This document shows positions 1 to 64,000 of a stretch of 64,000 nucleotides of DNA, in pieces (within the stretch, counting starts at the first letter, position 1; each line of letters begins with the position of its first letter). The position numbers and the translations under genes are program-made. The notes below the pieces were generated by a model that saw only the letters and a program-made list of their open reading frames with translations, had not been told where the DNA came from and did no database searches. Location of the stretch: the NCBI GenBank assembly GCA_030059665.1, contig JANVYR010000001.1:640001-704000 (forward strand), written 5' to 3'. Origin of the DNA: Candidatus Calditenuis fumarioli. GTDB lineage: Archaea > Thermoproteota > Nitrososphaeria_A > Caldarchaeales > Calditenuaceae.

Positions 1-411
1 TCGCTGCCGGAGGATAGCGTGCTGAGGCAGAACCTCTCGATGGGATGGAACGTGGTTCTCGCCGAGAGCTGGGACGACGCGGTGAGATTGGTGGACGCGA
101 TCGCACCGGAGCACCTCTCGGTGGCCTCCGACGGGCTCGCCCACCTCGTCGGGAAGGTCCGGAACGCGGGAGCCGTGACGGTCGGTACAGGTGTTCCGAG
201 CGTGTTGCTGGACTACTTCGCAGGGGCCTCCCACGTCCTTCCGACAGGAGGGTGGGCCAGAGCAAGGGGAGGTCTCACGGTCCTCGACTACGTCAAGCTG
301 ATCAACGTCGTCAGGGCCGATGAGCGCGTCCGGGCGAAGGCATCGGAGGAGGTGGGCCTTTTGGCGGAGGTCGAGGGGCTGCCGAACCACAGGAGGGCAC
401 TCAGCGCTTGA
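1..411 (+). CDS. hisD: Histidinol dehydrogenase, C-terminal part (5' truncated by window)
   Basis: Frame open from base 1; APEHL, NAGAV, DYFAGASHVLPTGG and EVEGLPNH motifs of the HisD C-terminus. Confidence 0.93.
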   Translation, partial: SLPEDSVLRQNLSMGWNVVLAESWDDAVRLVDAIAPEHLSVASDGLAHLVGKVRNAGAVTVGTGVPSVLLDYFAGASHVLPTGGWARARGGLTVLDYVKLINVVRADERVRAKASEEVGLLAEVEGLPNHRRALSA

Positions 412-1583
412 GCTCGTTCGTGAGGGTCGGGCGGGGGCTCGTCAGGAGGGCGGCAATCAACGAGCTGGCGATCGTCGACGCGGTGATCTTCGACTGCGAC
501 GGCGTGCTGATCGACGTCAGGGGATCCTACGACAGGGCCGTCCTCGAGTCGGTGAGGGTCGTGATGGAGGGAGCGTTCGGGATGGAGCTGCCCGACACCG
601 CGCTCGATGCCAGGCACCTCTACCTGCTCCGGAAGACAGGTGGGTTCAACAACGACCTGGACGCCGCGTGGGTCATAGCCCTCTGGCTGTTCACCGGAGT
701 TGAGGAGCTTGCGATCCGTGAGCTGGGCGAGAGGTTGGAGGCCGTGATGAGCCGCAGGCCTAAGAACCCGAGGCAGCTCTTCGACGCGGTGGCCTCCTCA
801 GCTCCGGACCGCTCCTTTCCCAGGAAGATGCTCAGGGTGAACCCGGTGCCGCTCGAGGTGCTGCTGGAGAGGGCCCCCAGGTCTGGCAGATCCCACATGA
901 CCCGCGACGACGTGGAATCGGTGCTGAGGGTCCAGGCGCAGGACAGGGGCATCTTCGCGGAGTACGAGTCGTTCAAGGATTTCCTCGGCAGGGGCAGAAC
1001 CTACGGCCTCGACCTGCTCGAGACGGTCTTCGACGACCTGTACTACGGCAGGGATGCCGTCAGGGCGGTCTTCGGGACCGGGCCCTACTTCGACTTCGGA
1101 GAGGGCCTGTACCGCAACGAGGTGCCGATGGTGGACGGAGCGGTCCTCCTCAGGTTGGAGGAGCTCATCGGTTCCGGTCGGATGGGGATGGTCACCGGCA
1201 GGGACTCGGTCACCACCTGGGAGGTGCTTAACGACCTGAGGGCGTTCTTCAGGGAGGGCGCCTGCGTCTTCATAGCCGACGAGCTGAGGAGGGGCGGGCC
1301 TGAGACGCTGATGAAGCCGAGCCCGTACGGCCTCCTGAAGTCGGCCGCGGCTTTGGGCCCCAGAAGCTCTCCGCTCTACGTGGGGAACTCCGCCGAGGAC
1401 CTGCACTCCGCCCGGTATGCTGAGTCCTACGGTCTCAAAACCCTCTTCGCCGCCGTGGTCGGACTCCACCCTGACCCTGAGGACGCGACGCGGGACTTCA
1501 TCGCTAACGGCGCAGACGTCATAGTGGGCGACGTCGCCGAGCTCGTGGAGGTTCTGGAGAAAGTGAAGGTAAGGGGTCTGTGA
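408..1583 (+). CDS. HAD-superfamily hydrolase with large cap insertion; possible histidinol-phosphate phosphatase
   Basis: Motif I IFDCDGVLID, motif II MVTGR, KPSP, motif IV YVGNSAED; TTGA overlap with hisD stop. Confidence 0.8.
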   Translation: MSSFVRVGRGLVRRAAINELAIVDAVIFDCDGVLIDVRGSYDRAVLESVRVVMEGAFGMELPDTALDARHLYLLRKTGGFNNDLDAAWVIALWLFTGVEELAIRELGERLEAVMSRRPKNPRQLFDAVASSAPDRSFPRKMLRVNPVPLEVLLERAPRSGRSHMTRDDVESVLRVQAQDRGIFAEYESFKDFLGRGRTYGLDLLETVFDDLYYGRDAVRAVFGTGPYFDFGEGLYRNEVPMVDGAVLLRLEELIGSGRMGMVTGRDSVTTWEVLNDLRAFFREGACVFIADELRRGGPETLMKPSPYGLLKSAAALGPRSSPLYVGNSAEDLHSARYAESYGLKTLFAAVVGLHPDPEDATRDFIANGADVIVGDVAELVEVLEKVKVRGL

Positions 1584-1595
1584 GGGTACTCGATC

Positions 1596-2051
1596 TCAGT
1601 ACTGTTCCGCAACCACCTCTATGTGGATCAGCGTCTTGTTGTGCGGAGAGGCCCTTCCGAAGGCCCTGGGGAAGAACTTCTTGATCACCCTGCCCTTGTG
1701 GACCGCCGCGTGGACTATCCTGAGCCTCGAGGTGTCGAGTCCCTTGAACTCGGCGTTGGCCTCCAGCGACTCCAGCAGCTTCAGCAGCAGCCTCGCTGGC
1801 TTGACCGGGTAACCGCCCGGCCCCTTCGTCTCGGAGTGGTGGGCCCTCAGCTTCCTGTACCTCCGGTAAGGTATCATCCTCCGGCGTTCGATCACGTCCT
1901 GGAGCAGCCTCTTCGCGTCCTCCAGGTCCATCCCCTTGATGGCCGCACAGACCTCCCTCGTCCACTTCGGCGATGCGTCCACCTCCCTCAGGCTCGCCTT
2001 GGCGATCCTCGACTCGTCCGCGAGCTGGATCGAGTAGCCCCACTTCGGCAT
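1596..2051 (-). CDS. rpl22: 50S ribosomal protein L22 (uL22)
   Basis: REVCAAIKGM, GGYPVK, NAEFKGLD, PRAFGRASP and HIEVV motifs of archaeal uL22. Confidence 0.96.
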   Translation of the reverse strand: MPKWGYSIQLADESRIAKASLREVDASPKWTREVCAAIKGMDLEDAKRLLQDVIERRRMIPYRRYRKLRAHHSETKGPGGYPVKPARLLLKLLESLEANAEFKGLDTSRLRIVHAAVHKGRVIKKFFPRAFGRASPHNKTLIHIEVVAEQY

Positions 2052-2171
2052 CTCCGTCCTCCTGGCGACCGCTAATCCTCGCTATTAACGCTGCCTCGAG
2101 CAAGGGCTCAACCGTAAATGAGCTGAGTTTGCGGCAAACGCTTTTTCTCCTCCATAGACGTAGAGGTTGGG

Positions 2172-2963
2172 ATGGCCTACTATCTGGTCCGGGCGAGACC
2201 GAGGGAGGGCGCGCTTCACAGGGTGAGGCAGCTGCTGGACGGAGGAACGATCGCGTCCATGAGGCCCTTCGGGCCAGCCCTGGATCTCAGCCTCAGGGGT
2301 GCGAGGTACGACCTCAAGGGCACCCTGCTCTGGGAGGAGGAGGACTACTGCACGCCGCCCTTAGCAATGGAGAGGGAGGCGGTCCTCGACAGGCACTTCG
2401 AGATCTCATCCATAGAACCGGTCAGGAGGGGTGAAGGCTGGTCGAAGGTCTCGTTCTACCCCAGCGTCTGGACGTTCCTCAACGGTCTCCCCGTTAGGAA
2501 GGGCGAGAGGCCCTTGACCAGAAGGGGCATGCCCCACCAGCAGCTGACCCAGACCTCCAGCCCCGAGATTTACAGGAGGCTCGCGGAGCTGCTCTTCTCC
2601 CTTCCCGGCGTGAGGGAGGAGGTGAGCGCGGTCTCGGTGCCCGGAGCGAGGGCCCTGGTCCTCGAAGAGGGAGAGCCTGCAGGCCCACCCGACGCCTTCA
2701 TGGTCGGAAGGGAGTTCGCGCACCTCCATCCTCCCGGCGACGGCAGCCTCCACCTCATGGCACCGCCCAACTGGGTCGAAGAGATACTCCGCAAGGGTTG
2801 GGGCGAGAGGCACCCCGCCGCGGGGTTGCTGATCCCGGAGAACGCCGTGATGGTCTATGCCCCGAGGGACGAGGCTGAGCTGGCAACGGTCTACGAGATC
2901 GTCCTCCTCTCCTACTGGCGGGCCAAGGGCGTGGAGGTGCCGGATCCGGGTTCTCTCGTCTGA
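2172..2963 (+). CDS. Two-domain protein: N-terminal ~100-aa uncharacterised domain plus luciferase-like (DUF5519-type) C-terminal domain
   Basis: C-terminal REFAHLHPPGDGSLHL...GWGERHP motif; N-terminal WEEEDYCTPPLAMERE. Confidence 0.65.
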   Translation: MAYYLVRARPREGALHRVRQLLDGGTIASMRPFGPALDLSLRGARYDLKGTLLWEEEDYCTPPLAMEREAVLDRHFEISSIEPVRRGEGWSKVSFYPSVWTFLNGLPVRKGERPLTRRGMPHQQLTQTSSPEIYRRLAELLFSLPGVREEVSAVSVPGARALVLEEGEPAGPPDAFMVGREFAHLHPPGDGSLHLMAPPNWVEEILRKGWGERHPAAGLLIPENAVMVYAPRDEAELATVYEIVLLSYWRAKGVEVPDPGSLV

Positions 2964-3025
2964 CGGAGATCACATGCCCGCGATCTCCCACAACAGCTAA
3001 AAGCGACGCCGAGCTTGACGGGTCG

Positions 3026-3265
3026 ATGCCTCAGGTCAGGATCGTTTACTGCGTTCCCTGCGGCTTCCTCCCGAGGGCGATCCAGCTGGCGAGCGACCTC
3101 CTCAACAGGTACGGCACGAAATACCTGAAGGACTTCTCGGTGACGCTGGACACGGGAGACGGAGGGATCTTCGACGTCTACGTCGACGGAAAGCTGGTCT
3201 TCTCGAGGAAGGCCGAGGGAGGGAGGTTCCCGACGGTCGAGGACATCGCGAAGCATCTGGGATGA
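3026..3265 (+). CDS. SelT/SelW/SelH (Rdx) family thioredoxin-like protein
   Basis: IVYCVPC (CxxC), GGIFDVYVDG, GRFP; 79 aa. Confidence 0.88.
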   Translation: MPQVRIVYCVPCGFLPRAIQLASDLLNRYGTKYLKDFSVTLDTGDGGIFDVYVDGKLVFSRKAEGGRFPTVEDIAKHLG

Positions 3266-3738
3266 CCAAGGCTAGGACTCCCCAAGAGACCAGGAAGAGG
3301 GTTGCGGTGGGTGCCGACGACCTGTACCCCGCCGCGCTGGAGGTGGTGAGGTACCTCAGCTCGAAGGGCTTCGAGGTGGAGAGGGTCGGTTCCCTCGTGA
3401 CGGGGCGGGTCGAGCCGTGGCCCGATGTGGCCGTTGAGGTGGCCAAGAGGGTCGCCGGGGGAGAGGTGGACTTCGGCGTGGTCGTCTGCTACACCGGGAC
3501 CGGAGTCTCGATTGCCGCGAACAAGGTGAGGGGCGTGAGGGCGGCCCTCTGCTTCGACGCCGAGACCGCGAGGGGCGCGAGGCTCTGGAACGACGCAAAC
3601 GTCCTTGCGCTAAGCGGCCGGCTCACCTCCCCCCACGTCGCCCGGGAGATCCTGGACGCCTGGCTCTCCGTTGAGAGGATCGACGAGTCAGAGAGGACCA
3701 ACATAGAGAAGGTGAAGAAAATGGACGAGGTGCGGTGA
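3262..3738 (+). CDS. rpiB: Ribose-5-phosphate isomerase B (RpiB/LacA/LacB family)
   Basis: VAVGAD, CYTGTGVSIAANKVRGVRAALC, ARLWNDANVL. Confidence 0.9.
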   Translation: MTKARTPQETRKRVAVGADDLYPAALEVVRYLSSKGFEVERVGSLVTGRVEPWPDVAVEVAKRVAGGEVDFGVVVCYTGTGVSIAANKVRGVRAALCFDAETARGARLWNDANVLALSGRLTSPHVAREILDAWLSVERIDESERTNIEKVKKMDEVR

Positions 3739-3746
3739 CCTCGGCC

Positions 3747-4256
3747 TTAGCCTTGCTTCTGCACACCTGACTTGAGGGCCTTCACGAACTCGAGGACCTC
3801 CTTCGCGTGCTCCGCCGGGCTCACCTTGGTGAAGACCTTCACCACCGTTCCGTCCGGCGCGATGACGAAGGTGTGACGTTTCGCCTTCCTGGTCAGGCCG
3901 TTGAGGGAGGCGTAGGCCCTTGCGACCTCACCGCGCACGTCGCTCAGCAGTGTGAAGTTCAGCCCGTACTTTTTCGCGAACCTCGCGTTCCTCTCCGGCG
4001 GGTCGGTGCTGATGCCGACGACCGTCACGCCCTCCGAGCTGAGGTCAAGCATGTGGTCCCTGAAGGAACAGGCCTCCTTCGTGCATCCCGGCGTGTCCGC
4101 CATCGGGTAGAAGTAAACCACGACGTAGCTCCCCTTGTTCAGGACGTCGGAGAGCCTGAAGGTCTTCCCGTTGGCATCAGGCAGCTCGAACTCCGGAGCT
4201 TGCCTCCCAAGTAGCTCCTCTGGACTCTTCGGTGCCGTCTCGGACAAGCGGATCAC
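3747..4256 (-). CDS. bcp: Peroxiredoxin, BCP/PrxQ family
   Basis: YFYPMADTPGCTKEACSFRD signature. Confidence 0.93.
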   Translation of the reverse strand: MIRLSETAPKSPEELLGRQAPEFELPDANGKTFRLSDVLNKGSYVVVYFYPMADTPGCTKEACSFRDHMLDLSSEGVTVVGISTDPPERNARFAKKYGLNFTLLSDVRGEVARAYASLNGLTRKAKRHTFVIAPDGTVVKVFTKVSPAEHAKEVLEFVKALKSGVQKQG

Positions 4257-4295
4257 CCGTTCTGCGCTGACCCGAACTTCAGTCCCTGATCTCGG

Positions 4296-4643
4296 TCAGT
4301 GTCCGCATCCGCATGAGCAGCCGCCGTGGCCGTGGGAGTGTTCCTCGTGCGCTCCCAGCCGCCTCACGAGGAAGCCCTCGCCGAAGGGCGTGACGTCGTA
4401 GTCCAGCTCGACCTCGCCGATCCGCTCGGCGGAGAAGCTGTCGATGAAGAACTTCACGCCGTCGACGTTCACCACCCTATCGCCCTCGTACTCCCGGTCC
4501 TCCAGCGCCAACCCGTACTGGGGCCCGCAGCAGCAACCCTCCGTCACGAAGATCCTTATTCCCACCTCACCACCGACCTCTTTCAGAACCTCCCTCATCT
4601 TCTCCAGCGCCCTCTCGGTGACCCTGAGCTTCACGTCCTGCAT
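4296..4643 (-). CDS. HesB/IscA/SufA-type Fe-S cluster assembly accessory protein
   Basis: LRVTERA, EGCCCGPQYGL, VDGVKFFID, ELDY; start placed at ATG 4643. Confidence 0.85.
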   Translation of the reverse strand: MQDVKLRVTERALEKMREVLKEVGGEVGIRIFVTEGCCCGPQYGLALEDREYEGDRVVNVDGVKFFIDSFSAERIGEVELDYDVTPFGEGFLVRRLGAHEEHSHGHGGCSCGCGH

Positions 4644-4744
4644 CGCGTTCTGTTTCGCATGACCTTTAGAAAAACTTTCACCACCAACAACGGAGGTGCG
4701 GAGCTGACCAAGCACGCCGCGTCAGAAGGTCGGGCTTCGGCGGA

Positions 4745-4984
4745 TCAGGTGGAGGGGCTCATCACGAGCATCGTGAGGGTGGACCTGACCTTCTCCAGCC
4801 GACGGATGTTCCACGAGACGATCTCCTTCAGCTTCTCCATGTTCTCCGCCTCTACCTTGGCCACGATGTCGTAAACGCCGTAAACTGCATACGCCTCCTT
4901 GACCGCGGGCATCGACTGGAGCTGCTTCAGGACCTCCTCCTCCGCACCGATCTCCGTGTTTATCAGGACGAACGCGATCGGCAC
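4745..4984 (-). CDS. Lrp/AsnC ligand-binding (RAM) domain protein
   Basis: AFVLINTEIG...AYAVYGVYDIVAKVE...VRSTLT; start placed at GTG 4984. Confidence 0.88.
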   Translation of the reverse strand: MPIAFVLINTEIGAEEEVLKQLQSMPAVKEAYAVYGVYDIVAKVEAENMEKLKEIVSWNIRRLEKVRSTLTMLVMSPST

Positions 4985-5142
4985 GTCACCAGTGATACCG
5001 CGACTTCCTAAAAAGCTTTCATGAGGCGTCGGCGACCTGCCGAAGCCAGCGGCGTTGTCACCGATGGGCCGCTTCCACCCGGACCACCCCGGAGATAGCA
5101 TTATAATGGCAGGCGAATAGGGAGGAAATAGGTGGTTGCGGG

Positions 5143-5343
5143 ATGCCGAAGCACATCCTCGTGACCCTGACGGACGAGCAGTACCGGTGCCTCAGCTACC
5201 TCAAGGGCAAGATGGGGAGCAGCGACGCGGAGGTCCTCCGGAACGTCTTCCTCGCTTGGGTCTGGGAGAAGATGGGAGGTGCAGTCCTCGGCGAGTGCTG
5301 GACCGACGTCAAGAGGATGATCCCTGAGAAGGGCGACCAGTGA
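5143..5343 (+). CDS. Small ribbon-helix-helix-like DNA-binding protein
   Basis: 66 aa; N-terminal alternating strand KHILVTLT followed by two helices (DEQY.., SDAEVLR). Confidence 0.55.
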   Translation: MPKHILVTLTDEQYRCLSYLKGKMGSSDAEVLRNVFLAWVWEKMGGAVLGECWTDVKRMIPEKGDQ

Positions 5344-6802
5344 GCGATACCTGCGGGTCAGGAAACCCGGCGTAGATGGGATCGGGGTTCTTCCAGATCA
5401 GGTACTCCGGCGGGTTGAGGAGCGAGACGAGCGCCTTCGCGGCCCTCTCCGGGTCCAGCTTCCTCGAACCGGATCTCCTCCAGTAGTCTCCCACGGAGCT
5501 CAGGGCATTGAGGGCCCTCCTCCGCTTGCGACGGTTCAGGCTCTCGAACCAACGCCTGAAGAGCTCGCCGTCGAGCAGAATGCGTTCCGTGGCACCTAAC
5601 GACCTCAGCTCCTTGTACGCCCGATCGAGCCTCTCCATTCTCACGTCCGAGGGGCCAGACACCCTCACCATCCCAGCCCGCTCGAAGAACGGGTTGTACT
5701 TCGCCATCACGGCCAGCGTCTCGACGTAGGGTCTCCCCTCCAGCGGCATCGTATGCCTGACCAGCTCAACCGCCACGCCTATCCCCCTGAACTTCGGGTG
5801 GACTATGACACGCGATACCCGGACGAAGTGCTCGTTCAGCCATTTGAGGTAGCTCCGCATCCCGGATCTGATCAGCTCCCGAAGGAACGGCAGAGCTGCG
5901 TTGCGTGCGCGGAGGTTCGGATGCGGATAGGAGTAGACGATCACGCCCGCGAGCTCATCGCCGATCATCGCTCTGTAGACCGCCTTCACATGTCCTGGGT
6001 TCCTTCCACGGTAGTGAAACTCCGAGAGAGCCCTGTAATCTTCCGCTGAGCCCTTTTCTATTTTCAGAGAGCGCAATAAACTGCACCTCTCCGGCCTCGG
6101 CAGATCGTACCTCACCTCAGCGTTGGACCCGAACCGCTTGATCACGAGGACGTCAGGCCCCAAATCCTCGACCAGGTCGTCGTGGGCGGAGGCGGCCACC
6201 AAGGTCATCCCCCTCTTCCTGCACCACCTCTGCGTGAGGAAGGCGAGGACCCTCGCCGTGACGCGGTCGAGGTTCGAGCAGAACTCGTCTACGATCAGCG
6301 TCCTCGGTTTCAGGTCGAGGGCCTTCGCCACCCTGTAGCGGAACTTCTGGCCGTCGCTCAGCTCCCTGTACCTCCTGAGGAAGAGGTAGGCCTCTCCGAG
6401 CCCGACGAAGGACAGCAGCTCTATCGCCTCGGCCACGTCCCTTCCCACGCCCTCGATGACCCGCTCGTTCGGATCCACCTCCACCGAGTCCATGTTCAGC
6501 ACCGGTTTGAACTCCTCGTGCCTCTGCAGCTCCCTCTCGAGGTCTTTCAGGATCAGTGACTTCCCACCTCCGCTCTCGCCAGTGACGTAGACCACGTCGC
6601 CGGGATCCACGTCCAGCACCAGGTCCCGGTAGATCACGTGCTCCCTTCGGCCTATCCCGATCCCGAAAGCCCTGTGGACCTCCAGCACCCTCTTCGAGTA
6701 ACGCGCAGGCGAATCGAAGGTACGGCTCAGCCTGAACGACTTCCTCTCCTCCCTCTCCGGGACGATGACGTAATCCCTCAGCCTCAGCAGCAAGACGCTC
6801 AC
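5309..6802 (-). CDS. ABC-type ATPase fused to GNAT acetyltransferase (COG2401-like)
   Basis: Walker A GESGGGKS, signature LSDGQ, Walker B LIVDEF, H-loop SAHDD; GNAT motif SRVIVHPKFRGIG and NPFFERAGM. Confidence 0.85.
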   Translation of the reverse strand: MSVLLLRLRDYVIVPEREERKSFRLSRTFDSPARYSKRVLEVHRAFGIGIGRREHVIYRDLVLDVDPGDVVYVTGESGGGKSLILKDLERELQRHEEFKPVLNMDSVEVDPNERVIEGVGRDVAEAIELLSFVGLGEAYLFLRRYRELSDGQKFRYRVAKALDLKPRTLIVDEFCSNLDRVTARVLAFLTQRWCRKRGMTLVAASAHDDLVEDLGPDVLVIKRFGSNAEVRYDLPRPERCSLLRSLKIEKGSAEDYRALSEFHYRGRNPGHVKAVYRAMIGDELAGVIVYSYPHPNLRARNAALPFLRELIRSGMRSYLKWLNEHFVRVSRVIVHPKFRGIGVAVELVRHTMPLEGRPYVETLAVMAKYNPFFERAGMVRVSGPSDVRMERLDRAYKELRSLGATERILLDGELFRRWFESLNRRKRRRALNALSSVGDYWRRSGSRKLDPERAAKALVSLLNPPEYLIWKNPDPIYAGFPDPQVSLTGRPSQGSSS

Positions 6803-8121
6803 CCGATCGCCGCAGCGAAGCTCCCGGTGGAGTCGACGGTGGAGGCGTAGCAGGCCAAGGCAAGGGCCCTGGCGAGGTCGTCACGCGTGCCGTGGGGGTG
6901 ATGGAAGACGAGCCGGCCCCTCCTCGTCCTCTCGAACTTCACCGCCTGCAGCGAGGAGATCAGGGCGTCATCGAGGTAGATCCTGAGCCTGCCGCCCTCC
7001 ATCAACACCTTCGTGGCGATCATGGCCCTCTCCACCTCATCGGGCCCCACGCCTATGACCCGTATCCCGTACGACTCCAGCTGCTCCCTGATCGGTATCC
7101 CCGCTCCTATCTCCTCCAGGGCTAGGTCGAAACCCATCTGCCGGTAGAGGTTCACGACCCTGCCGACGGAGTAGGTGTAGCTCTCGCTCATCCAGAGCTC
7201 GGTGTGGACGAGCCTCAGTGTTCCGCCGTCAGCCTCAACGACCGCCAGCGCGTTCGGGTCAGCCCTCCCTCCCCAGTCGAACCCAGCGTAGAGCCTCCCG
7301 CGGCCGACCTCGCCGGGCTGATAGTCCTCGATGCAGGACCTGATCAGCTCGGATGGGAAGAAGCTGCTGGCGTCGTCGACGAACTCCGCGAGCATCTCCC
7401 TCCTGAAGGCCTCCTCGCCCATCAGCCTCCTCTGCTCCTCGATGAAGGACGGTCTGATCAGAGGACATGCGGTCGCGGGCCACCTCTTCACGCTCCACCC
7501 GGGATCGGTGAAGCACCGGTAGAAGACGTGGTTTCTGTCCCAAGGTGTGCTCACCATCCAGAAGTGGCCGTCGGTGGTTGCGATCTGGGGCATCAGGACG
7601 TCGGTTATCACCGGCTCCGGAACGAACGCCGCCTCGTCGACGATCACGAGGTCCGCGGTGAGGCCCCTGATGGTGCTACCCAGCGTCCCCGACGGAAGCG
7701 CTACTATCCGGCTGCCGTTCCTGAAGGAGATCTCGCTCCTCCTCTTCGCACGCAAGAGCTTCAGGCAGGTTTCGGAGCCCCTGACGAACTCCGAGATCTT
7801 CTCCAGGAGGTTAAGGCTCTGTCTCAGCGTCGGCGCCACCAGCAGCACCCTCGCCCCTTTCCTCGAGAGGGCCAGGTGGAGCGCCTTCACGGCGACCGTC
7901 GTCGACTTCCCGGTCTGCCTGGCGGCGCACACGCAGATCCTCTTGCTCGGATCCGATAGCAGCTCCTCCTGGTAGGCGAAGGGCCTCCAGTTCAGGACCG
8001 AGACTGCGAACTCCACCGCGTCCTCCGGTACCCTAGTCGCCGCGGCCTCCCTCTCCCTTCTCAGCTCGACGAGCCTCCGGTAGAGCGCCTGACCTCCCCG
8101 AAGAGGGACCGAACCCCTCAA
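6799..8121 (-). CDS. Terminase large subunit (TerL)
   Basis: Walker A AARQTGKST, IRGLTADLVIVDEAAF, coupling motif VSTPW, RNase H-like domain YAGFDWG...D and C-terminal RDDLARALALA. Confidence 0.9.
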   Translation of the reverse strand: MRGSVPLRGGQALYRRLVELRREREAAATRVPEDAVEFAVSVLNWRPFAYQEELLSDPSKRICVCAARQTGKSTTVAVKALHLALSRKGARVLLVAPTLRQSLNLLEKISEFVRGSETCLKLLRAKRRSEISFRNGSRIVALPSGTLGSTIRGLTADLVIVDEAAFVPEPVITDVLMPQIATTDGHFWMVSTPWDRNHVFYRCFTDPGWSVKRWPATACPLIRPSFIEEQRRLMGEEAFRREMLAEFVDDASSFFPSELIRSCIEDYQPGEVGRGRLYAGFDWGGRADPNALAVVEADGGTLRLVHTELWMSESYTYSVGRVVNLYRQMGFDLALEEIGAGIPIREQLESYGIRVIGVGPDEVERAMIATKVLMEGGRLRIYLDDALISSLQAVKFERTRRGRLVFHHPHGTRDDLARALALACYASTVDSTGSFAAAIG

Positions 8122-8456
8122 GATCCCTCACCGCCCTTCGCCAGCTCCTCCGCGAGCGCCCTGAGCTCGGCCACCTCCCTCTCCCGCCTGATCCGGCTGA
8201 GGAGCTCCAGTCCCTTGAGCGATATGCCGAGGTAGGCCTGGGAGGCCCTCTGGTCGTTGCGACGCCTCGCCTCGAGCGACTGCTGGTAAGCGTCCCTCAC
8301 CACCTTCCAGACCTCCTCCTCCAGCTCGTCCCACTCCTCCCCGGAAGCGGTCCTCTCGGCCCTCCTCTGGAGCCTCCTCAGACCCTCGCTTACCCTGAGG
8401 ATCCTCCGCTCGAGGCGCCTCACGCCTTCCATCCCATCAGATTTCGTAGACCTCAC
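8118..8456 (-). CDS. Helical protein, candidate terminase small subunit (start may be 8432)
   Basis: Charged, all-helical ~105-112 aa; stop overlaps TerL start (TTGA). Confidence 0.5.
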   Translation of the reverse strand: MRSTKSDGMEGVRRLERRILRVSEGLRRLQRRAERTASGEEWDELEEEVWKVVRDAYQQSLEARRRNDQRASQAYLGISLKGLELLSRIRREREVAELRALAEELAKGGEGS

Positions 8457-8787
8457 CCCCGAACCACCGCTGGATCTGGGCGTAGTTCCTCACCTCCTTC
8501 TTCGGAACGTTCATCACGCCGCGCTCTATCGAGTCGATGAGGACAAGGGGGATGTACGTGATGTCGCTGTTCTCCGGCTTCCGTTCGACCACCAGCCTCA
8601 GGTAGACGAGTCTCTCGCCTCTGACGAGTCCGCCGTATGCTCCCATCGAGACGATCGGGCTGTCCACCTTCTTCGGGTTCCTCATGTTGTTCGGAACGTC
8701 CCTCCAGGTGCAGGCATCATACCACCTGACCATTATCAGCTCCCCTTCTCTCAGAGAGCTCAGGACCTGTCTCAGCTTCCTGCGCAT
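8437..8787 (-). CDS. Hypothetical virus-like protein (IMVRWYDA motif, beta-rich)
   Basis: 116-aa ORF heading the terminase operon; host-like codon use. Confidence 0.55.
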   Translation of the reverse strand: MRRKLRQVLSSLREGELIMVRWYDACTWRDVPNNMRNPKKVDSPIVSMGAYGGLVRGERLVYLRLVVERKPENSDITYIPLVLIDSIERGVMNVPKKEVRNYAQIQRWFGGEVYEI

Positions 8788-8915
8788 CGTCTACAGTCAA
8801 AGCACACGATAGAATTACAGTGTTGCGATTCTTGCAGGGAGTGATGCCTCAATTGATGACACATTTCTGCCTTTAATGCGAGAGCAGATACGGCTGCGCC
8901 TCCGATGATCGGGCG

Positions 8916-9248
8916 ATGTACGGCTCGGTTGAGGAGGTGAAGGTCCGTTTGGGGATGGACGTGAACGACCCGACCCACGACAGGACGATCGTCTCCTTCA
9001 TAGAGGAAGCTGACGCCCTGATCGATGCGGTGCTTGAGGCCAACGGGATAAGGACGCCGCTCGAGGATCCGCCGGGGAGGGTGAGGAAGCTCTCCTCGAC
9101 GATAGCGTCGCTCCTCTTTGTGGCCTGGAGGTCTCAGCGGAGGGACGACGTGGTCACCTACCTGAGATCGGTCAGGGAGGAGCTGAGGGCATTCGCGGAG
9201 GACCTCAGGTCGAGGGCGGGCATAGAGCTGACGGGTGAGACGGATTGA
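8916..9248 (+). CDS. Head-tail connector/adaptor-like protein
   Basis: YGSVEEVKVRLG...FIEEADALID pattern typical of gp6/gp15/gp36-type adaptors; 110 aa. Confidence 0.7.
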   Translation: MYGSVEEVKVRLGMDVNDPTHDRTIVSFIEEADALIDAVLEANGIRTPLEDPPGRVRKLSSTIASLLFVAWRSQRRDDVVTYLRSVREELRAFAEDLRSRAGIELTGETD

Positions 9249-9469
9249 GGCGCGAGGGCAAGCTCACCGTCAGGCGTTCCGGAAGGGTGACCTCGATCAG
9301 GATAGACGTGGAGGACTGGCTAGGGCTGCTGGCTCTGCTGCTGGCCGCCTCCTTCGTCGCTCTGCTCCTGTCGGGGAGGACGCTGGAGGCCACCCTCGTC
9401 GGGACCTTCGGCGGCGGCCTCTCGCTGGGCGAGATGGTCAGGAGGGCCAGGAGGTCTGGAAGGGGATGA
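9245..9469 (+). CDS. Small two-TM membrane protein
   Basis: Hydrophobic WLGLLALLLAASFVALLL and second helix; TTGA overlap with upstream gene. Confidence 0.55.
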   Translation: MRREGKLTVRRSGRVTSIRIDVEDWLGLLALLLAASFVALLLSGRTLEATLVGTFGGGLSLGEMVRRARRSGRG

Positions 9470-9669
9470 GGTGCAGGAGCGTGTGCGAGGGGATCGAGGG
9501 CTCCTCGAGGCGTGCGAGGTACAGGCTCGGTTATTACTGGTGCAGCGAGTGCTCTATCGCGCTCCACAGGAGCTCCTGCGAGCTCAGGAACGGTGCGGTC
9601 GTCTGCCCGTGCTGCGGCAACCGGGTCAGAACCACCCCGAGGACCAGGCGAGGGTGGAAAGCATGGTGA
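9466..9669 (+). CDS. Small Cys-rich zinc-finger protein (67 aa)
   Basis: MRCRSVC...WCSEC...CPCCG; ATG at 9466 overlaps upstream stop (ATGA). Confidence 0.6.
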   Translation: MRCRSVCEGIEGSSRRARYRLGYYWCSECSIALHRSSCELRNGAVVCPCCGNRVRTTPRTRRGWKAW

Positions 9670-9947
9670 CCGTCTCGCTCGAGCTGGCATCGTCGCTTTA
9701 CGGAGCGCTCTACGCGTCCGTCTTCGCCGGCGCCGGCTACCTCAAGTCGAGGAAAAGGGAGGAATTCTCGCTGAGGAAATTCCTCGAGACCGTACTGTTG
9801 GGAGCGCTGATAGGCGCGATGGCCGGAGGCGCGGGCCTCGACGTCAAGGACATGGACCTTCTGGATCTCTTCGCGGTGGGAGGCGCGTCCACGCTGACCC
9901 GTGACCTCCTGAAGTCCGTTCTCGCGTCGGCAGGTGGGCGGAGATGA
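9663..9947 (+). CDS. Small membrane protein, holin-like (94 aa)
   Basis: Two to three hydrophobic helices with a basic loop YLKSRKREEFSLRKF and basic C-terminus; coupled to neighbours. Confidence 0.55.
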   Translation: MVTVSLELASSLYGALYASVFAGAGYLKSRKREEFSLRKFLETVLLGALIGAMAGGAGLDVKDMDLLDLFAVGGASTLTRDLLKSVLASAGGRR

Positions 9948-10522
9948 GGGGAGCGGCGGTCCTTTTCCTCTCGGTCCTCGCGGTCACGGCCTTCCTCCTC
10001 GCCTTCACGCTCGCGGTCCCCGAGGTGACCCTCACCGCAACGCCTCCCTCCAGATACGTCAGCGTCCCAGGTCTGGGAGAAATTCCGGCCGAGGTTGGGG
10101 AGCAGAGGGTGACACTGAGGTTCAGGGCACCGGAGTCGGTGCTGGCCTTTGGGGTTGCGGTTGCGCTCACGATGGGCGCCGCTTACGCAGCGTACTCCGA
10201 GAGGGACCTGCTGTTGAGGAAGGCCATCGCCACGGCAGGCATCCTGTACGGACTCGGGATCGGCCTGCTCGCGCACTCCAGAAAGGACTTCAGGGTCGCG
10301 GCTCCAGTCTTGCTGCCGGTGGGCTTCGCGGTTCTCGGCCTCTCGGTCGCCCTGAGGTGGATGCTCAGCCGGCGAGTCAGGACGGCTCCTCGACGGAGAC
10401 GCGCACAGTCATCGAGAGGACCACGGCCCTCTTCCCCTGGTCGGCGAGGTCTAGCCTCCTCAGCTCCACGGGGGAGGCGTCCACGAAGGCGTCCCTTATC
10501 CCCAGCGTGGGGTCGTCCCTGA
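9944..10522 (+). CDS. Four-TM membrane protein; last ~45 codons overlap the opposite-strand gene
   Basis: Four hydrophobic segments up to ~10380; ATGA overlap with upstream gene. Confidence 0.55.
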   Translation: MRGAAVLFLSVLAVTAFLLAFTLAVPEVTLTATPPSRYVSVPGLGEIPAEVGEQRVTLRFRAPESVLAFGVAVALTMGAAYAAYSERDLLLRKAIATAGILYGLGIGLLAHSRKDFRVAAPVLLPVGFAVLGLSVALRWMLSRRVRTAPRRRRAQSSRGPRPSSPGRRGLASSAPRGRRPRRRPLSPAWGRP

Positions 10523-10820
10523 TCATCCGGTACGCCCTCAGCGCTGCCTTCAACACCTTCCCGTACTGCTCCAGGTGGTCCGCACCGACGCCCTCGAAGA
10601 CGAGCTCGTACTCGTGGACCGATCTGGTCGCGGTCCCTCCGATCGACCTCCTCGAGACCTCAACGGCCCTGAGGAGAACGTAAGCCCTCGGAAAAACTGG
10701 GACGGAGCTCGACCTCAAAACGGCCGCGATCAGACCCTCCTCCCTCAGCCTCTCCAGCAGCGAGTTCAGCGCGCCCTCAACCTCCTCGACCATCATGGGC
10801 GACGTCACCTCTCCCTCCAC
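10377..10820 (-). CDS. Tail terminator/completion-like protein (tentative)
   Basis: ~140 aa alpha/beta with PRAYV, YELVFE, DDPTLG and terminal strand AVVLSMTVRV resembling tail-completion proteins. Confidence 0.45.
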   Translation of the reverse strand: MEGEVTSPMMVEEVEGALNSLLERLREEGLIAAVLRSSSVPVFPRAYVLLRAVEVSRRSIGGTATRSVHEYELVFEGVGADHLEQYGKVLKAALRAYRMIRDDPTLGIRDAFVDASPVELRRLDLADQGKRAVVLSMTVRVSVEEPS

Positions 10821-10975
10821 CTCGAGAGGTGGCTCTCACGCGAGATCATGTCCCTGACGGCCATCCGTATGGCCTCGGAGACGCTGACGTAGAGGCCGGA
10901 GCGGACCAGCTCCTCGAGCGATTCGAGGTACGGTTCCGGTAGCCTGATGGTGAGGGCACGGAGACGGCCGCTCAT
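10805..10975 (-). CDS. CopG/RHH transcriptional regulator
   Basis: TIRLPEPYLESLEELVRSGLYVSVSEAIRMAVRD; paralogous to 27413-27574. Confidence 0.85.
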   Translation of the reverse strand: MSGRLRALTIRLPEPYLESLEELVRSGLYVSVSEAIRMAVRDMISRESHLSRWRER

Positions 10976-11118
10976 CGTCCGGCCCTCGTTCGCGGAGCCG
11001 TATAAGCGGAGAGGCCAGGGGTTAGGTGAAGCTGAAAGTGGAAACCGCGCCGTTGAGCCCAGGCCCGTCACGTTCCGGGCAAGGTAGATAACAACGTCGT
11101 CGCCCTGAGCGTCGAGGG

Positions 11119-12054
11119 TTGTCCGGGACGAGGCACTTCCTAGAGGTGTACGACCTGAGCAGGGAGGAGTTCTTGGAGGTGATCAGGACAGCACATCGCT
11201 TCAAGCGCTTCGGCTACCCGTCGGACTCCCTGAAGGGAAGGTTCATCGCGCTCCTCTTCGAGAAGCCCTCCACCAGGACCAGGGTATCCTTCACATCAGC
11301 GATCTCGAGGCTCGGAGGCGTCTTCGATTACCTGTCGTCGAGCGAGCTCCAGCTTGCCCGCGGCGAACCTGTGTACGACGTCGGCCGGGTCCTCTCACGC
11401 TACGTCCACGGCCTCGTCTGCAGGGTGAGGAGGCACACGGATCTGGTCGAGCTGGCCGAGAACTCGCGCGTCCCGGTGGTCAACGCGCTCTCCGACCGGC
11501 ACCATCCGTGTCAGGCTCTGGCCGACATGCTAACGGTTTACGAGCTGAAGGGGAGGTTCGAGGGCGTGAAGGTGGCCTTCGTCGGCGACGGGAACAACGT
11601 GGCCACCTCGCTGATGCAGGCGTGCGTTTTGGCCGGTGCGGACTTCTCCATCGCCTCACCCGTGGGATACTGGGTGCCGGAGGAGGAGAGGCGGAAGGCC
11701 GAGAGGGTAGCAGCTGAGACCGGTGCCAAGCTCACGTTCACCGATGACCCGGTTGAGGCGGTGAGGGGCGCTGACTTCGTCTACACCGACGTCTTCGTCT
11801 CGATGGGCTTCGAGGCCGAGGCGCAGGAGAGGCTGAGGGCCTTCATCCCCAGGTACAGGGTGACCGAGGAGCTGATGTCCAAGGCGTCGCCCGATGCGAG
11901 GTTCATGCACTGCATGCCTGTGAAGAGGGGGGAGGAGGTGGAGGCGTCCGTTGCTGATGGCCCGAGATCGGTGATGTACGATCAGGCCGAGAACAGGATG
12001 CATACCGAGGCGGCCCTCCTCCACCTGATCTACTCCGTTTGGCGGTGGATCTGA
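11119..12054 (+). CDS. argF: Ornithine carbamoyltransferase
   Basis: FEKPSTRTR, HPCQALAD, YTDVFVSMG, HCMP, QAENR. Confidence 0.95.
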   Translation: MSGTRHFLEVYDLSREEFLEVIRTAHRFKRFGYPSDSLKGRFIALLFEKPSTRTRVSFTSAISRLGGVFDYLSSSELQLARGEPVYDVGRVLSRYVHGLVCRVRRHTDLVELAENSRVPVVNALSDRHHPCQALADMLTVYELKGRFEGVKVAFVGDGNNVATSLMQACVLAGADFSIASPVGYWVPEEERRKAERVAAETGAKLTFTDDPVEAVRGADFVYTDVFVSMGFEAEAQERLRAFIPRYRVTEELMSKASPDARFMHCMPVKRGEEVEASVADGPRSVMYDQAENRMHTEAALLHLIYSVWRWI

Positions 12055-13259
12055 AGTCCCGGAATCGATTTTTAGCTGGGCGCAACCCCATCATCCACGT
12101 GGCTGAAGAGGCCTTCACCACGACCGTAGTGGGCAGCTGGCCGAGGCCCTCATGGCTGCTACAGGAGCTCCGCCGGAAGAACAGGGGCGAGATCAGCTAC
12201 GAGCGGTTCAGCGAGGTCGCCGACGAGGCGGTATTGCTGGCGGTGAAGTACCAGGAGGACGCGGGGATCGAGGTCGTGACCGACGGAGAGCAGCGGAGGG
12301 ACAACTTCTACTCCTTCGTCGCAGACAAGCTCGAGGGGATCAGGCTGATGTCGGTTGCTGAGCTGATGGATTACGTTCAGGACCGGCAGAGGTTCGAGGA
12401 GATGCTGAGCAGGCTCGACGTCCCGGCGTTCGCCATAAAGAGCCCGGTCGTCGTGGGACCGATCCGGAAAAGGAGGCCGATAGCGCTCGATGAGCTGCAG
12501 TTCCTGAGGGAACACACCAAGAGGAGGATCAAGGTGCCCTTGCCGGGACCTTACATGCTGACCAGGGCCAGCTGGGTGGAGCCGCTCTCGAGGGAGGCGT
12601 ACTGGAGCAGGGAGGACCTCGCGATGGAGTACGTCAGGCTGCTGAGGGAAGAGATCGTAGCGCTGGCCGAGGCTGGAGCGCACTTCGTCCAGCTCGACGA
12701 GCCGACGCTGACAGAGGTCGTCTACGGTGGCGTCAGCCAGCAGACCTTCATGTGCGCAGCGATCATGGCGAAGACCGATCCCAAGGAGGAGCTCGAGTTC
12801 GCGACGGAGCTGATCAACAAGACCGTGAGGGGCATCACGGGCGTCAAGATCGGGGTTCACGTCTGCAGAGGGAACTGGACGAGGTCAGAGGGTTCGCTGC
12901 TGAGGGGGGACTACAAGCCCCTCATCCCCTACTTCCAGGAGATGAAGGTGGACCAGTTCGTGCTCGAGTTCGCAACCGAGAGGGCCGGAAGCCTCAGCGT
13001 CTTCGAGGGGGCATCGGGCATAAGGGAGCTGGGACTCGGCGTCGTTAACCCGAGGACCGAGGAGGTCGAGAGCGTCGACTCCATCGTGGCGAGGGCACGT
13101 GAGGCCCTCAGGTACTTCGATCCCGACAAGATCTACCTGAACCCCGACTGCGGCTTCGGAACCTTCGCCGAGTCGCCGGTGAACATGGCTCCGGTGGCGT
13201 ACAGGAAGCTGAGATCGATGGTCCTCGCAGCCGAGGTCCTGAGGAAGGAGTACAGTTGA
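12039..13259 (+). CDS. Cobalamin-independent methionine synthase II family protein (catalytic domain only; start uncertain)
   Basis: TTVVGSWPRP, TDGEQRR, VQLDEP, HVCRGN, LNPDCGF. Confidence 0.88.
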   Translation: MAVDLKSRNRFLAGRNPIIHVAEEAFTTTVVGSWPRPSWLLQELRRKNRGEISYERFSEVADEAVLLAVKYQEDAGIEVVTDGEQRRDNFYSFVADKLEGIRLMSVAELMDYVQDRQRFEEMLSRLDVPAFAIKSPVVVGPIRKRRPIALDELQFLREHTKRRIKVPLPGPYMLTRASWVEPLSREAYWSREDLAMEYVRLLREEIVALAEAGAHFVQLDEPTLTEVVYGGVSQQTFMCAAIMAKTDPKEELEFATELINKTVRGITGVKIGVHVCRGNWTRSEGSLLRGDYKPLIPYFQEMKVDQFVLEFATERAGSLSVFEGASGIRELGLGVVNPRTEEVESVDSIVARAREALRYFDPDKIYLNPDCGFGTFAESPVNMAPVAYRKLRSMVLAAEVLRKEYS

Positions 13260-13321
13260 CGGTGAAGACGGAGTCGACGTCGTCGACCAACGCTTAAGGT
13301 CCTCAACTCCCATCCCGACTC

Positions 13322-13915
13322 GTGACCAAACCCGAGATACCGGGCTATGCGTACGGATCGAGGGAGCTCGCGAGGTTTCCCTTGAGCGACCGAGAGTTCG
13401 AGCAACTGAAGAGGACCGTTATGTTGTCTGATGAGGACGTGAAGTACCTCAGGCTCGCGGGAGAAGTGCTGAGGGATCAGATCGAGGACGTCCTTGACCT
13501 CTGGTACGGATGGGTCGGATCCAATCCCCACCTGGTTTACTACTTCGGAGACGAGAAAACGGGCAAACCCATCCCCGAGTACCTGGAGGCCGTGAGGAGG
13601 AGGTTCGGGCAGTGGATCAGGGACCTCTGCGAGAGGGACTTCGACAGGCAGTGGCTGGACTACCAGCTCGAGATCGGCCTGAGGCACCACAGGTCGAAGA
13701 AGAACAAAACCGATAACGTGAGCAGCGTCCCGCACATCCCGATGAGGTACCTAGTGGCCTTCATAGTCCCCATAACCGTCACGATCAGGCCGTTCCTCGA
13801 GAAGAAGGGACACCCGAAGGACGTCGTCGAGAAGATGTATCAGGCCTGGTTCAAGGCCGTCACGCTCTCGGTTGCCCTCTGGTGCTACCCGTACTGCAAA
13901 GACGGCGACTGGTGA
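13322..13915 (+). CDS. Protoglobin
   Basis: IPGYAYG, LDLWYGWVGSNPHL, EIGLRHH, IPMRYL: archaeal protoglobin pattern. Confidence 0.9.
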   Translation: MTKPEIPGYAYGSRELARFPLSDREFEQLKRTVMLSDEDVKYLRLAGEVLRDQIEDVLDLWYGWVGSNPHLVYYFGDEKTGKPIPEYLEAVRRRFGQWIRDLCERDFDRQWLDYQLEIGLRHHRSKKNKTDNVSSVPHIPMRYLVAFIVPITVTIRPFLEKKGHPKDVVEKMYQAWFKAVTLSVALWCYPYCKDGDW

Positions 13916-13916
13916 C

Positions 13917-14102
13917 TCACCTTCTCCTCCTCGGGACGGTCGTCGGAAGGATCACGTCGTCGCTCCAGCTCTGCTGGAAGAGGTCGCAGAGGTAGACCAG
14001 CGCCTCGCAGAAGCTGACCGGCCTGCCCGTCACCTCCTCGAGCTTCGCCTTCACCCTGACTAGCCTGGCGTACGTCTCGTCTGAGACCCTGATCTGCGTC
14101 AT
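13917..14102 (-). CDS. Small VapB/RHH-like DNA-binding protein
   Basis: MTQIRVSDETYARLVRVK...VSFCEAL. Confidence 0.6.
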   Translation of the reverse strand: MTQIRVSDETYARLVRVKAKLEEVTGRPVSFCEALVYLCDLFQQSWSDDVILPTTVPRRRR

Positions 14103-14239
14103 CTGCCCTCGTCTTCCGCCGACCCGAATAAATCGATTCCGAGCCCACGCGGAATCCTCGATCTGCCCGGATCCCGCACTCCCTGCGTGATACGTTTTTA
14201 TCATGCCCGTCCTTAGTGCCGGTGCAAAAAGGTGAGAAC

Positions 14240-14515
14240 ATGAGCAGCGCGTCTGAGGTGACCGTGCTGGTTGGGAAGAAGCCTCCGATGAGCTATGTGT
14301 TGGCGTGCCTGATAGCGCTACAGCAGGGCCAGAGCGTGACGCTGAAGGCGAGGGGAAGGGCGATAAGCAGGGCGGTCGACGTGGTGCAGATCCTGAAGAA
14401 CCGGTTCATGAAGGACCTGAAGGTGCACGCGATAAACCTGGGAACGGAGACGCTGAAGGGCCAGGACGGCAGGGACGTCAACGTCAGCACCATCGAGATC
14501 AAGGTCGGCGCCTGA
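14240..14515 (+). CDS. albA: DNA/RNA-binding protein Alba
   Basis: VLVGKKPPMSYV, LKARGRAISRAVDV, VSTIEI. Confidence 0.96.
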   Translation: MSSASEVTVLVGKKPPMSYVLACLIALQQGQSVTLKARGRAISRAVDVVQILKNRFMKDLKVHAINLGTETLKGQDGRDVNVSTIEIKVGA

Positions 14516-14561
14516 AACAGCTGAGGGACGGTGCCAGGCATGAAGCTGGGGGGCCAGGTCG

Positions 14562-15065
14562 ATGCGGTTCCCGGTATGCACCTTCGACGTGAGGTCCGGT
14601 ACGCTGTGCCCGAGGTGCGAGCCTCTCCTCCGCTCGGGCGTCATCGACTGGACCGACATGTCCGTGATGCGGGAGCTCATCGACCTGGAGCCGCAGTTCC
14701 CCCAGCTTAGAGAGGCCGAGTACGTCAAAACGATCCGCACTGGTTCCGTTTTCTTCGTTCTCCTTCGCTCTCGCCATCACCTAACTCCCTCTTCCAGAAC
14801 CCAGCTCGAGCGGGCCCTCACCAGGAAGCTCGGGGGTCCGGTGAGCGTGATCGAGTACGCGGGTGACGTGAACCAGCTCCTCGAGCAGCTGGTCAGGCCG
14901 GCCCGGATCACCTCTATCAGCAGGACCTGGCTCCCCGACGGGTCCGAGAGGCTGGTGGTGAAGGTGGACAGGATCTCCTCCGTGACGATCGGGATCAACA
15001 ACGTCTCCGAGCTCGTGAGGTCGTTGAAGGGCGTGGAGGTCGAGATCGTCGAGTCCTCTAGGTGA
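14562..15065 (+). CDS. NusA-like KH-domain protein (archaeal paralog with N-terminal Cys cluster)
   Basis: PVCTFDVRSGTLCPRC N-terminus, KH-like C-terminal half. Confidence 0.7.
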   Translation: MRFPVCTFDVRSGTLCPRCEPLLRSGVIDWTDMSVMRELIDLEPQFPQLREAEYVKTIRTGSVFFVLLRSRHHLTPSSRTQLERALTRKLGGPVSVIEYAGDVNQLLEQLVRPARITSISRTWLPDGSERLVVKVDRISSVTIGINNVSELVRSLKGVEVEIVESSR

Positions 15066-15969
15066 GGCCCCAGCTCTTCAGCAGGTGGAGGTACCTCTGG
15101 GCCGAATCGGGCAACACCGTCACGACCACTCCCTGCTCCAGCTCGGAGGCCACGCGGAGCGCCGCTGCCACGTTCGCGGCCGATGATGGGCCCGCAGGCA
15201 CGCCCATAAGCCTCGCCAGATCACGGGCCATCCGGTATGCCTCCTCCGTGCTGACGAAGACCCGCTCGTCGGCGAAGCCCTGGTCGTAGATGGCAGGCCT
15301 TATCGCCTCGTCCATCCGCTTCAGCCCCTCGATCCCGTGCAGGTGCTCCTCCGGCTGGACCTCCACTATCTTGACGTTCCGCAGGCTCTCCCTGAGCCTC
15401 CTCCCGACGCCCATCAGCGTGCCCGAGGTCCCTACTCCGGCGACGAAGTGCGTCACCCTCCCCCGTGTCTGAACCAGTATCTCCCTTCCCGTGGTCTCGT
15501 AGTGGGCCAGCGGATTCGCCGGGTTCGAGTACTGGTCCGCGTAGAAGTACGCCTTGGGGTTAGCCTCGTAAATCTCTCGGGCCTTGAGGATCGCTCCGTC
15601 GATCCCCTCGAGCGGATCGGTCACCACCAGCTCTGCACCGAGGTACCTCAACAGGTCCAGCTTGACGGGGCTGACGTTCCCGGGGACGACCAGCGTCAGC
15701 GGAATCCCGAGCGCGGCGCAGACCAGCGCGTACCCTATGCCCATGTTCCCGGACGTCGCGTCGAGCAACCTCCTACCCTGGCCGAGCTCTCCGCGTCTGA
15801 TCGCGTCCAGGACGATGTACATCGCAGGACGGTCCTTCACAGACCCTCCGGGGTTCAGGAACTCCGCCTTCGCCAGTAGCCGCACCCCCCGCTTCCCCAC
15901 CATCTTCGAGAGGTCCAGCATCGGCGTCCTCCCAATGGCGTCCAGCACGCCGCCGAGCCTACGCCTCAA
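15058..15969 (-). CDS. cysM: PLP-dependent cysteine synthase family protein (CysK/CysM); start uncertain
   Basis: IGRTP, EFLNPGGSVKDR, TSGNMG, DQYSNPAN, GVGTSGT, GPSS. Confidence 0.88.
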   Translation of the reverse strand: MRRRLGGVLDAIGRTPMLDLSKMVGKRGVRLLAKAEFLNPGGSVKDRPAMYIVLDAIRRGELGQGRRLLDATSGNMGIGYALVCAALGIPLTLVVPGNVSPVKLDLLRYLGAELVVTDPLEGIDGAILKAREIYEANPKAYFYADQYSNPANPLAHYETTGREILVQTRGRVTHFVAGVGTSGTLMGVGRRLRESLRNVKIVEVQPEEHLHGIEGLKRMDEAIRPAIYDQGFADERVFVSTEEAYRMARDLARLMGVPAGPSSAANVAAALRVASELEQGVVVTVLPDSAQRYLHLLKSWGLT

Positions 15970-16051
15970 CCCGACGTGGTCCGCTCGAGCCACCTCTTCA
16001 AGCTCCCACCGCCAACGTTCAATTCCCCGCGAATCGTGACGGAGCCGGAGG

Positions 16052-17638
16052 ATGGTCGTGGAGGGCTCGGTGAACTGGAACCCCGAGGAGGCTAGGAGGT
16101 ACCACGAGGCGACCAAGCACACCTTCGTCTCGGTTAGGATGCCCGGGAGGGGCCTCGACTGGGAGAACAGGCCCTATCCGTTCAAGGTCTACCTCGACGC
16201 GGAGAAAATCCGGCTGCCGGCAGGCTTCGGTTCTCCCCCTCTGGACCTGATCTCGGCGATTACCTCGCAGCAGCGGAGGACGGAGAGGCTCAACCCCCCG
16301 GAGCTGGCTGGGCTGCTGTTCTATTCGGCAGGCATCACGAGAATCTACCGTTACCCGTTCGGCGGCCGCTACTACTTCAGGGCCTATCCGTCCACCGGAG
16401 CCCTGTATCAGACCGAGCTCTACGTGGTTGCCGGCGACGTCGGCGGACTCGAGCCCGGCGTCTACCACTTCGACCCCGGTCAGTTCGTCCTCAGCGTCAT
16501 CAGGAGGGGAGACTACAGGTCGCACCTGGCGGCCCTGACGGGTCACGGTGGGGTGATGAGCTGCGATGCTGCGGTGGTGCTCACGTCCGTCGCCTGGCGG
16601 AACGCCTGGAAGTACGGGGCCAGGTCCTACAGGCACTGGTTCTGGGACGGCGGCACCCTCTGCGCCAACCTGATCTCGACCGCCGGATCGCTCGGCCTCG
16701 GCTGGGAGGTACTGGTGGGCTTCGTCGACGACCTCCTCAACGGGCTGCTCGGGATCGACGGGAGGAGGGAGGCGGCCATCGCGGTGGTTCCCCTCTGGAG
16801 CGGCCACGCCTCCCGGGCCGGACCCAGCCCTGAGGTGGGAGAGGTCAGGCACAGGGTCCTACCGCTCTCGAGGAGGGAGGTCGAGTACGAGGAGGTGACC
16901 AGGGCCTACGCGAGCTCTAGGCTGCTGGGCGCGGAGGAGGTCTCGCTGTGGAGAAAGCGGGCTTCCTCGATGACGGACGTCGGTGCGCGCCACGAGGGCA
17001 GGAGGCTCAGGCTGCCAGGGCCGCCTGATGGGTTGGCGCTGCCGCCGCTGGGCGACGTGATCCTGCGGAGGGGGTCCACGCGGAGGTTCTCCAGAGTGGA
17101 GATCGAGGCGTGGAAGCTCGGCTTCGTGCTGAGGGCTATGTCCGTTCCCCTCAAAACCGACTTCCTCGGAAACCAGGGATCCCTGGTCTCGGTCTTCGCG
17201 ATCGTCAACGGCGTCGAGGGCGTCCCCTCCGGATCGTACCTCTACGACCGGTTGACCGGTGAGCTGGTGCTCTTGAGGGAGGGCCGGTTCAGGAGGACGG
17301 CCGAGTACCTCTGCCTCGAGCAGGAGTTGGGAGGCGATGCATCGGCGACGCTCTTCCTGATGTCACCGCTTGACGCGGTCCTCTCATCGCTCGGCAACAG
17401 GGGTTACAGGGCCTCCCAGTTCGAGGCCGGGATCAGGGTGGGGCTCGCGTACCTCGCAGCGCACTCGGTCGGCATCGGAGCCACGGGCCTCACGTTCTAC
17501 GACGACGACGTCCGGGAGTTCTTCTCACCAGCGTCATCGGAGATGGAGTGCATGATGGTGGTCGCGCTGGGCGTTCCCGCGTACAAACCCAAACCCGGCT
17601 CAGTCCACATCGGTGCCGTCGAGCACCCGGTCAGGTGA
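16052..17638 (+). CDS. SagB/ThcOx-type nitroreductase-fold dehydrogenase, duplicated domain
   Basis: YHEATKH, RAYPSTGALY, WKYGARSYR and second repeat RRGSTRRF...RGYR. Confidence 0.85.
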   Translation: MVVEGSVNWNPEEARRYHEATKHTFVSVRMPGRGLDWENRPYPFKVYLDAEKIRLPAGFGSPPLDLISAITSQQRRTERLNPPELAGLLFYSAGITRIYRYPFGGRYYFRAYPSTGALYQTELYVVAGDVGGLEPGVYHFDPGQFVLSVIRRGDYRSHLAALTGHGGVMSCDAAVVLTSVAWRNAWKYGARSYRHWFWDGGTLCANLISTAGSLGLGWEVLVGFVDDLLNGLLGIDGRREAAIAVVPLWSGHASRAGPSPEVGEVRHRVLPLSRREVEYEEVTRAYASSRLLGAEEVSLWRKRASSMTDVGARHEGRRLRLPGPPDGLALPPLGDVILRRGSTRRFSRVEIEAWKLGFVLRAMSVPLKTDFLGNQGSLVSVFAIVNGVEGVPSGSYLYDRLTGELVLLREGRFRRTAEYLCLEQELGGDASATLFLMSPLDAVLSSLGNRGYRASQFEAGIRVGLAYLAAHSVGIGATGLTFYDDDVREFFSPASSEMECMMVVALGVPAYKPKPGSVHIGAVEHPVR

Positions 17639-17682
17639 CCGCCACGTCTCACCCCACCTTCTCATCATGCTTTTATTCAGCG

Positions 17683-17955
17683 ATGAGCGGATGCGATCGA
17701 GCGAGCTTGTCCGCGGACGTATCGTTGAAGCTGCTGGAAAGGAGCCTGGGGAACCAGGTGCTGGTGAGGCTACGGAACGGAAGGCTTGTTAGGGGGACGT
17801 TGGTGGGGTTCGACAGGCACATGAACGTGGTCCTGAACCCCGCGGAGGAGGTCCTCCACGACGGCAACTCGGTACGGCTCGGAACCGTCCTGGTGAGGGG
17901 GGACAACATAGTGATGCTCTCGCCCAGCCGGCTCAGGGAGGGTGATGAGAGGTGA
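17683..17955 (+). CDS. LSm/Sm-like RNA-binding protein
   Basis: VRLRNGRLVRGTLVGFDRHMNVVL (Sm1), LVRGDNIV (Sm2). Confidence 0.93.
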   Translation: MSGCDRASLSADVSLKLLERSLGNQVLVRLRNGRLVRGTLVGFDRHMNVVLNPAEEVLHDGNSVRLGTVLVRGDNIVMLSPSRLREGDER

Positions 17956-18125
17956 CGAAGGGAACTCCCTCGATGGGGAAGTTCAAGACCCCGACCCACG
18001 GGAGGTGCAGGCGGTGCGGCCGGAGGTCCTTCCACTACAGGTCCAGGCGGTGCGCCCACTGCGGCTTCCCCGACCCCAAGTGGCGGAAGTACAGGTGGAT
18101 GAAGTCGCTGAAGGAGCGGATGTGA
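17952..18125 (+). CDS. rpl37e: 50S ribosomal protein L37e (not in ORF track; 57 aa)
   Basis: Manual translation MTKGTPSMGK...HGRCRRCGRRSFH...CAHCGF; GTGA overlap with LSm stop, the conserved Sm-L37e linkage. Confidence 0.95.
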   Translation: MTKGTPSMGKFKTPTHGRCRRCGRRSFHYRSRRCAHCGFPDPKWRKYRWMKSLKERM

Positions 18126-18135
18126 CGGAGAGCGC

Positions 18136-18735
18136 TCAACCGAACCGTTGACGCTCCCTCTCCAGCTCCTCCACCTCCTCCAGCAGCTCGAGGAGCTTCC
18201 TCCCCCTCTCCGAGAGCCTGTACGCCCTCTCCCCCGAGCCCTCCACTGGTTCCAGCAACCCGTGCCTCATCAGCAGCTCCACGTGCCTGTCCACGCTCTT
18301 CCAGTCCATCCCGAGCTCCCGGGCGAGCTGGTGCCTGTTCATCGGCTGCTGGAGCTGCCTCAGTATCCTCTGCCTCGTCGCTGCGCCCCGCATCCTCACC
18401 ACGAGCCTGAATACGTCGTAGTCGAAGTAGTTCCTCGACCAGACCCTCCGGACATAACCCTTGAACGCCAGCATCCCCAGTCCTCCGGAGAGGGCCGTCA
18501 CCCCGAGGGCCAGCTGGAGCGTTGCACCCACAGGTACCGCGGCACCAGGCGTCTCCGACTGCGGTGAGACCCCCCCGGGGGCAGCGCGCTGGACGGTCAC
18601 TTCCGAGGCCTCCCGGAAGGTCGCGATCCCTACGGTCCAGCCCGCGATCAGCACGAAGCCTGCGAGCAGGAGGATGATCCACGCAGCGGTGTAGGGCTTC
18701 GCGTGGACGGCGTCTATCCACCTCTCGACCCTCAT
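18136..18735 (-). CDS. Membrane-anchored winged-helix (ArsR-like) regulator
   Basis: Two TM segments then GAATRQRIL...NRHQLARELGMDWKSVDRHVELL...YRLSERG. Confidence 0.75.
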   Translation of the reverse strand: MRVERWIDAVHAKPYTAAWIILLLAGFVLIAGWTVGIATFREASEVTVQRAAPGGVSPQSETPGAAVPVGATLQLALGVTALSGGLGMLAFKGYVRRVWSRNYFDYDVFRLVVRMRGAATRQRILRQLQQPMNRHQLARELGMDWKSVDRHVELLMRHGLLEPVEGSGERAYRLSERGRKLLELLEEVEELERERQRFG

Positions 18736-18770
18736 CCGACCCGGGAGGAAAGCAGGTGGATATTTCTCAA

Positions 18771-18791
18771 TTTGCCAGAGCCTGTGGCAAA
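18771..18791. promoter_or_regulatory. Inverted repeat TTTGCCA-N7-TGGCAAA in divergent promoter, putative operator
   Basis: Perfect 7-bp arms just upstream of TATA-like GATATAT (18796-18802). Confidence 0.4.
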
Positions 18792-18823
18792 CCTCGATAT
18801 ATGCTCCGGAGGCAACTGATGGC

Positions 18824-19576
18824 GTGAGCTCGGTCGGTTCGCTCGATAGGGTCGCGCTGGTAGCGGTGGTCGCAGCGGTGGTGCTGGTGATGGCCGCGAC
18901 GCTCCTGAACCTCCAGCAGAGGCCCCTCCAGGTCGTGGGCACCGGATCCGAGACCAACTACATCTCGGTGACGGGGTTCGCTTCGGTCAAGATAGTCCCC
19001 GACGAGGCGAGGGTCGTCATAGGCGTCAGGACGAGGGGTGAGACGGCGGAGGAGGCGTCCAGGAGGAACGCGGAGGCGATGTCGAGGGTGGTCGATGAGC
19101 TCAGAAGGCTCGGCCTGACCGAGAGGGACATGCAGACTAGGTGGCTATCCGTCGACGCGGAGCAGGACTGCGTCAGCGGCAGGTGCGTGGTGGTGGGCTA
19201 CGTCGCTACCAACACAATCGAGGTCACGCTCAGGTCCGACAGGTTCCAGCTGATATCCCAGGTCATCGACAGGTCCGTTGCGGCCGGCGCCAACTACGTC
19301 CAAGGCGTCTACTTCACGGTCTCCGAGGAGAGGAGGAGGCAGATGGAGGAGGACCTGATGCGGTCGGCGATCGCCGACGCCAAGCGGAAGGCTCAGAGGG
19401 CCGCGGAGGAGCTCGGCGTCGGGATCAAGGGCGTTCTGAGCGTGGACTTGACCATCGATCAGGTGCCCTACCCGATCCCACTTGCGACGAGGACGACTTC
19501 CGGACCTGAGACGCCAATCGTTCCCGGTGAGGTAACGGTCACCGGGCGCGTGCTGGTCAGGTTCGCGATCGGATGA
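18824..19576 (+). CDS. SIMPL (DUF541) domain protein
   Basis: N-terminal TM; ISVTGFASVKIVPDEA, GANYVQGVYF, AIADAKRKA, PGEVTVT. Confidence 0.88.
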   Translation: MSSVGSLDRVALVAVVAAVVLVMAATLLNLQQRPLQVVGTGSETNYISVTGFASVKIVPDEARVVIGVRTRGETAEEASRRNAEAMSRVVDELRRLGLTERDMQTRWLSVDAEQDCVSGRCVVVGYVATNTIEVTLRSDRFQLISQVIDRSVAAGANYVQGVYFTVSEERRRQMEEDLMRSAIADAKRKAQRAAEELGVGIKGVLSVDLTIDQVPYPIPLATRTTSGPETPIVPGEVTVTGRVLVRFAIG

Positions 19577-19579
19577 CCT

Positions 19580-22339
19580 TCACCGGTTCCCCGCGAGGAG
19601 CCTACGGAGCACGTACTGCATTATTCCTCCGTGCCTGTAGTACTCGACCTCGATCGGCGTATCGAGCCGTGCGGTCACCTTGAACTCCACCACGGACCCG
19701 TCCGACTTGGTGGCCCTCACGGTCAGCTCCTTCCTCGGCCTCAGACCCTCCGAGATTCCGAGGACGTCGAAGGTCTCGGTCCCGTCCAGCCCGAGCGACT
19801 TCCAGCTATCTCCAGGCTTGAACTGGAGCGGAAGGACTCCCATCCCGACGAGGTTGCTCCGGTGGATCCTCTCGAAGCTCTCGGCTATGACCGCCTTCAC
19901 CCCGAGGAGGTAGACGCCCTTCGCGGCCCAGTCCCTCGAGCTCCCGGCTCCGTACTGCTTCCCCGCCAGGACGATCAGGGGAACCCCCTCGGCCTTGTAC
20001 CGCATCGCGGCGTCGTAAACCGGCATCACCTCTCCCGTCGGTAGGTACTTCGTCCACCAGCCCTCCTTCCCCGGAACGAGCAGGTTCTTCAGCCGGACGT
20101 TCGCGAAGGTCCCCCTCATCATCACCTCGTGGTTACCGCGCCTCGCGCCGTAGGTGTTGAAGTCCGCGGGGTCGACGCCCTGCTCCATCAGGTACTTGCC
20201 GGCTGGGCTGCCGGGCAATATGGCCCCTGCGGGCGAGATGTGGTCGGTGGTTATCCGGTCGCCGAGGAGCACCAGAACCCTGGCGCCGATGATGTCCTCC
20301 GGCTCCCTGAACTCGAGCGAGAAGCCCTCGAAGAACGGCGGCTCCTTGATGTAGGTCGACCTGGGGTCCCAGACGAAGACGTCACCTGAAGGGGCCTCGA
20401 GCGATCTCCACCGCTCGTCTCCCTCGAAGACCTTCGCGTACTTCTCCTTGAACAGCTCCGGCGTCAGCGATCCCTCGATGACCTCCCTGATCTCCGACAG
20501 CTTCGGCCATATGTCCCTCAGGTAGACCGGTCTCCCGTCCCTGCCGAGGCCGAGCGGTTCCTCGAGCAGGTTGATGTCCGCCCTCCCGGCGATGGCGTAG
20601 GCGACCACCAGCATCGGCGAGGCGAGGAAGTTCCCCCTCACCTGCGGGTGGATCCTGCCCTCGAAGTTCCTGTTCCCGCTAAGCACCGAGAAGGTGATCA
20701 GGTCGTACCGCTCGATCGCCTCGGCCACCTCCTTCGGGAGCGGGCCGCTGTTGCCGATGCAGGTGGTGCACCCGAAACCCACGAGCGAGAAGCCGAGCTC
20801 CTCCAAGTACCTGTACAGCCCTGAGCGGAGGAGGTACTCGTAGACGATCTGCGATCCGGGAGCGAGGCTCGTCTTGACGTACCTCGGCACCCTGAGTCCC
20901 CTCTCGACCGCCTTCTTGGCGAGCAGCCCTGCTCCGACCATGACCGTAGGGTTCGAGGTGTTCGTGCAGCTGGTGATCGCAGCTATCACGATCGAGCCGT
21001 CCCTGAGCCTGTACGACTCTCCGTTCACTGTCACCGATGCCTCCCTCACCTCCAAGCTTCTCTGGAGCTGCGCCGCCGCCTGCCCTCCTCCCTCACCCTC
21101 CCACACGTTGCCGGTCGCCGCGACCGCTGCTGATGACCTCACCTTTCTGATGTAATCCTGCACGACCCTCTTCAGGTCCGCGATGCCGAGCCTGTCCTCC
21201 GGGTTCGCGGGCCCCGCGAGGCTGGTCTCGACGTCCTCGAGCCTCAGCACCACCACCTCGCTGTACCTTCCCCTCCACTCGTAATCCTCGAGGAAGAGCC
21301 CCTGGGCCCTGGCGTAGGCCTCGACCAGCGCGATCCGCTCTGAGCTCCTGCCGGTCATCCTCAGGTACTCGATGGTGTGACGGTCGATGGGGAAGTAACC
21401 GACGGTGGCGCCGTACTCGGGAGCCATGTTGGCGATCGTCGCCCTGTCCGGAACCGAGAGGTTGGCAAGGCCGGGTCCGAAGAACTCGACGAACTTGCCC
21501 ACGACGTTCTTGCGCCGGAGGAGCTCCGTCACGTGAAGCACCAGGTCGGTGGCCGTGACGCCCTCCCTGAGCTCGCCCTCGAGCCTGACGCCCACCACCT
21601 CAGGTACGGTCATGTAGTAGGGCTGTCCGAGCATCACCGCCTCAGCCTCTATCCCCCCGACCCCCCATCCCAGAACCCCCATGCCGTTCACCATCGGCGT
21701 GTGCGAGTCGGTCCCCAGCAGCGTGTCAGGGAAGGCTACGCGCTCTCCGTCGATGACGCGGTCGTCGATCACGGTCGCCAGGTACTCGAGGTTGACCTGG
21801 TGTACGATGCCCGTGCCCGGAGGGACCACGTGGAAATTAGAGAAGGCCTTCTGGGCCCACTTCAGCAACACGTACCTCTCCCTGTTCCTCTCGTACTCGA
21901 GGTCGAGGTTGAGCAGGTATGCGTCGGACCTCCTGAAGAAGTCGACCTGGATCGAGTGGTCGATGACCAGGTGGACGGGCACCAGAGGGTTGACGAGCCT
22001 TGGGTCCTTGCCGAGCCTCTTGGCCACCCCCCTCATCGCGGCCAGGTCGACCACCAGCGGGACGCCGGTGAAGTCCTGGAGCAGCACCCTCGTCGGGTGA
22101 AACGGTATCTCCTCGACGGTCGGCGCCGAGAGGCCCCAGTGTCCCAGCGCTTTGACCTCCTCCTCCGTCACGACCCCCTTCCCGAGGTTCCTGTAGAGGT
22201 TCTCCAGCAGGACCCTGATGGAGAAGGGCAGCTCTCCGATGTCCTTCGCGAGGCCCACCTCCTCGAGGTCCGCGAGCCTGTAGTACCTGAACGTCCCGAA
22301 GGGGAGCTCCAGATGGGCCGTCAATCCGGTACGCTTCAA
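19580..22339 (-). CDS. acnA: Aconitate hydratase A
   Basis: QDFTGVP, DHSIQ, TDSHT, ITSCTNTSNP, GCTTCIGNSG, SGNRNFEGR, TTDHISPAG, GSSRDWAAKG. Confidence 0.97.
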   Translation of the reverse strand: MKRTGLTAHLELPFGTFRYYRLADLEEVGLAKDIGELPFSIRVLLENLYRNLGKGVVTEEEVKALGHWGLSAPTVEEIPFHPTRVLLQDFTGVPLVVDLAAMRGVAKRLGKDPRLVNPLVPVHLVIDHSIQVDFFRRSDAYLLNLDLEYERNRERYVLLKWAQKAFSNFHVVPPGTGIVHQVNLEYLATVIDDRVIDGERVAFPDTLLGTDSHTPMVNGMGVLGWGVGGIEAEAVMLGQPYYMTVPEVVGVRLEGELREGVTATDLVLHVTELLRRKNVVGKFVEFFGPGLANLSVPDRATIANMAPEYGATVGYFPIDRHTIEYLRMTGRSSERIALVEAYARAQGLFLEDYEWRGRYSEVVVLRLEDVETSLAGPANPEDRLGIADLKRVVQDYIRKVRSSAAVAATGNVWEGEGGGQAAAQLQRSLEVREASVTVNGESYRLRDGSIVIAAITSCTNTSNPTVMVGAGLLAKKAVERGLRVPRYVKTSLAPGSQIVYEYLLRSGLYRYLEELGFSLVGFGCTTCIGNSGPLPKEVAEAIERYDLITFSVLSGNRNFEGRIHPQVRGNFLASPMLVVAYAIAGRADINLLEEPLGLGRDGRPVYLRDIWPKLSEIREVIEGSLTPELFKEKYAKVFEGDERWRSLEAPSGDVFVWDPRSTYIKEPPFFEGFSLEFREPEDIIGARVLVLLGDRITTDHISPAGAILPGSPAGKYLMEQGVDPADFNTYGARRGNHEVMMRGTFANVRLKNLLVPGKEGWWTKYLPTGEVMPVYDAAMRYKAEGVPLIVLAGKQYGAGSSRDWAAKGVYLLGVKAVIAESFERIHRSNLVGMGVLPLQFKPGDSWKSLGLDGTETFDVLGISEGLRPRKELTVRATKSDGSVVEFKVTARLDTPIEVEYYRHGGIMQYVLRRLLAGNR

Positions 22340-22376
22340 CTCGCGATGAAATTAATGGATATCATTGGATAACGGG

Positions 22377-22985
22377 TCAGCGCCTCACGCAGAGCGCGAC
22401 GAAGTTGCCGAGGATCCTCATTCCCGTCCGACCCGACTTCTCGGGGTGGAACTGGGTCCCGTAGAGGTTTCCGGAGCAGATGACCGCGGGGAACTCGAGA
22501 CCAGCGTACTCGGAGAGGGCCACGACGACCTCCGGGTCCTCCGGTGACGGCGCGTACGAGTGGACGTAGTAGACCCAGTCTCCCGAGTTGACGCCTTCGA
22601 GGAGCTCGCAGTCCCTGACGACCCTCAGCCTGCTCCAGCCTATGTGGGGGAGCTTCGCGCTTACCCTCAGCCTCAGCACCCTTCCCTTCAGGATCCCGAG
22701 TCCCCTTCCCGGGCCCTCCTCGCTCTCCTCGAAGAGCAGCTGCATTCCCAGGCAGATCCCGAGCACGGGAACACCGGACGCGATGAGGTCTGCGATCCTT
22801 TCCCTGTGGGCGGAGATGTTCCTCGAACCCTCCTCGAAGTTGCCGACACCAGGGACGACGAGGCCGTCGATCTCCGTCCATCCGGATTCGTCCAGGAGCA
22901 ACACCTCAGCGCCGAGCCTCGAGAGGGCTCTGGTCACGCTGAAGAGGTTGCCGACTCCGTAGGTCAGCACGCCGATCCTCGGCAT
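22377..22985 (-). CDS. hisH: Imidazole glycerol phosphate synthase subunit HisH
   Basis: GVGNL, PGVGNF, GICLGMQ, PHIGW, QFHPEKS. Confidence 0.95.
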   Translation of the reverse strand: MPRIGVLTYGVGNLFSVTRALSRLGAEVLLLDESGWTEIDGLVVPGVGNFEEGSRNISAHRERIADLIASGVPVLGICLGMQLLFEESEEGPGRGLGILKGRVLRLRVSAKLPHIGWSRLRVVRDCELLEGVNSGDWVYYVHSYAPSPEDPEVVVALSEYAGLEFPAVICSGNLYGTQFHPEKSGRTGMRILGNFVALCVRR

Positions 22986-23091
22986 ACCTTAACCCGTTCC
23001 ACCGCAGCTCGCCATCGGATAAATCGAGTGCCTTTCTAATGGAGGAGCTGGGCTCTGGTGATGCGGTCGCCTCGGTACGGGCCCTCACGCG

Positions 23092-23943
23092 TCAAGCGGC
23101 CAACGGCGGGAGGACGATTCCGACCAGCACGAAGAGCAGCCAGGGGCTCGAGAGCTTGAAGGACCTCCATGCGTTGGCCTCGTCAGGCCTCCTCAGCAAC
23201 CTCACCGTCTCCAACGCGAGCATGGCCGTCGGGACCGACGTCGTCAGCAGGAAGGGGACCGGGTCCTTGAGGAGGAGAGCCAGCGCGGCCCAGCAGGCCA
23301 GGAGCAGCGCGTTCGATGCGGCTATCGCGAGCGCCGTCGCCCTCACGCCCCTGGTAACAGGCATCATCGGAAGCCCGGCCCTCCTGTAGTCCTCGGAGGC
23401 CCTGATCGCGAGGCTCCAGAAGTGTCCCGGGGTCCAGAGGAGGACTAGCAGAGCCACCGCCACAGAGATGGGGGTGAAGGTTCCGGCCGCCGCAGCGGAC
23501 CCCGCGAGGGGAGGGAAGGAGCCGGCGACACCGCCGATCACGATGTTCAGGTCGGTCCTCCGCTTGAGGTAGAGGGTGTAGAGCAGCACGTAGGAGAGCG
23601 CTCCCAGGAGCATCGAGAGGGCCGTCAGCGGATTGAAGAGGACCAGCGCGAGTAGCGTGGAGGCGGAAGTCAGCGCTACTCCCAGGAGCAGCGCCGTACC
23701 CCTTCCCACCCTGCCGCTGGGAACTGGCCTCCGGGCGGTCCTCCTCATCTTCGCGTCGAGGTCCGCGTCGAGGGCGTTGTTCAGCGCGCTTGCCCCTCCA
23801 GCGGCCGCGTAGCCCAGGGCTCCGAGCAGCGGCAAACCCAGCGGTGCACCTCCGGAGGCGACGTAGCAGGCGAGAGCGGAGGCGACGTTCAGCAGGGTGA
23901 TCTTCGGCTTCGTCAGCGTCAGCAGGTCTCTGAGCAGTCCCAT
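23092..23943 (-). CDS. cyoE: Protoheme IX farnesyltransferase (heme O synthase)
   Basis: LTKPKI, NNALDADLDAKMRRTARRPVPSG, YTLYLKRRT, WTPGHFW. Confidence 0.93.
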   Translation of the reverse strand: MGLLRDLLTLTKPKITLLNVASALACYVASGGAPLGLPLLGALGYAAAGGASALNNALDADLDAKMRRTARRPVPSGRVGRGTALLLGVALTSASTLLALVLFNPLTALSMLLGALSYVLLYTLYLKRRTDLNIVIGGVAGSFPPLAGSAAAAGTFTPISVAVALLVLLWTPGHFWSLAIRASEDYRRAGLPMMPVTRGVRATALAIAASNALLLACWAALALLLKDPVPFLLTTSVPTAMLALETVRLLRRPDEANAWRSFKLSSPWLLFVLVGIVLPPLAA

Positions 23944-24041
23944 CCGCAGACGAGCAGGTGCTGCAGCAATTTACCTTCATCTCGTTTACGCGGTGGCAGG
24001 GCCGGAGCGTTCATCAGCGAGGAGGCCGTGTTGGGTCCGGA

Positions 24042-24584
24042 ATGGTCAGGGGAAGGCTCCTCCAGGACCTGACGGTCGAGGTTACCGGACCGGAGGCCAA
24101 CGAGGTCTACGGATGGGGGTTCGGCAGGCTCTCGGGGCCGAGGAGGCTCGTCCTTGAGCCCCACGAGGCGCTCTACCTGGTCGAGGAGGGGAGGCTGGAG
24201 GTCGAGAGGGACGGCGAGAAGCTCGGCGTGCAGGAGCTGCTGGACCTCTACGCCAGCTCGATCGAGGGCTTCTGGGTCAGGTACGTGATCTACAGGGACG
24301 TGAAGAGGAGGAGGCTGAGGGTTGGGAGGGGGCCGGACGACGTGCTCTTCCTTCGGGTCTTCGAGCGGGGGAGAACGGACACGGCCAGGTTCCTGGTGAT
24401 GCCGCTCTTCGAGGGCGAGCCGATCACCGTCGGCGAGCTGCTCAGGCGCTCACGTCAGTCGATGGACCAGGGGAAGCAGCTGCTCCTGGCTATCGTCGAG
24501 CGTCGCGGCGAGGTGATCTACTACCTCTGCACCGAGACCTCACCCGTGAGCCCGAGGCCAGGTCAGAAAGGTGGGGAGGGTTGA
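24042..24584 (+). CDS. endA: tRNA splicing endonuclease subunit, probably the non-catalytic (structural) subunit
   Basis: LEPHEALYL, YVIYRDVK, KQLLLAIVERRGEVIYY; catalytic Tyr/His positions not evident. Confidence 0.75.
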   Translation: MVRGRLLQDLTVEVTGPEANEVYGWGFGRLSGPRRLVLEPHEALYLVEEGRLEVERDGEKLGVQELLDLYASSIEGFWVRYVIYRDVKRRRLRVGRGPDDVLFLRVFERGRTDTARFLVMPLFEGEPITVGELLRRSRQSMDQGKQLLLAIVERRGEVIYYLCTETSPVSPRPGQKGGEG

Positions 24585-25441
24585 GGAAGGCAAAAGCGCT
24601 GCTGGCGCTGACGAGGCCTCCGAACGGCCTGATGATGTTCCTCGGCGTGCTCGCGGGTCACTTCGTCTCCTCCGGTCGGGCCCCCGAACCGCCCTCCGCT
24701 GCGCTGGCCTTCCTCACGGCCTACTGTCTCAACGGATCCTCGATGGCGGTGAACGACGTGATCGACCTCGACGTCGACCGGGTCAACGCTCCGGAGAGAC
24801 CTCTGCCCTCGGGTGCGATCAAAGTCCGTGAGGCCATCGTCCTCGCAGCCGCCCTCGGAGCCGTCGGCCTCTGGTCCTCGCTCCTTCTGGGGCCGGTGAC
24901 CTTCGCGATCGCGGTGGCATTCTACGCCGTTGCGCTCACATACAACGTCCTCCTGAAGCCTCTCGGTCTTCTCGGCAACGCGGCCGTCAGCTCCACCGTG
25001 GCAGCGCCATTCCTCTTCGGTTCCGCGATGGCGTCGGGGTCTCCGGAGGCTGGTGCAACGGCGCTCGCGCTCCTCGCGGGCCTCTCGAACCTCGGCAGGG
25101 AGGTGGTGAAGGGGATCGCGGACGTGGAGGGGGACAAGATTAGGGGCCTGCGGACGGTGGCGCTGAGCAGGGGCGAACGGTCTGCGGCCCTCATCGGAGC
25201 GTCCTTCGTGCTCGCAGCGGTGGCGCTCAGCCCCCTGCCCTACCTCCTCGGAGTGCTGGGCTGGGCGTACGTCCCGGTGGTGCTGGTCGCAGATGCCGGA
25301 TTCGTCTGGTCCTCCGCTTCCGTGATCAGGGACCCGAGCCCGGAGAACGCAAGGAGGGTGAAGAACCAGTACCTGCTATGGATGCTGGTGGCCCTGATCG
25401 CCTTCCTCCTCGGCTCCCTCACCGCCCCCAGGCCCGGCTAG
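24581..25441 (+). CDS. Digeranylgeranylglyceryl-phosphate synthase (UbiA family)
   Basis: LTRPPN, NDVIDLDVDRVNAPERPLPSG, REVVKGIADVEGD. Confidence 0.88.
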   Translation: MRKAKALLALTRPPNGLMMFLGVLAGHFVSSGRAPEPPSAALAFLTAYCLNGSSMAVNDVIDLDVDRVNAPERPLPSGAIKVREAIVLAAALGAVGLWSSLLLGPVTFAIAVAFYAVALTYNVLLKPLGLLGNAAVSSTVAAPFLFGSAMASGSPEAGATALALLAGLSNLGREVVKGIADVEGDKIRGLRTVALSRGERSAALIGASFVLAAVALSPLPYLLGVLGWAYVPVVLVADAGFVWSSASVIRDPSPENARRVKNQYLLWMLVALIAFLLGSLTAPRPG

Positions 25442-26494
25442 CGCTTCCTCCTCTCCAAGGCCCCTGATCGCCGTGTAGAGCGCTATCAGCGCCGCTGGCG
25501 CGGCCAGCTCCGTCGGGAGCGTCACGTCAGGGCAGAGGTCGATCACCGCGTCCGCGAGCCTGAAGACTCCCTTAGGTATCCCCTCCCTCGACCCGAAGAG
25601 CAGGTTGATCCTGCGGCCACGCCTCAAGACCTCCGCGACCCTCTCGGCCTCCCGGTAGAGCTCCCTGCCCTCCGGCTCGAAGACGACGATCGGCTCGTCC
25701 CTCCTCGAGAGCACCAGCTGGTAGAGGTCCTGAACGACGACCCTCACCGGCTCAACCCTCCTGTGGTAGGTCCTCCGCTGGACCTCGAGCCGGGACTCTA
25801 TTCCCTCCCTCACGCCATCGATGAAGGCTGAGAGCTCGAAGGCGTCGCACTCACCGGCCGGAGCGATCACCAGCTCCCCGACCTCGAAGGCCTGCGCGAA
25901 CCTCCCCACCCTCCTGCCCACCTCCCTCGCGCCCTCGATCGACCCGAGGTACGGCATCTGGACGACCGAGACTCTCCTGAAGAACCTCCACGACCCGACC
26001 TTTCCCGGGACCATCTTCCTGTGCTCCTCGGAGCCCTCGACGACCGCGATCGCCGTCCGGTCACCGATCACCTCCACCATCACCACCTTCTCAGGGTTGT
26101 CCAGGTCGACTCTCGCGCCCGTGACGTTTTGCACGACCGCGCCGACCCTCGCGTTGATCTCAAGCGATGTGAAGCCGGATTTCGCCCTCCTCACCGTCCT
26201 GACCGCGAAGCTCTCACCCGGGCCTATCCTGTCCCTGACGACCTCCGCGGCCGCCCGCGCTATCTCGTCGGGCTCGGACCTCACCACCGCGAGTGGCCTG
26301 ATCACCCGCTCTGCCTCGGGGACCTCCGAGGAGATCTTCGAGAGGAGGGATTCCGGGTCAGTGCAGCGCTCGACGATCACCAGGCCGCGCAGGCCGAGTG
26401 GGGATGCAACGACCTCCGCTTCCCTGTCGAGAAGCAGTATCTTCGACCTGACGAGGCGCTCGAGCCCGAGAGGGGTCTTCACGATCAGCTCCAT
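25376..26494 (-). CDS. THUMP plus SPOUT-domain RNA methyltransferase
   Basis: THUMP (FAVRTVRR...VDLDNPEKVVMVE) and SPOUT knot (LFGSREGIPKG...VTLPTE). Confidence 0.8.
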   Translation of the reverse strand: MELIVKTPLGLERLVRSKILLLDREAEVVASPLGLRGLVIVERCTDPESLLSKISSEVPEAERVIRPLAVVRSEPDEIARAAAEVVRDRIGPGESFAVRTVRRAKSGFTSLEINARVGAVVQNVTGARVDLDNPEKVVMVEVIGDRTAIAVVEGSEEHRKMVPGKVGSWRFFRRVSVVQMPYLGSIEGAREVGRRVGRFAQAFEVGELVIAPAGECDAFELSAFIDGVREGIESRLEVQRRTYHRRVEPVRVVVQDLYQLVLSRRDEPIVVFEPEGRELYREAERVAEVLRRGRRINLLFGSREGIPKGVFRLADAVIDLCPDVTLPTELAAPAALIALYTAIRGLGEEEALAGPGGGEGAEEEGDQGHQHP

Positions 26495-26497
26495 TCT

Positions 26498-26938
26498 CTA
26501 AGCGAGGACGAGGCGCTCGACCTTGAAGTGCCTCCGCAGCAGCTCCCGGACCGCCTTCAGGTTCTTCCCGCCCTTCCCTATCGCCTTCCCCTTCTCCTCC
26601 TCCGGTACGCGGACGATCGCGGTCACCTTCCCGTCGCGCTCGGTTATCTCGACCTCCTTCACGTTCGCCGGCAGCATCGCGTTCACCAGGAACTCCTTCA
26701 GGTCGTCCGAGTGCTCGACCACCTTCACCCTCTTCCCACCCAGCAGCTGGCTGAGGTCCGTGAGCTTCCTTCCGCCCTCCCCTACGGCCTTCCCCGCGTC
26801 GCCCTTCCTCACCATGAAGACGATGAGGTCGTCGAGCTCGAGGTAGTCAAGCACCTCGACGTCGGTGAGCTGCTCGAAGATCGCGATGTACCTCCACTCC
26901 TTCTCCGTGATCTTCAGCCCCTCCCTGTTGGAGGGCAT
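26498..26938 (-). CDS. nusA: Archaeal NusA (two KH domains)
   Basis: GKAVGEGG, KVVEHS, GKAIGKGGKN. Confidence 0.92.
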   Translation of the reverse strand: MPSNREGLKITEKEWRYIAIFEQLTDVEVLDYLELDDLIVFMVRKGDAGKAVGEGGRKLTDLSQLLGGKRVKVVEHSDDLKEFLVNAMLPANVKEVEITERDGKVTAIVRVPEEEKGKAIGKGGKNLKAVRELLRRHFKVERLVLA

Positions 26939-26942
26939 CGCC

Positions 26943-27236
26943 TCAACCTCCCCTGCCGAGCGACGAGGACCCGGGATCTATCACTGCGACCGTCGAGGCG
27001 TGGAACGGCTTGCCGAGAAGCCTCCCCAGCTCCATCGAGCTCATCCCTGTCTCGATCACCTGGATCCCCGTCATTTTCGAGGCGGCCATCAGCTCGGCCC
27101 TGAACTTCTCCGGACAGTCCTTAGCGATCAGCACGGCCTTCGACTCGCGGCGGAGCATCGAGAGGTACGACTGCCTGAATCCGAGCACGAACTTCCCCGT
27201 CCTCCGCAACACGGTCAGCTCCGTTTTGACGTCCAT
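26943..27236 (-). CDS. rpl30e: 50S ribosomal protein L30e
   Basis: TGKFVLG, ELGRLLGKPF, IDPGSS. Confidence 0.93.
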   Translation of the reverse strand: MDVKTELTVLRRTGKFVLGFRQSYLSMLRRESKAVLIAKDCPEKFRAELMAASKMTGIQVIETGMSSMELGRLLGKPFHASTVAVIDPGSSSLGRGG

Positions 27237-27412
27237 GCTTCGTCGATGTATTCTATCATCCGCTCTTTAATAAGATGTTCGCTGCATCGGCCGCCATTGA
27301 GGGGATCACCGCGTTGGGGGTAAGTCCACCCTGTGGACCTGGCCTGCTATTATTCCGTTCGCCGGCGGGCCAGCAAAAGCTCATAACTGGGACGGGAATC
27401 AAAAAGTCGGGC

Positions 27413-27574
27413 TTGAAGCTCATCAGCGTCAAGCTCCCGGAGGCCCTGATAGAGGGCATGGACGAGCTCGTCCGGCGAGGGCTCTACCCGAGCAGGTCGG
27501 CGATCCTCAGGGCCGCGGTGAGGGACCTCCTCAGGAGGGAGCTGTGGGGGGAGGAGGGGAAGGAAGAGGAGTGA
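27413..27574 (+). CDS. CopG/RHH transcriptional regulator
   Basis: ISVKLPEALIEGMDELVRRGLYPSRSAILRAAVRDLL. Confidence 0.88.
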   Translation: MKLISVKLPEALIEGMDELVRRGLYPSRSAILRAAVRDLLRRELWGEEGKEEE

Positions 27575-27632
27575 GGGCGCAACCCGGTTGAGGTGTCAGG
27601 GTTAAAGGGGACGGATCACGGCAAAGTGGGGA

Positions 27633-28391
27633 ATGAAGCTGGAGGTAGTCGATCTCTGGGCCGGAACCGAGGGCAAGACGATCCTCAAGGGCCTCAACCT
27701 GAGGGTCGGGCAGGGCGAGGTCCACGCGCTGATGGGACCCAACGGCTCCGGGAAGAGCACGGCCGCGTACGTGATCATGGGGCATCCGAAGTACACGGTG
27801 GAAAGGGGTGACATCCTCCTCGACGGCGAGAGTGTCCTCAACCTTACCCCGGACCAGCGGGCGAAGAAGGGCCTCTTCCTGGCGTTCCAGTACCCGATCG
27901 AGATCTCCGGCGTCACGATGGCTAACTTCCTGAGGAAGGCCTTCCTGAGCGTCTACGGTGAAGAGGGGAAGAAGGTCTCTCCCTCCGAGTTCCACCGGAG
28001 GCTGGTGGAGAACTTCAGGCTCCTCCAGCTCGACGAGTCCTTCACCAGGCGTTACCTCAACGAGGGCTTCTCCGGAGGCGAGAAGAAGAGGTCCGAGATC
28101 GTCCAGATGGTGACGCTCAGGCCCAAGATCGCCATCCTCGACGAGACCGACTCGGGGCTCGACATCGACAGCGTGAAGGTCGTGGCCGCGGCGGTCAGGA
28201 GGGCCGTGGACGAGACCGGGGTCGGGGTTCTCGTGATCACTCATTACGCCAGGATCCTGAACTACCTCAAGCCCGATTACGTCCACGTGATGTACGACGG
28301 TCGCATCGTCGTCAGCGGTGGCCCGGAGCTGGCCCAGGAGCTCGAGCGCGTGGGCTACAAGGGGATAGAGGAGAAGTACCTCTCCAGCTGA
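27633..28391 (+). CDS. sufC: Fe-S cluster assembly ATPase SufC
   Basis: MGPNGSGKST, FLAFQYP, NEGFSGGEKKR, LDETDSGLDID, ITHYARIL. Confidence 0.95.
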   Translation: MKLEVVDLWAGTEGKTILKGLNLRVGQGEVHALMGPNGSGKSTAAYVIMGHPKYTVERGDILLDGESVLNLTPDQRAKKGLFLAFQYPIEISGVTMANFLRKAFLSVYGEEGKKVSPSEFHRRLVENFRLLQLDESFTRRYLNEGFSGGEKKRSEIVQMVTLRPKIAILDETDSGLDIDSVKVVAAAVRRAVDETGVGVLVITHYARILNYLKPDYVHVMYDGRIVVSGGPELAQELERVGYKGIEEKYLSS

Positions 28392-28586
28392 GCGCCAGAG
28401 CACGTCGTTCTGTCCGATCGCCTGCGAGATCGCACCGAACCGCGGTCTCAGACCATCGCACATCTCTAGCCTGAGCTTCCGCTCCACACCGGCATCGCAT
28501 CCGCATGACCTCGGTATCGACGCCCGAACTACTGGGCGTCCCACTACACAGCAGACCTTTATAAGAAACCTGAGGGCTCGCCTACC

Positions 28587-28715
28587 GTGCTGCCCAAGAC
28601 CTTCTCTGAGGAAGAAGAATGGGAGGAAGAGGAGTGGGAGGAGGAAGAGGACTTCGAGGAGGAGGAATGGGAGGAAGAGGAGGAAGAGTGGGAAGAGGAA
28701 GAGGAGGAGTTCTGA
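28587..28715 (+). CDS. Hyperacidic Glu/Trp-repeat microprotein (42 aa; not in ORF track)
   Basis: GTG start, MLPKTFSEEEEWEEEEWEEEEDFEEEEWEEEEEEWEEEEEEF*; mixed GAG/GAA codons; TATA-like TTTATAAG at 28558-28565. Confidence 0.65.
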   Translation: MLPKTFSEEEEWEEEEWEEEEDFEEEEWEEEEEEWEEEEEEF

Positions 28716-28901
28716 GGGCATACCAAACCCCGCCTCCAATTTTTAGTGGGCTTTCACGTCATCCGGTCATCTTGTCCCTCGTTCGTCCGCCGGCCTACGC
28801 CTTCTCAGCGGCATCGAGGTTCCAATGGAAACAAAGGTCTGACGCCCCACTTCCTATGCATTGAAACCAAATCTATATTTCCTATAGAACATTGGGTTGT
28901 C

Positions 28902-29798
28902 GTGCCTAAGGTCGAGGAGAGGAGGGTGCAGCAGCTCCGGGGGAGCTCCTACGTCCTCACGCTGCCGAAGGAGTGGGTGGAGGCCTCTGGTCTGAAGAAG
29001 GGAATGGGCGTGATCGTGATCCACGAGCCGGGCCTCCTCAGGGTAGTACCTGCGGGGAGGAGGAAGCTCGAGATCTCGACGACGTTCGAGACCGCGACGC
29101 CCGAGCAGATCGAGATGCTGGTGACCGCCTGCTACGAGCTGGGCTGCTCTTCGCTCACGATCTCCTCCAGGTCTGGCGTTGGTGAGGAGCTGAGGAGCGC
29201 GCTCAAGAGGCTCCGGGAGGAGCTCCAGGGGGCCTTCCTCACGCAGCATTCGGAGGGCGTGATCTCCGTCGAGATCTCCGACGTCCCCTTCAAGTCCTTC
29301 GAGCAGTCGGTCTCGATCCTCCTCCAGTCGCTGGTCCGATTGGTCAGGTACGCCGAATCCGCAGGCCCCAAGCTCAGCAGGGAGGAGCTCGAGGAGATGC
29401 TCCGCGACGCCCGCGGTTACGGGTCGGCTTTGATGAGGTACGTCTCGACAGCCTTCTCGTCGCCTGACGGTGCCCTCCCCCACTACGTGATGCCCCTGAT
29501 GGTGGAGGTGGCGGTGAGGATGAAGGACCTGGTCTCATCGATCGGCGAGCTGCTGGAGGGGGGGCAGTGGACGCCCGGTGCGCTCGCGGAGATCGAGCGG
29601 GTCCTCGAGATGATGAGCCTGCAGGTGGCTGACCTCCTCTCGCCGGGCGCGCAGGAGGAGCTCATGAGGCTGAGGAAGGAGGCGAGGGTCCTCCGCGAGG
29701 GAAAGGCCCACCCAGAGGTGCAGCAGGTGTTGCGGGAGGTCGAGAGGCTTCTAACGTCGCTGATCAGGCTCAACGCGGTGGTCGTCACGAGCGCCTGA
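28902..29798 (+). CDS. AbrB/MazE-type DNA-binding domain plus PhoU-like regulator
   Basis: RRVQQLRGSSYVLTLPKEW, then ACYELG and helical PhoU-like region. Confidence 0.8.
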   Translation: MPKVEERRVQQLRGSSYVLTLPKEWVEASGLKKGMGVIVIHEPGLLRVVPAGRRKLEISTTFETATPEQIEMLVTACYELGCSSLTISSRSGVGEELRSALKRLREELQGAFLTQHSEGVISVEISDVPFKSFEQSVSILLQSLVRLVRYAESAGPKLSREELEEMLRDARGYGSALMRYVSTAFSSPDGALPHYVMPLMVEVAVRMKDLVSSIGELLEGGQWTPGALAEIERVLEMMSLQVADLLSPGAQEELMRLRKEARVLREGKAHPEVQQVLREVERLLTSLIRLNAVVVTSA

Positions 29799-30561
29799 CC
29801 GCCAGCAAGTCCACAACCACGTGGACCTGTTCCGGCGAGTACGACTTCACCTCCCTGACCCAGACCGGTGCCGCTGCGTACCCGAGGTCCCTGGCCCTCC
29901 TCACCACCTCGCCCGCGAAGGCCTCCACGTCATCGCGGTTCACGACCTCGTGGACGTGCACCACGCCACCCGATGGCCTCAGCGCGGAAAGGGCGTAGGG
30001 CAGGAAATCGATGGTGCCGCCGAAGTAGCCCATGATCACCCTGTCCGCAACTGGTCCCAGCTCCCTCACCACGTCCCTGCAGTCTCCGAGGTGGGGCACC
30101 ACCAGCTCTTCAACGCGGTTACGCCTGACGTTCCTCACCAAGAAGCTGTAAGCATCGGGGTTGATCTCGACGCTGTGGACCCTGACGGGCCTCGCGTGGA
30201 CCGCGATCGGCATCGTGAACTGTCCCACCCCCGCGAACATGTCGACGACCACCTCCCACGTCCTGACCGTTGCCGCGGTCCTGAGGCGTTCGAACTTGTT
30301 GCCCAAAGAGAGCATGAGGTTCGCGGCGTCGATCTCGTACTCCACCCCAGCCTCCCGGTAGACCGTCACGACCGGCTCCTCCCCCTTGATCAGCCTCACC
30401 CTCGGCCTCCTAAGCGGTCCCTCGATGCCCTCGTAGACCAGCACCCACCTCACCACGGGATGCCGCGACTCGACGTACCGCAGGGCCTCTCCCTCGTCCT
30501 GACCCGGTCGAAGCCTCAGCAGCACCACCTCACCCAGCACCTTGTAGCTGAACCCGCTCAA
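29785..30561 (-). CDS. Trm5/Taw2 (Met-10+-like) SAM-dependent tRNA-modifying enzyme
   Basis: GNKFERLR, VVDMFAGVGQF, EINPDAY, DRVIMG. Confidence 0.85.
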   Translation of the reverse strand: MSGFSYKVLGEVVLLRLRPGQDEGEALRYVESRHPVVRWVLVYEGIEGPLRRPRVRLIKGEEPVVTVYREAGVEYEIDAANLMLSLGNKFERLRTAATVRTWEVVVDMFAGVGQFTMPIAVHARPVRVHSVEINPDAYSFLVRNVRRNRVEELVVPHLGDCRDVVRELGPVADRVIMGYFGGTIDFLPYALSALRPSGGVVHVHEVVNRDDVEAFAGEVVRRARDLGYAAAPVWVREVKSYSPEQVHVVVDLLAVRRS

Positions 30562-31721
30562 GCCGCGCCGCGCCTTCCGAGGGACGTCACGAGCTCGACT
30601 ATCCTCCTGAGACCTCCGAGCCTCCCCGTCAGCTCCGCGTAGTCATCAAAGGGCCTTCTGTCCAGCTCAAGGGCCCTCATCACGCCCGCACGGAGCGATT
30701 CCGGCGTCAGCGTCCTCTGGTCCAGGACGACCGCGAGCCCCTTCGACTCGGCTGAGGAAGCGTTACCGAGCTGCTCCGCGTGATCAGGGACCGGCAGGAG
30801 CACCATCCTGCACCCGAAGGCGATCGACTTCAGCACCGTCGTCTGGCCTGCCCTCGAGACGACCACGTCCGCGGCGGCCAGCGCCAAGTGCTCGTCCTGC
30901 AACCAGGGAACGATCCTCCACTTCCCGTTTACGCGGACCTCGCTCGATCCCGGCTCCCCCAACGAGAATAGGACCTGGAGGTCCTTGATGCCGTCCAGGG
31001 CGGCAAAGACCCGCTCCCTGAAGGCCCTCCTCTCCGCGGATGGTCCGGTGGTCAGGACGCAGACCAGCGGCTCGTCTGGGCTGAAGCCCATCAGCTCCTT
31101 CGCCCGCTCCCTGTCAGGGTACGACTCCGGACCCCTATCGAGTACGGGCCCCACGAACTCGACCCTGCGCTCCTCTCCTCGCCTCATGTGGAGGTTCCTC
31201 GAGGATATCGTGTATGGCGGAGGGTAGTCGGCGATCGCCACCCGGTCCGAGAGGTTCCAGACCCTCGGGACGATGTCTATCAGACCGTTCGCGACCGATG
31301 CGGCCCTCGGATGATTCCTGTGACCCAGCACGGTCCTGTACTGGTTCAGAAGCGTCACGACCGGTAGGCCGAGAGCCTTCGCCGCCAGAACGGCCGAGGC
31401 CCTCGTGTCGGAGAGGACCACGTCGGGCCTCCAGGACTCCATCAGCGCCATCTCCTGAAACACCTGCTGGGAAACCATCAGGGGCAGGAAGACGTTCCTG
31501 AGCGCGGTCCACCTGACGCTGACGCCTCCTCCGGGAGCCCTGCCGTAATCGACGCCCCTTACCGGGTTGACCTCGAGGCCGGAGGACCTGAGGTAGTCGA
31601 GGCCGTCTCCGTACGAACTTATGGCGACCTCATCTCCCCGCTCCAGCAGGTACCTCACCACAGCGAGCGACCTGGAGGCGTGACCGAAGCCGATGCCGCA
31701 GATCGCGACGTGGACCCTCAC
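30558..31721 (-). CDS. GT-B glycosyltransferase (family 28/MurG-like)
   Basis: CGIGFGHASR, SRAGQTT, HAEQLGNA. Confidence 0.85.
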   Translation of the reverse strand: MRVHVAICGIGFGHASRSLAVVRYLLERGDEVAISSYGDGLDYLRSSGLEVNPVRGVDYGRAPGGGVSVRWTALRNVFLPLMVSQQVFQEMALMESWRPDVVLSDTRASAVLAAKALGLPVVTLLNQYRTVLGHRNHPRAASVANGLIDIVPRVWNLSDRVAIADYPPPYTISSRNLHMRRGEERRVEFVGPVLDRGPESYPDRERAKELMGFSPDEPLVCVLTTGPSAERRAFRERVFAALDGIKDLQVLFSLGEPGSSEVRVNGKWRIVPWLQDEHLALAAADVVVSRAGQTTVLKSIAFGCRMVLLPVPDHAEQLGNASSAESKGLAVVLDQRTLTPESLRAGVMRALELDRRPFDDYAELTGRLGGLRRIVELVTSLGRRGAA

Positions 31722-31736
31722 CTTCCAACCCTCGGA

Positions 31737-32360
31737 TCAAGCCCTGCAGGCCTTGAGCTCCACCCTCCTCACCGGCCCCCTCGGGTACTCCTCCGCGAAG
31801 AGCTCCGCCTCGAACCTGTAGACGCGGGACCTTGGGTTGAGCCACTCGGTCGGACCGAGGCCGGCCTTGAAGCAGAGGTTCACAAGGAACTCCTCCGCGT
31901 CCCATCCGTACTCTACAGGGACCTGGGGAAGGAGGAGACCGGCCCTCTCTCCGAGCTCGATGATGAGGCCGTGCCTTCCGACCTCGACCTCCCTCGGCAA
32001 GAGCCTCCTGTCCTGAACGCGGATCAGCTCCGGCTCCGTCAGAACGCTCACCTCCAGCACGATCCCGTCCATCTCCTCCTCCCTCACCGGCTCGAACCTC
32101 GGGTCCTCGAACGCCGCGGCGAGGGCGGCTTTGACGGTCAGGACCTCGAGCTCGTCGATCGCCCTCGGGAACCCTATGCATCCCCTCAGCTCCATCGACG
32201 GGTGCTGGTACAACGTCACGAAGACCCCTCTCCTCAGGCCCGATCTCCTGAGACCGTTCAGCAGCTCCTCAGGGTCGCCGCCCCTCAGCGCGGTCTCGAT
32301 GCTCCGCCTCGCGAGCCTGACCAACTCCTCGCCCAGCGGGTCGTCTATCCGTGTGACCAT
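31737..32360 (-). CDS. AMMECR1-domain protein
   Basis: GVFVTL, LRGCIG, AAFEDPRF, LEVSVLT, GLLLPQV. Confidence 0.93.
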   Translation of the reverse strand: MVTRIDDPLGEELVRLARRSIETALRGGDPEELLNGLRRSGLRRGVFVTLYQHPSMELRGCIGFPRAIDELEVLTVKAALAAAFEDPRFEPVREEEMDGIVLEVSVLTEPELIRVQDRRLLPREVEVGRHGLIIELGERAGLLLPQVPVEYGWDAEEFLVNLCFKAGLGPTEWLNPRSRVYRFEAELFAEEYPRGPVRRVELKACRA

Positions 32361-32393
32361 CCGACCGTTGCTCGTCGATCCGAGATTATGAGC

Positions 32394-33023
32394 TTAGCCG
32401 GGCCTTTCGCTGGCGAGCGCGTCCAGCAGCGGCCCTATCGACCGAACGACCGCCTCGACCGATGAATCCAGGTCTCCCCTGAGCTCGATGTAGGCGTAGA
32501 CGTGGGGCAGCTCCGGCCTGACCGCGAGCAGAAGCACCGACGTCCCGGAGAGGGATCTGAGGAGGTCCTCGTCGATGGATGGTGGTGGGCCGTCGTACGC
32601 GACCACGAAATCGCCGAGGTCGGAGCTGTGCTCTCCCCAAGCCCTCGCGCTCCTGACGGCTGGAGTCCCCTTCCTCAGCAGCGCGACGCTCCTGACCGGT
32701 GGCCTGGCGACCGCTCCCCTGAGCATCACGAGGTCCCTCCTGCCCGCGAGGCGGGCTGCGACGAAGCCGAACGCGTTGGACCTGGGCACGATACCGACGA
32801 GGACTGAGAACTCGACCAGCTCGCCGAGCCTCTTCCCTGAGACCAGCGCCATGGAGGAAGACCTCCGGACGACCCTCACCTCGGCACCCATCCGCGTAAG
32901 CGACCTCCTCAGCACCTCGATGACCGACTCGACCCTCTTCCGACCGATGAAGTTTCCGGCCACGATCGAGGCGGTTACTGCCACTATCAGCACCAGGAGG
33001 ATTGTGGACTCGTCGAGCTGCAT
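32394..33023 (-). CDS. Hypothetical protein with N-terminal membrane anchor
   Basis: Hydrophobic N-terminus; host-like codon use; follows the cstA-arsA run. Confidence 0.65.
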   Translation of the reverse strand: MQLDESTILLVLIVAVTASIVAGNFIGRKRVESVIEVLRRSLTRMGAEVRVVRRSSSMALVSGKRLGELVEFSVLVGIVPRSNAFGFVAARLAGRRDLVMLRGAVARPPVRSVALLRKGTPAVRSARAWGEHSSDLGDFVVAYDGPPPSIDEDLLRSLSGTSVLLLAVRPELPHVYAYIELRGDLDSSVEAVVRSIGPLLDALASERPG

Positions 33024-33062
33024 CGCTCAGCGTTATCGGTTCCGGGTAAAAGGGAGTGCGGA

Positions 33063-33536
33063 TCAGTGGCACTCGGATTCCTGAAGCGCCTCCAGCACCT
33101 CCTCGGGAAGCTCCGAGGGCGAGGTGACCTGTATCGTGATCCTCCGGTCGGTGACGTCGCAGTACGTTTTGATCTCGTGCTCCGTGACCCGCTCCTTCCT
33201 GAACAGACCCCTCGTGTACGACCTCACGGTGACCAGCGCGATGTGGCCTCCGAGCCTCACGACCCTCTCCCCACCCGACGCGTGGCGGTCTGTCCTACCC
33301 TTCCCCTTCCTGATCTCGACGACGAGGTCGTAGCTCTCCCCTGAGACCTGATTGGCCAGCAGGTAGTGCGCGAACCCCTCGAGGATCCAGCGTCTGCCCG
33401 CCACCTCGCCCATGTAGTAGATGTCCGGCGGGTTCCTGCTCCTCTGCACCGTCCACCCCTCCGGAAGGGTCAGGGTGACCAGCGTGTAGGTCCCCATCAG
33501 GACGTTTCCGGTGAAGAGCTCGAACTTGCGCCTCAA
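33063..33536 (-). CDS. Hypothetical protein
   Basis: Protein-like 3' part of ORF 33063..34247; TTG start after GGAG, directly downstream of arsA. Confidence 0.6.
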   Translation of the reverse strand: MRRKFELFTGNVLMGTYTLVTLTLPEGWTVQRSRNPPDIYYMGEVAGRRWILEGFAHYLLANQVSGESYDLVVEIRKGKGRTDRHASGGERVVRLGGHIALVTVRSYTRGLFRKERVTEHEIKTYCDVTDRRITIQVTSPSELPEEVLEALQESECH

Positions 33537-33547
33537 GGCCCACGCTC

Positions 33548-34555
33548 CTACGCGGGGATCGGCGGGGTGTAGCTGCGGAGGTCCCTGATCACGTCCTTGA
33601 GGGCCTCGATCCCCCTCACCTCTGACGGGAAGGACCTGACGTACCCTATCACGAGCCTCCCCAACCTCTCCTCGATCATCCTGAGGTAGCCGCGCTGCTC
33701 CTCGACCTTCGCCGCGAGGTACCCGCTCGGATCCGTGGAGGCGTCGGAGACGTCGATCACGTTGTTCACGAAGACGCCGCCGACGGGAATGTTGAAGGAC
33801 TCGACCATCCGGATGAACCTGACCACGACGGATATCGGCAACGACTCGGGCGTCGTGACGAAGTAGAAGCCGGTCAGCTGGGGGTTCGTGATGACCTCCC
33901 TGGTTTTGGTGAACTTCTCGTTCAGCGATATCAGGTCCGCTATCACCGGGTCCCTCTTGATCTCCTCCATCACCTTCTCCTTCCTGAAGGAGAGCCTGAG
34001 CCTGTACTCCATCGCCTCCCTCCTCGACTGGATCATCCTCGCGAGCCAGAGGCCGTAGAGCTTGCTGAGGCCGATCAGCCTGACCGCGTTGGCGACGGCC
34101 GCGGTGTCGAAGACCACCAGGTCGTACTTCCCTCCCATCTCCAGCACTATGTCCATGACCCTGTCGAACATCGCGGACTCGTGGAACGCGGGGTTTGTCG
34201 TCGCCACCTCGATGAAGGGCTCCGGGTTTATCGGAACCTCGGCCCACTTGAAGAACTCCCTCAGCCGTGCGGTCATCCTGCTCTTGTACTGGCTCACGAG
34301 GTCCTCAATCTCCACCTCGACCGCGTCCAGGTTCGGAGCGCCCTTGACTGGCATTATCGTCCCGCCGGAGAAGTCCTGTCCGAAGAGGCTCGAGAGCGAG
34401 TGGACGGGGTTCAGGCTCGCGAGGAGGACCTTCCTGCCGTGCTGGGATGCGTCCAGCGCAAGCGCAGCGGCTATGACGGTCTTGCCGACCCCACCCTTGC
34501 CGCCGACGAAGACGAACTTCCGGTCGCCGACGATGGGAACTCCCTGGCTCACCAT
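33548..34555 (-). CDS. arsA: ArsA/Get3-family ATPase, copy 2 (degenerate switch motifs)
   Basis: GGKGGVGKT; SLNPVHSL instead of STDPAHS; FDTAAVAN instead of DTAPTGH. Confidence 0.85.
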   Translation of the reverse strand: MVSQGVPIVGDRKFVFVGGKGGVGKTVIAAALALDASQHGRKVLLASLNPVHSLSSLFGQDFSGGTIMPVKGAPNLDAVEVEIEDLVSQYKSRMTARLREFFKWAEVPINPEPFIEVATTNPAFHESAMFDRVMDIVLEMGGKYDLVVFDTAAVANAVRLIGLSKLYGLWLARMIQSRREAMEYRLRLSFRKEKVMEEIKRDPVIADLISLNEKFTKTREVITNPQLTGFYFVTTPESLPISVVVRFIRMVESFNIPVGGVFVNNVIDVSDASTDPSGYLAAKVEEQRGYLRMIEERLGRLVIGYVRSFPSEVRGIEALKDVIRDLRSYTPPIPA

Positions 34556-35547
34556 ATCCTGGTCACCCCGTCCACCAGGTGCCTTGCCACCTCCCTGATG
34601 CCGTCGAGGCCCTTGGGTTCCCTGGGGAACATGGGTATCGCGGCCACCACGAGGTCGCCGAACTTGTCCAGGATCATCTTCAGGACCTCTTCCTGCTGCC
34701 GGTACCTGTTCCTGATGTACGGCGACGGGTTGTCGGCCATCTCCCTCGGAAGCACCTTGTTCAGCACCACGCCCGCGGGTTTGATCCCAATAGCTTTGAA
34801 GGCCTCGAGCGCCTTCTCGGTGTCGTAGACCGACATGGCCTCCGGCGTCATCACCATGAAGAAGGCGGATTTGCTCCTGTCCCTCATCACGTCGGTGAAC
34901 GTCGTGAGCTTTCGGCGTATGTCGTAGAGCTCGTTGAGGATCTCGTCCTCCTTGACGAGCCGCTCGCTCCTGAGCTTCCTCGCTATCTCGTCGTACTCCC
35001 TCGCCTTCTCCCTGACCTCCGTCAGCTTCTCGACCCAGCTGGTCAGGACGTCGGCCATCGTGAGCATCCTGATCCCGTGACCGAAGGGCGGCATGTCGAA
35101 GACGTAGAGGTCGTACTCACCCCTCGCGACGTACTCAGCCATCGCGTCGTAGGTCGCGGACTCGTACATGGCCGGTTCGGCGACCGAGCTGTCGATGTAC
35201 GCCTCTATCTCCGGCGGTATCTGGTCCATCTTGTACATCTCCCTGATCCTCTGCTTCACCTCCTGGATGTACGCGTTGATCTTCGCGTCGGCGTCTATCT
35301 CGACGACGTAGAGGTTCGGCATGACCTCGACCTCGCCCTTCCCGAAGATGTCCCGCTCGAAGATGTCGCTGAGGCTCGCCTGTGGGTCGGTGCTGAAGCA
35401 GAGGACCTTCTTCCCCTCCCTCGCGGCGGCGTAGGCGAGGGCCGCGCTGCTCGTGGTCTTGCCCAGCCCTCCCTTCCCAGCGAATATCACCATCTTCACT
35501 CCGTCCCTGAGGACGATGTCCCTAAGGCCCCAGGCCACTCCCATCAC
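34549..35547 (-). CDS. arsA: ArsA/Get3-family ATPase, copy 1
   Basis: AGKGGLGKTT, STDPQASL, FDMPPFGH, VMTPE, VLNKV. Confidence 0.9.
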   Translation of the reverse strand: MMGVAWGLRDIVLRDGVKMVIFAGKGGLGKTTSSAALAYAAAREGKKVLCFSTDPQASLSDIFERDIFGKGEVEVMPNLYVVEIDADAKINAYIQEVKQRIREMYKMDQIPPEIEAYIDSSVAEPAMYESATYDAMAEYVARGEYDLYVFDMPPFGHGIRMLTMADVLTSWVEKLTEVREKAREYDEIARKLRSERLVKEDEILNELYDIRRKLTTFTDVMRDRSKSAFFMVMTPEAMSVYDTEKALEAFKAIGIKPAGVVLNKVLPREMADNPSPYIRNRYRQQEEVLKMILDKFGDLVVAAIPMFPREPKGLDGIREVARHLVDGVTRIW

Positions 35548-35822
35548 CCGTAGATGACGTCGGTGAAGTCCCGCTCCCGGTAGAACCTGTGCTTCCAGGA
35601 CTGGACGTTGGGGACAGCGTAGGGCAGAAGCCTCAGCGAGTAGTAGGGCGGGAGTATCGGGAAGCCGAGCATGTCCCCGAGGATCATCAGTATGAACATG
35701 TGCTCGATGTACATCCTCGTCTTGAGGACCGCAGAGACCTGACCGTGCAGCGCAGCGCCGTAGGTGACCTCGCCCAAAACCCTCTTCAGCTTTGAGAGCA
35801 GCCCCCCTTTCTCCTTCTCCAC
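35544..35822 (-). CDS. Small CstA-associated protein (cory-CC-star-like)
   Basis: MFILMILGDMLGFP..PYYSLRLLPY pattern; between cstA and arsA. Confidence 0.7.
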   Translation of the reverse strand: MEKEKGGLLSKLKRVLGEVTYGAALHGQVSAVLKTRMYIEHMFILMILGDMLGFPILPPYYSLRLLPYAVPNVQSWKHRFYRERDFTDVIYG

Positions 35823-35884
35823 GGTGACTGTACGTTTGCAGGCCCTAAAAAATCTGATGGGTGCGAGCTCTTAGCGGACCTCGT

Positions 35885-37639
35885 TCAAGCCTGGCCGGCC
35901 TGGGGCTGCCTCGAGTACCTGACGAAGGCCCTGAGGAAGTAGATCGTCATCATCGCTCCGATGACGAACATTATTGCGCCCATCACCGTAGAGAAGGCGT
36001 TGACGCCTGCTAAGGCCGCTGGACCGCCGAGTTGGAGCAGGGGTGCCTGCTGGGCGAAGTAAGGTGCCGGTCTGCCGTCTCTGATGACGACCGGGGTGGC
36101 TGTCGCCGTCGCGAAGACCAGCGTCTGCCACGCTATCGCCGCGAGCGTTGTTATCATCATGAAGATCCCGGGTATCGTGCTGTACCAGTGGAACTTCCTC
36201 TGGGTGAAGAGGTAGAGGCCGACGATCAGCAGCGCGAAGCCCGCCAGGAGCTGGTTAGTTCCTCCGAAGTAGAGCCAGATGTTGATCCAGCTCCCGGTCA
36301 GGACGAAGGCTACCGGCAGAACGAATCCGAGGACCGTCGCCACGTATCTGTTCCCAAGGAAGCTGAGAGATGTGCCGGAGAAGATCTCGGCCATCGTCAC
36401 CCTCCAGAACCTTCCGAGGATCGTCAGGATCGTAACAGCCATCCCGACCATGTAGCTCGCGAAGAAGATCGTCAGGAACGGCACCGCGGCATCTCCTCCG
36501 AAAACAGGTTTCGTCAGCGTGGTAGCGCCCTTCGGGAAGTTGGCTGGGGCTACAGCAGTTCCCGGAGCGAGGACAATCCAAGCGGCGAGCGACGTCAGGC
36601 CAACCAGGTTCTCGCTAAGCATAGCTCCTGCCCCCACCGGTCTAACGTCGGTCTCGACGTCGATCTGCTTGCTAGTCAGCCCAGTACTGACGAGGCTGTG
36701 CCACCCAGAGACGGCACCACACGCTATGCTCACGAACAGTGCGGGCCAGAGCGGACCTGTGGTGAAGATGCGATCGCTGTAAAACTGGGTGAAGACCGGC
36801 ACCTGCACCTTTACGCCCGTGAAGACCGACGCGAGGGCTCCGACCGCCAGCATTATCACGGCCGGGAAGAGCGTGTAGTATGCGATGTAGTTCATCGGTG
36901 TGACAAGCGTCGGCATGGGCAGCAAGGCCCCAGCGACCAACAGGGCGATCAACGGCACGTACCAGAGCGTGTAGGGAGCCGGGCCCAGAGTACCGGGTGG
37001 AGGCCAGTTGAAGACAGCGCCGATCACCACACCGATGGCCAGAAGCACTATGGCGATCAGCGTGACCTGTACGACTGGCATCTTCCTCTTGAAGAGCAGG
37101 TGTCCGGTTATGACGGCCGCTATGGTGAGGTCCAGCAGCGACCAGAAAGAGCCGGCCCATGCGTCGATCACCGTCGCGACGACGAAGAGGAAGGCAGCGT
37201 TGATCAGCAGCAGGTAGAAGAGCAGGAATCCTAACAGGAGCCTCCTGGGCGTCGGGCCGAGGAGCTCGTACGCCAGCGGACCGAAGGACCTGCCCTCCTT
37301 CCTCACCGAGAGGAACATCGCGGAGTAGTCTTGGACCCACCCGATCAGCAGAGCTGCGAAGATGATCCAGAGGAACGCCGGGAGCCACCCGAAGGTCAGG
37401 GCGATTCCTGGCCCGAGTATCGGCCCCAGCGCGGCGATGCTGTTCCACTGGAACCCGTACAGCACGAACCTGGAGACCGGGAAGAACTCGACCCCGTCCA
37501 TGTACATGTGCGCAGGCGTCGGCCTCTTCGGATCCGGTGCCCACACCTTCCGGTCTATCCACTTGCTGTAGGTCCAATACGTCAGCAAGAACACGACGAT
37601 GCCGATGGCAGTTATGCCAAACGGCGTATCGAAGACCAT
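35885..37639 (-). CDS. cstA: Carbon starvation protein A family transporter
   Basis: PTPAH..MDGVEF, SIAALGPILGP, WVQDY, ACGAVSGWHSL, GAMLSE, WLYFGGTNQLLA. Confidence 0.92.
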   Translation of the reverse strand: MVFDTPFGITAIGIVVFLLTYWTYSKWIDRKVWAPDPKRPTPAHMYMDGVEFFPVSRFVLYGFQWNSIAALGPILGPGIALTFGWLPAFLWIIFAALLIGWVQDYSAMFLSVRKEGRSFGPLAYELLGPTPRRLLLGFLLFYLLLINAAFLFVVATVIDAWAGSFWSLLDLTIAAVITGHLLFKRKMPVVQVTLIAIVLLAIGVVIGAVFNWPPPGTLGPAPYTLWYVPLIALLVAGALLPMPTLVTPMNYIAYYTLFPAVIMLAVGALASVFTGVKVQVPVFTQFYSDRIFTTGPLWPALFVSIACGAVSGWHSLVSTGLTSKQIDVETDVRPVGAGAMLSENLVGLTSLAAWIVLAPGTAVAPANFPKGATTLTKPVFGGDAAVPFLTIFFASYMVGMAVTILTILGRFWRVTMAEIFSGTSLSFLGNRYVATVLGFVLPVAFVLTGSWINIWLYFGGTNQLLAGFALLIVGLYLFTQRKFHWYSTIPGIFMMITTLAAIAWQTLVFATATATPVVIRDGRPAPYFAQQAPLLQLGGPAALAGVNAFSTVMGAIMFVIGAMMTIYFLRAFVRYSRQPQAGQA

Positions 37640-37993
37640 CGCGTTTCGACGGTGCAGGAAGTCTTATTTAATAACTTACGGAGGATTGGTTTAACACGCA
37701 GAAACATGAGGAGATCGTCCGTTTTTCGGATTAGAATTCGTGGATATTCCATGTTCTGTGAAATTCGTGGCCGGAAACGGCACCCATGTTGACTGAATCG
37801 TCATCTTTCGTTCCGTATCATTACCGAACCACGGGAAAAATCCGCGGCGTAGAACGGCCCTTCTCGGGGTCGGCTCGGCTCTTCCCTCTTCACAGCTCAG
37901 TCTGGAGCGACTGGCCTCATCCCCCATTTGGTGTCCTCCGCAACTGGTTTTGAGGTTTGCCCAGCCGTCGGGTCGAACGCAGGCTCATTGTCA

Positions 37994-38020
37994 TATAAAG
38001 GAGTTCGTAGAAATTCTACG
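37994..38020 (+). promoter_or_regulatory. TATA-like TATAAA followed by palindrome CGTAGAA-A-TTCTACG
   Basis: TATAAA at 37994-37999; perfect 7-bp inverted repeat 38006-38020. Confidence 0.35.
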
Positions 38021-38257
38021 TGGGATCTTAATGCCTGATGCGCTCTCATACTTACTGACGCTCCTTTGAGGGCGGTTGACGGAAGAGATAAGCCATCATC
38101 TGCGCCTTCCACGTCCTGAAGTCCCTCTTCCTTCCTCACCCGGTAAACACTTCTAAGATTGGTCAGAGACCCGACCATTTCCTGCTCTTTGGGTGCGGCG
38201 GGCGCCTCATCGGCCTCTCCGATCGGCTCCATATGACCCTGTAACCGTAGAAACCCC

Positions 38258-38380
38258 TCATCCGGTCTGCTGAGCCTCCATCAACTTTTCAAGGACGGGT
38301 ATTGCCTGAGCCTCCCCTTCCTGAACCAAAACCTCCTTCATGAGCTTGGACACTAACTCACATTCCTTATGAACCCGCAT
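38258..38380 (-). CDS. Possible 40-aa helical peptide divergent from the IS110-like gene
   Basis: MRVHKECELVSKLMKEVLVQEGEAQAIPVLEKLMEAQQTG*; amphipathic, no known motif. Confidence 0.25.
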   Translation of the reverse strand: MRVHKECELVSKLMKEVLVQEGEAQAIPVLEKLMEAQQTG

Positions 38381-39404
38381 TGCGATGTGAGATGATAGGA
38401 ATGATCGGAGAAGCAAACCAAGAACGTCTCGATTCTAAGCTGAGAGAGAAGGCCCTCGAGCTGTATAGAAGGCTTGAGGGCCTTCCGTTGCCGAAGTTCC
38501 AAGGAGCGACGGTGGACTTCCACCAGAAGAGGCCAGCGATGGTTTTCATAGCGGAGAAGGAGCTGATAGCTCAAGTCGAGAACGGAGAACTCCTGAGGTT
38601 CCTCGTCGCGCAGGGCGTCCGCCGCGTGCTGGTGGATGCCCTATGGCCGAGCAACGTAGCCATCCTCAAGCAGCTAATCGAAAGCGGGATCGAGGTCTGG
38701 GTCCTAACCAGACCGTCGGCCCTTCACGGCTGGCGGAAAAACACGAGGGTAAGCCAAAGGGCCTCGTGGAGTGGTTAGAAAGACATCATCCGAAGGTTCT
38801 GGAGGGCTTCAAGCAAAGGATAAAGAAGGATGAATTCGATGCGGTTCTGTTGAGATATGTGAAGCCGAAATTTATGAGGCCTCTCTCGAAAGAGCATCTG
38901 ACGTGCTGGGTAAAGATGCTGTTATATCGGTATGCCAGAAGGAATCGTCAGGGACTGCTCCATCAGCTCGATGCTCTACCGGTGTCAGAAGATGAAAGGA
39001 CGTGGAGGATCGAGATGTCAGAAGATTATTTGATGATAGAGGCACAGAGCTTCATTGAAACCGTAAAGCGTTGCTATCCGGGGATAGATGAACTGTTCGA
39101 GGAACTCGGTATCTCAGACGACGTTATCGCTCAGGCATATGCGTGCGAAGTGTTCTTAGAGGTGGACGAGAGACGATCACCCTACCGGGAGAGAAATCAC
39201 TTCGGATTGAAGTGGGACGATGACGCCGAGCTTCTGAGGGACGGAGCAGCACTGTATGCATTGAATCAGTTGACGGCTAAGATAGAAGGAGTGAACCCGA
39301 AATTCGCGAAGAAAGGCTTCCGGAAGAAGGAGTGGATAGTCCTAACGAAAATCCATGATTTCAAAAGGCGATTGCTGATAGGGCCAGGCCGGACGCGGGC
39401 CTGA
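38380..39404 (+). CDS. IS110-family-like recombinase/transposase split by a -1 frameshift near 38736-38742 (programmed shift, pseudogene or sequence error); start may be 38401
   Basis: DEDD-type RuvC motifs VDFHQK, VLVDA, LIESGIEVWVLTRP, IKKDEFDAVLL; coiled coil; YPGI..ELGISDDVIA..EV and FGL of the Tnp/Nop-like domain. Confidence 0.7.
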
Positions 39405-39560
39405 GGCCGGGCGCCTCGGCGGGGGAGACCCGGGCACGGGTACTCGCGCAGGCTCTAACCGCCCCCGCCGTGAGGCGGTGAGGCGTAACCTCCTCGAATG
39501 TAACACCGGCCCGGGCCCCAAACGACCGAGGTCGAGGACGCCCTGGGCGACGAATCAAAC
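39405..39560 (+). ncRNA. Candidate structured RNA (bridge/guide-like) downstream of the IS110-like gene
   Basis: Stems 39412-39425/39462-39477, 39428-39432/39437-39441, 39491-39497/39532-39538, 39539-39542/39546-39549; followed by pyrimidine/T tract. Confidence 0.4.
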
Positions 39561-39570
39561 GATCCAAACC

Positions 39571-39592
39571 CCTCCCCTTTCCTTTTTTCTTT
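39571..39592 (+). terminator. Pyrimidine/oligo-T tract, archaeal terminator-like
   Basis: CCTCCCCTTTCCTTTTTTCTTT. Confidence 0.4.
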
Positions 39593-39714
39593 GTCGCATT
39601 AACCTCAGCACGTCCTTTTCACCTTGTTATGGCTTAATTCACAGGCTTCTCCCGGCTCCTGAGCCCATCCTCTGGCTTTGCGTTGGCGCTTCTCGTGTTT
39701 TGAAGGCGGCTCTT

Positions 39715-39855
39715 TATGAAGAGAAGATAGATACAGCGATATCCGTATTCAAGTCGATGTTCGGAGAAGAAGTGCTATCCAGTAAGCCGAAATGGATGAA
39801 GGTAGAGATGGTCCAGAAGGCATTCATATACAACCTGTTGCTGAACGCGGTGTGA
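39715..39855 (+). pseudogene. C-terminal fragment of an IS5/IS4-type DDE transposase
   Basis: YEEKIDTAISVFKSMFGE...KVEM..KAFIYN resembles the YREK region and C-terminus of IS5-like transposases; no N-terminal part. Confidence 0.6.
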
Positions 39856-39989
39856 ACCCGAGACGAAGGAGCTCCAGCGGGAGAAGAGGGCATAGAGCCT
39901 AGGGAATTAGGCCACAAGGCATTGAGCTAAACAACTTTCACTCATCTCACCCTCATAGGGATTTATATATTCTCCTAAGCGCCAAAACT

Positions 39990-42173
39990 TCATTCGAGGA
40001 CCTGGACCACGTCATGCACGACGATCACCGTCCTGCCGTCCTGCTTCAGGATCCTAGCCTTGGCCAAAAATCGCCTGCCCTTCTTCACCAGCTCCCTAGG
40101 TCCGTAGTAGAGGTCCGCGTCGAGCCTCGCCCTGAAGCGGTCGTTCACCAGCACCACGGCGTAACCCGGACCGACCTTCTCCACCTCGACCTTCACGAGC
40201 GCTCCCGACTCGCTGGAGGCCCTGAGCGAGGACCTGGTGACGAACCTCCCGTTCACCTGGGCGACCTTCCGCTCCCTGACGAGCCTGAAGGCGGCACGTC
40301 TCACCACGTCCGGGTCCTCGTCAACGCTCTCCATCACCTCGGTCAGCGTCATCCCCCTACGCCCGCTCTTCAGCAGCGCGAGGTAGACGTCCTTCCTGGT
40401 CCTCTCGACGGCTCGCCTGAGCTCCTTTGCGGACCTGAAGGCCTCCGAGCCCAGATCTGTGCGCTCCTCATCCCCCCGCGGCCCCTCAGCACGCACTGTC
40501 TCCGGAGCGAGGACCGACCTCTCCGGCCGCCTCCACGGCCACGGCTCCCCTGGTGTTGGCATCGGGCCAGAGCGCGGAACCAGCACCTCCCTGACCTCCC
40601 TCGAGACCTCCTCGAGGATCGAGGCCATCCTTCTGGCCCTCCTGTAACCCTCCCGGAAGTAGTACTCCTCGACGGTACCCTCCGTGACCAGTATCAGCAC
40701 CTTTCCCGGCATCCTCCTGCCGGTCCGCCCCCTCCGCTGGACGTGCCTGATGCCGCTGGGTATTGGCTCGTAGAACACCACCAGCCCGCACTCGGGGACG
40801 TCTAACCCCTCCTCTCCTATCGAGGTCGCCACGAGGACCCTCGTCCTTCCCTCCCTGAAGTCCCTGAGGACCCTCATCTGCTCCTCCTGCGTCATCCTAG
40901 GCCCTCCCTTCCCCTCGGCCTTGCCGACGAAGAGCGCCGCATCGATCCCCTCGGACCTCAGCCGCTCCGCGAGGACCTCCGCCGTGACCCTCACGTTGGA
41001 GAAGACCAGGACCCTGTCCTGCGGCCTCTCCGCGAGGTGCGCCCTCACGGCCGATACCAGCGCGGTGACCTTGGGATGGTCTGCCGTGCAACCCTCCGCT
41101 GCCCTCAACAGCTCCGCGAAGTCCTCGCTCCGGACTATCGAGACGTGGCTCCTCAGCTCAGACCCCTTGAGGGACTCGAGGTAGCTGAGGAGCGTCCGGA
41201 CGTGCTGGCTCTCCACCAGCTCCAGGGCGTGGAAGAGGCTCAGCACCTGCGATATGACCTGAAGGAACCTCATCCTCGGACCCCTCGCGCCGGCCTCTGC
41301 CTCCGCCTTCAGCCGCTCCATCAGCGATAGCAGGACCTTCCGGTTCACCTCCACCTCCGCACCGATCAGCCCCGCTGACCTGAGGGCCTCTACGCGCCTC
41401 TCGATCGCCTTCCTTATCACGTCCCGGACCCGTTCGTACTCCGGGGTCAGCTGGACCCTCACCCATCCTACCTTGACGCCCGGGATGTAGGGTCTTACGT
41501 CCTCGTCGTCCTCAGTCCTCCACTCTATCCTCTCGATCCAGAGGTTGCGCACGACCTCGGTGACCGACTCCTTCGTGGAACCCGGAGAAGCGGTGAGCGC
41601 GAGGATCAGGGGCCACGGGCACCTCCTGACGTACTCGGAGGCGATACGGGTGTAGGCGTACCTCGCCTTCGAGCGGTGACACTCGTCCAGGACGAGGAGC
41701 GCGAACTCCTCGAGCGCCACCAGGCCGTTGCTCATGTCGTTCCACACGGCCTGAGGTGTACCGAGCACGACCCTCACCCTCCTGTCGATCCAAATCCCCT
41801 CCCTTCCCCTGACCTCGCCCGTGACGACGGCGACCTCCTCTCGGCCCAGCTTGAGGTGCCTCAGCAGGCTCTCCCGGTGCTGGAGCGCCAGCGGCTTGGT
41901 CGGTGCGAGGAACATGACCCTGCACCCCGGATACCTGCGGAGGACCTCCGCGATCACGAGCTCCGCGATCACCGTCTTTCCCAGCGCCGTCGGCAGGACC
42001 AGGAGCGTGTTGGCCTTCAGCGCGCCCTCGGCCATCTCGAGCTGGTACCTCCTCCCTTCGACGGCCCTCTCCCTAACCATCGGGTGCTCGACGTAGCCCT
42101 CTTCGCTGACCCGGAACGCCCTCGCTTGACCTCCGGCCGTCTCGCCCCCGACGTAATCCCTTAGGTCGACCAC
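39990..42173 (-). CDS. Hef/FANCM-like DEAH helicase without ERCC4 nuclease domain
   Basis: RRYQ, LPTALGKT, VLDECHR, LTASPGS, VATSIGEEGLD, QRRGRTGR; C-terminus is wHTH-like plus beta-barrel. Confidence 0.88.
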   Translation of the reverse strand: MVDLRDYVGGETAGGQARAFRVSEEGYVEHPMVRERAVEGRRYQLEMAEGALKANTLLVLPTALGKTVIAELVIAEVLRRYPGCRVMFLAPTKPLALQHRESLLRHLKLGREEVAVVTGEVRGREGIWIDRRVRVVLGTPQAVWNDMSNGLVALEEFALLVLDECHRSKARYAYTRIASEYVRRCPWPLILALTASPGSTKESVTEVVRNLWIERIEWRTEDDEDVRPYIPGVKVGWVRVQLTPEYERVRDVIRKAIERRVEALRSAGLIGAEVEVNRKVLLSLMERLKAEAEAGARGPRMRFLQVISQVLSLFHALELVESQHVRTLLSYLESLKGSELRSHVSIVRSEDFAELLRAAEGCTADHPKVTALVSAVRAHLAERPQDRVLVFSNVRVTAEVLAERLRSEGIDAALFVGKAEGKGGPRMTQEEQMRVLRDFREGRTRVLVATSIGEEGLDVPECGLVVFYEPIPSGIRHVQRRGRTGRRMPGKVLILVTEGTVEEYYFREGYRRARRMASILEEVSREVREVLVPRSGPMPTPGEPWPWRRPERSVLAPETVRAEGPRGDEERTDLGSEAFRSAKELRRAVERTRKDVYLALLKSGRRGMTLTEVMESVDEDPDVVRRAAFRLVRERKVAQVNGRFVTRSSLRASSESGALVKVEVEKVGPGYAVVLVNDRFRARLDADLYYGPRELVKKGRRFLAKARILKQDGRTVIVVHDVVQVLE

Positions 42174-42423
42174 CGTCCCTACCTCGAACGACGAGGTGAT
42201 AATCGTGCGGTCGGTCCGCTTTCGGTGGAGTCTATGAGGGGATGCGGTTCGACCATAAAGGAATGGCTACTTGTTAAAACAGGAGGAAGGGCCTGGGCAA
42301 CGCGATAATAAATAATCCGTAAAGGCCGAGTGTGGCGGCATGACTTTGACGGGAATGGTATCAATAGGGGGGCGATAAAAATTAATACTATCGTTAAACC
42401 GCACTTGTTATGTTGGGAAGCCC

Positions 42424-43509
42424 ATGATTACGGAGCTGACCATCAGGAATTTCAAATCGATACAAGAGGTCACGCTTGAATGTAAAAAGATAAACATTTT
42501 CATCGGAGAGCCCAATACAGGAAAATCTAACTTGTTGGAGGTGTTTGCTCTGCTGAATCTATTCGGGAGAGATGAAACCCGTTACCCTCTCACAACAGAT
42601 GATTTGCGGTTCATCTTTAGGGTGTCTTCGTGGCGCCAACTATTCTATTGGCAGGATACCAGTCGGGAATTATCAATAAGTTTGCTGTTATCAAACGGGG
42701 GTACGAATAATTCGTACGACCTGAAATTCAGATATGAGGAAGGCAATATAAGCGTTGCCGTTAGTGAAACACAACAAGGAATTGCAGAGACCTCCCCATT
42801 ATCCTACTCTTATACTCTCAGGGCCGATGACCTTCACCCTCTCTCAGAAATTGAATACAACAGACCATCTTTTAGTGAGTTGCAGAAGCTCGCCTTTTAT
42901 CGTTATCGTGTTAGAGATGATTACAAAATTCTGGAGAGTCGATTTGTTGTTCCTCCTGACGCTCCTAACCTAGTAAGTCTACTCCTAGAGAATAAGGAGT
43001 TGAGAAGTGAGGTCGTTCGCCTGATCAATAAGTACGGATACAGGTTGATGATAGAACCTCCTACTAAAACCCTTAAAATCGAGCGCGGTATTGATGAGGA
43101 CTCATTTATAGTGATTTCGCTCCCCTACTCGGCGGTATCCGACACACTACAGCGAATGGTCTTCAACCTCGCCATCGTCACGTGTAACAGAGACATGGTA
43201 ATCGCTATGGAGGAACCAGAGGCGCATGTATTCCCATACTACGTCAAGTATCTGGCTGAGAAGATCGCTGAGGACGAGCAGGGCAATCAGTTCTTTATCA
43301 CGACGCACAACCCGTATTTCCTGCTATCCGTTCTAGAAAAGGGCCGCACGGACGACGTTAACGTTTTCGTTACGCACTATGAGAACTTCGAGACCAAGGT
43401 AATGCAATTGTCCGATGAGCATAAGGAGGAGTTGCTCGATTATGGTGCGGATGCCTTCTTCAACCTAGATGCCATTATGGAGAAGTTGGGTGTAGTGGCC
43501 GGTGGTTAA
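42424..43509 (+). CDS. ABC/SMC-like AAA ATPase (AAA_15/AAA_21 type), low GC
   Basis: IRNFKSI, GEPNTGKSN, MEEPEAH, FITTHNPY. Confidence 0.9.
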   Translation: MITELTIRNFKSIQEVTLECKKINIFIGEPNTGKSNLLEVFALLNLFGRDETRYPLTTDDLRFIFRVSSWRQLFYWQDTSRELSISLLLSNGGTNNSYDLKFRYEEGNISVAVSETQQGIAETSPLSYSYTLRADDLHPLSEIEYNRPSFSELQKLAFYRYRVRDDYKILESRFVVPPDAPNLVSLLLENKELRSEVVRLINKYGYRLMIEPPTKTLKIERGIDEDSFIVISLPYSAVSDTLQRMVFNLAIVTCNRDMVIAMEEPEAHVFPYYVKYLAEKIAEDEQGNQFFITTHNPYFLLSVLEKGRTDDVNVFVTHYENFETKVMQLSDEHKEELLDYGADAFFNLDAIMEKLGVVAGG

Positions 43510-43953
43510 GTGTTGTTCAGCAAATACGTAGTTGAATGTGACAACGACAAAACTTTGGTTCAGGAACTCTTGAACATTAGATCAGGACGGATACACCATG
43601 CCCTTGGCAAAACGAATGTGTTGAAGGTCCTCCAAAAATCTGAAAACTCGCTTGGGTTGATAGATGAGGATCCAGAAAGTCACCAGCCCCCTATGCTACG
43701 TAGCATTCAAGTAAATTACATAGGTAATGGGATAAAGGTGGGTCAATTTAGGAGCAACAAATTGGTGATCTTGTGTCCGGAGCTCGAGGAATGGGTCGTT
43801 AGAGCCATCGAAGAAATTGCAAATCTAAATCCGAAGATTGATGCAAAGACCTTAAAATATAACCCCGAGATGTTTAGGAAGAGTCTTGGACGGCTCATCC
43901 AGTTAAATTCTAGTTATATTATTACACTCCGAAACGTGATGACAACAACCTAA
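43510..43953 (+). CDS. TOPRIM-like partner protein, low GC
   Basis: YVVECDND (E after strand 1), GK.NV, GLIDEDP (DxD), ELEEW; starts immediately after the ATPase stop. Confidence 0.6.
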   Translation: MLFSKYVVECDNDKTLVQELLNIRSGRIHHALGKTNVLKVLQKSENSLGLIDEDPESHQPPMLRSIQVNYIGNGIKVGQFRSNKLVILCPELEEWVVRAIEEIANLNPKIDAKTLKYNPEMFRKSLGRLIQLNSSYIITLRNVMTTT

Positions 43954-44037
43954 TGCTGCCCGATTGTCTCGGGTAGCGAGGGCGGTGTCCTGACCAAACA
44001 ATAACGCTATATTTCGCCACTGAGTTGAACTGTTGGC

Positions 44038-44205
44038 ATGCCGTCCCACGGCTCCGTTACCAAGGCCGGAAAGGTGAGGAGCGCCACCCCGAAGATCGAG
44101 CCCAAGCCGAAGGAGTTCCCGCCGCCGAGGATAAGGAACCGGAGGAACTACGTCAAGCGGATCCTGAACGCCCAGGTGGCGACGGCCGGCGGAAGGCTCG
44201 CCTGA
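44038..44205 (+). CDS. rps30e: 30S ribosomal protein S30e (not in ORF track; 55 aa)
   Basis: Manual translation [20 protein letters not shown]...[12 protein letters not shown]. Confidence 0.95.
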
Positions 44206-44219
44206 TCTGAGTCGTCGGG

Positions 44220-44771
44220 ATGAGGGAGTTCGATGCGCGAGGGATCAAGCTGAGACTATACACAGGGGACATAACCGTCGAGACCTCGGACGCGATCGTT
44301 GTGCCGGCCAACTCGCTGATGGTAATGGGCGGCGGCGTCGCTGGGGCCGTGAAGAGGGCAGGAGGCTCGTCGATCGAGCAAGAGGCGAGGTCCAAGGCAC
44401 CGGTCGAGGTGGGCCGGGCGGTGGTCACGTCCGCCGGTAGGCTCAGGTGCAGGTACGTCATCCACTCGCCGACGATGGAGAGGCCCTCTGGCGAGACGAG
44501 CCCCGAGAAGGTTTACAGGGCCACGCTGGCGGCGCTGAGGGCGGCCGCGTCGGTCGGCGCGCGGAGCGTCTCGTTTCCCGGCATGGGCACAGGCGTGGGA
44601 GGGCTGGACCCGGTGGTCGCTGGGAGGATGATGGCGAGGGCCGTTCTCGACTTCGCGGAGGAGCGCACGTCCGGCCCCGAGGTCGTCAACTTCGTCGCCC
44701 TCAACGAGGACCTTCTGAAGGGACTGCTCGAGGGGGTCGAACAGGAGTGGAGGTCGCGCAGTACAGGGTAG
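44220..44771 (+). CDS. Macro domain protein (ADP-ribose binding/deacetylase)
   Basis: GDIT, DAIVVPANS, MGGGVAGA, VIHSPT, FPGMGTGVGG. Confidence 0.92.
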   Translation: MREFDARGIKLRLYTGDITVETSDAIVVPANSLMVMGGGVAGAVKRAGGSSIEQEARSKAPVEVGRAVVTSAGRLRCRYVIHSPTMERPSGETSPEKVYRATLAALRAAASVGARSVSFPGMGTGVGGLDPVVAGRMMARAVLDFAEERTSGPEVVNFVALNEDLLKGLLEGVEQEWRSRSTG

Positions 44772-45406
44772 AGGTGGACGAGGAGGTCCGGAGCAAATTC
44801 GAGATACCGACGAGGGCCGTCGTGCTGAGGCGTATCGAGGTCGGCAAAATGCGCAGCGACGATCGCTTCAGGGAAGAGGTCTACGCAGAGGTGAGGAGGA
44901 GGTACACGCTCGACTCGGTGAAGGACGACCCGGTCTTCAGGGCCTACAGGGACTTCTACTGGCGGATCGGGATAGACCCGACGAAGACCAGACCGTCGTC
45001 CGAGGCCCTCGTCCGTAGGATCCTGCTCGGGAAGGGTTTGCCCTCGATCAACCCGCTCGTGGACGTGTGCAATCTCGTCTCGGCGCTCACGGGCGTCACC
45101 TTCTCGGCCTTCGACCTCGACAGGGTCTCTGGAAACGTCAGGCTGACCTGGTCTCGTCACGGAGAGAGGTTCCTCGGGATAGGTACGGGCGAGGTGGAGC
45201 TCACAGGCCGGGAGGTCGTTCTGAGGGACGTGTTGGGCCCCATCTCTATCTACCCCTACCGCGACTCCGAGCGGACCAAGACCACGCCCGAGACCCGGAA
45301 CGTGCTTCTGGTGCTTTGCGGCGTCCCGGGGATACCACTCCACAAGCTCATCGAGGCGGAGAGGATGATGCTGGAGAGGATCGCGGATTCGGCCAGAGCC
45401 GTCTGA
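44747..45406 (+). CDS. B3/4 (PheRS beta editing-like) domain protein
   Basis: AYRDFYWRIGIDPTKTRPSSEALVRR, INPLVDVCN, YPYRDSERT. Confidence 0.88.
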   Translation: MEVAQYRVEVDEEVRSKFEIPTRAVVLRRIEVGKMRSDDRFREEVYAEVRRRYTLDSVKDDPVFRAYRDFYWRIGIDPTKTRPSSEALVRRILLGKGLPSINPLVDVCNLVSALTGVTFSAFDLDRVSGNVRLTWSRHGERFLGIGTGEVELTGREVVLRDVLGPISIYPYRDSERTKTTPETRNVLLVLCGVPGIPLHKLIEAERMMLERIADSARAV

Positions 45407-45525
45407 GTTCTGAACCCGCTCCCCCATCTCTTATTGAGTCCTACACGGAGATCGTGCCCACGCTCATTCACTCGATCAGCGGAAACGACGCTTGTGGCCA
45501 AACTTGAGGTCAAAGTCGAGCCGAG

Positions 45526-45595
45526 TTGCAAAAACATGCAATCAAAATTTTTATACAACTTTAACGGACCGCATAACGTGAAAGAGATTTTCACG
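45526..45595 (+). promoter_or_regulatory. ECF operon promoter: TATA TTTTTATA flanked by two inverted repeats
   Basis: TTGCA-N6-TGCAA 45526-45541; TATA 45548-45555; CGTGAAA-N5-TTTCACG 45577-45595 abutting ATG 45596. Confidence 0.5.
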
Positions 45596-46384
45596 ATGTG
45601 GAGATACACCCAGATGATAACGGCGTTCATCGTGTCCGCGGGGCTCTATGCCGCCCTCCTCTTTGTGTTCGCGGCGTTGCCGATCTGGATCATCCCGGGA
45701 GTCACGGCGGTGAGACCGGGGAACGCGATACCGCCCTTCACGAGCCTGCTCTTCGGACCGGCGGCCGCTTGGGGCTCGGCGGTGGGGAACCTGATAGGAT
45801 TCGACATCCTGGGAGGAGCTCTGACGATAGGGAGCATCGGCGGGTTCATCGGCAACTTCTTCCTCGGCCTGGTTCCGTACAAGATCTGGCACAGGGTCTT
45901 CAGGGAGGAGCCGCACTGCAGGACGCTCTCGAGCCTCCTGAAGTTCGAGTTCGTGATACTGACGCATGCCGGCGTGGTCGCCCTGATCATCCCGCTCTGG
46001 ACCGAGCTGGTGGGATTCGTCCCGTTCACACCGCTGGCCTTCATCATCTTCTTCAACGAGCTGATATCGGCCGGGATAATCTCTCCGATCCTGATGGCGC
46101 TCGTCTACCCGAGGGCTAAGAGGGCCGGCTGGCTCTGGACCGACGTGATGAAGGGTTACCAGTACACACCGACGGAGAGGAAGACGATCCACGTCCTCGG
46201 AGCGATCCTGGTCTTCGTGGCCGGCGTGATCGGCACCTGGGTCACCGTGCTGGTGGGGCTCGGCTTCGGTCAGGCTCTGTTCTTCGGGCCTAACGTCGGG
46301 TTCGCTGGGGCTCCGCTTCTGACGACCGGGGGCGTCTTCGTCCTGATCTTCGCAATAGGGCTTGCCCTGCTCGCGAAGGACTGA
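45596..46384 (+). CDS. ECF transporter substrate-binding (S) component, QueT-like
   Basis: AGLYAAL, VRPGNA, LFGPAAAWGSAVGNLI; multiple TMs; heads ECF operon. Confidence 0.8.
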   Translation: MWRYTQMITAFIVSAGLYAALLFVFAALPIWIIPGVTAVRPGNAIPPFTSLLFGPAAAWGSAVGNLIGFDILGGALTIGSIGGFIGNFFLGLVPYKIWHRVFREEPHCRTLSSLLKFEFVILTHAGVVALIIPLWTELVGFVPFTPLAFIIFFNELISAGIISPILMALVYPRAKRAGWLWTDVMKGYQYTPTERKTIHVLGAILVFVAGVIGTWVTVLVGLGFGQALFFGPNVGFAGAPLLTTGGVFVLIFAIGLALLAKD

Positions 46385-46442
46385 GGGTCCGCGCGGTTCC
46401 TCAGTTCAACGATAAGAGTTCCCTCTCCCAATTTTCTGCAAG

Positions 46443-48122
46443 TTGGGCACCATCGCCGAGGCGAGGGACGTCTGGGTGAAGTACAGGGGAGGCACCGACT
46501 ACGCCCTGAAGGGGGTCAGCCTCAAGGTCTCCGAGGGTGAGGTGGTGGCCGTCATAGGGCCGACAGGTGCTGGGAAGACGACGCTCTGCAAGGTCCTCTC
46601 AGGCATCATCCCCAACTTCGGCGCCTACGACGAGTTCAGGGGCGAGGTCCTGGTGGACGGAGTGAGCACCGCGGGGAGGCGCGTCGGAGAGATCAGCAGG
46701 TCCTGTGCAATGGTCTTTCAGGACTACGAGTCGCAGCTCTTCCGGACCACCGTGGAGCTCGAGGTGGCCTTCGGTCCCGAGAACCTCTGCCTGCCGAGGG
46801 AGGAGATCGCCAGCAGGGTGAGGAGGTGTCTGGAGCTCGTCGGGCTCACGGGACTGGAGAAGAGGTACTCGTTCGCGCTGAGCGGCGGTCAGAAGCAGAG
46901 GCTCGCCATCGCCTCGATGCTCTCGATGCAGCCTAAGCTGCTGATCCTGGACGAGGCCACGAGCGACCTGGACCCGAGGGGGAAGAGGGAGGTCTACTCG
47001 GTGGTCAGGAGGCTCCTCGATGAGGGTGCGATAAGGTCGCTGGTGATGGTGGACCACCACCTCGAGAGGGTCGCCGAGTTCGCGGACAGGACTGTTCTCA
47101 TGGACTCGGGCCGCATCGTTCTGGAGGGCGATACCGAGGATGTGCTCAGCGAGGTCGACCTGCTCAGGAAACTCGGCCTGAATCCGCCGGAGCCGGCCGC
47201 GCTCCTCCACGACCTCGGAGTCGATTCGAGGCCGCTTCCGATGACGGTCGAAGGTGCCCTCGAGAGGATGCCTCCCATCAGGAAGTACAGGGAGCCGGTG
47301 GACGGGGAGAGGGCGGGCAGCGATCCGGTGGTTGAGGTGGACGACGTCTGGTTCGCCTACCCCGGCGGCGACTGGGCCCTGAGGGGCGTCAAGCTCACGG
47401 TCCACAGAGGCGAGATGGTCGGGCTGATAGGCCAGAACGGGAGCGGCAAGACCACGCTCGCGCAGACGATCATGGGGATCCTCAGGCCCGCGAGGGGCAC
47501 CATACGCCTCTTCGGGGAGGACGCGACCTCGATGGAGCTGATGGAAAGGGCGAGGACCGTCGGTTACGTCTTCCAGAACCCCGACTACCAGATATTCACC
47601 AAGAGCGTCTACGACGAGATAGCCTACGGCCTGAGGGCAAGGGGGATGCCCGAGGAGGAGGTGAGGAGGAGGGTGGAGGAAGTTGCGAGGATGGTGGGCC
47701 TCACGGGGCTCCTCGAGGAGGACCCGTTCTTCCTGCCCAAGGCCCACAGGCAGAGGGTGGCGGTGGCCTCGGTCCTGGCACTGAACCCGAAGCTGGTGAT
47801 CCTGGACGAGCCAAGCACCGGTCTCTCACCCGGCGAGACAAGGGCCATGATGGACCTCGCGAGGGACCTGAACAGCAAGGGGACAACGTTCGTCGTGATA
47901 ACGCACGAGATGTGGGTCGTTGCGGAGTACTGCAACAGGGTGGTGCTGATGTCCGAGGGGAGGGTGGTGCTCGACGCTCCAACGAGGACCGCATTCGCAA
48001 TGGGAGACCTCATCAGGGGTTACGAGATCGAGCCTCCCGCGGTTGTGGAGATCTCTAAGCGGCTCTTCGGCACTCCCTTCCTCACGATCAAAGAGTTCGT
48101 CGAGTCGGTGGAGGTGGGCTGA
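46443..48122 (+). CDS. ECF transporter dual-domain ATPase
   Basis: Two ABC domains: GPTGAGKTT, FQDYESQLF, LSGGQKQR; GQNGSGKTT, FQNPDYQIF, LDEPSTG. Confidence 0.93.
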   Translation: MGTIAEARDVWVKYRGGTDYALKGVSLKVSEGEVVAVIGPTGAGKTTLCKVLSGIIPNFGAYDEFRGEVLVDGVSTAGRRVGEISRSCAMVFQDYESQLFRTTVELEVAFGPENLCLPREEIASRVRRCLELVGLTGLEKRYSFALSGGQKQRLAIASMLSMQPKLLILDEATSDLDPRGKREVYSVVRRLLDEGAIRSLVMVDHHLERVAEFADRTVLMDSGRIVLEGDTEDVLSEVDLLRKLGLNPPEPAALLHDLGVDSRPLPMTVEGALERMPPIRKYREPVDGERAGSDPVVEVDDVWFAYPGGDWALRGVKLTVHRGEMVGLIGQNGSGKTTLAQTIMGILRPARGTIRLFGEDATSMELMERARTVGYVFQNPDYQIFTKSVYDEIAYGLRARGMPEEEVRRRVEEVARMVGLTGLLEEDPFFLPKAHRQRVAVASVLALNPKLVILDEPSTGLSPGETRAMMDLARDLNSKGTTFVVITHEMWVVAEYCNRVVLMSEGRVVLDAPTRTAFAMGDLIRGYEIEPPAVVEISKRLFGTPFLTIKEFVESVEVG

Positions 48123-48919
48123 TGCCGGAGTACGTCCTTTACGTCGATCGCAAATCATTCTTCCACGGCCTCGATCCCAGGTCGAAGCTTCTCTTCGTGG
48201 TGTGCGTCTTCATATGGTCCTCGGTCTTCAACCACCCGCTTTACACGGGCATCGTGCTGGCGGCCGTTCTGACGATGGTATTCGCGTCCGGTGTCGCTTC
48301 CAGACTCAAGCTCTTCTGGTTCGGCCTCCTCTCGCTCGCCGTCATGAGCCTCGTCCTCTGGCCCCTCTTCAGGAGGGGAGGGAAGACGCCGTTCGTTGAT
48401 GTGATGGGCTTCGTGGTGACCCAGGAGTCGCTGCTGTACGCTCTTGCGGTTGCCTTCAGGCTTGTGGCGATGGTCCTCTCGGGACTTTTGCTGCTGACCA
48501 CCACGAAGATCGAGGAGCTGGAGCTGGCCTTCACGAAGCTCGGCCTTCCCTTCCCCGTGGCCTTCGGCTTCTCAGCGGTCTTCAGGTTCATCCCGACGAT
48601 GGTGGGAGACGGATTGACGGTCCTCGCAGCCCAGCAGTGCAGGGGCGTCAACGTGGCCAGAGGCAGCGTCTTCAGCCGCCTCAGGAACTCCGCGGCCATC
48701 ATCGTTCCACTCTTCATCACCACGATGAGGAGGTTCAACGAGCTCCCCATGGCTATCGAGTCGAGGGGTTTCGTCCCTATGGGAAGGAGGACGTTCTTGC
48801 TTGAGCTGCGGTTCAGGAAGAGGGACGTTGCGTTCTCGTCCGTCGTGCTCTTCCTCGCGGTCCTGAGCGTTTACCTCCGCCTCAACGGATACGGAGCTAT
48901 TTTCCCGGAGGTGATATGA
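48122..48919 (+). CDS. ECF transporter transmembrane (T) component
   Basis: LDPRSKL, RFIP, AQQCRG, AIESRGF. Confidence 0.92.
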   Translation: MPEYVLYVDRKSFFHGLDPRSKLLFVVCVFIWSSVFNHPLYTGIVLAAVLTMVFASGVASRLKLFWFGLLSLAVMSLVLWPLFRRGGKTPFVDVMGFVVTQESLLYALAVAFRLVAMVLSGLLLLTTTKIEELELAFTKLGLPFPVAFGFSAVFRFIPTMVGDGLTVLAAQQCRGVNVARGSVFSRLRNSAAIIVPLFITTMRRFNELPMAIESRGFVPMGRRTFLLELRFRKRDVAFSSVVLFLAVLSVYLRLNGYGAIFPEVI

Positions 48920-48923
48920 AGTT

Positions 48924-49883
48924 ATGGTGAGGTGCAGGGCACTGTACTTCGATGGAACCTCGTTGAGGCTGATAGATGACCACGTGGTGGAGCGCGGCAA
49001 TGAGGTGCTGGTGCGCGTGAGGTACGCAGGCATCTGCGGAACTGATCTCCAGATCCTGCGGGGCTACGCTGGCTTCAGGGGCGTTCCGGGGCACGAGTTC
49101 GTCGGGGTGGTTAAGGAGGCAGACGACCCGAACCTCATCGGGAGGAGGGTTGTCGGTGAGATCAACGTGGCGTGCGGGAAATGCGACATGTGCTCGATCG
49201 GCCTGAGGAGGCACTGCCGCAATAGGACTGTCCTCGGCATCGCAGGACGTCACGGTTCCTTCTCCGAGTACCTGAAGCTTCCTCCAGAGAACCTGCACCC
49301 AGTACCGGACGGTGTGACCGATGAGGAGGCGGTCTTCGTCGAGCCCCTGGCAGCGGCCCTCGAGATCTCCGAGCAGCTTCACATCGAGCCGACGTTCAGG
49401 GCAGCGGTCGTGGGCGACGGCAGGCTAGCTAACCTGATCGCGCAGGTTCTCAGGTACCGCGTTCAGGAGCTCAGGGTCTTCGGTAGACACGAGAGGAAGC
49501 TCCGCCTTCTGGAGGAGCTGGGGATCGAGGTCGCCCTCTCGGTCTCGGAGGAGGACAGGGCCAAGTACGACCTGGTAGTCGAGGCAACCGGGAGGGACTC
49601 GGGGCTGAAGACCGCCATCGAGCTCGTCAGGCCCCGGGGGACCGTAGTCCTCAAGTCCACCATCGCAGGCGAGTACAGGATAGATCTGGCACCGGTCGTG
49701 GTCAACGAGATAAGGCTGGTCGGATCGAGGTGCGGCCAGTTCCCTCCGGCCATCACTGCGCTAAGGCAGAAGCTCGTCGACGTCAGGAGGCTGATCGACG
49801 GGATCTACCCGCTCGAGTCGTACCTCGAGGCCTTCGAGGCCGCCTCCTCACCCGGGACGATGAAGGTGCTCCTGAAACCCTGA
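48924..49883 (+). CDS. Zn-dependent medium-chain alcohol dehydrogenase family
   Basis: GICGTD, GHEFVG, CGKCDMC...HC, EPLAAA, GDGRLA. Confidence 0.92.
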   Translation: MVRCRALYFDGTSLRLIDDHVVERGNEVLVRVRYAGICGTDLQILRGYAGFRGVPGHEFVGVVKEADDPNLIGRRVVGEINVACGKCDMCSIGLRRHCRNRTVLGIAGRHGSFSEYLKLPPENLHPVPDGVTDEEAVFVEPLAAALEISEQLHIEPTFRAAVVGDGRLANLIAQVLRYRVQELRVFGRHERKLRLLEELGIEVALSVSEEDRAKYDLVVEATGRDSGLKTAIELVRPRGTVVLKSTIAGEYRIDLAPVVVNEIRLVGSRCGQFPPAITALRQKLVDVRRLIDGIYPLESYLEAFEAASSPGTMKVLLKP

Positions 49884-49898
49884 AGGGGTTAGAGACCG

Positions 49899-51074
49899 CT
49901 AATCGATCGAGTAGATCGTGACGTAGGCGTAGTGCCCGGTACCTCCGACGTTGTGGGTCAGCGCCACGCCGTTCCGTATGTCGGCCTGTCTCCCGTTCTC
50001 CGCACGCCTCGTCAGCTGCTTGACGGCCTCCACCGCCATCCCCACCCCGGTCGCGCCGATCGGGTGGCCCTTCGCCTTGAGGCCGCCGTCGAGGTTGACC
50101 GGTATCAGGCCGCCGATGTAGGTCTGGTCCTCGCGGAGGAGCATGTAGCCCTCTCCCCTCCGGGCGAATCCCAGGTCCTCGTACGCCAGGATCTCCGCTA
50201 TCGAGAAGCAGTCGTGGACGGTCGCCACGTCTATCTGCTTGTAGGGCCGGTCGTGGTCTATCCCCGCCTTCTTGTATGCGGCCCTCGCGGCCCTGTAGGC
50301 CGCCTCGAGCCCGAGGAAGTCGGGCCTCTTGGAGAGGTTGGCGGTTCCGCTGGCGTGGCCGATGGCCCTTATCCACACGGGAGAGTCGGTCAGCTTCCTC
50401 GCAACTTCCTCTGACGCGAGGACCACAGCGGCCGCTCCGTCGGTGATCGGCGAGCACTCAAGAAGCTTCAGGGGCCATGCGATGTACCGGGAAGAGAGCA
50501 CCTCCTCCAGCGTGACCTTGCGCTGGAACTGCGCCTTCGGGTTGAGCGAGCCGTAATAATGGTTCTTCACGGCAACGCGGGCTATGTCCTCCTCGGTGGC
50601 TCCGTAGGCGTCCATGTAGGCGGTGGCGTAGAGCGCGTAGTAGCCCGGGAAGGTGAGGCCGAAGTTCTCGAACTCCCAGAAGTAGTTCCCCGCACGGCCG
50701 ATCAGCTCCACCACGTTCGGCGTAGGAGACTCGTTCATCCGCTCAACGCCCAAAGCCATCGCGATGTCGGCGGCGCCGGAGGCGACTGCGTCGTGGGCGA
50801 TCTTGATGGCGGCGCTCCCGGAGGCACAGGCGGCCTCCACCCTGAGCAGACCCGGTGAGTCGAGACCGAGGTACTCCGAGACGACAACGGCCGGTAGGGA
50901 CTCGGAGCTCCAACCCGCCACGTTTCCGACCGCGACGAACTGGACCTCACCGGGCTCCACGCCAGCGTCCCTGAGCGCCTCCCTTCCTGCCTCGAAGGCC
51001 AGCTCCTGCAGGGTCCTGTCGGAGGCCCTTCCGAACCTCGTAATTCCAATGCCTACAACAGCAACCCTCCTCAA
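49899..51074 (-). CDS. Thiolase family protein (archaeal acetyl-CoA acetyltransferase type)
   Basis: EAACASG, KNHYYG, CSPITDGAAA, HDCF, GGLKAKGHPIGATG, HNVGG. Confidence 0.93.
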   Translation of the reverse strand: MRRVAVVGIGITRFGRASDRTLQELAFEAGREALRDAGVEPGEVQFVAVGNVAGWSSESLPAVVVSEYLGLDSPGLLRVEAACASGSAAIKIAHDAVASGAADIAMALGVERMNESPTPNVVELIGRAGNYFWEFENFGLTFPGYYALYATAYMDAYGATEEDIARVAVKNHYYGSLNPKAQFQRKVTLEEVLSSRYIAWPLKLLECSPITDGAAAVVLASEEVARKLTDSPVWIRAIGHASGTANLSKRPDFLGLEAAYRAARAAYKKAGIDHDRPYKQIDVATVHDCFSIAEILAYEDLGFARRGEGYMLLREDQTYIGGLIPVNLDGGLKAKGHPIGATGVGMAVEAVKQLTRRAENGRQADIRNGVALTHNVGGTGHYAYVTIYSID

Positions 51075-51116
51075 TACCGTTCAATAAACCACCGTTAGGC
51101 AATCTGATAAGTCTTA

Positions 51117-51863
51117 GTGGACGGCACCGGACCGGTGGGAAAGGGTTACGTGATCGCCGGTCAGCGGAGGGCGGGGTTGCTCGGCTGCGCGGTCTTCGAC
51201 CTGGACGGAACGCTGGTGGAGTTCCCACACGAGTGGATCAGGAGGGCGAAGGCGTGCACCGTCGAGAAGCTGATCGACGCGGGCTTCAAGGTCCCGGATG
51301 TTCCTCTGACGAGGCCCCTCTCCGAGATAATGGGGAGGATGGTCAGCCTCAACGGGCCCGATTCTGAGGATGAGATCTACCGGATCGTGGACTCCACGTT
51401 CAGGGAGTTCGAGCTCAGGGCTGCGATGGAGGCCAGGGTCAGGGAGGGAGCTGCGGAGCTGCTGGAGTCGGTGAGGCGGGAGGCCCGAGTCGCGGTGGCC
51501 ACCAACAACTCGAGGGAGGCTGCGTTGAGGTCGCTCCAGGTCGCTGGCCTCAGCGGGTACGTGAGCGTGGTGGTCTCAAGGGACGAGGTGGATCGGATGA
51601 AGCCGGACCCCCAGATGGTCATCAAGGCCGTGAGGGAGTGCAGGTCTCCCCTGAACGGTGCTGTTCACGTGGGTGACTCGTACGTCGACGTCGTCGCCGC
51701 GCGGAGCACCGGCGTCCTCTCCATCGCGGTGCTGGGCGGCGTTTCGAACCTCGAGGAGCTGGTGAGACACAGGCCCCACATAATCGCGAGGGACCTGAAC
51801 GAGGTGAGAATGACGCTGGAGTCGATGATGCTGGGCAGACGCCCACTGGTCCGAAGCGGTTGA
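51117..51863 (+). CDS. HAD hydrolase (phosphoglycolate phosphatase-like); start uncertain
   Basis: VFDLDGTLV, ATNN, KPDP, HVGDS. Confidence 0.88.
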   Translation: MDGTGPVGKGYVIAGQRRAGLLGCAVFDLDGTLVEFPHEWIRRAKACTVEKLIDAGFKVPDVPLTRPLSEIMGRMVSLNGPDSEDEIYRIVDSTFREFELRAAMEARVREGAAELLESVRREARVAVATNNSREAALRSLQVAGLSGYVSVVVSRDEVDRMKPDPQMVIKAVRECRSPLNGAVHVGDSYVDVVAARSTGVLSIAVLGGVSNLEELVRHRPHIIARDLNEVRMTLESMMLGRRPLVRSG

Positions 51864-51904
51864 GACGGATGACACTTATTGCCTCCTATTGAGAGGTCGT
51901 CTCG

Positions 51905-52687
51905 GTGCGCAGGTCGAGGTACGTCGCACCTCCGCTGCTCGCGCTGGCGCTGCTACTGCTCTTCCTGCTGATGCCCATGCGGGAGGCCGGATCAGGCCAG
52001 CTCCTCGAGATCGAGCAGCTCATCTCCGTCCCGGGAACGGGCGAACCGAACAGGGTGACCGTCAGGGTGGTCGTCCTCCACTCGGTCGACTGGGGGCCTC
52101 CGAGGAGGGCGAGGTTCGCTGAGGCGGTGGTGATGGTGGGGAGCGAGGTCCGGAGGGTCTCCTTCAACGGCGAGGCGGTCTTCCAGGTCCGGGTTGGGAA
52201 CCACACCGTCTCGGTTTACTGGGCCGACGGCCGGTTCCCCGCCTTCAGGACCAGCGTCCAGGTCCAGCAGGACACCGAGGTGACCGTCCAGTTCACAGAG
52301 CTGAGGGTCAGACCCCAGGCCATCGAGGTGGTGGCCGATCGGCAGATGGGGAGGAGCCTCGTGACGGTAACGGCAGTGGCCCCCGTGAGCGGTGACTTCT
52401 ACGTCGCAACGCCCGTGATAAGGTACGTCGATTGGGAGGGCGAGGTGCTGGTACACCCGTTCATGACCAGGGCCGATCTGGTCTCGGTCATGCCCTACTC
52501 ACTTGACCGGTCGAGGCTTGCGGCCAGCGCTGATGAGGAGACGGGCCTCGGGGACGCCGCCATCGACGCCCAATCCAACGTCATCAGGATCGAGACCACG
52601 GTTCAGGACGTTATCGCTGCGGTGCTGGAGGGGAGCTACGTCCCGGTCCTGGTGATGAACCACACGGTGAGGGCCGTTGCTCGCTGA
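51905..52687 (+). CDS. Hypothetical membrane-anchored/secreted beta-rich protein
   Basis: N-terminal hydrophobic segment; host-like codon use. Confidence 0.6.
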   Translation: MRRSRYVAPPLLALALLLLFLLMPMREAGSGQLLEIEQLISVPGTGEPNRVTVRVVVLHSVDWGPPRRARFAEAVVMVGSEVRRVSFNGEAVFQVRVGNHTVSVYWADGRFPAFRTSVQVQQDTEVTVQFTELRVRPQAIEVVADRQMGRSLVTVTAVAPVSGDFYVATPVIRYVDWEGEVLVHPFMTRADLVSVMPYSLDRSRLAASADEETGLGDAAIDAQSNVIRIETTVQDVIAAVLEGSYVPVLVMNHTVRAVAR

Positions 52688-53141
52688 GGAGCTCCTTTAC
52701 AGCCCTCTCTTCCTCATTGCGGTCAACGCCGCTCTTGCGGCCGGAATAGTGCTGGCGGTCAGGCGCTTGAGGTCGGCTGCGAACCAGCAGGTCGAGCAGG
52801 TCCGGGATCCGCACGAGAGGCTGAGGTCCGCGATCCGTGCGGAGGTCAGGGACCCCTCAGAGTACGTGATCGGTGTGGGTAGGGCGCTGATGGGAGAGCT
52901 CCTCGAAATCCGTGAGCTCGGGCTGAGCAGGTCCAGCACCTTCAGGGAGGCCCTCGACGCGCTGGCCTCACACCTCGGTCAACTGGACGGTCTCGATGAG
53001 TTCGCGATGACCTTCGAGAGGGTCAGGTACGGAGGCGAGGTGCCGAGCGGGGAGGAGCTGGAGAGGTACAGGGCTACTGCGCTGGCGATCCTCGAGGCCC
53101 TCGATCGAAGAGCTCCGATGAGACCCTCCAGAGCTCGTTGA
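52677..53141 (+). CDS. DUF4129-like membrane protein
   Basis: TM helix then STFREA...FERVRYGG. Confidence 0.65.
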   Translation: MLAEELLYSPLFLIAVNAALAAGIVLAVRRLRSAANQQVEQVRDPHERLRSAIRAEVRDPSEYVIGVGRALMGELLEIRELGLSRSSTFREALDALASHLGQLDGLDEFAMTFERVRYGGEVPSGEELERYRATALAILEALDRRAPMRPSRAR

Positions 53142-54060
53142 TGGCCCTCCTCGGATACGGTCCAAGGGGGCCGCCGAAGACGATCCCGTCTAGGAATCGG
53201 ACCGGAAGCTCCGAGAGGGACCTCCTTACGTCAGCGGCGTTACCTGATACCGAGAGGGCGAGGGCCAGGTCGTCCGGCAGGACCTCGTGGATCCTCAGCC
53301 AGTCCCCTTTCGAGACCGCGTCGCTGAGCCTCGTCAGGAGGCCCTCTTCAACGCCCAACCGCTCACGCCAGGTTTGTGGCATGCCGAGCAGGACCACGGC
53401 CACGTACGGCTTCACGGTCTTGACCGCCTTGGCCCTCTCCTCATGTAGCGAAGTCAGCACCTCCGCCTCCACCGCGAAGCCTTCCCTACCCGCCGAGGTC
53501 GCGGCGTCACGGGCCCTCCTCGCCGACTCCTCGAGGAACGGAAGGTTGGCCGAGTTGATCAGGACACCGTCACCGACCTTACCCGCGAGCTCCAGCATCC
53601 GCTTCCCCTGAGCGGCCAAGTAGATCGGAACGGTGCCGCGCGGCCTGAAGTCGAGCCTCAGGTGGCCCTCAGTCCTCGAGCCCGTGAGGAGCGTCCTGAC
53701 CGTCACCACAGCCTCCTCCACCCTCCTCAAGGGATCGACCCAGCCGAGGCCCATCGCTTTGAGCGAGACAGGGTCTCCGGCCCCTATCGAGAGCGCCACG
53801 CGGCCCGGAGCGAGTTCCGTCAGGCTCGCGGCGAACTGCGCCATCAGCGCAGGACTGAAGGCGTAGGGGTTGAGCACGCCCATCCCGATTCGCAGAACCC
53901 TGGTCCTCAGCGCGAGGTAGGTCGCGGCCACGACGGAGGACCTGTTGAAGTGGTGCTCGCTGAGCCAGACGGCGTCGTAACCGAGGCGCTCCGCGGTGAC
54001 CGCGTAGACCCTCATCCTCCAGAACGGGTCCTTCGGAACCAGCTCGATCGAGAGCCTCAA
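53074..54060 (-). CDS. Luciferase-like monooxygenase class, Mer-like F420-dependent oxidoreductase
   Basis: AERLGYDAVWLSEH, IGMGVLNPY, LSIGAGD, IYLAAQGKRML, GDGVLIN. Confidence 0.85.
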   Translation of the reverse strand: MRLSIELVPKDPFWRMRVYAVTAERLGYDAVWLSEHHFNRSSVVAATYLALRTRVLRIGMGVLNPYAFSPALMAQFAASLTELAPGRVALSIGAGDPVSLKAMGLGWVDPLRRVEEAVVTVRTLLTGSRTEGHLRLDFRPRGTVPIYLAAQGKRMLELAGKVGDGVLINSANLPFLEESARRARDAATSAGREGFAVEAEVLTSLHEERAKAVKTVKPYVAVVLLGMPQTWRERLGVEEGLLTRLSDAVSKGDWLRIHEVLPDDLALALSVSGNAADVRRSLSELPVRFLDGIVFGGPLGPYPRRAINELWRVSSELFDRGPRGSPAQ

Positions 54061-54320
54061 ACCTCCAGCCCTCGCCTCCTCAGGACTTCCCTGAACTTCT
54101 CGGGCTCCGTCCTCATCGCGAGCTCGCAGAGGAACTTGAACCCATCAGCGTCGTGGAGGGCCCCTCTCTCGTAGAGGTCGGCGAGCCTCTCTCCCTCTCC
54201 CGGATCGATCAGGTGATGGTTGTAGGTCGTCAGCGCAACGTCCAGGAGGTCCTCGACCAGCTCCCCGAAGTCAGACCTTCCCCTTACGGCCTCGTAGAGC
54301 CCGATCGGGTCCATCCTCAA
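54057..54320 (-). CDS. Hypothetical protein
   Basis: 87-aa ORF overlapping the Mer-like start; host-like codon use. Confidence 0.6.
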   Translation of the reverse strand: MRMDPIGLYEAVRGRSDFGELVEDLLDVALTTYNHHLIDPGEGERLADLYERGALHDADGFKFLCELAMRTEPEKFREVLRRRGLEV

Positions 54321-54358
54321 TCATCTGAACCGATGCAATATTTAGGGGACCGGTTGCG

Positions 54359-55069
54359 ATGTCGCGTGTGGCCTTCGTCAGCAGCAGGGCCAGAGTATTG
54401 GGAAGGGTTCTTCCTGGGGCGGTGATCCTCGGACCGACGGTGGTCGGAGAGCGGAGCCTCATCGACTCCTTCGCGACGCTCGGGTATCCCAAGAGGTCGA
54501 AGCTGCTCGAGCTGAGGGAGGGGAGGCTGGAGGAGCTGGACGCGGTCAGCAACGGTTGCTCCGTCGGTTCGTGGTGCCTGATCAGGAGGGGATGCGTGGT
54601 CTACGAGGACGTCACGCTGATGGACGGCACAGAGCTCGGGCACAACGTCCTCATCCGCTCGGGGAGCGTCGTGGGCCGGAACACCAGGATAGGGACCGGG
54701 ACGCAGCTGGACGGAGAGGTGGTCGTCGGCGACGGCTGCTCGATACAGTCCAACGTCTACCTTCCCCACCTGACCCGGGTCGGATCGAACGTCTTCATAG
54801 GACCGGGGGCGTCCGTGATGAACGACAGGTACCCGCCCAGCGACAGGCTCGAGGGCGTCGAGATAGGTGACGGAGCGGTGATAGGTTCGGGAGCGCTGCT
54901 GGTGGCCGGCATCAGGATCGGGAGAGGTGCGGTGGTGGCCGCTGGGGCCGTCGTCACCCGGGACGTACCCGATGAGGCGGTGGTAGTCGGGGTTCCGGCG
55001 CGGGTCGTGGGAACCAGGTCCGAGTACGACCTGAAGCGCCTCGGCGTGATCAGGCGTCCTCGAGGATGA
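54359..55069 (+). CDS. Hexapeptide-repeat (left-handed beta-helix) acyltransferase
   Basis: Repeated IG/VG hexapeptides, NDRYP, VAAGAVVTRDVP...GVPAR. Confidence 0.88.
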   Translation: MSRVAFVSSRARVLGRVLPGAVILGPTVVGERSLIDSFATLGYPKRSKLLELREGRLEELDAVSNGCSVGSWCLIRRGCVVYEDVTLMDGTELGHNVLIRSGSVVGRNTRIGTGTQLDGEVVVGDGCSIQSNVYLPHLTRVGSNVFIGPGASVMNDRYPPSDRLEGVEIGDGAVIGSGALLVAGIRIGRGAVVAAGAVVTRDVPDEAVVVGVPARVVGTRSEYDLKRLGVIRRPRG

Positions 55070-55724
55070 GGCCGTAAACGGTGCAGGGCGCGCTGTCGAT
55101 GAGGTCGATGGCCAGCGGCGCCACCAGCATCAGGTCGTACCTCTCTGGCTTCCCCTCGAGGTCCATGTCCTCCACGATCAGGAACCTCCTGCCCCTCAGC
55201 AGGACCCTGTGGGCCTCCCTTCCCATCTCCCTCCTGAGCGGGGAGCTGATGCTTATCGCGTCGATCCCGATGGCCCTGAGGTTGCCGAAGGAGGCGATGA
55301 GCCTCGCTGCCTCGACCGAGAGGGAGATCCCGACGTTCGCGTAGGTCTCAGGGTCCCTCGACCTGTGCCGCTGGAGCCCCGTCCTGATCAGGACCGCCTC
55401 GGACGTCCTCAGCTCCTCACCGTACCCTCTCAGGTCCTCCGGTGCGATGACCTCTCCCGGGGACTTGGGGACGTCCAGCACGCGAACTCCCCGGAAGGTC
55501 AGCTCCTCAGGCCCGAACTCGGAGATCCTGGGACCTGCGTCGTCGAAGTGGTTCGGGGCGTCGACGTGGGTGCCGATGTGGTTGGTGAGGGAGAGACGCC
55601 AGGCGTTGGAGCTGTCTCCGCGCGCAATGCTCCTCACCTGCTCCAGAACCGGCCCCTCGTTCCCAGGGTAGACCGGGTCGCCGATTCGGGTCACGTGGGA
55701 CAGCCTGAAAACCCTGAAGCGCAT
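55050..55724 (-). CDS. Cyclase family metal hydrolase (kynurenine formamidase-like)
   Basis: HIGTHVDAPNHF, AVLIRTG, IGIDAIS, AHRVLL, IVED. Confidence 0.88.
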   Translation of the reverse strand: MRFRVFRLSHVTRIGDPVYPGNEGPVLEQVRSIARGDSSNAWRLSLTNHIGTHVDAPNHFDDAGPRISEFGPEELTFRGVRVLDVPKSPGEVIAPEDLRGYGEELRTSEAVLIRTGLQRHRSRDPETYANVGISLSVEAARLIASFGNLRAIGIDAISISSPLRREMGREAHRVLLRGRRFLIVEDMDLEGKPERYDLMLVAPLAIDLIDSAPCTVYGLILEDA

Positions 55725-55848
55725 CGGCTCAACCCGATCCGACCTCAGCATATACCGGTGGTCCGATCCGCGTGTGGCCAAAGCGAGCGTCCATGCCCGG
55801 GTCAGGGGGATGGCCTTTATCAGGTGCAGCAGCTGGGAGGGGGTGAGG

Positions 55849-56892
55849 TTGCGAAGCAAAAGGGAGCTCAAGCTCGGCTACTGGCTGGCGACGGAGCAGC
55901 ACGGCCCTACGAGGCTTATGGAGCTGGCGACCCATGCGGTCATCGCGGGCTTCGACGTCCTCGTGCTAAGCGACCACTTCCACCCGTGGAGGGACAAGGG
56001 AGGTCAGGCACCGCACCCGTGGATAGTGCTCACCGCCATCGCCGAGCGCTTCAAGGGGGTTGAGGTGGGGACCGCGGTGACGACGCCCCTGTTCAGGTAC
56101 CACCCTGCAATAGTCGCGCAGGCCTTCGCAACCCTCGACCACATGTACCCCAACCGGATCTTCATCACCGTCGGAACTGGTCACGCGATGAACGAGGTTC
56201 CACTGGGCTTCGAGTGGCCGGGCTACAAGGAGAAGGTGGGGAGGCTGAGGGAGGCGATCGAGATCATGAAGCTGCTCTGGGAGGGGGACTTCGTCGATTA
56301 CGAGGGGACTTACTACAAGCTCAGGACCGCGAAGCTCTACACCAAGCCCCGCGGAAGGGTGAGGGTTTACGTGGCCACAGCCGATGCGGGCGTTGCGCGG
56401 ATCGCCGGAGCGCTCACCGACGGGATCCTGACGAACCCGAGGGGGATGGAGAACTTCAACGCGCTGGTATCGGCATTCCTGGAGGGCGCTAAGTCCGCCG
56501 GTAAGGACCCGTCGAGCCTCTCACTTTGTCTGGAGTTCAAGGTCTCCTACGACATCGACTACGACAGGGCGCTCCAGGGAGCCCTCTTCTGGGGGCCGAC
56601 CGCGATACCGCGGGAGAAGCGGGAGAAGATCTGGGACCCGAGGGTTCTGGAGAGCATGGTCGGCGAGGCCGAGGTCGAGAAGATCAAGAAGACCTGGCTG
56701 ATCACGAGCGACCCGGACGACATCTACAAGGCTCTGGGCGAGCTGATGAAGCTCGGGTTCGACAGGGTCTACATCCACAGCTCGTCTCCCGACGAGGAGA
56801 AGTTCCTGAGGATGCTGGGGAGGGAGATACTGCCGTGGCTGAGGGAGTACTACAGCTCCCTCCGGGTGCCTCTCAGGGTAGCGCCCGAGTGA
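55849..56892 (+). CDS. F420-dependent LLM-class oxidoreductase (G6PDH-like family)
   Basis: EQHGP, SDHFHPW, GTAVTTP, VGTGHAMNE, RLREA. Confidence 0.88.
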   Translation: MRSKRELKLGYWLATEQHGPTRLMELATHAVIAGFDVLVLSDHFHPWRDKGGQAPHPWIVLTAIAERFKGVEVGTAVTTPLFRYHPAIVAQAFATLDHMYPNRIFITVGTGHAMNEVPLGFEWPGYKEKVGRLREAIEIMKLLWEGDFVDYEGTYYKLRTAKLYTKPRGRVRVYVATADAGVARIAGALTDGILTNPRGMENFNALVSAFLEGAKSAGKDPSSLSLCLEFKVSYDIDYDRALQGALFWGPTAIPREKREKIWDPRVLESMVGEAEVEKIKKTWLITSDPDDIYKALGELMKLGFDRVYIHSSSPDEEKFLRMLGREILPWLREYYSSLRVPLRVAPE

Positions 56893-57026
56893 GCGGAGCC
56901 CTTCGCGCCCGGTTCCCGATCTGGGCCAGCTCTCCGTTAATTTCCGCTTCCCAAACCGTCGGAGCCGCAGGACAGCGCAAACACTACAAATTGCACCGCG
57001 TATTGCTGACCGGAGCGGGTGGAGGG

Positions 57027-57605
57027 ATGTCCGAGCTGAGGGCTGAGACGACGGCGAAGCCGAAGTACGCGGAGGAGGTCGTCCAGATCCCGGAGGGCGT
57101 GACGGTCGAGGTGGTGGACGAGGTGACGATAAGGGTGAAGGGGCCGCTGGGGGAGCTGGTGAAGTCCTTCGCGAACGCCGGCATCAGGATCTCCAAAACC
57201 GAGAACGGCCTGCTGGTCAGGGTCTACGGGAGGGGCAAGAGGGTCGATGCGATGATCGGGACGTTCAAGGCCGTCTTCAGGAACATGGTGCTGGGCGTGA
57301 CGAAGGGATTCACGTACAAGCTTAAGGTCGTTCAGACCCACTTCCCGATGAACCTGAAGGTGCAGGGGAACAGGCTCGTGATCGAGAACTTCATCGGCGA
57401 GCGCTACCCGAGGGTCGTCGAGATTTTGCCGGGCGTTAAGGTGACAGTGAAGGGCGAGGACGTGATCGTCACCGGGATCGATAGGGAGGCGGTCGGGCTC
57501 GTCGCGGGCCGGATAGAGCAGGCGACCAAGATCAGGAACAAGGACCTCAGGAAGTTCCTCGACGGGATCTACGTCTACTACAAGGGCGTTGGGATCGAGA
57601 AGTAG
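57027..57605 (+). CDS. rpl6: 50S ribosomal protein L6 (uL6)
   Basis: IPEGVTV, VKGPLG, NMVLGVTKGF, HFPM, NFIGE, DLRKFLDGIYV. Confidence 0.96.
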   Translation: MSELRAETTAKPKYAEEVVQIPEGVTVEVVDEVTIRVKGPLGELVKSFANAGIRISKTENGLLVRVYGRGKRVDAMIGTFKAVFRNMVLGVTKGFTYKLKVVQTHFPMNLKVQGNRLVIENFIGERYPRVVEILPGVKVTVKGEDVIVTGIDREAVGLVAGRIEQATKIRNKDLRKFLDGIYVYYKGVGIEK

Positions 57606-57616
57606 CCGCACCCCCT

Positions 57617-59716
57617 TCACGACCTCGCCTCGAACCGCAGCAGCTCCAGCGGGTGGAGCACCCTCATCCCGGTTCCCGACCTCAGGTGAAGGGCGCAGAC
57701 GCTGCTCTCCGTGACGATCGCGTCGAACCCTCCCGACCTGAAGGCGTCGAAGAGCCTCCTGCCCATCGCCTGAGAGAGCTTTCTCCCGATCGGCCCGGCC
57801 TTCATCCCGAAGGTTCCGGCCATGCCGCAGCACATCCCGTCGCCGACGACCTCGGCCTCTGCACCGGCCCTTCGCAGCAGCCAGAGAACGTTCTCGGCAC
57901 CGGAGAGGGCCCTCTGATGGCACGGGACGTGGACGCCGTACCTACCCCTCACCGGCCTCGCGGACAACCTGCCCGATGCCGCGAGCTCCCTCAGCAGCCC
58001 CAATGCTTCCACCGTTTTCCCCGCGACCTCCACAGAGGCCTCGTTGCGTAGCAGGTAGGGGTAGACGAACTTGAGCGCGTAGGTCGCCGTCGGCTCCAGA
58101 GATACGACGAGATAACCCCTGGAGGTGAACTCTCGCAGCACGCGGACGTTGTACTCCGCGATCCTCATCGCCCCCTTCAGGTCTCCGTAGGCCACCAGCG
58201 GGTAGCCCGAGGTCCTAACGTCGGGGACATCCACCTCGATCCCGGTTTCCTGCAGCAGCGCGATCATCCCCTCGGCCAGGTCAGGCCTGACGTACTCGTA
58301 GAAGAAGTCCGGGAAGAGCGCGACCCGCATCACGGGGTTCTCGGGCCTCCGCATCACCCTCCCCAGACGCGCCCTCAAGCTCCTCTCCGCGAAGGGAGGA
58401 ACCTCTGCATCCCTGTCCAGGCCCAGCAACCTCTCCATCAACCACCTGAAGGTACGGGACCTCAGCGCCCAGTTGGCGACGGGCGCGAACCTCGAGGCCA
58501 GTGCTCCGAACCGCTCGTAGGCCATCATGACCCTGTTGACCCAGGGGAATCCGCGGGACTCCGCGTCGAGCTCCTTCACCCGCGCTATCATCATCGGTAT
58601 GTTGATCTCCACTGGGCAGACCTCCCTGCAGAGGCCGCAGGAGATGCAGAGGTGCGCGAAAACGGCACGATCGAGGCCGTGGACGTTCGCGGTCCAGGGT
58701 ATACCGATGGGCCCTGGGTAGATGTGCCCGAAGACGTGACCGCCGACGACGCTGTACGGAGCGCAGACGTTCATGCAGGCCCCGCACCGGATGCAGTAGA
58801 GGGCCTCCCTGAAGACCGGATCTTCCCTCATCCTCCTACGGCCGTTGTCGAGCAGAACCACGTGCAGCTCCCTCCCCTCGGACCCTGGCAGCTCCATCCT
58901 CCCTCCCATCACGGAGACGTAGACGGTCAGCCTCTGGCCCGTGGCGGCCACCGCGTGGGACCTGGCGAGCATCAGGGCCTCCTCGACTGTACTCACCACC
59001 TTCTCGATGCCTAGGAGGACGATCTGGATTCTCGGCAGCGAGGCGACGAGCCTGCCGTTCCCCTCGTTCGTCTCCAGCACCACCGCACCCAGCTCCGCGA
59101 TCGCGACGTTGGCGCCGTTGATGCCGACGTCAGCCTCGAGGAACTTCCGCCTGAGCCTCTCCCTGACGTACCTGAGCACCGCGCCTATCTCCGGCTCAAG
59201 CCTCACTCCTGCCTCCGCGGAGAAGAGCCCTGCCACCTCCTCGACCGTCCTGTGTATCGCGGGGAAGACCAGGTGGCTCGGCCTCTCCTTCGCCAGCTGG
59301 ATGATCCGCTCGCCGAGGTCCGTCTCGATCACCTCGATCCCAGCACCCTCGAGAACCCCGTTCAGCTCGATCTCCTCGCTGGTGAGGGACTTAGACTTGA
59401 CGACGGTCCTGGCGCCTGCCCTCTCCGCTATCCCGAGGATTATCTCGCAGGCCTCTTTCGCGTCCGCTGCGAAGTGCACCTTCGCTCCCCTCGCCTCGGC
59501 GTTCCTGACGAACTCCCGCACCAGCTCCTCGAGCTCCTCGACGCTCCTCTCCTTGATCGCCCTCACACCAGCCCTGAACGACGCGTAGTCCTCGAACTCC
59601 GCTATCGCCCGCTCCCTACCCCTCAGACCCCTGAGCATGGCCGCGTACAGCCCCCTCACCCCTCCCCTCCGGATCGACTCGGAGACGGCCCGCTCGAGCT
59701 CCCGGTACGTCATCAC
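57617..59716 (-). CDS. lutB: LutB/LldF lactate-utilisation Fe-S protein fused to CCG domains
   Basis: ETDLGE, TNEGNG, CIRCGACMNVC, CISCGLCREVCPV, then HVPCHQ and CCGMAG. Confidence 0.9.
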   Translation of the reverse strand: MMTYRELERAVSESIRRGGVRGLYAAMLRGLRGRERAIAEFEDYASFRAGVRAIKERSVEELEELVREFVRNAEARGAKVHFAADAKEACEIILGIAERAGARTVVKSKSLTSEEIELNGVLEGAGIEVIETDLGERIIQLAKERPSHLVFPAIHRTVEEVAGLFSAEAGVRLEPEIGAVLRYVRERLRRKFLEADVGINGANVAIAELGAVVLETNEGNGRLVASLPRIQIVLLGIEKVVSTVEEALMLARSHAVAATGQRLTVYVSVMGGRMELPGSEGRELHVVLLDNGRRRMREDPVFREALYCIRCGACMNVCAPYSVVGGHVFGHIYPGPIGIPWTANVHGLDRAVFAHLCISCGLCREVCPVEINIPMMIARVKELDAESRGFPWVNRVMMAYERFGALASRFAPVANWALRSRTFRWLMERLLGLDRDAEVPPFAERSLRARLGRVMRRPENPVMRVALFPDFFYEYVRPDLAEGMIALLQETGIEVDVPDVRTSGYPLVAYGDLKGAMRIAEYNVRVLREFTSRGYLVVSLEPTATYALKFVYPYLLRNEASVEVAGKTVEALGLLRELAASGRLSARPVRGRYGVHVPCHQRALSGAENVLWLLRRAGAEAEVVGDGMCCGMAGTFGMKAGPIGRKLSQAMGRRLFDAFRSGGFDAIVTESSVCALHLRSGTGMRVLHPLELLRFEARS

Positions 59717-59717
59717 C

Positions 59718-60269
59718 TCACACCTCCAGGAAGACCACCGTTGTGTGTGGTCCGTGCACGCCGAGCGTCAGCCTGAGCTCTATGTCGCCGGTCCTGCTCG
59801 GCCCAGAGATCAGCGTCACCGCGAAGCCCCTGCTCTGAGCTGCCCTCCTGATCAGGCCAGCGACCTGAAGGAGGTCCGGGAGCACAGCTTCGGCCCTGAT
59901 GTGGGCGACGTGGACCGGAGGTAGAGCGGAGACCAACCTGTCGGACTCGGTGTGGCAGACCTCGACGATCGATCCCGTTTCGGCGACCGCCGCTGCCGGG
60001 AAGGTTACGCCGGCCCCGCAGCCCTCGATGCTCGCCGCGTCTGCGCCCGGTGGAACCACCTCGAACCGTCCGCGGAGCTCTCGGATCAGATCGCTCGACC
60101 TGTTGTCGCCGGAGGAGGCCACAGCCACCCGTTTCACCCCTCTCCTCTCCAGCCACTCCGCTATGCCCCGGACGGCCCCGTCCCAGCCGCGCGTGACCAC
60201 GACCTCGCCGTTCTGGTCGGTGAACCTCTCCGCAAACCTCCTCACGACCTCGCCGACCTCCGGCTGCAA
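59718..60269 (-). CDS. lutC: LutC/LUD-domain protein
   Basis: AAVAETGSI, SALPPVHV, ISGPSRTGDIE...GVHGP. Confidence 0.9.
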   Translation of the reverse strand: MQPEVGEVVRRFAERFTDQNGEVVVTRGWDGAVRGIAEWLERRGVKRVAVASSGDNRSSDLIRELRGRFEVVPPGADAASIEGCGAGVTFPAAAVAETGSIVEVCHTESDRLVSALPPVHVAHIRAEAVLPDLLQVAGLIRRAAQSRGFAVTLISGPSRTGDIELRLTLGVHGPHTTVVFLEV

Positions 60270-60426
60270 CCCACGACGGCATCAGCCCATCGCTATAAAA
60301 GTGGGGATCGCAACGGGTTCCGAGAGGTCAACTGTGGGGACGCAGGCGCGGGAACCCGGCACGATCCGATGGGACGCCTCAATCGCGGCGAACCACTAAA
60401 TACTGTGGCTCAACAGTCCTGTCTGC

Positions 60427-60498
60427 GGGGCCGTGGTCTAGTGGCATGACGCCGCCCTCACACGGCGGAGGTCGTGGGTTCGATTCCCACCGGCCCCA
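60427..60498 (+). tRNA. tRNA-Val(CAC), intronless, CCA not encoded
   Basis: Acceptor GGGGCCG/CGGCCCC-A, anticodon arm CCGCC-CTCACAC-GGCGG, T-arm GTGGG-TTCGATT-CCCAC. Confidence 0.96.
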
Positions 60499-60617
60499 TC
60501 CGATAAGTTGGGCAACTCTCGTCCACGGCGGGTCACTTGCTGAGCTTCGGCCCCTCGGCGAGAGGTCGGTTCGGCGTGACGTGAGCAATATATTAGACCG
60601 GTTGAGGACGGATCGCC

Positions 60618-60950
60618 GTGGCGGAGCAGATCGACATCTCCGAGTTCAGGAAGGTCGACATCAGGATAGGGAAGGTAGTCGAGGCCGAGCGGGTCCAGGG
60701 GACCGACAGGCTGATCAGGCTGACCGTGGACTTCGGAGGCGTCCGGAAGCAGGCCCTTACGGGACTCGGTCACCTCTACCAGCCCGAGCACTTCCTGGGA
60801 AGGAAGTTCGCCTTCGTCACGAACCTTAAGCCGAAGAAGGTGAGGGGTCTCGTGTCCGAGTGCATGATCCTTGCGGCCATGAAGGACGAGAACGACGTGG
60901 TCCCTCTGGTCCCGGAGAGGGACATCGCCGAGGGCTCTCAGGTCCTCTGA
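60618..60950 (+). CDS. Stand-alone tRNA-binding OB-fold protein (Trbp111/CsaA/MetRS C-domain)
   Basis: FRKVDIRIG, VTNLKPKKVRGLVSECMILAA. Confidence 0.9.
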   Translation: MAEQIDISEFRKVDIRIGKVVEAERVQGTDRLIRLTVDFGGVRKQALTGLGHLYQPEHFLGRKFAFVTNLKPKKVRGLVSECMILAAMKDENDVVPLVPERDIAEGSQVL

Positions 60951-61366
60951 CCCCTCAGGAACTCCTCAGCGGCCGCGAGCACCTCCCTCGACGTCCTGAA
61001 CCTCAGCCTGGACATCGCCTCCTCGAAGGGCAGCCACTCGAACCCCTTGTGCTCGTGGGAGATCCTCACGTCGGTAGTTTTGGATTTTCCAAGATAGTAG
61101 ACGACGCTCTTATGCACTTTCTCACCCTTCTCGGTGTAGAAGTAGCTGATCTCCTTCCGGAAGCCGAAGAGGACCTCGACGTCGTTCAGGCCGGTCTCCT
61201 CGCGGAGCTCCCTCAGGGCGGCCCTGATGTCGCTCTCCCCCTGCTCCACGTGGCCCTTCGGGAAGTCCCAGTGACCGCTGGGGTAGTGGAGAAGCAGATA
61301 GAGCCTGGTGCCGTCCTCGCGCTCGGAGAAGACGACGAAGCCCGCGGACCTCTCCCTTCTGACCAT
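60938..61366 (-). CDS. Nudix hydrolase (Ap4A hydrolase-like)
   Basis: SAG, HWDFPKGHVEQGESDIRAALRELREETG, SHEH. Confidence 0.92.
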   Translation of the reverse strand: MVRRERSAGFVVFSEREDGTRLYLLLHYPSGHWDFPKGHVEQGESDIRAALRELREETGLNDVEVLFGFRKEISYFYTEKGEKVHKSVVYYLGKSKTTDVRISHEHKGFEWLPFEEAMSRLRFRTSREVLAAAEEFLRGQRT

Positions 61367-61370
61367 CCGC

Positions 61371-63380
61371 TCAGCGGATCTGCCTCCTCAGCTCCTCGTA
61401 AGCGGTCTTGATCTCCTCAACGGTCGCCTCATCCTCGAGGGTCGTGACGTCGCCCAACGGCGCGTTCATCAGGACCGCCCTCAGCAGCCTCCTCATGATC
61501 TTCCCGCTCCTGGTCTTGGGAAGGGCCCTGACGAAGACCACCTCCCTCGGCACCATTATCGGTCCGTACCTCTCCCTTATCCACCTCATCAGCTCGGCCT
61601 TCAGCTCGCCCGACGGCTGGTGTCCTGACTTGAGGACGACGAACGCCACCGGAGCCTCGCCCTTGACCTCGTCCGGAACGCCCACCACGGCCGACTCCGC
61701 AACGGACGGGTGAGCGACGAGCGCCGACTCGAGCTCGTAGGTGCCTATCCTGTGGCCGGCGACCTTGAGGACCTCGTCAGCCCTTCCAGCGACCCAGATG
61801 TAACCGTCCTCGTCCCTGATCGCGTAGTCGCCTGTGTAGTAAACCCCTGGGAACCTGGACCAGTACACCCTGTTGTAGCCCTCCGGATCCCCCCACATGC
61901 CGGTGGGAGGAGCGAGCATCCCGGGCCAGGGCCTCTTGATCACGAGGAAGCCCTTCGATCCGGCCGGCAGGGACCTTCCCTGCTCGTCGACCACGTCCAC
62001 CTCTATCCCAGGAAGCGGAGGGCCGTTGGTGCCGGGCTTCAGCGGGACAAGCGCCAGCCCGGGAGCGTGGCTGATCAGGATCCCACCGGTCTCGGTCTGC
62101 CACCAAGTGCTCCCGACCGGGCACCTCCCTCCGCCGACCACCTCGTAGAGCCACCTCCAGGCCGACGGGTTGATCGGTTCGCCGACGCTGTGGATCAGCC
62201 TCAGCGTCGAGAGGTCGTGCCTCTTCACGTGCTCGTCGCCGAAGCGGATGAGCATCCTGACGGCCGTCGGGGTGGTGTAGAGGATCGTGACGCCGTACCT
62301 CTCCACTATCGACCACCACCTGTCTGGTGCCGGGTAGTCGGGCGTTCCCTCGTACATCACGATCGTTGCTCCCTCCATCAGCGGCCCGAAGACGACGTAG
62401 CTGTGCCCCGTGACCCATCCTATGTCGGCCGTGCAGAAGTAGACGTCCTCGTCCCTTATGTCGAAGACCCACTTCATCGTGGCGTGGAGGAGGACGGAGT
62501 AGCCGTGGTGGTCGTGGATGATGCCCTTGGGCTTCCCGGTGGTACCTGAGGTGTAGAGCACGTAGAGCGGCTCATCGCAGGTCATCCTCTCGGGCTCCAC
62601 GTAGGCGTTCACGGGGACCTCAGCGAGCAGGTCGTCGAGGAAGACGTCGCGTCCATCCGTCATCGGTACATCGGCCCCGAGCCTACTGACGACGACCACC
62701 TTCCTGATGCCGTCGTAGAGCCTGATCGCCTCATCGGCGATCTTCTTCAGCTCGATGACCCGACCCCTCCTGTAGAACCCGTCGGCGGTGATCAGGTACC
62801 TGGCTCCGAGGTCCCTCATCCTCATCGCGAGGTTCTCGCCGGTGAAGCCGCTGAAGACGACGGTGAAGACAGCGCCGAGCCTGGCGCATGCCAGCATCAC
62901 CGCTGGGAGCTCCGGAACCATCGGCATGTAGATCGCCACCCTCTCCCCCCTCGAGACGCCCAGACGCCTGAGGGCATGGGCTATCCTGTTGACGAGCCTC
63001 CAGAGGTCGAAGTAGGTGAGGACGCGCCTCTCTCTCGGTTGGCCCCTCTCGTCGACCGGCTCACCCTCCCAGATGATCGCGACCTTGTTCCGCCTCCAGG
63101 TCCTGACGTGCCTGTCGAGGCAGAGGTGGGAGACGTTGATCTCGCCGCCGACGAACCAGCGGTAGACGTTCGGGTGCTCGCCTGGAACGAGGACCCTATC
63201 CCACTTCCTGAACCACTCCAGCTCCTCCGCGACCCTACCCCAGAAGCCCTCCAGGTCCTCGACCGCGGCACGGTGGAGCTCGAAGTACGACTTCGGGTCC
63301 ACGACTTTACCCGAGTGGCTCGCCGGGACGATCCTCTCCTCAAACGGAAGGGGTTCGCCCATGATGCCCTCGGACGACAT
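61371..63380 (-). CDS. acs: Acetyl-CoA synthetase (AMP-forming)
   Basis: YTSGTTGKPKG, ADIGWVTGHSY, VGEPINP, WWQTETG, GRADE, PKTRSGKIMRR. Confidence 0.96.
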   Translation of the reverse strand: MSSEGIMGEPLPFEERIVPASHSGKVVDPKSYFELHRAAVEDLEGFWGRVAEELEWFRKWDRVLVPGEHPNVYRWFVGGEINVSHLCLDRHVRTWRRNKVAIIWEGEPVDERGQPRERRVLTYFDLWRLVNRIAHALRRLGVSRGERVAIYMPMVPELPAVMLACARLGAVFTVVFSGFTGENLAMRMRDLGARYLITADGFYRRGRVIELKKIADEAIRLYDGIRKVVVVSRLGADVPMTDGRDVFLDDLLAEVPVNAYVEPERMTCDEPLYVLYTSGTTGKPKGIIHDHHGYSVLLHATMKWVFDIRDEDVYFCTADIGWVTGHSYVVFGPLMEGATIVMYEGTPDYPAPDRWWSIVERYGVTILYTTPTAVRMLIRFGDEHVKRHDLSTLRLIHSVGEPINPSAWRWLYEVVGGGRCPVGSTWWQTETGGILISHAPGLALVPLKPGTNGPPLPGIEVDVVDEQGRSLPAGSKGFLVIKRPWPGMLAPPTGMWGDPEGYNRVYWSRFPGVYYTGDYAIRDEDGYIWVAGRADEVLKVAGHRIGTYELESALVAHPSVAESAVVGVPDEVKGEAPVAFVVLKSGHQPSGELKAELMRWIRERYGPIMVPREVVFVRALPKTRSGKIMRRLLRAVLMNAPLGDVTTLEDEATVEEIKTAYEELRRQIR

Positions 63381-63451
63381 GACCTTAACACTCCCGCGAC
63401 CCGTCCAACGGATAAGCCTTCAGGCACACGTAAAGCCGTGGTCGGAGAACG

Positions 63452-64000
63452 TCAGCTCAGGTCCTTTTCCTCGGCTGCACCGGTCCGCCTGAACTTCCCC
63501 TTCCAGAAGGCCGGATAGGTTCCCCGCTCCATCAGGACGACGTCCGTCCTCACGAAGACGCCTCCCTCGTCGAAGTCGAGCGCCGACTTCTCGGCTTTGC
63601 CGAGGGCCACCAGCTCGCCCTTCAGCGTGAAGATCGCAACGAGGTCGCCCTTCTCGATGGTCCGGTCGTAACGCGCCACCCCGGGCGTCGCCAGTGGGGC
63701 TCCGTGGCATATGGCATCGACCGCCGTGTCGAGCACTTCCACCCTCGGGAGGTGTGCGACCAGCTCCTCGGGGTTCCGGACGATCTCCCTGAGCCAGGAC
63801 CCGTCGCCCTCCAGATAGGACCTGTAGGCGGCGTAGACCTCCAGCAGGCTGTGGGCCTGGGACTCGTGGAGGTTCCCGACCCTGGTGCGCCTGAGCTCGC
63901 GAAGGTGGGCTCCTGTTCCCAGCAGAAGGCCGACGTCGTGGCAGAGCTTCCGGACGTAGGTCCCTCCGCTGACGACGACCCTGAAGAGGACGTCCCTCCC
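63452..64000 (-). CDS. cbf5: H/ACA pseudouridine synthase Cbf5, C-terminal part with PUA domain (5' end beyond window)
   Basis: Frame open to window end: SGGTYVRKLCHDVG, GAHLRELRRTRVG, AVDAICHGA, TLKGELVA, VLMERGTYP. Confidence 0.93.
   Translation of the reverse strand, partial: GRDVLFRVVVSGGTYVRKLCHDVGLLLGTGAHLRELRRTRVGNLHESQAHSLLEVYAAYRSYLEGDGSWLREIVRNPEELVAHLPRVEVLDTAVDAICHGAPLATPGVARYDRTIEKGDLVAIFTLKGELVALGKAEKSALDFDEGGVFVRTDVVLMERGTYPAFWKGKFRRTGAAEEKDLS

Follow-up and report, generated by a model that had tools for sequence, protein, structure and literature searches.

A terminase cassette of Candidatus Calditenuis fumarioli as the probable packaging and neck module of a dispersed, domesticated archaeal virus

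What kind of element does a viral DNA-packaging cassette represent when no capsid gene accompanies it? The question is raised by a window of 64,000 nt (the whole stretch of DNA analysed) from Candidatus Calditenuis fumarioli (genome G000), in which positions 5143–11071 hold 12 intact, tightly packed genes with host genes on both sides (Table 1). A sequence-only reading had proposed a long-resident module with its remaining genes elsewhere in the genome, similar to a gene transfer agent (GTA), or else a satellite or relic, and the compact row of intact reading frames that it described is real.

Table 1. Genes of the cassette, with window positions and the basis of each assignment
Gene or product	Position	Strand	Basis or remark
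RHH66, ribbon-helix-helix-like	5143..5343	+	Cassette edge; sequence pattern only
ABC-type ATPase fused to GNAT-like acyltransferase domain (ABC/GNAT), 497 aa	5309..6802	-	PF00005, PHROG
TerL, 440 aa, ATPase and RNase-H-like nuclease	6799..8121	-	phrog_2, PF03237, PDB profiles
112-aa Arg/Glu-rich protein, probably coiled-coil	8118..8456	-	blastp to 169-aa protein of genus g4
116-aa protein, opens packaging operon	8437..8787	-	Small beta-barrel model
110-aa head-tail adaptor-like protein, opens divergent operon	8916..9248	+	Sub-threshold HMM matches
74-aa membrane protein	9245..9469	+	One predicted transmembrane helix, hydropathy scan
67-aa four-cysteine zinc-ribbon protein	9466..9669	+	CxxC...CxxC in translation
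93-aa glycine-rich membrane protein	9666..9947	+	One or two hydrophobic segments, hydropathy scan
TM192, 192-aa polytopic membrane protein	9944..10522	+	Three hydrophobic segments, hydropathy scan
Tail terminator, 147 aa	10377..10820	-	AlphaFold model and Foldseek
RHH88, CopG-type ribbon-helix-helix, upstream of terminator gene	10805..11071	-	PF01402 3e-7

On the minus strand the packaging genes overlap one another by 4 to 20 nt, with the ABC/GNAT gene translationally coupled to that of the large terminase subunit (TerL), and RHH66 converges on the ABC/GNAT 3' end (35 nt overlap). The terminator gene and RHH88 are convergent with the plus-strand adaptor operon. Searches of the cassette found no integrase, portal, capsid or replication/primase gene, no tRNA and no flanking att-like repeat, which agrees with the absences listed in the sequence-only reading, and PADLOC made no defence assignment. 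The host-like composition claimed there is also confirmed by GC3 values, which are 0.83–0.92 for cassette genes versus about 0.8–0.91 in most neighbouring host genes; for the 93-aa membrane protein gene GC3 (0.76) was measured only inside a longer 158-aa ORF.

According to sequence profiles, the TerL assignment, already made by eye, is secure. HMM search matches the protein to phrog_2 (4e-45) and PF03237 (2.7e-15), and its profile finds 4zni, 3ezk, 5tge and 5m1f in the PDB, matching T4 gp17 over the full length (3e-19) and P74-26 TerL at 2e-19. Two domains, Walker A/B motifs and nuclease aspartates are shared with the TerL structures of P74-26 and G20c/P23-45 (4zni, 5tge, 5m1f) and with T4 gp17 (3ezk). 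The sequence similarity is, however, remote (profile E-values 2e-19 to 2e-16), and the window protein is shorter than T4 gp17 (577–592 residues in solved chains). Walker A (GKS/T), Walker B (DE), a TPW motif and the nuclease residues Asp282 and Asp415 are invariant in 7 orthologues. TerL proteins 42% identical to that of the window are encoded on two uncultivated hot-spring virus contigs, IMGVR_UViG_3300025067_000009 (L037) and IMGVR_UViG_3300005858_000003 (L038).

The ABC/GNAT protein matches PF00005 (1.9e-9), GNAT (6e-3), phrog_293 (3.6e-28), phrog_11143 (4e-26) and phrog_886 (1.9e-25), and is found in 14 of 19 family genomes as well as in L037. The 112-aa protein matches no Pfam or PHROG family; its similarity to the C-terminal half of a 169-aa HTH protein preceding TerL in sister genus g4 (blastp 4e-5) makes it a candidate small-terminase part. 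Homologues of the 116-aa protein occur in g4 (1e-6), sister genus g2 and L038; in the sister genera and IMG/VR virus contigs they are located next to TerL on its upstream side or close to that position. Its model (pLDDT 68) is an Sm/WYL/SH3-like small beta-barrel with a best Z of 7.6, a fold match that is not specific. Values of dN/dS are 0.11–0.17 for TerL, 0.16–0.25 for ABC/GNAT and 0.06–0.13 for the 116-aa protein.

As for the neck, the AlphaFold model of the 147-aa protein (pLDDT 84, pTM 0.80) indicates a tail-terminator fold, as the sequence-only reading had suspected: Foldseek matches it to lambda gpU (3fzb, E 3e-6), the P74-26 neck (9oab), HFTV1 (9fkb, TM 0.62) and a chain of the virion entry 6tba of RcGTA (E 5e-4), the GTA of Rhodobacter capsulatus. 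In g4 and g2 its homologue immediately precedes the tail-tube gene, and in L037 the two are separated by the ABC/GNAT gene. The proposed adaptor has matches to PF07030 (Mu gp36, 1.4e-4), PF05135 (0.026) and phrog_195 (1e-3), all under curated cut-offs, and a profile search of PDB sequences returned no match, so the 110-aa protein may be called adaptor-like; in g4 its homologue is separated from the terminator and tube genes by one small membrane-protein gene only. The earlier labels "TerS?" and "holin-like", the latter given to the 93-aa membrane protein, are guesses.

The zinc-ribbon protein has a weak zf-LITAF-like match (0.016), and in L038 a zinc-ribbon gene adjoins a homologue of TM192, which is also present in g2 (TM185). 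The Arg/Pro-rich tail of TM192 runs 146 nt into the convergent terminator gene, which leaves the true 3' end of TM192 uncertain. The 93-aa membrane protein shows dN/dS of 0.09–0.27, and RHH88 likely starts at an internal Met near 10978. RHH66 is the best-conserved cassette gene (86–95% identity in 6/6 congeners, dN/dS 0.00–0.16); since it matches no Pfam or PHROG family, its assignment follows the residue pattern, and its membership in the element is uncertain.

All 12 genes, including those for the 112-, 74-, 67- and 93-aa proteins, RHH66 and RHH88, are syntenic beside the ornithine carbamoyltransferase (OTC) gene in 6/6 congeners, with 40–95% identity and no internal stops. In close pairs dN/dS is 0.06–0.30, versus 0.07–0.11 for OTC, and the tree of the concatenated cassette has the same topology as the OTC tree. 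The cassette is thus a long-resident, host-ameliorated module under purifying selection, as had been supposed, with TerL orthology and synteny conserved in all six congeners.

The genes absent from the window were found in the congeners at two further loci. Locus 2, present in 6/6, holds portal, scaffold, HK97-type capsid, tail-tube, gp10-like and tape-measure genes together with a 352-aa head protein and a chaperone, and gene maps reveal that G005 and G003 share its host flanks with G000. The capsid assignment is based on NF042927 (9e-7), phrog_267/544 and ESM Atlas (0.98 to Phage_capsid_4 clusters), and that of the portal on PF04860 (1.6e-6), phrog_9232 (1e-8) and PDB 9i8c (1.6e-3). Locus 3, found in 4/6 congeners, consists of a hub, a fibre and a small chaperone-like protein, and in G001, G004 and G000 it has the same CBS and membrane-protein genes in its vicinity. 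Hub and fibre have 31–52% identity within the genus and lower GC3. The hub was not found in two congeners, both with incomplete genomes, and in G006 its gene carries six stops, so the complete gene set is clear only for G001. The loci recovered in the sister species are intact, and purifying selection acts on them as strongly as on the host genes nearby. Since head/tube/tape-measure and hub/fibre genes lie at separate loci, the dispersed, GTA-like option of the sequence-only reading is matched.

For G000 itself, however, the expectation that the remaining genes lie elsewhere fails in part. Profile searches detect portal, capsid and tube genes in each of the six congeners but not in G000, where PF05065, PF04860, phrog_12 and phrog_267 also found no capsid or portal. 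Nucleotide alignment shows L035 position 7952 joined to 14374 (6.4 kb) at G000 C2:~216555-216568, a deletion at locus 2 that took the capsid, scaffold, 352-aa protein, portal, tube, chaperone and gp10-like genes and the first ~187 codons (N-terminus) of the tape measure. The junction is bridged without differences by contigs of four metagenome runs from four studies, and all sampled words of the junction stretch occur in sequencing runs from 4 or more studies. The orphan tape-measure fragment retains 342 open codons with dN/dS of 0.22 and no rate excess (25:25), which indicates a recent deletion. The G000 species is best read as a natural mutant that has become head-less only recently. With head and tube genes removed, its cassette, which shows no decay so far, is recently orphaned; it cannot build particles alone or belong to a working particle system. 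The description "capsid-less" therefore suits G000 but not the module in general, which congeners pair with a capsid locus.

Taken together, the cassette is probably the packaging and neck module of a domesticated virus that is inherited vertically, lacks an integrase and is spread over three loci, with its head genes deleted in G000; gene content, dispersal and selection suggest its GTA-like nature. A siphovirus-type archaeal tailed virus would have become fixed in the chromosome of an ancestor of this Calditenuaceae genus, with vertical inheritance since; its genes now occupy three chromosomal loci and include no integrase or replication gene, and att sites are absent. The 116-aa and 112-aa proteins, TerL and ABC/GNAT would form its DNA-packaging part, and the adaptor-like protein, the tail terminator and the small membrane and Zn proteins the part joining head to tail. 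In sister species the most likely use would be non-replicating virus-like particles filled with DNA by the terminase; in G000 one deletion would have orphaned the cassette. Another particle-based role, e.g., killing or superinfection exclusion, could likewise account for strong selection on a provirus that has no integrase.

It is unlikely that the cassette is domesticated independently of any capsid, with TerL and ABC/GNAT (perhaps also the small proteins) serving a virion-free cellular DNA transaction. Such a function would suit the 12 genes being intact in G000 with no capsid, portal or tube gene, and the TerL operon there is not accelerated (53:67 unique changes, no relaxation). However, head and tube genes, intact and under equally strong selection, co-occur with the cassette in all six congeners, and adaptor-like and terminator proteins are meaningful only in a virion. 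Moreover, since the deletion looks recent, intactness in G000 need not reflect selection. The genes from the adaptor to RHH88 have an excess of unique changes in G000 (49:22, p=0.002), and this difference from the TerL operon is not predicted by the domesticated-virus model.

Quite improbable is a neutral relic, i.e., undecayed leftovers of a defective provirus without function in any species, even though integrase and replication genes are absent, rearrangements broke up the loci, G000 lost 6.4 kb and the G006 hub is interrupted. At dS of 0.6–1.5 between sub-clades, which is near saturation, the seven species all keep the 12 cassette genes open, and the four congeners examined likewise keep all 9 locus-2 genes open, with dN/dS of 0.06–0.30. 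Capsid (0.08–0.10) and portal (0.08–0.12) evolve like host genes, and the tree is congruent with that of a host gene. Strain-specific neutral decay, which would have spoken against the original proposal, is thus ruled out.

A PICI- or cf-PICI-like satellite, with its own terminase and neck proteins and hijacking capsids or tails of a helper virus of the same lineage, would explain a G000 content of terminase, adaptor and terminator genes without a capsid. Since a G000 CRISPR spacer matches the free virus L037, related viruses do circulate. A satellite nevertheless fits poorly and is very doubtful: integrase, att repeats, tRNA target and replication/primase gene are lacking, the cassette occupies one fixed chromosomal site across seven species and its tree agrees with that of the host gene, and sister species have capsid genes of their own. 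Finally, it is hardly credible that an assembly gap or misassembly conceals the other half of an ordinary, complete provirus. Although G000 is assembled as 3 contigs with 91% completeness, it contains no N runs, the cassette and both host flanks are in one contig, and the locus-2 junction is internal to a contig, bridged in four runs and without loose ends. In the congeners the loci occupy separate contigs and have host flanks of at least 10 kb.

The modules appear ancestrally contiguous. In g4 and g2 the TerL module is continuous with terminator, tube (PF18906, 3e-22), gp10-like (PF04883, 3e-8), tape-measure, hub and fibre genes, and head genes are adjacent to this block or within about 9 kb. 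TerL identity is 42% for g1–g2, 30% for g1–g4 and 56–58% between g2 and IMG/VR viruses, values that are inconsistent with simple family-wide vertical descent; above genus level, modules were probably exchanged with free viruses or acquired separately. L037 carries homologues of the 116-aa protein, terminator, ABC/GNAT, tube, chaperone, gp10-like protein, tape measure and hub in one block, while L038 has a 116-like protein, TerL, a TM192 homologue and the terminator in common with the element. In contrast to the element, both have lower GC (47–51%), are contiguous and lack host-gene context, and they include large ATPase/helicase-size, methyltransferase-like and phosphoesterase-like ORFs typical of autonomous viruses.

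Among known systems, RcGTA (Hynes et al. 2016, PMC5026251) also has a multi-locus "genome" of siphovirus-derived head, tail and terminase genes in the chromosome, with no integrase or replication genes, vertical inheritance and purifying selection; the terminator fold matches its 6tba chain. The present element, however, is known from genes alone, resides in an archaeal host (Thermoproteota/Caldarchaeales), is akin to RcGTA only in common Caudoviricetes folds, and includes ABC/GNAT and several membrane or Zn proteins, with G000 lacking head genes. Integrase-less provirus-derived elements have been described in Nitrososphaera viennensis (Nvie-Pro1; Krupovic et al. 2011, as cited in PMC5797428) and Ca. 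Nitrosocaldus cavascurensis (Abby et al. 2018, PMC5797428). According to PMC5797428, both Nitrososphaeria elements are immobilised, with speculation about GTA-like or killer particles. In their reported gene content they resemble the Calditenuaceae set (TerL, portal and HK97 capsid; no integrase, att or replication genes). As reported there, they are single contiguous loci in single genomes, whereas the Calditenuaceae set has three loci, with vertical descent and purifying selection across seven species.

Balbay et al. 2023 (PMC10547907) reported "prophage regions" in Caldarchaeales MAGs, including Calditenuis fumarioli, with terminase, capsid, portal and tail genes plus Mcm, RNA 2',3'-cyclic phosphodiesterase, P-type Cu transporter, CopG and aminotransferase, and interpreted them as Mu-like prophages with auxiliary metabolic genes. 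These non-viral genes are of the same kinds as the host genes flanking or separating the loci here, and the regions are probably the same kind of loci; the present comparison adds conservation between species, dispersal, the absence of mobility genes, and selection. The cassette would be part of a candidate archaeal gene transfer agent in a genus of hot-spring archaea.

The cassette consists of 12 intact, closely packed genes with host genes on either side (see the table), and the sequence-only reading, which had described intact ORFs packed in two divergent operons, is borne out in this respect. Membrane proteins in the cassette were called from a hydropathy scan. GC3 of the cleanly measured genes is 0.83-0.92, the same as in most neighbouring host genes, which agrees with the host-like composition proposed earlier. 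The reported lack of an integrase, a tRNA gene and an att repeat also holds: there is no integrase ORF in the cassette, and searches for a tRNA gene within 20 kb and for an att-like repeat flanking the cassette were empty. PADLOC reports only generic ABC and helicase similarity in the cassette and assigns no defence system. According to BLAST, the four RHH genes flanking the modules have no support as paralogues of one family; they are candidate regulators of the three loci. The frame of the 192-aa membrane protein (TM192) converges on the terminator gene with a 146-nt overlap, as in the congener G005; the Arg/Pro-rich tail of TM192 may be antisense read-through and not genuine coding sequence. 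The two low-GC islands of the window (0.46-0.53 vs ~0.64 in the composition profile) are unrelated to the cassette.

Coordinates of the cassette, its flanks and related features (window positions unless a contig or stretch is named; G000 is the genome under study, C2 one of its contigs)
Feature	Position	Strand	Remark
IscA-like host gene	4296-4715		flank shared with AsnC-type regulator
AsnC-type regulator, host gene	4745-5101		one flank of cassette
Packaging operon: 116 aa, 112 aa, TerL (440 aa), ABC-ATPase/GNAT (497 aa)		-	overlaps of 4 to 20 nt
Divergent operon: adaptor-like (110 aa), 74-aa membrane, 67-aa Zn-ribbon, 93-aa membrane, 192-aa membrane proteins		+	
RHH88 and 147-aa protein			convergent on + strand operon
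RHH66			far end of cassette
Adaptor-to-RHH88 genes	8916-11071		
TM192/terminator overlap	10377-10522		
Ornithine carbamoyltransferase (OTC), host gene	11119-12054		opposite flank
Low-GC islands	38000-40000, 42000-44000		
RHH59 remnant and tape-measure fragment	G000 C2:216424-217584		
Hub, fibre, 201-aa genes	G000 C2:228377-231968 (L032 3377-6968)	-	behind Hel308
tRNA-Pro(GGG)	L032 8492-8589		G000 hub region
CRISPR array; virus-matching spacer	G000 C2:240782-241870; C2:241315-241359		
Locus 2 (maps of G005, G003)			RHH59, capsid (329 aa), scaffold, 352 aa, portal; divergently RHH64, tube, chaperone, gp10-like, tape measure (532 aa)
tRNA-Pro(CGG)	L015 8775-8850		sister genus g2
Hub gene with stops	G006:C24:14375-16015		
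Provirus-like region	G014:C9, ~66-87 kb (L074/L022)		genus g3

Judged by its sequence, the 440-aa protein is beyond doubt a Caudoviricetes large terminase, TerL (Terminase_6 / T4 gp17-like), matching phrog_2 at 4e-45 and PF03237 at 2.7e-15, the latter above the cut-off. Its N-terminal ASCE ATPase has a GKS/T Walker A motif and a D162-E163 Walker B pair invariant in 7 orthologues, and its profile aligns to the ATPase of P74-26 TerL (4zni). A C-terminal RNase-H-like nuclease domain is predicted from profile matches to 5tge and 5m1f, both thermophilic phage terminases, at 1e-16, with D282 and D415, invariant in the seven orthologues, as candidate nuclease aspartates; T4 gp17 is matched at full length (positions 38-424). 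The score as a TmcA/NAT10 helicase, 35 vs the NCBIfam cut-off of 700 bits and confined to the P-loop region, reflects generic ATPase similarity. As for the 147-aa protein, its structure model (pLDDT 84) indicates that it is a tail terminator with the lambda gpU-type alpha/beta fold. At E<=1e-3 it matches the PDB 56 times, and most of the best 50 matches are to proteins of the tail-terminator, neck or cap type; they include lambda gpU, HFTV1, T5 p142, the neck of P74-26 and a chain from the RcGTA virion entry. The terminator gene lies directly upstream of the tail-tube gene in the sister genera g4 (stretch L017) and g2 (L015), while in the genus under study (g1) the tube gene is at a different locus. 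The 110-aa protein is a candidate head-tail adaptor (gp6-like / Mu gp36) on sub-threshold matches to PF07030 (22.5 bits, cut-off 24.7), PF05135 (15.3 bits) and phrog_195 (1e-3), and its profile has no match among PDB sequences. For the 116-aa protein, the model (pLDDT 68) is a generic small beta-barrel that yields only common matches (Sm/Hfq/WYL at Z<=7.6, BFVD at E>=4e-3), and does not allow it to be assigned as TerS. The 497-aa protein combines an N-terminal ABC ATPase domain (PF00005, residues 59-174) with a C-terminal GNAT-like domain, matched weakly at residues 256-377 (E 6e-3 and 0.014), in one terminase-linked protein; phrog_11143 covers residues 36-349 and phrog_886 residues 236-447. 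Its gene adjoins TerL in g1 and g4 and the portal gene in g2, and sits between the terminator and tube genes in the virus contig L037.

TerL is present in all six congeneric species-level genomes (62-83% identity), and tblastn of all cassette proteins against 20-kb stretches recovers the entire cassette, in identical order, beside OTC in each of them. No cassette gene of these congeners has an internal stop, the single apparent one being an earlier natural end. For close pairs (dS 0.2-0.6), dN/dS is 0.06-0.30 in the cassette and 0.09-0.11 in OTC (0.07-0.11 over all pairs). The maximum-likelihood tree of the concatenated cassette agrees in topology with that of OTC, the cassette evolving ~2.5 times faster. 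Synteny, congruent trees and dN/dS thus point to vertical inheritance under purifying selection, and these comparisons show vertical descent at the genus level only. These results answer the orthology, synteny and dN/dS comparison of TerL called for by the sequence-only reading; its proposed test of the TerL tree against the host tree gives agreement for the concatenated cassette set against OTC. The case named as refuting it, a strain-specific cassette in neutral decay, is contradicted by six of six congeners, open frames and purifying selection.

In two sister genera, cassette-type genes run directly into a siphovirus tail module. The order in g4 (L017, L020) is adaptor, membrane protein, terminator homologue, tail tube (PF18906, 3e-22), small chaperone-like protein, HK97 gp10-like protein (PF04883, 3e-8), tape measure, hub and fibre; the head module, with portal (phrog_9232, 1e-8), 350-aa protein, scaffold and capsid (phrog_267, 6e-6), is ~9 kb off, past a stretch of host genes, one of them for the DNA polymerase II large subunit. 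In g2 all modules fall within ~17 kb, adjoining a tRNA-Pro gene, and the element begins 170 nt past this gene. tRNA genes are typical integration targets. A further tRNA-Pro gene lies 1.5 kb from the hub locus of G000. In genus g3, 4/8 genomes have a contiguous related provirus-like region of at least 20 kb, with a ParB-like gene, portal, ABC/GNAT, tube, tape measure, hub, fibre and TerL; ABC/GNAT is 46-49% identical to that of the window, and TerL only ~30%.

Profiles of portal, capsid and tube built from g2 and g4 proteins and run on g1 genomes find all three in 6/6 congeners, the capsid being full-length in four and cut by contig ends in two. Capsid and portal are also supported by NF042927 and PF04860 (both sub-threshold), a PDB portal match and ESM Atlas neighbours with Phage_capsid families, and the capsid profile has no match among PDB sequences. 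According to dN/dS at this second locus (capsid 0.08-0.10, portal 0.08-0.12, scaffold 0.07-0.14, tube ~0.2), its genes are constrained like host genes. In G001, G004 and G000, the third locus (hub, fibre and a small chaperone-like protein) has a common neighbourhood of CBS-domain and membrane-protein genes, which adjoin it in G000 and lie two genes off in the other two. Hub and fibre diverge rapidly (31-52% identity) and have lowered GC3. The hub was not found in two congeners, both incomplete MAGs, and the hub gene of G006 has six stops in the match (3 TGA and 3 TAG), being either a pseudogene or poorly assembled. In G000, the hub (636 aa), fibre (378 aa) and 201-aa genes are intact, with GC3 of 0.61-0.78, below the genome norm. 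Since the G000 hub is about equally close to those of other genera (53%) and of congeners (48-52%), the receptor-binding end may have been replaced or may evolve fast. G001 has virion and packaging genes at all three loci without internal stops, that is, a complete set. In the mapped congeners the loci are on separate contigs, with flanks of ~5-10 kb or more of host genes, rated as such by homology to G000 genes.

As for G000, the sister-genus profiles find no portal, capsid or tube in it, and four generic family models detect neither capsid nor portal. The host genes that follow locus 2 in G005 and G003 are present in the same place, and next to them the RHH59 remnant abuts the last 342 tape-measure codons. 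Nucleotide alignment joins position 7952 of G005 locus 2 (L035) to 14374, with a 14-nt overlap, and the 6.4 kb lost span the genes from capsid to tube and the N-terminus of the tape measure. Runs from at least four studies contain the whole junction stretch, and it is bridged by contigs of four runs from four studies, with no difference and no loose end; three of these runs may be the source of the G000 assembly and one is not flagged as such. Together with the absence of N runs in the assembly, this contradicts the other refuting case, a full provirus hidden by an assembly break. The proposed search for portal, HK97 capsid and tail genes in the genome and its relatives therefore splits the earlier picture: "capsid-less" is right for G000 but not for its congeners, and the remaining genes do lie elsewhere in the congeners (loci 2 and 3) and, for hub and fibre, in G000, but the capsid-to-tube part of G000 is deleted.

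The deletion looks recent, as the useless tape-measure fragment still has an open frame and a dN/dS of 0.22, and its lineage-specific changes are not in excess (25:25). An old deletion followed by relaxation of the whole cassette is opposed by unique changes of 102:89, which indicate no acceleration, and by similar terminal branch lengths; the TerL operon likewise has no excess (53:67). The adaptor-to-RHH88 genes at 8916-11071, set against the 5143-8787 part of the cassette, have about twice as many lineage-specific amino-acid changes in G000 as in G005 or G002 (49:22, p=0.002, and 45:25), and for these genes an old deletion with relaxation may still apply. The system of G000 is broken, and the window cassette is a freshly orphaned part of it.

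Free-virus relatives in IMG/VR were detected only with a TerL alignment as query, a single TerL query giving no match. The TerL of two hot-spring contigs, L037 (IMGVR_UViG_3300025067_000009) and L038 (IMGVR_UViG_3300005858_000003), is 42% identical to that of the window and 56-58% to that of g2. L037 holds a 116-like protein, terminator, ABC/GNAT, tube, chaperone, gp10-like protein, tape measure and hub in a single block, and L038 a 116-like protein, TerL, a TM192 homologue and terminator among other genes. The five CRISPR arrays of G000 comprise 78 repeats, and one spacer begins with 23 nt identical to L037 14001-14023, where the tape measure ends and the hub starts; the remainder is a diverged homologue. 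This spacer has no match in the host's own element. Such viruses therefore meet this host lineage. Regarding origin, the neighbourhood common to g1 and g4 (CBS gene, Cdc6-like genes, DNA polymerase II large subunit) suggests an integration older than the genera, and modules were probably exchanged later, since TerL identities are uneven.

Taken together, these comparisons favour, by a wide margin, a domesticated virus of the gene transfer agent (GTA) kind over a hidden provirus, a satellite or a relic in decay: the virion and packaging genes form a full set, neither the cassette nor loci 2 and 3 show an integrase, att sites or replication genes, the three loci, ~17 kb in summed length, are not packageable as a unit, descent is host-congruent and purifying selection is strong. 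Particles of such an element would carry host DNA. An integrated, excisable provirus is opposed by the spread of its genes over three loci and by the empty integrase, tRNA and repeat searches. A phage-inducible chromosomal island or satellite fits poorly, as the cassette lacks an integrase, att sites and a replication module of its own.

To our knowledge, the genes of VTA of Methanococcus voltae have never been firmly tied to its particles. VTA, cited in PMC5797428, is the only archaeal GTA named in the literature consulted. Within Nitrososphaeria, GTA-like status has been only a speculation from single genomes, made by Abby et al. 2018 for integrase-less provirus elements of two thaumarchaea (PMC5797428). 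Balbay et al. 2023 described "prophage regions" of Caldarchaeales MAGs including Mcm, cyclic phosphodiesterase, P-type transporter and CopG (PMC10547907). These kinds of gene flank or separate the loci here, and the published "prophage regions with auxiliary metabolic genes" are probably dispersed element loci merged with ordinary host genes. The three-locus organisation, its conservation and its selection are reported in neither paper (PMC5797428, PMC10547907).

The "capsid-less" terminase cassettes of these archaea are not orphan packaging machines. The new comparative evidence comprises a virus-derived set over three loci with host-congruent descent in seven species, capsid and portal constrained like housekeeping genes, free-virus relatives to compare, and one species whose head genes were cleanly lost by a natural deletion, and the GTA question is now testable using hot-spring viromes and metatranscriptomes. 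A bolder reading, which we consider possible but not the likelier case, is that the three loci of the sister species form a working archaeal GTA, the first with a defined gene set and one in Thermoproteota, not in methanogens, with G000 as its natural head-less mutant. If this is true, the intact operon of TerL and ABC-ATPase/GNAT in G000 can tell whether the packaging enzymes also do a job that needs no capsid.
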